Positions 1 to 64,000 of a stretch of 64,000 nucleotides of DNA are shown here, one piece after another. The stretch is taken from NCBI GenBank assembly GCA_964016885.1, contig OZ024740.1, positions 394,258,001-394,322,000 on the forward strand, read 5' to 3'. The number at the start of each line of letters is the position of its first letter. The stretch's first letter is position 1. The notes below the pieces were generated by a model. It was not told where the DNA came from and made no database searches. It saw nothing but the letters and a program-made list of their open reading frames with translations. The stretch comes from Eledone cirrhosa. Lineage: Eukaryota. The position numbers and the translations under genes were made by a program.

Positions 1-132
1 CACATATATACATAATACACTCACACAAACACACACACACACACACACATACATACATACGTAAATACATACATACATAAATACATACATACATACACAC
101 ACACTCATACACACACACACATACATATACAT

Positions 133-750
133 GACGGCTGCCCCCTCGTTATCGAGTATGGCCATTGCACGATATAACATTATTAATAATTATTAATTAA
201 TTCTATCGTGAATGCCTGTGCGTGAAGATATTTTTTAAAGTGAGGAAAGACTGTGCACTGAGCCAATCCCACTCTCTGAGCGACAGTAGCTATAACCCGA
301 AAAGAAGAAAAGATCAATATCATCGGTAACTACTGAGCCGCAGGTTTTATATCGGAGTTATCCCAGTTTCCTGATTTGCCTTCTCCTAGAAGAATGCCCT
401 GACAAAGGCTAGGGGTCCTTCACTCCCAGTGGTTTAACCGCACGATCGGGTGTCCAGCCCGACTATTTCTATGTCTCCGCGCATATACATACACATGCAC
501 CCATGTATATACACATATACATGCATATGTACATGTGTATATACATATTTACACACTTTCGCATGGCCGTTGACTGTTATGTGTTCTTCCGCCCTTTGTC
601 AGGTTTTATAGTTTGTCCTGCAGGGTGTCCCAAATCACCCTCCTCACCAAGTAAACTTGGTGGGGTTGCCGGTTTAGTCGTCGACGACCCGACCATGCGA
701 CAGGTTGTACTGGGTTACATGTTACCAGTAGCACTCAAGAGTGACCCGAC
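133..750 (+). mobile_element. Interspersed repeat (LINE 5'UTR/SINE-like), related to 22230-22608 and 45437-45725
   Basis: Shares the motifs GGCTGCC..CTCGTT.TCGAGTA.GGCCA and AAAAGAAGAA..A..TCAA.ATCAT.GG...GCAGG..TTATATC.GAGTT...CCTTCTCCTAGAA with the other two copies. It is interrupted by a (CATA)-like microsatellite. Confidence 0.5.
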
Positions 751-849
751 ATACATACATACATACATACACACACACATACATTCTATGAATTTCCATC
801 TGAAAGTGCCATAGCATTGGTATTGTCCTTGAAGACATGATAACTAAGT

Positions 850-1360
850 AAACGTCTTAACCCCATGAGGAATCCCATAAGGAATCAATAGAGATTTTGC
901 TTATCTATTTAGTCAGTACTGCGAAAATTGAGACATTCGTCTTCTCAAGGAAGCCTGTGCAGTGCTCAGTGAATGGAGTTCCACTAGAGCAGGTGGAGAA
1001 GTTCAAGTATCTTGGAGACATTTTCACAAAATGATGGCAGACAGAAGGCTGAATCAAGTGCAAGAATTGCAGATGAAGCAGTAATGCACCAGCTTCAACA
1101 TTCGGTAGTCAGAGAAGGGGGTAGGTGTAAAAGCCAAACTCACTATCTTCAATCCGGCCAATCGTGTCAACACTTATCTATGGTCATGAATCTTGGGTAA
1201 TAGCCGAAAGAATCCTATCGCGAATAGAAGCGGCCGAAGTGTGGTTCCTTTGAAGGGTCTTTGAAGTAATGTTACTCGATAGAGTGTGTAGCTTGAAGAT
1301 CAGAGAGTCACTATAGGTAGAGCCGCGACTTCTTCGAAGTGAGAGATCACAGCTCCGAGG
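850..1360 (+). pseudogene. RTE-like LINE reverse transcriptase C-terminal fragment (frameshifted)
   Basis: Piecewise translation gives GVPLEQVEKFKYLG..., AVMHQLQHSVV..., TLIYGHESWVIAERILSRIEAAEVWFL. These are typical RTE-clade post-RT motifs. It is followed by (GAA)n. Confidence 0.75.
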
Positions 1361-1418
1361 AGAAGAAGAAGAAGAAGAAGAAGAAGAAGAAGAAGAAGAA
1401 GAAGAAGAAGAAGAAGAA
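1360..1418 (+). repeat. (GAA)n microsatellite
   Basis: Direct sequence. Confidence 0.95.
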
Positions 1419-3206
1419 GGGATATAATAATCGCTATTTTGTTTCTCATTAAGATCATTTCGAGATGTGGAGGGCGTAGAACAGTTTTTTAAAAAAAATT
1501 CCGAAATATACACAAGGAATTATAGTTATATGAACGACTTTTGTCAAAATGGTATGTAATTTGATAATCATATAGACGTTTTTGTTTGTTTTTTTATCTG
1601 ATTTTTATGTGCAGCTATTGTTTCGTTAGTTCACCATAGTAGTAAAATTTAGTACACAATTTCTTATGCAACCAACTTCAGAAGGCTTTTTTATAATTCT
1701 AAAAATAGATCTGGAAAACAACTACCTATTTTTCACGGCAGCTGCAAATATTCGCTAATTTACACACATTTGAAAAATATTTTGACACGTTATAGTCTTC
1801 ACATTTGTGAAAGTAAAGAAGGACACAGACAAATCGCTTTGCTGAGATTTTTAGTTGACAATTTACATAGTATTAACATTTTTAAGGTGAAGTTTGTTCC
1901 AAATATCACTGGTTGAAAATAAATGCACTAAATTTCTTAATACCTGGAATTCACACCGAAGGATACTTTTCAAATATGGGTCATGGCATTACTACACCGA
2001 TTACTTTCCCAACTGAGGTTCAGTAAATCTACCTTTTCGAAATATCTTGAAAATGTTTAAAATTCTATTTGAATATTTCGTTTCGCATAAATTCCGAATC
2101 ATTATATACTAAAGTGTTTTGATGCTGCCTAGTATCCTGGTAGTTACGAAAGTTTAGCGGGTAAATTACTTAACAAAATATGATAAATCTTCTTTAATAC
2201 GTAACTCTCTGAAACTTGAGAAATAAAAATGAGAAGACATTAAATGACATCACGTATAGGATGAACTGATGGTATATAGAGTGAAGGTTATGTCCAGAAT
2301 AAATTATTTATGTTCGAAACGTATTGAATAAGTTTCGTATAACTGAATTTATCAGTGTCTATCAAATTATGAGATTCTTCAAGAAAATATAAAAGTCAGT
2401 GGCTGAGAAGAGGATTTATTCAACGGTATGGATATCAAAGGTCTCAGTAAAAACTTTTCTGTAATATAATACTAGATTAAATAATGGATGAATGGCGGTA
2501 GAAGAAACGAAATCAATAAAATTTTACTCCTTCAAAATAAGAAATACAATATTACTGCATTAAATATGAATACTGAGTAATGATAATAATAATTGGCTCT
2601 CACACAGTCTTCAGGTCTGAGATCTACAGATAGAAAATAGGAATGTTACCACTAATATACATTTACCAGTGGCATTATCTTTCAAGCATCTACTGTATTA
2701 TACCACAGTCAAATCGATATTTTTATTCGGTGTTGGCATTCATGCTATATTTCTTATCCTATATAGACTTATCCACATGTCTCTCACAGTAATCCGATGA
2801 CTTATCACGTTCGAATTTTCCTCAGTAACTAGCTTTTATTCAAACGAAAGCCGAGCTTATCCAACACAACTAGTGTATTACAGTGAATAACTCATTAGCT
2901 TACTCGAAATGTAGTCGTCGTTTTATCATAGCGAAACATGTCATAATTTCTCAAGAACCTGCAGCGTTATCTCCTCGGAACCTCTGTAGGAAATTATTGC
3001 CCGACCTCAAAGAAAATAGCAGTTTAGTTTTACAAACACCTACTTTCATATTCTAATGAAATACGACGATTTGTATTGCAGAAAGTTTCAGCCGGAAGTT
3101 GTGATGATATGCCCGAATATTTACAAGCGCATAATAATCGTGAGTTAAAACCGATTGCAGGTGCTTCACTTTGTCAGAACAATTTATATAGATGTCGAAG
3201 GCAGAT

Positions 3207-4933
3207 ATCGCTATAGAATAGAATACGTCACGTATTACAATTTGAGATTCTCGATAAAAGCAAGGGAAGTAATCTCAAATTGTAATACGTGACGTATTCT
3301 ATTCTATAGCGATTGGGTCTTCAAAATGTTTATTATAAACATACAGAATATTTTCGAATATTCTATGTTTGTCTTCACATATATATCGCTATTTCAGAGC
3401 ATTAAATCCAAATTCTAATTTCTGCCGGACCGACAACCGCTCTTTCAAACCAGTTCCTGTACACAGCTAAGTATTCTATAAGTCTCTAGCTGTGTCGTTC
3501 TCGATAAAAGCATTGGATATGTAATCCTGATGATTTCTAATAAGAATGAAACGCGTAGGTTACTTCCCTTGCTTTTATCGAGAATCTCAAATTGTAATAC
3601 GTGACGTATTCTATTCTATAGCGATTGGGTCTTCAAAATGTTTATTATAAACATACAGAATATTTTCGAATATTCTATGTTTGTCTTCACATATATATCG
3701 CTATTTCAGAGCATTAAATCCAAATTCTAATTTCTGCCGGACCGGCTACCGCTCTTTCAAACCAGTTCCTGTACACAGCTAAGTATTCTATAAGTCTCTA
3801 GCTGTGTCGTTCTCGATAAAAGCATTGGATATGTAATCCTGATGATTTCTAATAAGAATGAAACGCGTAGGTTACTTCCCTTGCTTTTATCGAGAATCTC
3901 AAATTGTAATACGTGATGTATTCTATTCTATAGCGATTGGGTCTTCAAAATGTTTATTATAAACATACAGAATATTTTCGAATATTCTATGTTTGTCTTC
4001 ACATATATATCGCTATTTCAGAGCATTAAATCCAAATTCTAATTTCTGCCGGACCGGCTACCGCTCTTTCAAACCAGTTCCTGTACACAGCTAAGTATTC
4101 TATAAGTCTCTAGCTGTGTCGTTCTCGATAAAAGCATTGGATATGTAATCCTGATGATTTCTAATAAGAATGAAACGCGTAGGTTACTTCCCTTGCTTTT
4201 ATCGAGAATCTCAAATTGTAATACGTGACGTATTCTATTCTATAGCGATTGGGTCTTCAAAATGTTTATTATAAACATACAGAATATTTTCGAATATTCT
4301 ATGTTTGTCTTCACATATATATCGCTATTTCAGAGCATTAAATCCAAATTCTAATTTCTGCCGGACTGGCTACCGCTCTTTCAAACCAGTTCCTGTACAC
4401 AGCTAAGTATTCTATAAGTCTCTAGCTGTGTCGTTCTCGATAAAAGCATTGGATATGTAATCCTGATGATTTCTAATAAGAATGAAACGCGTAGGTTACT
4501 TCCCTTGCTTTTATCGAGAATCTCAAATTGCAATACGTGACGTATTCTATTCTATAGCGATTGGGTCTTCAAAATGTTTATTATAAACATACAGAATATT
4601 TTCGAATATTCTATGTTTGTCTTCACATATATATCGCTATTTCAGAGCATTAAATCCAAATTCTAATTTCTGCCGGACCGACAACCGCTCTTTCAAACCA
4701 GTTCCTGTACACAGCTAAGTATTCTATAAGTCTCTAGCTGTGTCGTTCTCGATAAAAGCATTGGATATGTAATCCTGATGATTTCTAATAAGAATGAAAC
4801 GCGTAGGTTACTTCCCTTGCTTTTATCGAGAATCTCAAATTGTAATACGTGACGTATTCTATTCTATAGCGATTGGGTCTTCAAAATGTTTATTATAAAC
4901 ATACAGAATATTTTCGAATATTCTATGTTTGTC

Positions 4934-4937
<4 letters not shown>
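3207..4937 (+). mobile_element. 312-bp hammerhead-bearing tandem array (~5.3 units) with a short inverted 5' arm (3207-3272); retrozyme/Penelope-like non-autonomous element
   Basis: GTAATCCTGATGA recurs at 3521, 3833, 4145, 4457 and 4769 (period 312). 3207-3272 is the reverse complement of part of the unit. The right end runs into (TA)n. Confidence 0.85.
3521..3563 (+). ncRNA. Minimal type I hammerhead ribozyme (also at 3833, 4145, 4457, 4769)
   Basis: GTAATC-CTGATGA-TTTCT AATA AGAAT-GAAA-CGCG-TA-GGTTAC. Stem I is GUAAUC/GGUUAC with one G-U pair, stem II is UUCU/AGAA, stem III is palindromic, and the cleavage triplet is GUA. Confidence 0.85.
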
Positions 4938-4966
<29 letters not shown>

Positions 4967-4968
<2 letters not shown>

Positions 4969-5505
4969 ATGTATAGAATTGTATCTTGGGTCCTGGATCA
5001 TGAACTCTGGGAAGGATTTTGCCACCAGAAACGTCCAAGCACAGTCGGCTTGCAACAAGATTGATCTAGTTTGGCGCTCAAATCTTTCCAACCACAACAA
5101 ATTCAGACTCTTCCAAGTATCAATTCAACCAATCTTGGAAGTGAAATATGGACGCTTTCATCAAAACAACAAAAGCGCCTTGGTGTCACCTACACTCGCC
5201 TACTTCGACGCATTCAGAATATAAGCTGGTGACATCTAATTTTGAAAGAAATATATGCCGGCCTCCCTCGCATATCCGTCGTTGTACGTAAAAGGAGAGT
5301 AAGATTTGCTGGCCACTGCCATCGTGCCACCTCTGAGGCTGTGTATCATTTGTGCAGTCACTAATGACAGGGGACGCAAGCTCTCCTATCCTGATGGCAT
5401 CTCCAGAGATTCTGGTATTGCAATCCAGGACTTGGCAAAGGCAATGGACGACAGACCCACGTGGAGATCAATTGTTGAGTCAATTACGGCTGGGGTCACC
5501 GGATG

Positions 5506-5584
<79 letters not shown>

Positions 5585-5603
5585 TTACTACTACTACTAC
5601 TAC
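4967..5603 (+). pseudogene. 5'-truncated RTE-like LINE 3' end with (TAC)n tail
   Basis: YLGSWIMNSGKDF...SACNKIDLVWRSNLSNHNKFRLFQVSIQPIL and RFAGHCHR...AMDDRPTWR, followed by (TAC)n at 5506-5603. Confidence 0.75.
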
Positions 5604-5769
5604 ATTATATTTTAATATTATTACTATTTGTTCGACAAGTATCTACATCATAATCCTCATAATCACCATGGCTGCCAACATAGGGACCACAAGCACGATC
5701 ATGATCTTCGCAACTACTACCCCAACTCCCACCAATATCATCAATGCATTGGGGTAATTGCTGGTCTTG

Positions 5770-6160
5770 TGCCAAGAGTAGAAACAACCATTACTATCAT
5801 CATTACCACCATCGTCATATTCACCACCACTAACACTAACACCAACATCACCACTAACACCACCACTAACACCAACATTATCATCAACATCACCATCACC
5901 ACCGAAACCGCTACAACTTTTATTACTCACATCGGGCCAGCACCCACCCCCCCCCCCCCACCACCACCACTACTACCACCATCACCCAAACACCAACACA
6001 AACACCACCACGACCACACCACCACCACTACCACCAACACCAACACTAACAACAACAACACCACCAATACCATCACCAATAAGCCCACCAACACCCCAAC
6101 TCCACCACCACCACCACCAACAACAACACTACCACCACCACCACCACCACCACCACCAAG
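5770..6160 (+). repeat. (CAC/CAA)n low-complexity trinucleotide region
   Basis: Direct sequence. Confidence 0.85.
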
Positions 6161-6355
6161 AATTTTCTAGTTGTTCGAACAACAAAATAGCCTTCTCGAG
6201 AAATTAACGTGCAAGTGACAGAGCATTCCACATGATGCACAACGTTAACGTAGTTCTCAGGAAGATTCGGCACACGAGACAGTGAATGATAAGGCCATAT
6301 CAAACATCCATTTTTACTATAATTATTTCCATAACCACCACCATCACTAACCAAG

Positions 6356-6546
6356 AATTGTTTCTACTTTTGGCACAAGGCCAGCAATTATCCCAGTGTA
6401 TTACTGGTACTTTATTTTATAGACCCCGTAAAGATGAAAGGCAAAGTTAACCTCGGCGGGATTTGAATTCAGATCATAAAGGGCCGTAACTCTTTGTTGC
6501 AAAGCATGGCGTCAGACCCTCTACCGATACTGTCAACCCACCGCCG
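6356..6546 (-). mobile_element. tRNA-derived SINE, family A (Deu/Nin-like GCCTTTCATCC..GGGGTCGATAAA core)
   Basis: Reverse complement of the copies at 8443 and 62055. Confidence 0.8.
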
Positions 6547-8442
6547 TTCATAACTTCATTGCTGCCTCCCTCGACTTCCTACCTCCAGCGTAGCTACAAC
6601 CCCATTCCTACTTCCCTTCTTACAATAAATCCACCCTGCCACCGCTGCCATCACCTCCACCACCACCACCACCACCACCACCCTGCCACCACCACCACCA
6701 CCCTGCCACCACCACCACCACCCTTCCCCCCTGCCACCCCTACCACCACCACCACCATGACCATCTTTCTACAATTCATTATGCAACTTAGGCTTTAGGG
6801 TCGATAAAATAAAGTACCAGTAATACACTGGGATAATTCCTGGCCTTGTTCCAAAAGTAGAAACAGTTCTGTAAGTTAGGCTTTCGCTTGACATTAGCAG
6901 TATAGTTAATGACGTGTTAGCAATGTTTCACATTTTTCTTTCTGACCTTAGAATAACTTTATTCGCTCCCTTTGTCTCTTTCTTCTCTCTCGCATCTTTC
7001 TTTCTTTCTCTCTCTCTCGCACCTCTCTCTCTCCTTCTCTCTCTCCTACTCTCTCTCTCTCTCGCACCTCTCTCTCTCCTACTCTCTCTCTCTTTCGCAC
7101 CTCTCTTTCTCCCCCCTCCCACTCTCTCCCTTTCTCCCTCTCTCTCCCTCTCTCTCTCCTTCTCTCTCTCTCCTACTCTCTCTCTCTCTCTCTGTATCTC
7201 TCTCCCTCACACATCTCTTTCTCCTTCTCTCTCAATATATATACATATATATATATATATACACACGCACACATATACATACATACATACATATACACAC
7301 ACACACAAACATATATATATATGTGTGTGTGTATAATCCTGTCTTCATCTCTTCATCCCTCTCTCACTCTCACAATCCCTCTCTCTCTCTCTTTATTGCT
7401 CTCCCTATCTATATATCCTAATGTATCTTATCCCCCTCCCACCTCAACAATATTTAATATCCTTTCCTGAGTCTAGCCTCCCCACCTTCATTCATTAATA
7501 TCATTTTTCTCTTTTACCACACTAATCCTTTTTTATATTTTTTATTTTACATTTATTTTTATTTTATTATATTTTATCTTCATTTAAATCCATTTTTATT
7601 TCCTCACTGGTCCCCCTATTCCATATCCTTGTTTACACCTTCCTCCACTATATTACCAAATCACTCTCATCATCTGTCTCTCCTCTCTGTCCCTCGCTGT
7701 ACTTCATTATATTTTCTTCTGTGCTCTTGTATCGTTCATTTTCTACTCAACATAATTCATTTTTCTTTTTTCATTCTCCTCCCACCTCGTCCCACTTTTA
7801 TTCACTGGCCCATTTTATGCATTTCTCTTGTCCTCTCGTCAACACTTTCTATTCGTCATTGCTTCATTCCCAACTTCACTTATTTTAATATCAAGTCATT
7901 TCTACCAAATAGATCCGTGCTCTGGAACAAACGAATAAACCATAGCGTTTTCGGTTGCCTTGTTAAAAATTTACAGTTGATACACCCACAAACCACACTC
8001 TACTATCTTTCAATGTCATAATATTCCCCTTTCTTCTTCAGATCTCATTTCTAATACCTAATTCGCAACCTCACATATTATTTTAGCATTTCTAATCAAA
8101 TACCTTTCCAGTCACCATATTTATCTAGGTTTCTTGAACTTACCCCTCCTCACTATTAAGTATTGTATTAGTTCACAATACTTCACCTTTCTACTTTTAT
8201 TCACGAGTTGTATACATCCTTTTTCCTTTTCGTACATTTTCTACGCTATCCAATCCTGACGCCATCTAACCACATTCTAACCCCAAGTTCTATTTTTAAC
8301 ATAGTTTTTACATCACGATATTTATGCGGTAAACCTTTCTGCCCTTTCCTCTGTTTTTTCTTCATTTTTCGAAGAAGGGTTTCGTTTGTAACTTCGTCAA
8401 TAACACTTTTCACTTCTCTTGAGCATGATGCTGAAAACTTTC

Positions 8443-8770
8443 GTGGATTGGCAGTATCGGTAGAAAGTCGGACGCCATGCTTTGCACCAAAGAGTTACGG
8501 CCGTTTATGATCTGAGTTCAAATCCCGCCGAGGTTAACTTTGCCTTTCATCCTTACGGGGTCGATAAAATAAAGTACCAGTAATGCACTGGGATAATTGC
8601 TGGCTTTGTGGCAAAAGTAGAAACAATTATTATCTTATCCTCTTTTTAGCGTCTGAGTTCAAATCCCGCCGAGGTTAACTTTGCCTTTCATCCTTATGGG
8701 ATCGATAAAATAAAGTAGCAGTAATACACTGGGTAATTGCTGGCCTTGTGCCAAAAGTAGAAGCAATTAT
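8443..8770 (+). mobile_element. SINE family A, full copy plus tandem 5'-truncated copy
   Basis: A-box-like TGGCAGTATCGG, B-box GAGTTCAAATCC, core GCCTTTCATCCTTACGGGGTCGATAAAATAAAGTACCAG and 3' end GTGCCAAAAGTAGAAACAATT. Confidence 0.85.
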
Positions 8771-8783
8771 ATATACAGTGTGG

Positions 8784-8837
<54 letters not shown>

Positions 8838-9034
8838 AATTAAAATAAATATGAAGCGTTATAGATGGCGATGTGCTTGACCCTATACAAGTTTATTTTC
8901 TTCAATCTCCAGGAGTTCCTTACTCAATATCCTTAACAATTATTTATAATGACCGACTATTATCATTGTTTTTTGTGTTGGGACGCACGCATTTCAAACT
9001 TCAGATTTTACCTATTTCTTAAACATTTGTTTAG

Positions 9035-9190
9035 GCGCCGAATTGGCAGAGACGTTAAGACGTCGGACAGAATGCTTTACGGTATTCGTCCCATCACATT
9101 GCACATTCTGACTTTAAATCCCGCCGTGGTCGACCTTACCTTTCATCCTTGAAGGTCGATAAAAAAAGTACCAGTCCAGTATTGGGATCG
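9035..9190 (+). mobile_element. Diverged SINE family A copy
   Basis: TTGGCAGAG..GTCGGAC...TTTAAATCCCGCCG.GGTCGACC..CCTTTCATCCTT..GGTCGATAAA. Confidence 0.65.
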
Positions 9191-9368
9191 ATTCTTCCTT
9201 AATAAAAAAATTACAGACTTGGAGAGGGTTGGGCTGCGCCAGGTTTAAAAGTGCCCTAGACACGCCGTATGTCGGTGCCTCTACGACTCCACAAGAATCT
9301 TTATTTTATCCTGACAATTTGTTTACATTTCTAGCTCCATGGCTAAAATCTTCGTATAGGTGACCAGC

Positions 9369-9441
9369 GGCTCTTTAGAGTAGTGGTTAACGCGCTCGCC
9401 CGGCATCTGAGAGAAGCGGGACTTGATTCCTGTAGGCGCGT
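9369..9441 (+). pseudogene. tRNA-like remnant (tRNA pseudogene or SINE head)
   Basis: A-box TAGAGTAGTGGTTAA and degenerate B-box GACTTGATTCC with tRNA spacing. The acceptor stem does not pair well. Confidence 0.4.
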
Positions 9442-10763
9442 CAGACAACGTTTTTTTCATTTGCAGGGTATTTTACTCGATCTTAGTAACTATTATTTAA
9501 ATTGATCGACTAATATTATGGTCGTTTGCGATGAGACGCCAGCATTTTGATTTAAAAAATATTTATTGTTTTGTGTAATATAAAGTATGAAACCCAAAAT
9601 AATAGAAAAAGGGCATGCACACAGATTGATTACATCACATGTATATCAGGATCAGCTTGGTCTCTAAGATTGACAGAGCGTTCGTAGCATGTAAGGTTTT
9701 TATTGTATATAAGATGTTCATGGTATGCAGGGTCAGAAAGTTCATCAGGTTCAACATGTTTGCTATCATCTAAGTTTAAGCTTATTTGCACATCAAAGAC
9801 AGAGGATGTGGAGGGATGTGGATTACCACTGCTGGAATGATGCTTGGAAGGATTATTAAGAGCTTTCTTTAACCACCTTTGTACCGCAGCTTGCTTCCGA
9901 TACTTAGGTTTCTTCCTGGTTAATTTTGTTTTAGTTATTTAAAGAGACACATATTCTTGTTCTGTTATAAATAGCCAAGAACTGTTTCCCTATCTTTGGA
10001 AAGCTTACTCGTAAAGAGAACTTCCTCAATTTCTTGGTAACGAGCTTTTGAGGGATGCGATGCCAAAGCTGGACAGATATATTCAGGGAGTAGGTTTTCT
10101 GATGCTAGTAATTCATACACAATCTTTGTCGCAGCTTCCGTCTCAGCACCAGGCATTTCGCTACATACATGTTTTCACTTAACTAAGTGTAGCCACCGTA
10201 GCGAATATTCAAAGTTGTATTCTCACTTCAATTCAATATGTTTAGCCTGCTCCACAAGAAATAGTTAATCCTTCGATACGTCGTAGGTTAAATCACTTTA
10301 TAATTACTTCTAGCACCTGTCAATGTTGTTGGAAACTAAACACATCTGACTTTAGATGATTCGATCCCGTTGATATCACACAGGTTTTACAGACGTTCTT
10401 TTTAACTATTTTCTTCTACAACACCATCTCTATAAAACTAGATATTGATTTATATTTATCCTAACGTCATTATTTGCATATGGTAGTCACTTGACCTCCT
10501 GAAAAGATAAAATACAGCTAAATATCAGAAATGAGCAGGATTGTATCATCAAAATAGTTTGCTGCATAAACAAACTTTAGTGGCTTAATACTAACAGCAT
10601 CATAATAGTGACATGTCAGCAAATAAAAGGCGGTAGATTCAAAACGTGCCAGATTTAATAAGCTTTCTAAGCTTTGAGATTACTGAATGTTTTGATCTAA
10701 TACTGCTTTAAGAATACATTCATACTGTATTTTAAGAGATGTCAATAATACACACACACACAC

Positions 10764-10821
<58 letters not shown>

Positions 10822-11076
10822 ACACATACACACACTCACATACACACACACATACACACACTCACATACACACAAACACGCACACAGACACACAGGCACA
10901 CACACAGAGGCACACACACACACAGACACACCCATACACACATATATGTAGTTCAAGGAGACAACAAACAGAGACGCACAAAAAGTCTTATTAGTTTCAC
11001 GCTTTATATTGGAAAGAGGAAAGAAAGTTTAACGTGTCGGGCTTAAGCCCTTTTTAAGCCCGACACGTTAAACTTT

Positions 11077-11128
<52 letters not shown>

Positions 11129-11360
11129 TACATGAACATTTTAAAATCAAACACGCAAGCTATGGAATGCGTTCAATGTTCTCTCATATCTCCACCAATC
11201 TATTTACAAGTAAACATATATAACATTTCAAAAACAAGTTATCAGGGAGTTGAGTAGATTGAAATTTTCAACGCAGAAAATAACTGCAGCCGCAGTCGAT
11301 TACTATAAATAATATCTTAGAAAACCAAGTAAAATAGACGGGAAAAAGTAGCCGGTATCG

Positions 11361-11395
<35 letters not shown>

Positions 11396-12399
11396 TGTAC
11401 AATGCTCAGTATTATATATAATATAATATATATATCAATATAATATATATAATGCTCAGTATTTATACTTTGAGTTTGTTAATTACAGGGTATTAATATG
11501 AGTTTTTAACTCTGCCTTTTATTTAAATTTCGGCTCCCTAACTTGGTGAGCTTATAAGTTGGGTGGATTTAGGCTATTATTTCTAGCCGATCCACTCACG
11601 CCACTTTGGTCGTTTTGCGCACGAGGTGAAATATTCACTCGTGTTGCTTTTAGTTTTAGGTGTTTGTCACATTTGATCTTATCTCTTGCTTATGATGCCT
11701 ACGGATTATCTGTTACAAACAGACAATCTCAGGGTGAAACAGATTAAATCTCTAATCTGTCCGGAAGATGAATAGTTATTGAAACGGTCAGTACATTTTA
11801 CTCTTTATCCTGTATTTTCCGTTTGCTTAAGATTAAACCTGTCAAACCAACGTGATAACTCAACCCTGGTAATTTTGAACACAATTTACTGTGTTTATTA
11901 CTACATATATATATTGTGTGTGTGTGTGTGTGTGTTTGGTGGTAACCTAACCTTTTTCTTTGCTTTTGGATATTTCTTTAAGTTTTTAAGATATACAAAC
12001 AACGATAAACGTCATTGTTTATTGTATTGATATATAACCATTTTCCCTAAATTTGATTCTTGAATTATTCACAATATCTTGCATCCCGCTGTTGGCTATA
12101 TATTGACAGATTGTAGAAAATATATATATTTAGTAACGAAAATAAAAACCAAGCTGTTTACTTGTAAATAGATTGGTGGAGACAAGAGAGGACATTGAAC
12201 GCATTGCATGGCTTATATGATTGTTTCACAGAGCCATGTTTCTGCTGTCATTGCCTGGTTATTATAATTTTTAAACAGCAGTCAGATAACATTGATTCTG
12301 ATAAGTGTTCGCAAACAACAGTAATTTCAAAGTTAATTAGTTGAAGAATATATTAGTAGATAAGATCGAATATTTATTGTTCTATCGATAAAGTAGCAG

Positions 12400-12700
12400 A
12401 ACCAACAAGAAAGTACAAGCAGTGTCATCGCAACGGCGTTCCAGAGTAGAGAGTGCTCACGGAACCAGATCTGCCAACCTCTAAAAACCGAAATGGCGAG
12501 TACCATGAAAAAAAGTGCCTCAAAACGGTGAGAAATGAGGCAAAATGAAAGAGTTATATCCATTTTCACAAGAGAAGACATCTCTCATCCATCCCAAATT
12601 GGGGGATCTTCCCGTCCGACGGGGAGAGTTGACAGGGCTACTAAACTAAGGGCACAAACTCATATTACCTGCTGGCTTGCCAACAGTACTGGCTAAAGAA
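12400..12700 (+). mobile_element. Interspersed repeat (MITE-like), second copy at ~49240-49460
   Basis: Shared AGA.CTGCCAACCT.TAAAAACC...AAAAGTGCC...GAGAAATGAGGC.AAATG...TTTTCACAAGAGAAGACAT. Confidence 0.6.
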
Positions 12701-12769
12701 AGAGAGAGGCGGAGAGAGAGACAAAGATGGGAGGCAAAATACAGGTTGACGAAGAAGTTATACTGACCG

Positions 12770-12838
<69 letters not shown>

Positions 12839-13629
12839 AAGAGAGCGAGAGAAAGGGAAAGAGAGCGAGAAAAGGTAAAAGTGAGGGACCTGCTCGTGGA
12901 AGATTTCAGCGTTCCCTGTACAGAAAATATAGAACGTTATATGGATACATAATCATGCAAATATACAGACACACGTAATTGTCGGCAAAACGGAGATTTC
13001 ATAATTCAGAATATTTCTGTTATATTTTTATTAGTTATTATATTATCCTGTTATTGCTAGTGTATATGGTTATGGAACGAAATCTCAGACATAATCTATA
13101 AATAAACAAGGTTATCGTAAGACAATTAAACTGGGAACGAAATCGAAGACATAATCTATTATAGAAATAATAGTACTCTGATGACTATTCAGTGATAATC
13201 TAGTGAATGTAAACGAGAATAATCTATTATAGCAATGATATATTAGTTCTGATATTTGTAAAACACTTCTCTGCGAAAACATATTTCAAATCAAGTGTGA
13301 TGTATGTGTTACTGATATATATTTTTAAGAATCCATAATTTAGTGGTGTAGCTACTGCACATCATTCTCTGCGACTGTTGTTTCAAACCAACTTATATGC
13401 ACTGTTATGTGATGCGAAACTAAGGATGTAGTAAAACTTAACTAGATTTGTTAGTGCTACTAGGCAATCGTCCGTGTATCATAATAATATTATAGGGATT
13501 ACGTATCCGATTACCTTCCTTTGTTAAGATTGCTTAAATTGTTTAATATATACTTAGTTCTTTAACATATTGTCAATAATTTCAATAACATAGCCTCAAT
13601 AGAAGTAAACCAGTATTTTCTCATGGAAA

Positions 13630-26910: not shown

Positions 26911-29900
26911 AGAGTGTGAGTAAGTACCGGTTCAACGGAGACGATAAAAACAAATAACGAAACGAAATTAAATTTCGTTTCGTTTGTAACTCACTTTTGT
27001 ATGACTGACGCTTAAACAATTAAGTTAAAGATGTACATCCATATATGTATACTGAAATACTAGTATGTATATGAATACACACACGTATACATATGTAGAT
27101 GTACCAAGTTTTTTCACTGGTCACTTTACTGTGAGTGGCCAGCTATTCTGTATGTAAACACACAGACAAACCGGTTTTTAGAGTCATACTGGTTTTTGAG
27201 GAAACACCTTTCCTCTATTCTCCAGAAAGCCAGACAAGGAATATTGAACTAGTTTCGTTGTTGTTACAACTCATCAGCAATATTTACCTATCTTCCGGCC
27301 TCTCTAGAGAATCGTAAAAGCACATATCGTTATATGCTTTTTCTATGAAAATTAGTAGTGGGCAGACTAATTTGCATAGAGTGTGAGTAAGTACCGGTTC
27401 AACGGAGACGATAAAAACAAATAACGAAACGAAATTAAATTTCGTTTCGTTTGTAACTCACTTTTGTATGACTGACGCTTAAACAATTAAGTTAAAGATG
27501 TACATCCATATATGTATACTGAAATACTAGTATGTATATGAATACACACACGTATACATATGTAGATGTACCAAGTTTTTTCACTGGTCACTTTACTGTG
27601 AGTGGCCAGCTATTCTGTATGTAAACACACAGACAAACCGGTTTTTAGAGTCATACTGGTTTTTGAGGAAACACCTTTCCTCTATTCTCCAGAAAGCCAG
27701 ACAAGGAATATTGAACTAGTTTCGTTGTTGTTACAACTCATCAGCAATATTTACCTATCTTCCGGCCTCTCTAGAGAATCGTAAAAGCACATATCGTTAT
27801 ATGCTTTTTCTATGAAAATTAGTAGTGGGCAGACTAATTTGCATAGAGTGTGAGTAAGTACCGGTTCAACGGAGACGATAAAAACAAATAACGAAACGAA
27901 ATTAAATTTCGTTTCGTTTGTAACTCACTTTTGTATGACTGACGCTTAAACAATTAAGTTAAAGATGTACATCCATATATGTATACTGAAATACTAGTAT
28001 GTATATGAATACACACACGTATACATATGTAGATGTACCAAGTTTTTTCACTGGTCACTTTACTGTGAGTGGCCAGCTATTCTGTATGTAAACACACAGA
28101 CAAACCGGTTTTTAGAGTCATACTGGTTTTTGAGGAAACACCTTTCCTCTATTCTCCAGAAAGCCAGACAAGGAATATTGAACTAGTTTCGTTGTTGTTA
28201 CAACTCATCAGCAATATTTACCTATCTTCCGGCCTCTCTAGAGAATCGTAAAAGCACATATCGTTATATGCTTTTTCTATGAAAATTAGTAGTGGGCAGA
28301 CTAATTTGCATAGAGTGTGAGTAAGTACCGGTTCAACGGAGACGATAAAAACAAATAACGAAACGAAATTAAATTTCGTTTCGTTTGTAACTCACTTTTG
28401 TATGACTGACGCTTAAACAATTAAGTTAAAGATGTACATCCATATATGTATACTGAAATACTAGTATGTATATGAATACACACACGTATACATATGTAGA
28501 TGTACCAAGTTTTTTCACTGGTCACTTTACTGTGAGTGGCCAGCTATTCTGTATGTAAACACACAGACAAACCGGTTTTTAGAGTCATACTGGTTTTTGA
28601 GGAAACACCTTTCCTCTATTCTCCAGAAAGCCAGACAAGGAATATTGAACTAGTTTCGTTGTTGTTACAACTCATCAGCAATATTTACCTATCTTCCGGC
28701 CTCTCTAGAGAATCGTAAAAGCACATATCGTTATATGCTTTTTCTATGAAAATTAGTAGTGGGCAGACTAATTTGCATAGAGTGTGAGTAAGTACCGGTT
28801 CAACGGAGACGATAAAAACAAATAACGAAACGAAATTAAATTTCGTTTCGTTTGTAACTCACTTTTGTATGACTGACGCTTAAACAATTAAGTTAAAGAT
28901 GTACATCCATATATGTATACTGAAATACTAGTATGTATATGAATACACACACGTATACATATGTAGATGTACCAAGTTTTTTCACTGGTCACTTTACTGT
29001 GAGTGGCCAGCTATTCTGTATGTAAACACACAGACAAACCGGTTTTTAGAGTCATACTGGTTTTTGAGGAAACACCTTTCCTCTATTCTCCAGAAAGCCA
29101 GACAAGGAATATTGAACTAGTTTCGTTGTTGTTACAACTCATCAGCAATATTTACCTATCTTCCGGCCTCTCTAGAGAATCGTAAAAGCACATATCGTTA
29201 TATGCTTTTTCTATGAAAATTAGTAGTGGGCAGACTAATTTGCATAGAGTGTGAGTAAGTACCGGTTCAACGGAGACGATAAAAACAAATAACGAAACGA
29301 AATTAAATTTCGTTTCGTTTGTAACTCACTTTTGTATGACTGACGCTTAAACAATTAAGTTAAAGATGTACATCCATATATGTATACTGAAATACTAGTA
29401 TGTATATGAATACACACACGTATACATATGTAGATGTACCAAGTTTTTTCACTGGTCACTTTACTGTGAGTGGCCAGCTATTCTGTATGTAAACACACAG
29501 ACAAACCGGTTTTTAGAGTCATACTGGTTTTTGAGGAAACACCTTTCCTCTATTCTCCAGAAAGCCAGACAAGGAATATTGAACTAGTTTCGTTGTTGTT
29601 ACAACTCATCAGCAATATTTACCTATCTTCCGGCCTCTCTAGAGAATCGTAAAAGCACATATCGTTATATGCTTTTTCTATGAAAATTAGTAGTGGGCAG
29701 ACTAATTTGCATAGAGTGTGAGTAAGTACCGGTTCAACGGAGACGATAAAAACAAATAACGAAACGAAATTAAATTTCGTTTCGTTTGTAACTCACTTTT
29801 GTATGACTGACGCTTAAACAATTAAGTTAAAGATGTACATCCATATATGTATACTGAAATACTAGTATGTATATGAATACACACACGTATACATATGTAG

Positions 29901-32168
29901 ATGTACCAAGTTTTTTCACTGGTCACTTTACTGTGAGTGGCCAGCTATTCTGTATGTAAACACACAGACAAACCGGTTTTTAGAGTCATACTGGTTTTTG
30001 AGGAAACACCTTTCCTCTATTCTCCAGAAAGCCAGACAAGGAATATTGAACTAGTTTCGTTGTTGTTACAACTCATCAGCAATATTTACCTATCTTCCGG
30101 CCTCTCTAGAGAATCGTAAAAGCACATATCGTTATATGCTTTTTCTATGAAAATTAGTAGTGGGCAGACTAATTTGCATAGAGTGTGAGTAAGTACCGGT
30201 TCAACGGAGACGATAAAAACAAATAACGAAACGAAATTAAATTTCGTTTCGTTTGTAACTCACTTTTGTATGACTGACGCTTAAACAATTAAGTTAAAGA
30301 TGTACATCCATATATGTATACTGAAATACTAGTATGTATATGAATACACACACGTATACATATGTAGATGTACCAAGTTTTTTCACTGGTCACTTTACTG
30401 TGAGTGGCCAGCTATTCTGTATGTAAACACACAGACAAACCGGTTTTTAGAGTCATACTGGTTTTTGAGGAAACACCTTTCCTCTATTCTCCAGAAAGCC
30501 AGACAAGGAATATTGAACTAGTTTCGTTGTTGTTACAACTCATCAGCAATATTTACCTATCTTCCGGCCTCTCTAGAGAATCGTAAAAGCACATATCGTT
30601 ATATGCTTTTTCTATGAAAATTAGTAGTGGGCAGACTAATTTGCATAGAGTGTGAGTAAGTACCGGTTCAACGGAGACGATAAAAACAAATAACGAAACG
30701 AAATTAAATTTCGTTTCGTTTGTAACTCACTTTTGTATGACTGACGCTTAAACAATTAAGTTAAAGATGTACATCCATATATGTATACTGAAATACTAGT
30801 ATGTATATGAATACACACACGTATACATATGTAGATGTACCAAGTTTTTTCACTGGTCACTTTACTGTGAGTGGCCAGCTATTCTGTATGTAAACACACA
30901 GACAAACCGGTTTTTAGAGTCATACTGGTTTTTGAGGAAACACCTTTCCTCTATTCTCCAGAAAGCCAGACAAGGAATATTGAACTAGTTTCGTTGTTGT
31001 TACAACTCATCAGCAATATTTACCTATCTTCCGGCCTCTCTAGAGAATCGTAAAAGCACATATCGTTATATGCTTTTTCTATGAAAATTAGTAGTGGGCA
31101 GACTAATTTGCATAGAGTGTGAGTAAGTACCGGTTCAACGGAGACGATAAAAACAAATAACGAAACGAAATTAAATTTCGTTTCGTTTGTAACTCACTTT
31201 TGTATGACTGACGCTTAAACAATTAAGTTAAAGATGTACATCCATATATGTATACTGAAATACTAGTATGTATATGAATACACACACGTATACATATGTA
31301 GATGTACCAAGTTTTTTCACTGGTCACTTTACTGTGAGTGGCCAGCTATTCTGTATGTAAACACACAGACAAACCGGTTTTTAGAGTCATACTGGTTTTT
31401 GAGGAAACACCTTTCCTCTATTCTCCAGAAAGCCAGACAAGGAATATTGAACTAGTTTCGTTGTTGTTACAACTCATCAGCAATATTTACCTATCTTCCG
31501 GCCTCTCTAGAGAATCGTAAAAGCACATATCGTTATATGCTTTTTCTATGAAAATTAGTAGTGGGCAGACTAATTTGCATAGAGTGTGAGTAAGTACCGG
31601 TTCAACGGAGACGATAAAAACAAATAACGAAACGAAATTAAATTTCGTTTCGTTTGTAACTCACTTTTGTATGACTGACGCTTAAACAATTAAGTTAAAG
31701 ATGTACATCCATATATGTATACTGAAATACTAGTATGTATATGAATACACACACGTATACATATGTAGATGTACCAAGTTTTTTCACTGGTCACTTTACT
31801 GTGAGTGGCCAGCTATTCTGTATGTAAACACACAGACAAACCGGTTTTTAGAGTCATACTGGTTTTTGAGGAAACACCTTTCCTCTATTCTCCAGAAAGC
31901 CAGACAAGGAATATTGAACTAGTTTCGTTGTTGTTACAACTCATCAGCAATATTTACCTATCTTCCGGCCTCTCTAGAGAATCGTAAAAGCACATATCGT
32001 TATATGCTTTTTCTATGAAAATTAGTAGTGGGCAGACTAATTTGCATAGAGTGTGAGTAAGTACCGGTTCAACGGAGACGATAAAAACAAATAACGAAAC
32101 GAAATTAAATTTCGTTTCGTTTGTAACTCACTTTTGTATGACTGACGCTTAAACAATTAAGTTAAAGA

Positions 32169-35120
32169 TGTGTTTACATACAGAATAGCTGGCCACTCAC
32201 AGTAAAGTGACCAGTGAAAAAACTTGGTACATCTACATATGTATACGTGTGTGTATTCATATACATACTAGTATTTCAGTATACATATATGGATGTACAT
32301 CTTTAACTTAATTGTTTAAGCGTCAGTCATACAAAAGTGAGTTACAAACGAAACGAAATTTAATTTCGTTTCGTTATTTGTTTTTATCGTCTCCGTTGAA
32401 CCGGTACTTACTCACACTCTATGCAAATTAGTCTGCCCACTACTAATTTTCATAGAAAAAGCATATAACGATATGTGCTTTTACGATTCTCTAGAGAGGC
32501 CGGAAGATAGGTAAATATTGCTGATGAGTTGTAACAACAACGAAACTAGTTCAATATTCCTTGTCTGGCTTTCTGGAGAATAGAGGAAAGGTGTTTCCTC
32601 AAAAACCAGTATGACTCTAAAAACCGGTTTGTCTGTGTGTTTACATACAGAATAGCTGGCCACTCACAGTAAAGTGACCAGTGAAAAAACTTGGTACATC
32701 TACATATGTATACGTGTGTGTATTCATATACATACTAGTATTTCAGTATACATATATGGATGTACATCTTTAACTTAATTGTTTAAGCGTCAGTCATACA
32801 AAAGTGAGTTACAAACGAAACGAAATTTAATTTCGTTTCGTTATTTGTTTTTATCGTCTCCGTTGAACCGGTACTTACTCACACTCTATGCAAATTAGTC
32901 TGCCCACTACTAATTTTCATAGAAAAAGCATATAACGATATGTGCTTTTACGATTCTCTAGAGAGGCCGGAAGATAGGTAAATATTGCTGATGAGTTGTA
33001 ACAACAACGAAACTAGTTCAATATTCCTTGTCTGGCTTTCTGGAGAATAGAGGAAAGGTGTTTCCTCAAAAACCAGTATGACTCTAAAAACCGGTTTGTC
33101 TGTGTGTTTACATACAGAATAGCTGGCCACTCACAGTAAAGTGACCAGTGAAAAAACTTGGTACATCTACATATGTATACGTGTGTGTATTCATATACAT
33201 ACTAGTATTTCAGTATACATATATGGATGTACATCTTTAACTTAATTGTTTAAGCGTCAGTCATACAAAAGTGAGTTACAAACGAAACGAAATTTAATTT
33301 CGTTTCGTTATTTGTTTTTATCGTCTCCGTTGAACCGGTACTTACTCACACTCTATGCAAATTAGTCTGCCCACTACTAATTTTCATAGAAAAAGCATAT
33401 AACGATATGTGCTTTTACGATTCTCTAGAGAGGCCGGAAGATAGGTAAATATTGCTGATGAGTTGTAACAACAACGAAACTAGTTCAATATTCCTTGTCT
33501 GGCTTTCTGGAGAATAGAGGAAAGGTGTTTCCTCAAAAACCAGTATGACTCTAAAAACCGGTTTGTCTGTGTGTTTACATACAGAATAGCTGGCCACTCA
33601 CAGTAAAGTGACCAGTGAAAAAACTTGGTACATCTACATATGTATACGTGTGTGTATTCATATACATACTAGTATTTCAGTATACATATATGGATGTACA
33701 TCTTTAACTTAATTGTTTAAGCGTCAGTCATACAAAAGTGAGTTACAAACGAAACGAAATTTAATTTCGTTTCGTTATTTGTTTTTATCGTCTCCGTTGA
33801 ACCGGTACTTACTCACACTCTATGCAAATTAGTCTGCCCACTACTAATTTTCATAGAAAAAGCATATAACGATATGTGCTTTTACGATTCTCTAGAGAGG
33901 CCGGAAGATAGGTAAATATTGCTGATGAGTTGTAACAACAACGAAACTAGTTCAATATTCCTTGTCTGGCTTTCTGGAGAATAGAGGAAAGGTGTTTCCT
34001 CAAAAACCAGTATGACTCTAAAAACCGGTTTGTCTGTGTGTTTACATACAGAATAGCTGGCCACTCACAGTAAAGTGACCAGTGAAAAAACTTGGTACAT
34101 CTACATATGTATACGTGTGTGTATTCATATACATACTAGTATTTCAGTATACATATATGGATGTACATCTTTAACTTAATTGTTTAAGCGTCAGTCATAC
34201 AAAAGTGAGTTACAAACGAAACGAAATTTAATTTCGTTTCGTTATTTGTTTTTATCGTCTCCGTTGAACCGGTACTTACTCACACTCTATGCAAATTAGT
34301 CTGCCCACTACTAATTTTCATAGAAAAAGCATATAACGATATGTGCTTTTACGATTCTCTAGAGAGGCCGGAAGATAGGTAAATATTGCTGATGAGTTGT
34401 AACAACAACGAAACTAGTTCAATATTCCTTGTCTGGCTTTCTGGAGAATAGAGGAAAGGTGTTTCCTCAAAAACCAGTATGACTCTAAAAACCGGTTTGT
34501 CTGTGTGTTTACATACAGAATAGCTGGCCACTCACAGTAAAGTGACCAGTGAAAAAACTTGGTACATCTACATATGTATACGTGTGTGTATTCATATACA
34601 TACTAGTATTTCAGTATACATATATGGATGTACATCTTTAACTTAATTGTTTAAGCGTCAGTCATACAAAAGTGAGTTACAAACGAAACGAAATTTAATT
34701 TCGTTTCGTTATTTGTTTTTATCGTCTCCGTTGAACCGGTACTTACTCACACTCTATGCAAATTAGTCTGCCCACTACTAATTTTCATAGAAAAAGCATA
34801 TAACGATATGTGCTTTTACGATTCTCTAGAGAGGCCGGAAGATAGGTAAATATTGCTGATGAGTTGTAACAACAACGAAACTAGTTCAATATTCCTTGTC
34901 TGGCTTTCTGGAGAATAGAGGAAAGGTGTTTCCTCAAAAACCAGTATGACTCTAAAAACCGGTTTGTCTGTGTGTTTACATACAGAATAGCTGGCCACTC
35001 ACAGTAAAGTGACCAGTGAAAAAACTTGGTACATCTACATATGTATACGTGTGTGTATTCATATACATACTAGTATTTCAGTATACATATATGGATGTAC
35101 ATCTTTAACTTAATTGTTTA
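32169..35120 (+). mobile_element. 467-bp hammerhead tandem array, inverted right arm (~6.3 units; ribozyme sense on plus strand)
   Basis: Reverse complement of the left arm, with a switch at TGT microhomology 32169-32171. It ends at TTGTTTA into (TA)n. Confidence 0.92.
32514..32558 (+). ncRNA. Minimal type I hammerhead ribozyme (6 copies, every 467 bp, to 34849-34893)
   Basis: AATATTGCTGATGAGTTGTAACAACAACGAAACTAGTTCAATATT. Confidence 0.88.
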
Positions 35121-35136
35121 TATATATATATATATA

Positions 35137-35278
<142 letters not shown>

Positions 35279-35558
35279 TATATATATAAACGGAAAAAAT
35301 GAAATGAAATTTCATTTGCCCCTCTTAGTACGGCTGTTACTTAAATATAAGTAAGTATACGTACATACATATATGTATACAGACGTACAGTAGTATGTAT
35401 ATATATATACATACATTCACACATATATATATATATGTACGTATGGATTCACCAAACATTTATTATAATGCTCGGTGTGTTTGTAAACAAACATCCCGTA
35501 TAAAGCCGCAGTGTCTAGCAACCACCGTTGCTCGTTTGTTCAACACTGACAAAGGAAT

Positions 35559-35597
35559 GTTGTACTAGTTTCAAGCTTGTTAGCTATCGTCAGCAAC
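35559..35597 (-). ncRNA. Minimal hammerhead ribozyme
   Basis: GTTG-CTGACGA-TAGCT AACA AGCTT-GAAA-CTAG-TA-CAAC. Confidence 0.75.
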
Positions 35598-36029
35598 GTA
35601 TACCTTCCTGCCAGATTGTTGAACGTCTGAAAGTATATACTATCCTTATGCATATTAACGGCTGAGTAGCCCAATTTGCATATCGACACTACGGCTTAAT
35701 ACGGGATGTTTGTTTACAAACACACCGAGCATTATAGTAAATGTTTGGTGAATCCATACGTACATATATATATATGTGTGCATGTATGTATATATATATA
35801 CATACTACTGTACGTCTGTATACATATATGTATGTACGTATACATACTTATATTTAAGTAACAGCAGTACTAAGAGCGGGAAAGAAATTTCGTTTCATTT
35901 TTTCCGTTTATCGTTTTCGGTGCACCCGGCCGATTAACCCACTCGATATGCAGATTGGGCTGCTCAGCCGTTAATATGCATAAGGAAAGTATATACTTTC
36001 AGACGTTCAACCATCTGGCAGGAAGGTAT

Positions 36030-36072
36030 ACGTTGCTGACGATAGCTAATAAGCTTGAAACTAGTACATCGT
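36030..36072 (+). ncRNA. Minimal hammerhead ribozyme
   Basis: ACGTTG-CTGACGA-TAGCT AATA AGCTT-GAAA-CTAG-TA-CATCGT, with one stem I mismatch. Confidence 0.72.
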
Positions 36073-36439
36073 TCCTTTGTCAGTGTTGAACAAACGAGCA
36101 ACGGTGGTTGCTAGACACTGCGGCTTTATATGGGATGTTTGTTTACAAACACACCGAGCATTATAATAAATATTCGGTGAATCCATACGTACATATATAT
36201 ATGTGTGCATGTATGTATATATATATATATACATACTACTGTACGTCTGTATACATATATGTATGTACGTGTACATACTTATATATATATATATATGCAT
36301 ATATATATATATATATATATATATTCCACTGGCCGTTGACTAGCCAATACGGAGCCACAAGATCGATGTGATGGATATTCCTGTTGACGGCAGTAATGAT
36401 AGTGGTACTTGTATTGATGGTGGTGGGAGTGGGTAGTGT

Positions 36440-38720
36440 TGGTGGTGAGGCAGGTCACTGGTGATGGTGGTAGTGGTGGTGGTGAAGGAGGTCACTGGTG
36501 ATGGTGGTGGTGGTGGTGAGTGAGGTCACTGGTGATGGTGGTGGTGGTGGTGAAGGAGGTCACTGGTGATGATGGTGGTGGTGGTGGTGAAGGAGGTCAT
36601 TGGTGATGGTGGTGGTGGTGGTGAAGGAGGTCACTGGTGATGATGGTGGTGGTGGTGAAGGAGGTCACTGGTGATGGTGGCGGTGGTGGTGAAGGAGGTC
36701 ACTGGTGATGGTGGCGGTGGTGGTGAAAGAGGTCACTGGTGATGGTGGCGGTGGTGGTGAAGGAGGTCACTGGTGATGGTGGCGGTGGTGGTGAAGGAGG
36801 TTACTGGTGATGGTGGCGGTGGTGGTGAAAGAGGTCACTGGTGATGGTGGCGGTGGTGGTGAAGGAGGTCACTGGTGATGGTGGCGGTGGTGGTGAAGGA
36901 GGTCACTGGTGATGGTGGCGGTGGTGGTGAAGGAGGTCACTGGTGATGGTGGCGGTGGTGGTGAAGGAGGTCACTGGTGATGGTGGTGGTGGTGGTGAAG
37001 GAGGTCACTGGTGATGGTGGCGGTGGTGGTGAAGGAGGTCACTGGTGATGGTGGTGGTGGTGGTGAAGGAGGTCACTGGTGATGGTGGCGGTGGTGGTGA
37101 AGGAGGTCACTGGTGATGGTGGCGGTGGTGGTGAAGGAGGTCACTGGTGATGATGGTGGTGGTGGTGGTGAAGGAGGTCACTGGTGATGGTGGTGGTGGT
37201 GGTGAAAGAGGTCACTGGTGATGGTGGTGGTGGTGGTGAAGGAGGTCACTGGTGATGGTGGTGGTGGTGGTGAAGGAGGTCACTGGTGATGGTGGTGGTG
37301 GTGGTGAAGGAGGTCACTGGTGATGGTGGTGGTGGTGGTGAAGGAGGTCACTGGTGATGGTGGTGGTGGTGGTGAAGGAGGTCACTGGTGATGGTGGTGG
37401 TGGTGGTGAAGGAGGTCACTGGTGATGGTGGTGGTGGTGGTGAAGGAGGTCACTGGTGATGGTGGCGGTGGTGGTGAAGGAGATCACTGGTGATGGTGGT
37501 GGTGGTGGTGGTGAGGCAGGTCACTGGTGATGGTGGTGGTGGTGAAGGAGGTCACTGGTGATGGTGGTGGTGGTGGTGGTGGTGAAGGAGGTCACTGGTG
37601 ATGGTGGTGAGGGAGGTCACTGGTGATGGTGGTGGTGGTGGTGGTGGTGAAGGAGGTCACTGGTGATGGTGGTGGTGGTGGTGAGGCAGGTCACTGGTGG
37701 TGGTGGTGGTGGTGGTGAAGGAGGTCACTGGTGATGGTGGTGGTGGTGGTGGTGGTGAAGGAGGTCACTGGTGATGGTGGTGGTGGTGGTGAAGGAGGTC
37801 ACTGGTGAAGGTGGTGGTGGTGGTGGTGGTGAAGGAGGTCACTGGTGATGGTGGTGGTGGTGGTGAGGCAGGTCACCGGTGGTGGTGGTGGTGAAGGAGG
37901 TCACTGGTGATGGTGGTGGTGGTGGTGGTGGTGAAGGAGGTCACTGGTGATGGTGGTGGTGGTGGTGAAGGAGGTCACTGGTGATGGTGGTGGTGGTGGT
38001 GAAGGAGGTCACTGGTGATGGTGGTGGTGGTGGTGAAGGAGGTCACTGGTGATGGTGGTGGTGGTGGTGAAGGAGGTCACTGGTGATGGTGGCGGTGGTG
38101 GTGAAGGAGGTCACTGGTGATGGTGGTGGTGGTGGTGAAGGAGGTCACTGGTGATGGTGGTGGTGGTGGTGAAGGAGATCACTGGTGATGGTGGTGGTGG
38201 TGGTGAAGGAGGTCACTGGTGATGGTGGTGGTGGTGGTGAAGGAGGTCACTGGTGATGGTGGTGGTGGTGGTGAAGGAGGTCACTGGTGATGGTGGTGGT
38301 GGTGGTGAAGGAGGTCACTGGTGATGGTGGCGGTGGTGGTGAAGGAGGTCACTGGTGATGGTGGCGGTGGTGGTGAAGGAGGTCACTGGTGATGGTGGCG
38401 GTGGTGGTGAAGGAGGTCACTGGTGATGGTGGTGGTGGTGGTGAAGGAGGTCACTGGTGATGGTGGTGGTGGTGGTGAGGCAGGTCACTGGTGATGGTGG
38501 TGGTGGTGGTGAAGGAGGTCACTGGTGATGGTGGTGGTGGTGGTGGTGGTGGTGAAGGAGGTCACTGGTGATGGTGGTGGTGGTGGTGAGGGAGGTTACT
38601 GGTGATGGTGGTGGTGGTGGTGATGAGGGAGGTCACTGGTAATGGTGATGGTGGCGGTAAGGGAGGTTACTGGTAATGGTGATGGTAGTGGTGAGGGAGG
38701 TCACTGGTGATGGTGGAGGT
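36440..38720 (+). repeat. 34-bp G-rich minisatellite GAAGGAGGTCACTGGTGAT(GGT)n, ~65 copies
   Basis: Direct sequence. The GGT count varies per unit. Confidence 0.95.
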
Positions 38721-38837
38721 GGTGGAGGTTAGGAAGCCCCCTGGTGTTGGCGGTCGTGGCAGTGAGGAGGCCGCAGGTGGTGGGGGTGAGTAGGCTGCTG
38801 GTAGTTGCTGATTGTGGGTTGTGTAGTGGTTTTGCAA

Positions 38838-39030
38838 GTGATGATAGGGAAGATGGTGGTGTCGGTGGTAATGATGGAGATGATAGGGAAGATGGTGGTG
38901 TCGGCGGTAATGATGGAGATGCTGGGGGTTGTAGAGGTGGTGTCGGTGGTAATGATGGAGATGATAGGGAAGATGGTGGTGTCGGTGGTAATGATGGAGA
39001 TGCTGGGGGTTGTAGAAGTGGTGTCGGTGA
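38838..39030 (+). repeat. ~36-bp tandem repeat (GATGATAGGGAAGATGGTGGTGTCGGTGGTAATGATGGA)
   Basis: Direct sequence, ~5 units with two variants. Confidence 0.8.
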
Positions 39031-39436
39031 GAGAAATAATCAATAAGTAGCTCAGATCTCCCTCTCCCTCCATCTCCCTCGTCTCCCTTCCTCTCGCATC
39101 CCACCCTCTCCCTCTTCTCTTCCCTCTTACGCCCTCTCACTCTCTCTCTCTCTCTATCTCCTTCTCTCTCTGTCTGTCTGCCTCTTTATCTACCACATTT
39201 TCTCCTCTTTCTCTTTATATTTGATTATTGTCCGTCATCTCTTTCTTTCTTTCACTTTTTCACACCCACCACTCTCTCACTCCCTCACCCCTCTCTCTCC
39301 CTCACCCCCTCTCCCTCTCCCTCTCCCCCTCTCTCTCCGTTTTCCTCCCACGTTCATATTATTTTTCACTTAATTTTACTCTCCTCCTTAGTCTTACTTT
39401 TCATCATTCCTCTCTTTCTCTACCCCTCTCTTTCCC

Positions 39437-39508
<72 letters not shown>

Positions 39509-39558
39509 CACTCTCTCTCTCTACACACACACAACCCCCCCCCACACACACACACATT

Positions 39559-39616
<58 letters not shown>

Positions 39617-41257
39617 CATTATCAGAGAAAGCTTTTAGCGATACTCCGGCCAAATTCCAACTCACTCAACAAACATTAGGAAATAAGTGAGTATATTCCT
39701 AATTAAGCGTTCGGGGTGCTAACTAAATGTATTGTGTGGAAAATTGGCTGTATTATTTCATATGAGACATATCGAACATATCTCTTCCCAGACGGACGTC
39801 TCGTTTCATTATAAGATTCCTACAATTTGGGTGAAATTATACCAATTTTATATATATATATAACAGAGAAAAAATAAAAAGTTATTTCTCACTAATATAC
39901 CGGACATCACAATGAGAAGATAGCTAAAAATATTTAAATCAGCGACACATATTAACATAATGTAACTTGTGCCAAAGTCTCTATCGGGTGGAATAGAGGC
40001 AAAACTAACTAATACAAAAGAATTCCACTCACTTCTGATCCCTAGCTGTTGTTTCTGGAAATTTGAAACAGTGTTGATTATCTCAGTAAATTAAGCCAAT
40101 GAACATATATATACAGATATGTATTTAGAGGTTGAACTACGCACGCGCGTAGCTATATGTACGGCGGTATTAGGAGTTGTGTTTCATTGTATCACAATTA
40201 AATGATAAATATGGACGTACATTCTTTTCCATTCACATGTAATAGTAATCATCATCCTCTTACAACAACTAATACTACGTAATGAACACAACCACAAGGA
40301 TATGGTCCGAACGTGGAAGAGCCGAACTCCTACTGTCACCGCCTCCATCTCTCTCGCCCTCCCCATTCCTCCGTATGGTGAGCAAATGGGGTCCCAGGTG
40401 CTGGCCTCCCCACAACACCGGTGGACAGAATGGAGAATGCGTTTCCATGCCATTCTGGTTCGATAAGTATAAAGTCTGTTTACTAACAGGTAAATATAAT
40501 TTTAGTCTTCCAAAGAACCCCTCTGATGAAGGAATTTTCTTCCAATGTTGGTTGTCTTTATTTATTAAGATAATTAGTATTGTTTCTTAATTCCAGAAAC
40601 TGCAGTTAGGGATTAGGTACGAGCGAAACTCTTTTGTATTAGTTAGTTCTGCTTGTAGTCTAGCCTATGGAAACTTTGGCATAAGATATTCACTTCCATG
40701 TTCAAATACATTGGTTGAGCGCATCATAGCCGGTGTGAAGCTATGTTTAGCATTCAACCTCCCTTCCATTGTCCATGACTATAGCATTCCGTGTCAGGTT
40801 ACCTGACATTCAATACATTTTTCGTTCCTGTCTCAGACTTAATCGTGGACAGTTGATATCTTGTATATTTAGTTAATCAATTAATTGATTAACTAATTGA
40901 TTGCTTGATTTATCAAAATTGGCTCACTGATAAAAGTTCTTATCTTAGTGTGGCAATAATCCATTTAATAGTCGTGATTATTACGTTTCTTCGGAGCCAG
41001 AAACAGCGGCAGTTTGAGCATATATTGGAAGTGTATATTGCTATAAATTAAGTAATAGTTCTTTGTTGTAAGTGATATACTGTATGCGCTATATGTTCGT
41101 GTACAAGATGTCTAAATAGATGTACCAATAACAATATCTTGTGAGTTCTCACTGTTCCGAAATATTATCGATTTCACATTGAGGGCATATTGGTCAACAA
41201 GTCGATATATTTTTATATACCAATATTTTCATTATATATATATATATATATATATAT

Positions 41258-64000: not shown

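What the first reader, a model, noticed from the sequence alone, without database searches (positions are those of the whole stretch)
3207..4937. Independent 312-bp hammerhead array whose ribozyme is clamped by a 15-bp outer helix
Seen: five hammerheads (GUA site, CGCG stem III). Each is flanked by TTCTCGATAAAAGCA and TGCTTTTATCGAGAA, which extend stem I past an internal loop. The array has a 66-bp inverted 5' arm, and its 3' end falls where the unit's own ACATATATAT meets genomic (TA)n. Units 1 and 5 share GACAACC while units 2-4 have GGCTACC. Inference: this is a second, sequence-unrelated family using the same pathway. The internal loop may contact loop II, and the internal AU repeat may be the priming site.
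Basis: partly seen in the sequence, partly recalled or inferred. Interest (0 to 1): 0.72.

Follow-up and report, generated by a model that had tools for sequence, protein, structure and literature searches.

The report
Two-armed hammerhead retrozyme, Penelope footprint
This is one of well over a hundred young genomic insertions of a 312-base repeat that carries a predicted self-cutting RNA (a retrozyme, a known kind of genomic parasite), and its copies sit as back-to-back arms that almost always start at two different fixed points, one per end, which likely means that a Penelope-type jumping-gene enzyme copied the RNA from both sides of a DNA cut.

Summary
In detail: five type I hammerhead cores in a 312-bp tandem array, a 15-bp helix extending stem I, a 66-bp inverted arm. 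It is a new family of animal non-LTR retrozyme. The outer helix is real (4 of 13 pairs compensated in a related family) but ordinary: other hammerhead repeats here have one too. Helix III is a 2-nt-loop palindrome, so cleavage is predicted in tandem dimers, not monomer circles. Across the genome, insertions are two tail-out arms in (TA)n whose outer ends lie at unit position ~132 or ~168; 38 of 38 tail-out junction pairs have one of each. The AU stretch can explain only the 132 site. Autonomous Neptune-type Penelope-like elements (PLEs) here show the same one-short-one-long layout, which matches the published PLE 'tail'. Best reading: a PLE enzyme primes both cut DNA ends on this RNA and copies it for several rounds. 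A circular template is likely, not shown. No RNA data; no PLE with sequence similarity found. This copy's left end is atypical. The scan reported the same architecture before on other DNA of this genome (310- and 592-nt units); a 310-nt sibling is about 95% identical.

The parts
3207..3272 (-). Inverted (left) arm: unit positions 68 to 3; its outer end is atypical (no (TA)n, not at 132 or 168); its inner end lies 2 nt from the cleavage site and shares 2 nt with the right arm
3271..4937 (+). Right arm: 5.34 tandem units, from unit position 26 to the short 3' site (132)
3498..3584 (+). First hammerhead with extended stem I: outer helix 3498-3512/3570-3584, internal loops, stem I 3521-3526/3558-3563, core 3527-3557; repeated every 312 bases (five copies)
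3551..3556 (+). Palindromic helix III hexamer, predicted to pair with the same hexamer of the next unit (double hammerhead)
3558..3869 (+). One monomer, cleavage site to cleavage site (312 nt); predicted linear or circular RNA
3689..3725 (+). Unit positions 132-168: the 36-nt 'tail' between the two fixed 3' ends; the AU run is positions 134-141 (3691-3698)
3432..3438 (+). GACAACC variant (unit positions 188 and 190 changed), also at 4680-4686
4938..4966 (.). (TA)n run at the right junction, likely the target; 29 nt
4981..5505 (+). Neighbour, not part of the element: 5'-truncated LINE fragment with (ACT)n behind it

Best explanation
The array is one insertion of a young, dispersed 312-nt non-LTR retrozyme family whose copies are two tail-out arms with one end at unit position ~132 and the other at ~168; it is likely mobilised in trans by a Neptune-type Penelope-like element whose enzyme would cut both strands of a (TA)n target and prime reverse transcription from both DNA ends, one at each fixed RNA site. 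Steps: (1) tandem transcripts are predicted to self-cleave as double hammerheads, releasing 312-nt monomers (inferred from folding and precedent); (2) monomers would be ligated to circles whose hammerhead is quiet because helix III cannot form alone, while the 15-bp helix closes the molecule (inferred); (3) the PLE protein would bind the stem-loop region at positions 61-168, the part most alike between related families (inferred); (4) each arm runs through the cleavage site for up to 22 units (shown), most simply by copying a circle round and round (inferred, about 60%); (5) the two cDNAs are joined head to head at scattered positions, often by 1-7 nt of microhomology (shown in sequence).
For: Architecture: of 38 other loci, 34 are two-armed and tail-out; of the 33 with both ends readable, 30 have one end at 116-141 and the other at 159-172. 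Genome-wide exact junctions: 143 at 132, 126 at 168; on contigs C1-C10, 38 of 38 tail-out pairs within 12 kb are mixed, binomial p 7e-12 (this set overlaps the 33). One template per event: 22 of 38 loci carry a variant in every pass that covers it, including both arms, three of them seen at one locus only. PLEs present: 10,596 GIY-YIG candidates, 150 scored; 3 of 3 proteins scanned carry RT plus C-terminal GIY-YIG with a CxxC linker. Two PLE loci (L135, L144) are themselves tail-out pairs with one short and one long end; PLE family D has a sense hammerhead with the same U.U at the base of stem II and a palindromic helix III, and ends at cleavage +121-123 and about +160-162. Literature: a purified PLE cuts and extends both strands, prefers AT-rich DNA and starts at two internal RNA sites that bound the 30-40 bp tail (PMC11167929, main text); inverted 5' copy, tail often at one end only, (TA)n bias (PMC8557442, passages); dimer cleavage of such hammerheads (PMC4209133, passages). 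Folding: double-hammerhead fold -111.7 against -94.5 kcal/mol for two single folds; in the circle the outer helix has probability 0.94-1.0, stem II 0.07-0.08, helix III 0.0.
Against: No PLE with sequence similarity to the unit among the 50 GIY-YIG loci examined, so the partner is inferred from layout. No cleavage assay. This copy's left end is at position 68 without (TA)n. Units 1 and 5 share two linked changes that units 2-4 lack, and L062, L063, L065 and L049 are mosaics too: a single unchanging monomer circle does not predict that. Five of 70 inner ends lie within 3 nt of the cleavage site (expected 1.6, p 0.02), a hint that some templates were linear. In vitro, the anole PLE used uncleaved RNA and showed no difference in start site between strands. 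The 38 loci were the best-scoring hits, so they are biased to young, near-identical copies. 118 of 194 exact junctions had no exact tail-out partner.
Confidence: 0.8

Rival explanations
1. Same PLE machinery and two-sided priming, but the template is a linear, uncleaved multimer transcript of a donor array, not a monomer circle.
For: Mosaic arrays, including this one; slight excess of inner ends at the cleavage site (5 of 70); uncleaved RNA was the dominant substrate in vitro and hammerhead mutants still inserted (PMC11167929); 8 of 9 Xenopus dimers did not cleave in vitro (bioRxiv 10.64898/2026.07.22.740005).
Against: Arms of up to 22 units need equally long donors; locus-private variants run through all passes of both arms; the predicted fold favours cleavage in multimers. 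The mosaic sites could come from short template switches or misreading at position 190.
Confidence: 0.3
2. Single units were inserted and the arrays then grew at the DNA level (satellite-like unequal exchange), as proposed for vertebrate retrozymes.
For: Scenario given in bioRxiv 10.64898/2026.07.22.740005 (discussion); recurrent shared changes between non-adjacent units in L062.
Against: Both arms of one insertion are multimeric, end at fixed RNA positions and meet at scattered inner points; arrays are dispersed over many contigs at 98-100% identity.
Confidence: 0.07
3. A LINE enzyme inserted it by twin priming, with the AU run annealing to the (TA)n target (closest to the first reader's priming idea).
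For: The short site lies next to an AU run here (8 of 9 positions match (TA)n) and in the related family; LINEs are common.
Against: The 168 site has no AU run yet is used about as often (126 against 143); twin priming as I recall it gives a variable second start, not a fixed one; no poly(A) tail; PLEs of this genome show the same two-end pattern.
Confidence: 0.05

Closest known systems
Metazoan non-LTR retrozymes (Cervera and de la Pena 2020, PMC7229834; parts 2-4 of 6 read, supplement not readable)
   Same: Tandem non-coding units of 150-450 bp with a type I hammerhead, GC below 50%, self-paired predicted circle; axolotl HHR_Amex1 has a one-pair palindromic helix III and HHR_Amex2 a U.U mismatch at the base of helix II, both seen together here; PLEs proposed as mobilisers.
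   Different: New sequence. That paper's main text has no occurrence of 'inverted', 'tail' or 'microsatellite'; the two-armed layout and fixed ends are not described there. Expression and circles are shown there, not here.
EN+ Penelope-like elements, Neptune type (Craig et al. 2021, PMC8557442, passages; Frangieh et al. 2024, PMC11167929, main text and methods)
   Same: Inverted 5'-truncated copy, partial tandems, 30-40 bp tail often at one end only, AT-rich or (TA)n targets, two internal RT start sites, both strands extended, hammerhead near the 3' end.
   Different: No ORF; both arms multimeric; a strict one-short-one-long rule (38 of 38), whereas the in vitro work saw no strand difference in start site; no sequence similarity to the PLEs sampled.
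Vertebrate retrozymes as PLE derivatives (Li et al., bioRxiv 10.64898/2026.07.22.740005; parts 1-3 of 5 read)
   Same: Co-occurrence with PLEs, similar unit length and repeat numbers.
   Different: Their link rests on pLTR homology and they favour local amplification; here the link rests on insertion footprint, and no pLTR homology was found.
Newt satellite 2 and ASBVd double hammerheads (PMC6155905 and PMC4209133, passages)
   Same: Weak palindromic helix III, predicted cleavage as a dimer and a quiet monomer.
   Different: Dimer cleavage is only predicted here.

Membership tests
Type I hammerhead ribozyme (canonical metazoan) | Core CUGANGA, GAAA, UH with open stem I | tested here: met
   Rfam HH9 only below cut-off (20.6 of 52 bits)
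Type I hammerhead ribozyme (canonical metazoan) | Helix I 6 bp, helix II 4 bp, helix III 1-2 bp with palindromic loop | tested here: met
   against the description in PMC4209133; stem II opens with U.U instead of G10.1-C11.1
Type I hammerhead ribozyme (canonical metazoan) | Loop 1-loop 2 tertiary contact | tested here: inconclusive
   U at +7 unpaired and A at the end of loop II are present; the loop II bases before it vary among subfamilies; no 3D test
Type I hammerhead ribozyme (canonical metazoan) | Self-cleavage | not testable with these tools
   needs an assay
Non-LTR retrozyme | Tandem 150-450 bp units, one type I hammerhead each | tested here: met
Non-LTR retrozyme | Non-coding, no LTR | tested here: met
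   no ORF of 130 aa or more over the array; no terminal direct repeat other than the unit
Non-LTR retrozyme | Dispersed multicopy family | tested here: met
   874 exact matches of a 27-nt internal pattern; 499 candidates, 39 scored
Non-LTR retrozyme | Expressed as monomeric linear and circular RNA | not testable with these tools
   see Tried and rejected
Penelope-like insertion footprint | Inverted 5'-truncated copy next to a tandem | tested here: met
   34 of 38 other loci and the window
Penelope-like insertion footprint | 30-40 bp tail between two 3' ends | tested here: met
   132 and 168, 36 nt apart; the window's own left end does not fit
Penelope-like insertion footprint | AT-rich or microsatellite target | tested here: met
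   (TA)n-type flanks at nearly all outer ends; compound microsatellites continue on both sides in L033, L035, L037, L051, L059
Penelope-like element (autonomous) | ORF with RT and GIY-YIG | tested here: not met
   the element is non-autonomous
Non-autonomous derivative of a named PLE | Sequence similarity to a PLE pLTR or 3' end | tested here: inconclusive
   none among 50 of 10,596 candidate GIY-YIG loci; only layout matches family D

The most novel reading that the evidence does not exclude
These arrays are a genomic record of an asymmetric Penelope enzyme pair that holds one small RNA circle, starts one cDNA at position 132 and the other at 168 on the two ends of a double-strand cut, and rolls round the circle from both sides; the hammerhead works as a switch that cuts only in multimers, so the monomer circle survives as template. 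This would explain the PLE 'tail', the inverted 5' copy and retrozyme tandems by one mechanism.
Probability: 0.45. Interest if true: 0.72.

Novelty: new member of a known kind. Interest (0 to 1): 0.45.

Why it matters
How animal retrozymes get into DNA has been proposed (PLE enzymes, circular template) but, in the papers I read, not shown; the later steps of PLE insertion are also called unvalidated. A 312-nt RNA with two mapped start sites, hundreds of near-identical units and candidate Neptune-type enzymes in the same genome is a compact substrate to test both. The strict pairing of start sites is a constraint that the published in vitro work did not report.

Tried and rejected
Empty-site test through the neighbouring LINE: failed, the insertion lies outside the LINE (0 of 29 LINE copies match the left flank) and the left flank is unique. 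Empty site from a related organism: one contig follows the window from 2402 to 3208 and then runs 410 letters unlike the arm, but its letters were not shown; a second, shorter lay placed nothing for that run, so the length of the original (TA)n, and whether TA was added during insertion, stay open. No RNA holder listed: no evidence on expression either way; two small-share holders were laid and matched only the repeat part. Telomerase-like synthesis of (TA)n from the AU run: considered, not favoured, because most junctions lack the C that such copying would include and compound microsatellites continue on both sides. Genome search with the 467-bp unit returned nothing (very common words are skipped), so its ends were seen at two loci only. 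MAFFT misplaced the 3' strand between families, so pairs were counted in fixed register by script, without shuffle controls. miRNA-family hits at 3208-3312 are below cut-off and reflect the DNA inversion. Paper searches found no report of two-armed retrozyme insertions; the library lacks most subscription papers, the supplement of PMC7229834 could not be read and the figure supplements of PMC11167929 gave no text hits, and both may bear on novelty.

Full report
Observation. The array is as described: period 312, 5.4 copies, 99% matches; five hammerhead cores with predicted cleavage after 3557, 3869, 4181, 4493 and 4805; the two 15-mers on either side of each core; a 66-bp arm at 3207-3272 that is the exact reverse complement of unit positions 3-68 (all unit positions count from the cleavage site); GACAACC in units 1 and 5. 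The right junction is at position 132, one base before the C that precedes the AU run, followed by 29 nt of (TA)n. Rfam has no hit at gathering score and a weak HH9 match.

The ribozyme. It fits the published description of the usual metazoan type I hammerhead: helix I of 6 bp, helix II of 4 bp, helix III of 1-2 bp with a palindromic loop, inefficient as monomer and active as dimer (PMC4209133, passages). Stem II opens with U.U, as in axolotl HHR_Amex2, which cleaved 22% as a monomer and much better as a dimer (PMC7229834). Folding two neighbouring hammerheads gives the inter-unit helix III a probability of 0.46-0.61 and the single form 0.0; the forced double fold is -111.7 against -94.5 kcal/mol. 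In the circular monomer the outer helix is near certain (0.94-1.0) while stem II (0.07-0.08) and helix III (0.0) are absent. So the helix is best read as the stem that closes the monomer and sets up the double hammerhead. It is unchanged in 445 cores from 94 partly overlapping locus records, and in the commonest form of a related family 4 of 13 pairs change on both sides in the same register; 13 of 26 cores of that older family keep 12 or 13 pairs, the rest are shifted by indels or truncated. This is one lineage split, without shuffle controls. Extended stem I also occurs in the 467-bp family and other hammerhead repeats, so it is not a special device. An unpaired U seven bases after the cut and an A ending loop II fit the known tertiary contact (PMC11875169, passages); untested.

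The family. The genome is 3.0 Gb; the unit has 499 candidate places, 39 scored, at 98-100% identity on many contigs, and an internal 27-nt pattern matches 874 times. A 310-nt sibling differs by a 2-nt deletion and about a dozen substitutions (13 of 16 loci examined); it is probably the 310-nt family of earlier scan notes, which I could not compare by sequence. A more distant family shares positions 61-156 at 76% (1,429 candidates) and the same two ends, +132 and +167. A second organism holds the family at high depth, and its contig for this locus leaves the window at 3208, consistent with an empty site.

The footprint. Of 38 other loci, 34 are two arms pointing outwards and 4 are single; in 30 of the 33 two-armed loci with both ends readable, one end is at 116-141 and the other at 159-172; exceptions are L031, L042 and L056. 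Exact junctions number 143 at 132 and 126 at 168 (first 100 of each listed). On contigs C1-C10, where both lists are complete (97 and 97), 41 pairs lie within 12 kb: 38 are tail-out and all 38 are mixed (p 7e-12); the other 3 are not tail-out. Flanks are (TA)n at nearly all outer ends, and compound microsatellites continue on both sides at several loci, so the target pre-existed there. Inner joints are scattered; 5 of 70 lie within 3 nt of the cleavage site (p 0.02). The AU run adjoins only the short site, so it may help one primer but does not define the system. The window's copy is atypical on the left: position 68, no (TA)n, 2 nt of microhomology; deletion or mis-priming could not be told apart.

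Template. In 22 of 38 loci a variant is present in every pass that covers it, usually in both arms; three are seen at one locus only. That points to one RNA species per event, copied for several rounds (up to 22 units, L062). Against a pure monomer circle: the window, L049, L062, L063 and L065 are mosaics. GACAACC occurs 24 times in the genome; it is fixed in a 312-nt subfamily (3 of 16 loci examined), whose flanking markers are missing from window units 1 and 5. Position 190 varies between passes in 7 of 39 loci against a mean of 0.45 per position (139 events over 312 positions). Short template switches, misreading at the foot of a GC hairpin, or a multimer template all remain open.

The enzyme. 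GIY-YIG candidates number 10,596; I examined 50 loci. Three of 3 proteins scanned have RT plus C-terminal GIY-YIG (RT just under the Pfam cut-off) and most have a CxxC linker, the mark of Neptune and Nematis clades; 'Neptune-type' rests on that motif, not on a tree. Family C has two 3' ends about 69 nt apart, like the 467-bp array (ends at 234 and 303), and L135 is a tail-out pair with one of each. Families B and D have ends about 38-39 nt apart; D carries a sense hammerhead with U.U at the base of stem II and a palindromic helix III, ends at +121-123 and about +160-162, and L144 is a tail-out pair with one short and one long end. No significant sequence similarity to the 312-nt unit was found, so D is a candidate by layout only.

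Comparison. Retrozymes are known, with PLEs proposed as mobilisers (PMC7229834; bioRxiv 10.64898/2026.07.22.740005). [quoted passage not shown] What I did not find in print (searches; text look-ups; supplements partly unseen) is this footprint on a retrozyme and the strict pairing of ends. I had this reading before opening the scan's notes; they report the same architecture for 310-, 316-, 318- and 592-nt units of this genome and are not independent support.

Verdict. A real, young retrozyme family of a known kind with a clear Penelope footprint. The 15-bp helix is ordinary; the interest lies in the one-short-one-long rule and the testable substrate. Confidence 0.8 in PLE-driven two-sided priming, about 0.6 in a circular template; interest 0.45.

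Noticed in passing
window 26477-35120: 467-bp hammerhead array, 12 cores on the minus strand and 6 on the plus strand, tail-out, ends at unit positions 303 and 234 (69 nt apart, like PLE family C); a short tail-out copy in L140 5238-5457 has similar ends.
   Followed up: partly
window 23553-25219: 492-bp repeat, also tail-out with (TA)n on both sides; holds CTGATGA and an upstream GAAA but my type I scan found no hammerhead; may be another topology.
   Followed up: no
window 25890-26345: Small tail-out remnant of the 3' end of PLE family B (92-98% to L142 and L146), between two (TA)n runs and next to the 467-bp array.
   Followed up: partly
window 19354-19408, 23167-23213, about 35518-35638: Single hammerhead-like motifs of three other repeat families between (TA)n runs; relatives seen in several fetched loci.
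   Followed up: no
window 3433-3435 and 4681-4683; L041, L042, L062, L063, L065, L066: Unit position 190 differs between passes of one array in 7 of 39 loci, far above other positions; possible RT pause, modified base or template switch.
   Followed up: partly
L101:2442-2864: Related retrozyme family with a different hammerhead (stable helix III) but the same outer helix, the same 61-156 region and the same two ends.
   Followed up: partly
L146:5216-5289, L139:7110-7168, L135:183-208: Third family with an almost identical CTGATGA-stem II-GAAA part, seen only as short tail-out pieces.
   Followed up: no
L035 and L059 flanks: About 90-100 nt of compound microsatellite appears on both sides of the insertion, possibly a long target duplication; L056 has two long ends and mirror-image flanks.
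   Followed up: no
L130, L135, L138 (PLE family C 3' UTR): The untranslated region repeats about 22 nt of the ORF's last codons.
   Followed up: no
window 4981-5603 and 44679-45242: 5'-truncated LINE fragment with (ACT)n (1,040 candidates, copies 85-88% alike) and an ORF piece that looks like a non-LTR endonuclease region (recalled resemblance, not scanned).
   Followed up: partly
window 36432-38725 and 52354-55649: G-rich tandem arrays (34 bp x 66, 73 bp x 45).
   Followed up: no

What the first reader, a model, noticed from the sequence alone, without database searches (positions are those of the whole stretch)
29340..35120. Giant palindrome with both ribozyme-sense 3' ends primed outward into (TA)n (twin-priming signature)
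Seen: the array flips at a TGT microhomology (32169-32171), giving ~2.8-kb perfect arms around a ~125-bp spacer (32172-32296). In ribozyme sense both outer junctions end at a U-rich TA (…TTGTTTTTA and …TTGTTTA) that continues as (TA)n. Inference: both strands of the self-complementary (TA)n target were nicked and each primed cDNA on the RNA. The two cDNAs were then joined by microhomology, analogous to L1 twin priming and inverted Penelope pLTRs. Such a palindrome should be cruciform-prone and could yield long dsRNA.
Basis: partly seen in the sequence, partly recalled or inferred. Interest (0 to 1): 0.75.

Follow-up and report, generated by a model that had tools for sequence, protein, structure and literature searches.

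The report
Twin-armed ribozyme retroelement with Penelope footprint
This 8.6-kb mirror-image repeat is one young copy of a small protein-free repeat with a hammerhead-ribozyme motif; most sampled copies in this genome have two back-to-back arms that almost always end at two different fixed points, which likely records a borrowed Penelope-type enzyme copying the RNA from both cut strands of the target DNA.

Summary
Each unit has a type I hammerhead motif, so it fits an animal non-LTR retrozyme. In 105 loci, all 70 multi-arm insertions point both ribozyme-sense 3' ends outward. The two ends are fixed and different: site A (unit position ~303) and site B (229-234). Coordinates alone give 41 A/B pairs among 45 close neighbours. 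This is the Penelope-like 'inverted copy with a one-sided tail' layout, with a ~70-nt tail. The arms share one haplotype. Fold-back cannot explain 15 of 57 loci. Two-strand priming is the best model, but priming sites are fixed rather than set by U-rich annealing as in L1. Not shown: long-read support for this junction, expression, a circular template, the partner enzyme, cruciforms or dsRNA. The layout is published for Penelope elements; I found no explicit A-plus-B rule in print. This scan noted the pattern before, in other families of this genome and in other genomes.

The parts
26343..26476 (.). Left (TA)n target tract with TGCA interruptions, (TA)29 TGCA (TA)14 TGCA (TA)21
26477..32171 (-). 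Left arm: 12.2 identical 467-bp units, ribozyme sense on the minus strand; 3' end at site A (unit position 303) at 26477; 5' end at position 213
26477..26545 (-). The ~69-nt 'tail' (unit positions 235-303), present at the outer end of this arm only; holds a predicted 13-bp hairpin (positions 263-291, about 26489-26517)
32169..32171 (.). Inversion junction, 3-nt overlap TGT joining the two 5' ends (unit positions 213 and 85)
32172..32296 (.). Unpaired stretch in the tightest palindrome register (125 bp); ordinary unit sequence, not a separate spacer
32169..35120 (+). Right arm: 6.3 identical units, ribozyme sense on the plus strand; 3' end at site B (unit position 234) at 35120
32503..32574 (+). 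One of 18 type I hammerhead motifs (6 on +, 12 on -): CTGATGA, 5-bp stem II, GAAA, palindromic minimal helix III, predicted cut after GTT at 32551
   Evidence: Rfam HH9, E 6.7e-08, 37.7 bits, below the gathering score of 52
35121..35288 (.). Right (TA)n target tract, (TA)9 TGCA (TA)27 TGCA (TA)15 TGCA (TA)21; may contain a 64-bp direct duplication of the left tract's end
35286..36287 (.). Separate insertion of a sister family (429-nt unit, 267 of 476 aligned columns identical) with the same two-arm layout, ending at the homologous A (274) and B (~213-219) sites

Best explanation
The palindrome is one young insertion of a non-coding 467-bp hammerhead-motif repeat, likely made when a Penelope-type reverse transcriptase/endonuclease supplied in trans nicked both strands of a (TA)n tract and primed one cDNA from each nick at two fixed RNA sites about 70 nt apart. 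Steps: (1) the array is transcribed and the hammerhead cuts, giving monomers, circles or uncut multimers (inferred). (2) The enzyme, probably a dimer, binds near the tail hairpin and nicks both target strands in a stagger (inferred; both-strand nicking and extension, two start sites and a predicted dimer are reported for the anole element, PMC11167929). (3) One nick starts at site A, the other at site B (fixed, paired ends shown; priming inferred). (4) Both enzymes copy the same RNA species, often across the ribozyme cut without a scar (shared haplotype and clean crossings shown; circle versus uncut multimer open). (5) The two cDNA 3' ends are joined head to head by short microhomology, blunt joining or small inserts (junction types shown). 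Array length may come from rolling round a circle, from later unequal exchange, or both.
For: Polarity: 70 of 70 multi-arm groups begin on - and end on + (109 groups in 105 loci, the other 39 single-armed). End rule: loci picked by the ribozyme motif gave 15 A/B, 0 A/A, 0 B/B, 2 other; loci picked by an A end gave 38 A/B, 0 A/A, 3 other, 1 cut by the fetch edge. Coordinates only: 41 of 45 neighbour pairs within 15 kb are outward A/B, about 3.4 neighbours expected by chance. 11 of 39 single arms carry a 7-16 nt micro-arm, each of the other end type. One template species: median arm-to-arm difference 0.5% against 4.4% between loci, 55 loci. Independent arms: lengths uncorrelated (rho -0.03, 48 loci), 5' positions unrelated (KS p 0.22), neither arm contained in the other in 15 of 57. 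Target duplication: interrupted direct repeats of 12-64 bp in 9 of 91 loci against 5 of 1500 shuffled flank pairs. The A and B sites are conserved in a 56%-identical sister family. Public contigs of one sample show A ends running into (TA)n and four other junctions of the same polarity. Stem II of the hammerhead has a compensatory change across copies.
Against: Three B/B insertions exist (L124, L127, L137), found among 10 two-arm groups that I picked for lacking a listed A partner. No autonomous partner was found: three Penelope-like families checked share no terminal sequence with the unit. 42 of 57 loci are still geometrically compatible with fold-back, and a few junctions sit on internal hairpins (L050, L119). 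Variants shared by both arms in register, the direct sign of one heterogeneous molecule, were seen credibly in only 1 of 20 loci; most of the 12 counted are gap-placement artefacts. The anole study saw no difference in start site between top and bottom strands, which neither predicts nor excludes strict A/B pairing. One variant is confined to 6 units of one arm (L058+59), showing later remodelling. The window's own junction is not confirmed by reads.
Confidence: 0.72

Rival explanations
1. Two separate RNA molecules of the same species (dual priming), each on one enzyme subunit, one primed at A and one at B. The product looks the same as the one-RNA model.
For: It avoids one enzyme displacing the other's cDNA. 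A single highly expressed source locus would also give matching arms. One end in L204 looks like an arm of another family joined to a sister-family micro-arm (a single case). Dual priming was proposed for L1 (PMC2837659, passages).
Against: Arms match each other much better than they match other loci, although subfamilies differ by up to about 12%. Strict A/B pairing needs an asymmetry that one bound RNA explains most simply. L087 shares two G>A changes in register in both arms.
Confidence: 0.13
2. Fold-back or self-priming: one priming event, then the cDNA or an antisense transcript folds at an internal palindrome and is copied back (the self-priming model of PMC3846280); the endonuclease then resolves the second end at the tail boundary.
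For: The unit is rich in hairpins (z -10.75). Some junctions lie on palindromes (L050, L119, and the tail hairpin in L046, L086, L115). 42 of 57 loci have one arm containable in the other.
Against: 15 of 57 loci break containment. Only 5 of 57 junctions have 5' positions within 15 nt of each other (about 3.8 expected by my calculation). Either arm may be the longer one (Wilcoxon p 0.64). In this window the 5' positions are 128 nt apart.
Confidence: 0.1
3. Assembly or long-read fold-back artefact at this locus, or a later inversion in a plain tandem satellite.
For: All 18.5 units are identical, so their number could be mis-assembled. The junction was not recovered in contigs of three runs of one sample.
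Against: The flanks are not mirrored. The ends obey the A/B rule seen in older, diverged loci. Other junctions of this polarity stand in public contigs. There is no (TA)n at the centre, so it is not two separate insertions.
Confidence: 0.05

Closest known systems
Animal non-LTR retrozymes (Cervera and de la Pena 2020, PMC7229834, passages read; Li et al. 2026, bioRxiv 10.64898/2026.07.22.740005, parts 1-3 of 5 read, covering the main text)
   Same: Non-coding tandem repeat of a few hundred bases, low GC (35%), a type I hammerhead in every unit, highly self-paired, long target duplications, proposed mobilisation by Penelope-like enzymes through circles.
   Different: I saw no head-to-head arms or fixed paired ends described in what I read of either paper ('inverted' and 'orientation' have 0 hits in PMC7229834; supplements unseen). 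Circles, expression and cleavage are shown there and untested here.
Endonuclease-bearing Penelope-like element insertions (PMC8557442 and PMC3846280, passages read)
   Same: Inverted 5'-truncated copy, head-to-head arrangement, a tail at one end only, (TA)n preference, hammerhead in the terminal repeat.
   Different: No ORF. The tail is 69-74 nt rather than 30-40. The arms are multi-kilobase arrays of one unit. No terminal homology to a coding element was found.
Anole Poseidon element PAc in vitro (PMC11167929, parts 1-3 of 4 read: main text and methods; supplements not read)
   Same: Two internal start sites bounding the tail, both strands nicked and extended, AT-rich target, priming without real homology, predicted dimer.
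   Different: That study does not link one site to one strand within a single insertion or explain inversions; here the pairing is near-obligate, but only as a genomic footprint.
L1 twin priming and dual priming (PMC2837659, passages read)
   Same: Both target nicks prime cDNA, the sense 3' ends face outward, internal junction with some microhomology, target duplication.
   Different: In L1 the first site is the poly(A) tail and the second a variable internal annealing site, giving two fragments with an internal deletion. Here both sites are fixed and internal, the arms cover the same sequence, and most insertions are inverted.

Membership tests
Animal non-LTR retrozyme | Tandem units, each with a canonical type I hammerhead (short palindromic helix III) | tested here: met
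   18 motifs in the array; Rfam HH9 E 6.7e-08, below gathering score; stem II covariation; architecture as in PMC4209133 (passages)
Animal non-LTR retrozyme | Non-coding, no long ORF | tested here: met
   Longest open frame in a 4-unit concatemer is 57-62 codons
Animal non-LTR retrozyme | Dispersed, mobile copies | tested here: met
   5,130 exact motif matches; 2,391 A-end junctions with (TA)n
Animal non-LTR retrozyme | Self-cleavage and circular RNA in vivo | not testable with these tools
   Needs cleavage assay and RNA data; contigs cannot tell a circle from tandem DNA
Penelope-like element insertion footprint | Inverted 5'-truncated copy, head to head | tested here: met
   70 of 70 multi-arm groups
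Penelope-like element insertion footprint | Tail at one end only | tested here: met
   60 A/B, 0 A/A, 3 B/B among 63 groups with both ends classed; tail 69-74 nt, longer than the published 30-40
Penelope-like element insertion footprint | AT-rich or (TA)n target with duplication | tested here: met
   (TA)n at both ends in 61 of 69 groups, partly by selection; informative duplications in 9 of 91 against 5 of 1500
Autonomous Penelope-like element | ORF with reverse transcriptase and GIY-YIG endonuclease | tested here: not met
   No ORF in the unit; the one long insert between arms (L031) is an endonuclease/exonuclease-phosphatase plus RT element
Non-autonomous derivative of a named Penelope family | Terminal sequence shared with a coding element | tested here: inconclusive
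   None in three families within 1.5 kb of the matched coding region; other families and longer flanks unchecked
L1-type twin priming | Second priming at a variable internal site; non-overlapping fragments with an internal deletion | tested here: not met
   Fixed sites and overlapping arms

The most novel reading that the evidence does not exclude
A Penelope enzyme dimer holds one small circular ribozyme RNA, starts one subunit on each side of a ~70-nt tail, and rolls round the circle from both nicked target strands at once, each subunit displacing the other's cDNA, so that a multi-kilobase head-to-head array is written in one step. This would explain the Penelope inverted-plus-tail layout and retrozyme spread with a single mechanism.
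Probability: 0.35. Interest if true: 0.72.

Novelty: new variant of a known kind. Interest (0 to 1): 0.48.

Why it matters
How Penelope-like elements make their inverted copies and one-sided tails is called undefined in PMC8557442, and that they move retrozymes is so far a hypothesis. A protein-free repeat that carries the full Penelope footprint, with a near-obligate 'one end at A, one end at B' rule, turns both into a direct test for the existing in vitro system: each doubly extended target should carry one A start and one B start from one RNA. The locus itself is one of thousands of such insertions and has no shown function.

Tried and rejected
Rfam at gathering threshold: nothing in the window. 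DNA search of the own genome with the unit: nothing, common words are skipped; patterns used instead. Sequencing runs: no RNA holder listed. The window's junction was not found in contigs of X1, X3, X4 (one sample) or X2; a hole proves nothing. X2, X5 and X6 hold the unit as contigs that close on themselves with few variants; library kinds are not on record, and tandem DNA gives the same picture, so this is not counted as evidence for circles. Raw reads of X21 laid 0, which is no test. Partner search: Penelope-like ORFs were found in fetched loci and three families followed; no shared terminus. A lead in L204 proved to be a single locus. First junction analysis overcounted inserts because of subfamily mismatches; redone, where 19 of 58 apparent inserts are probably still inflated. 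First duplication test had a 17% control rate (50 of 300) and was replaced. Stops near the ribozyme cut: 15 of 114 against 9.3 expected, p 0.044, weak. Template jumping at the cut as the main source of long arms: only 3 of 355 crossings show a 1-nt loss, but the count needs an intact upstream motif. Two independent insertions: rejected, no (TA)n at the centre and one haplotype. Rows dropped: L082 (twin of L081); L130, multi-segment groups and groups with unclassed ends were left out. All surveyed loci are from the first ~122 Mb of contig C1.
Full report
Observation. The array is two exact 467-bp periodic runs, 26477-32171 (12.19 units) and 32169-35120 (6.32 units), in opposite orientation and overlapping at TGT. 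Both outer ends run into (TA)n. The flanks are not mirror images: a terminal-inverted-repeat element lies on the left and a sister-family insertion on the right.

The unit. It is 35% GC, has no frame above 62 codons and folds far better than shuffles (z -10.75). Each unit carries a type I hammerhead motif with a palindromic minimal helix III (Rfam HH9, E 6.7e-08, below the gathering score). Stem II shows a compensatory change across copies. PMC4209133 (passages) describes this architecture as active in dimers. The motif has 5,130 exact matches in this 3-Gb genome. This fits an animal non-LTR retrozyme (PMC7229834, passages; bioRxiv 10.64898/2026.07.22.740005, parts 1-3 of 5). Cleavage and expression are untested.

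Survey of copies. I fetched loci from the first ~122 Mb of contig C1 in three ways: by the ribozyme motif (the 27 loci among the first 100 listed hits, no bias as to ends), by an A end, and by a B end lacking a listed A partner. After dropping one twin locus, 105 loci (window included) gave 109 insertion groups. All 70 multi-arm groups begin on the minus strand and end on the plus strand, so both sense 3' ends face outward. With position 1 set after the predicted cut, 3' ends fall at site A (300-304, mostly 303) or site B (224-235, mostly 229 and 234). Motif-picked groups: 15 A/B, no A/A or B/B, 2 other, and 11 single-armed. A-picked: 38 A/B, no A/A, 3 other, 1 cut off. B-picked, biased against A: 6 A/B, 3 B/B, 1 other. 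The window is A/B. Of 39 single-arm groups, 11 carry a 7-16 nt micro-arm, each of the other type. A check on coordinates alone (100 A ends, 58 B ends, 107 Mb) found 45 neighbour pairs within 15 kb, 41 of them outward A/B, with about 3.4 expected by chance; the one A/A pair is two separate insertions. The sister family next door ends at the aligned A and B positions.

What the arms say. Within a locus the arms differ by a median 0.5%, against 4.4% between loci (55 loci); in the window 0 of 467. Arm lengths are uncorrelated and 5' positions unrelated. In 15 of 57 loci neither arm is contained in the other, which a fold-back copy cannot give. Of 58 junctions, 14 have 3 nt or more of overlap (6.6% expected; p 2e-5), 20 have 1-2 nt, 5 are blunt and 19 show apparent inserts, some inflated by subfamily mismatches. 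Only 3 of 355 crossings of the cut site show a 1-nt loss, so the template was mostly continuous there: a circle or an uncut multimer. A weak excess of 5' ends near the cut (15 of 114, p 0.044) suggests some linear templates. Interrupted direct repeats of 12-64 bp flank 9 of 91 insertions against 5 of 1500 controls; the window's 64 bp is ambiguous. Variant patterns in L058+59 and L120+61 show that arrays also change after insertion, so 12 and 6 units are not proof of rolling-circle copying.

Mechanism. Penelope-like insertions are described with an inverted 5'-truncated copy, a 30-40 bp tail at one end and a (TA)n bias (PMC8557442, passages; PMC3846280, passages, which proposes self-priming). 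The anole element nicks and extends both strands, starts at two internal sites that bound the tail without homology to the target, and is predicted to be a dimer (PMC11167929, main text and methods). My best reading (0.72) joins these: one RNA species, two nicks, one start at A and one at B, and head-to-head joining. Fixed paired ends, shared haplotype, arm independence and junction types are shown; the enzyme, the dimer, single-molecule templating and the circle are inferred. Rivals are two RNA molecules (0.13), fold-back (0.10) and artefact or later inversion (0.05). The L1 analogy holds for outward polarity only: L1 twin priming uses a variable internal site and leaves an internal deletion (PMC2837659, passages).

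What failed. The junction of this locus was not recovered from public contigs, though one sample shows A ends into (TA)n and four other junctions of the same polarity (library type unknown). No partner was found among three Penelope-like families; one of them ends in a U-rich stretch before (TA)n, which is only suggestive. Cruciforms and dsRNA were not tested; predicted cuts 383 and 255 nt past the junction would limit a fold-back transcript, unless pairing blocks the ribozyme (inference).

Novelty. The layout is published for Penelope elements and the retrozyme link is proposed. I found no explicit A-plus-B rule or inverted retrozyme arrays in seven searches or in the text I read; most subscription papers are outside the library, and I read no supplements, where insertion models may be drawn. 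Earlier notes of this scan report the same pattern for other families in this genome and in other genomes; none was listed for this unit. They are unchecked notes; my reading was set before them, and four gave leads that I partly tested. Verdict: a real, young insertion; a new variant of a known kind; interest 0.48.

Noticed in passing
window 35286-36287: Sister hammerhead family (429-nt unit, about 56% identical) with the same two-arm layout and homologous A and B ends; more copies in fetched loci.
   Followed up: partly
window 23549-25222 and 3207-4946: Two unrelated tandem families (492 and 312 bp) also have a minus arm followed by a plus arm ending at different unit positions; both contain CTGATGA, hammerhead status not tested.
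   Followed up: partly
window 25925-26345: About 420-bp element with near-perfect ~83-bp terminal inverted repeats between TA runs, MITE-like; forms the left flank.
   Followed up: no
L032, L060, L084, L086, L089 flanks; window 26343-26476 and 35121-35288: Several tandem copies of one interrupted (TA)n motif on both sides of the insertion, more than a single target duplication; unexplained, could be iterative copying or slippage.
   Followed up: no
L204:4063-4427: An arm of another hammerhead element joined to a short end like the sister family's A end, then (TA)30: a possible two-RNA chimera, single case.
   Followed up: partly
L124, L127, L137: B/B exceptions; two are multi-segment, and L124 has a duplicated 81-bp outer end with mirrored flank repeats.
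   Followed up: partly
L073:4856-7198 and L140-L169: A very young Penelope-like family, at least 58 copies at 98-100% protein identity and mostly without stops over 780 residues, with Cys motifs beside the GIY-YIG-like region; clade not tested.
   Followed up: partly
L031:4287-7406: An intact 1,040-aa endonuclease plus reverse transcriptase ORF with a PHD finger lies between an A arm and a B arm; a near-identical ORF start stands in L124.
   Followed up: no
L081 and L082: Identical insertion at two places 17.7 kb apart: segmental duplicate or assembly twin.
   Followed up: no
window 36432-38725 and 52354-55649: G-rich minisatellites of 34 and 73 bp with strong strand skew.
   Followed up: no
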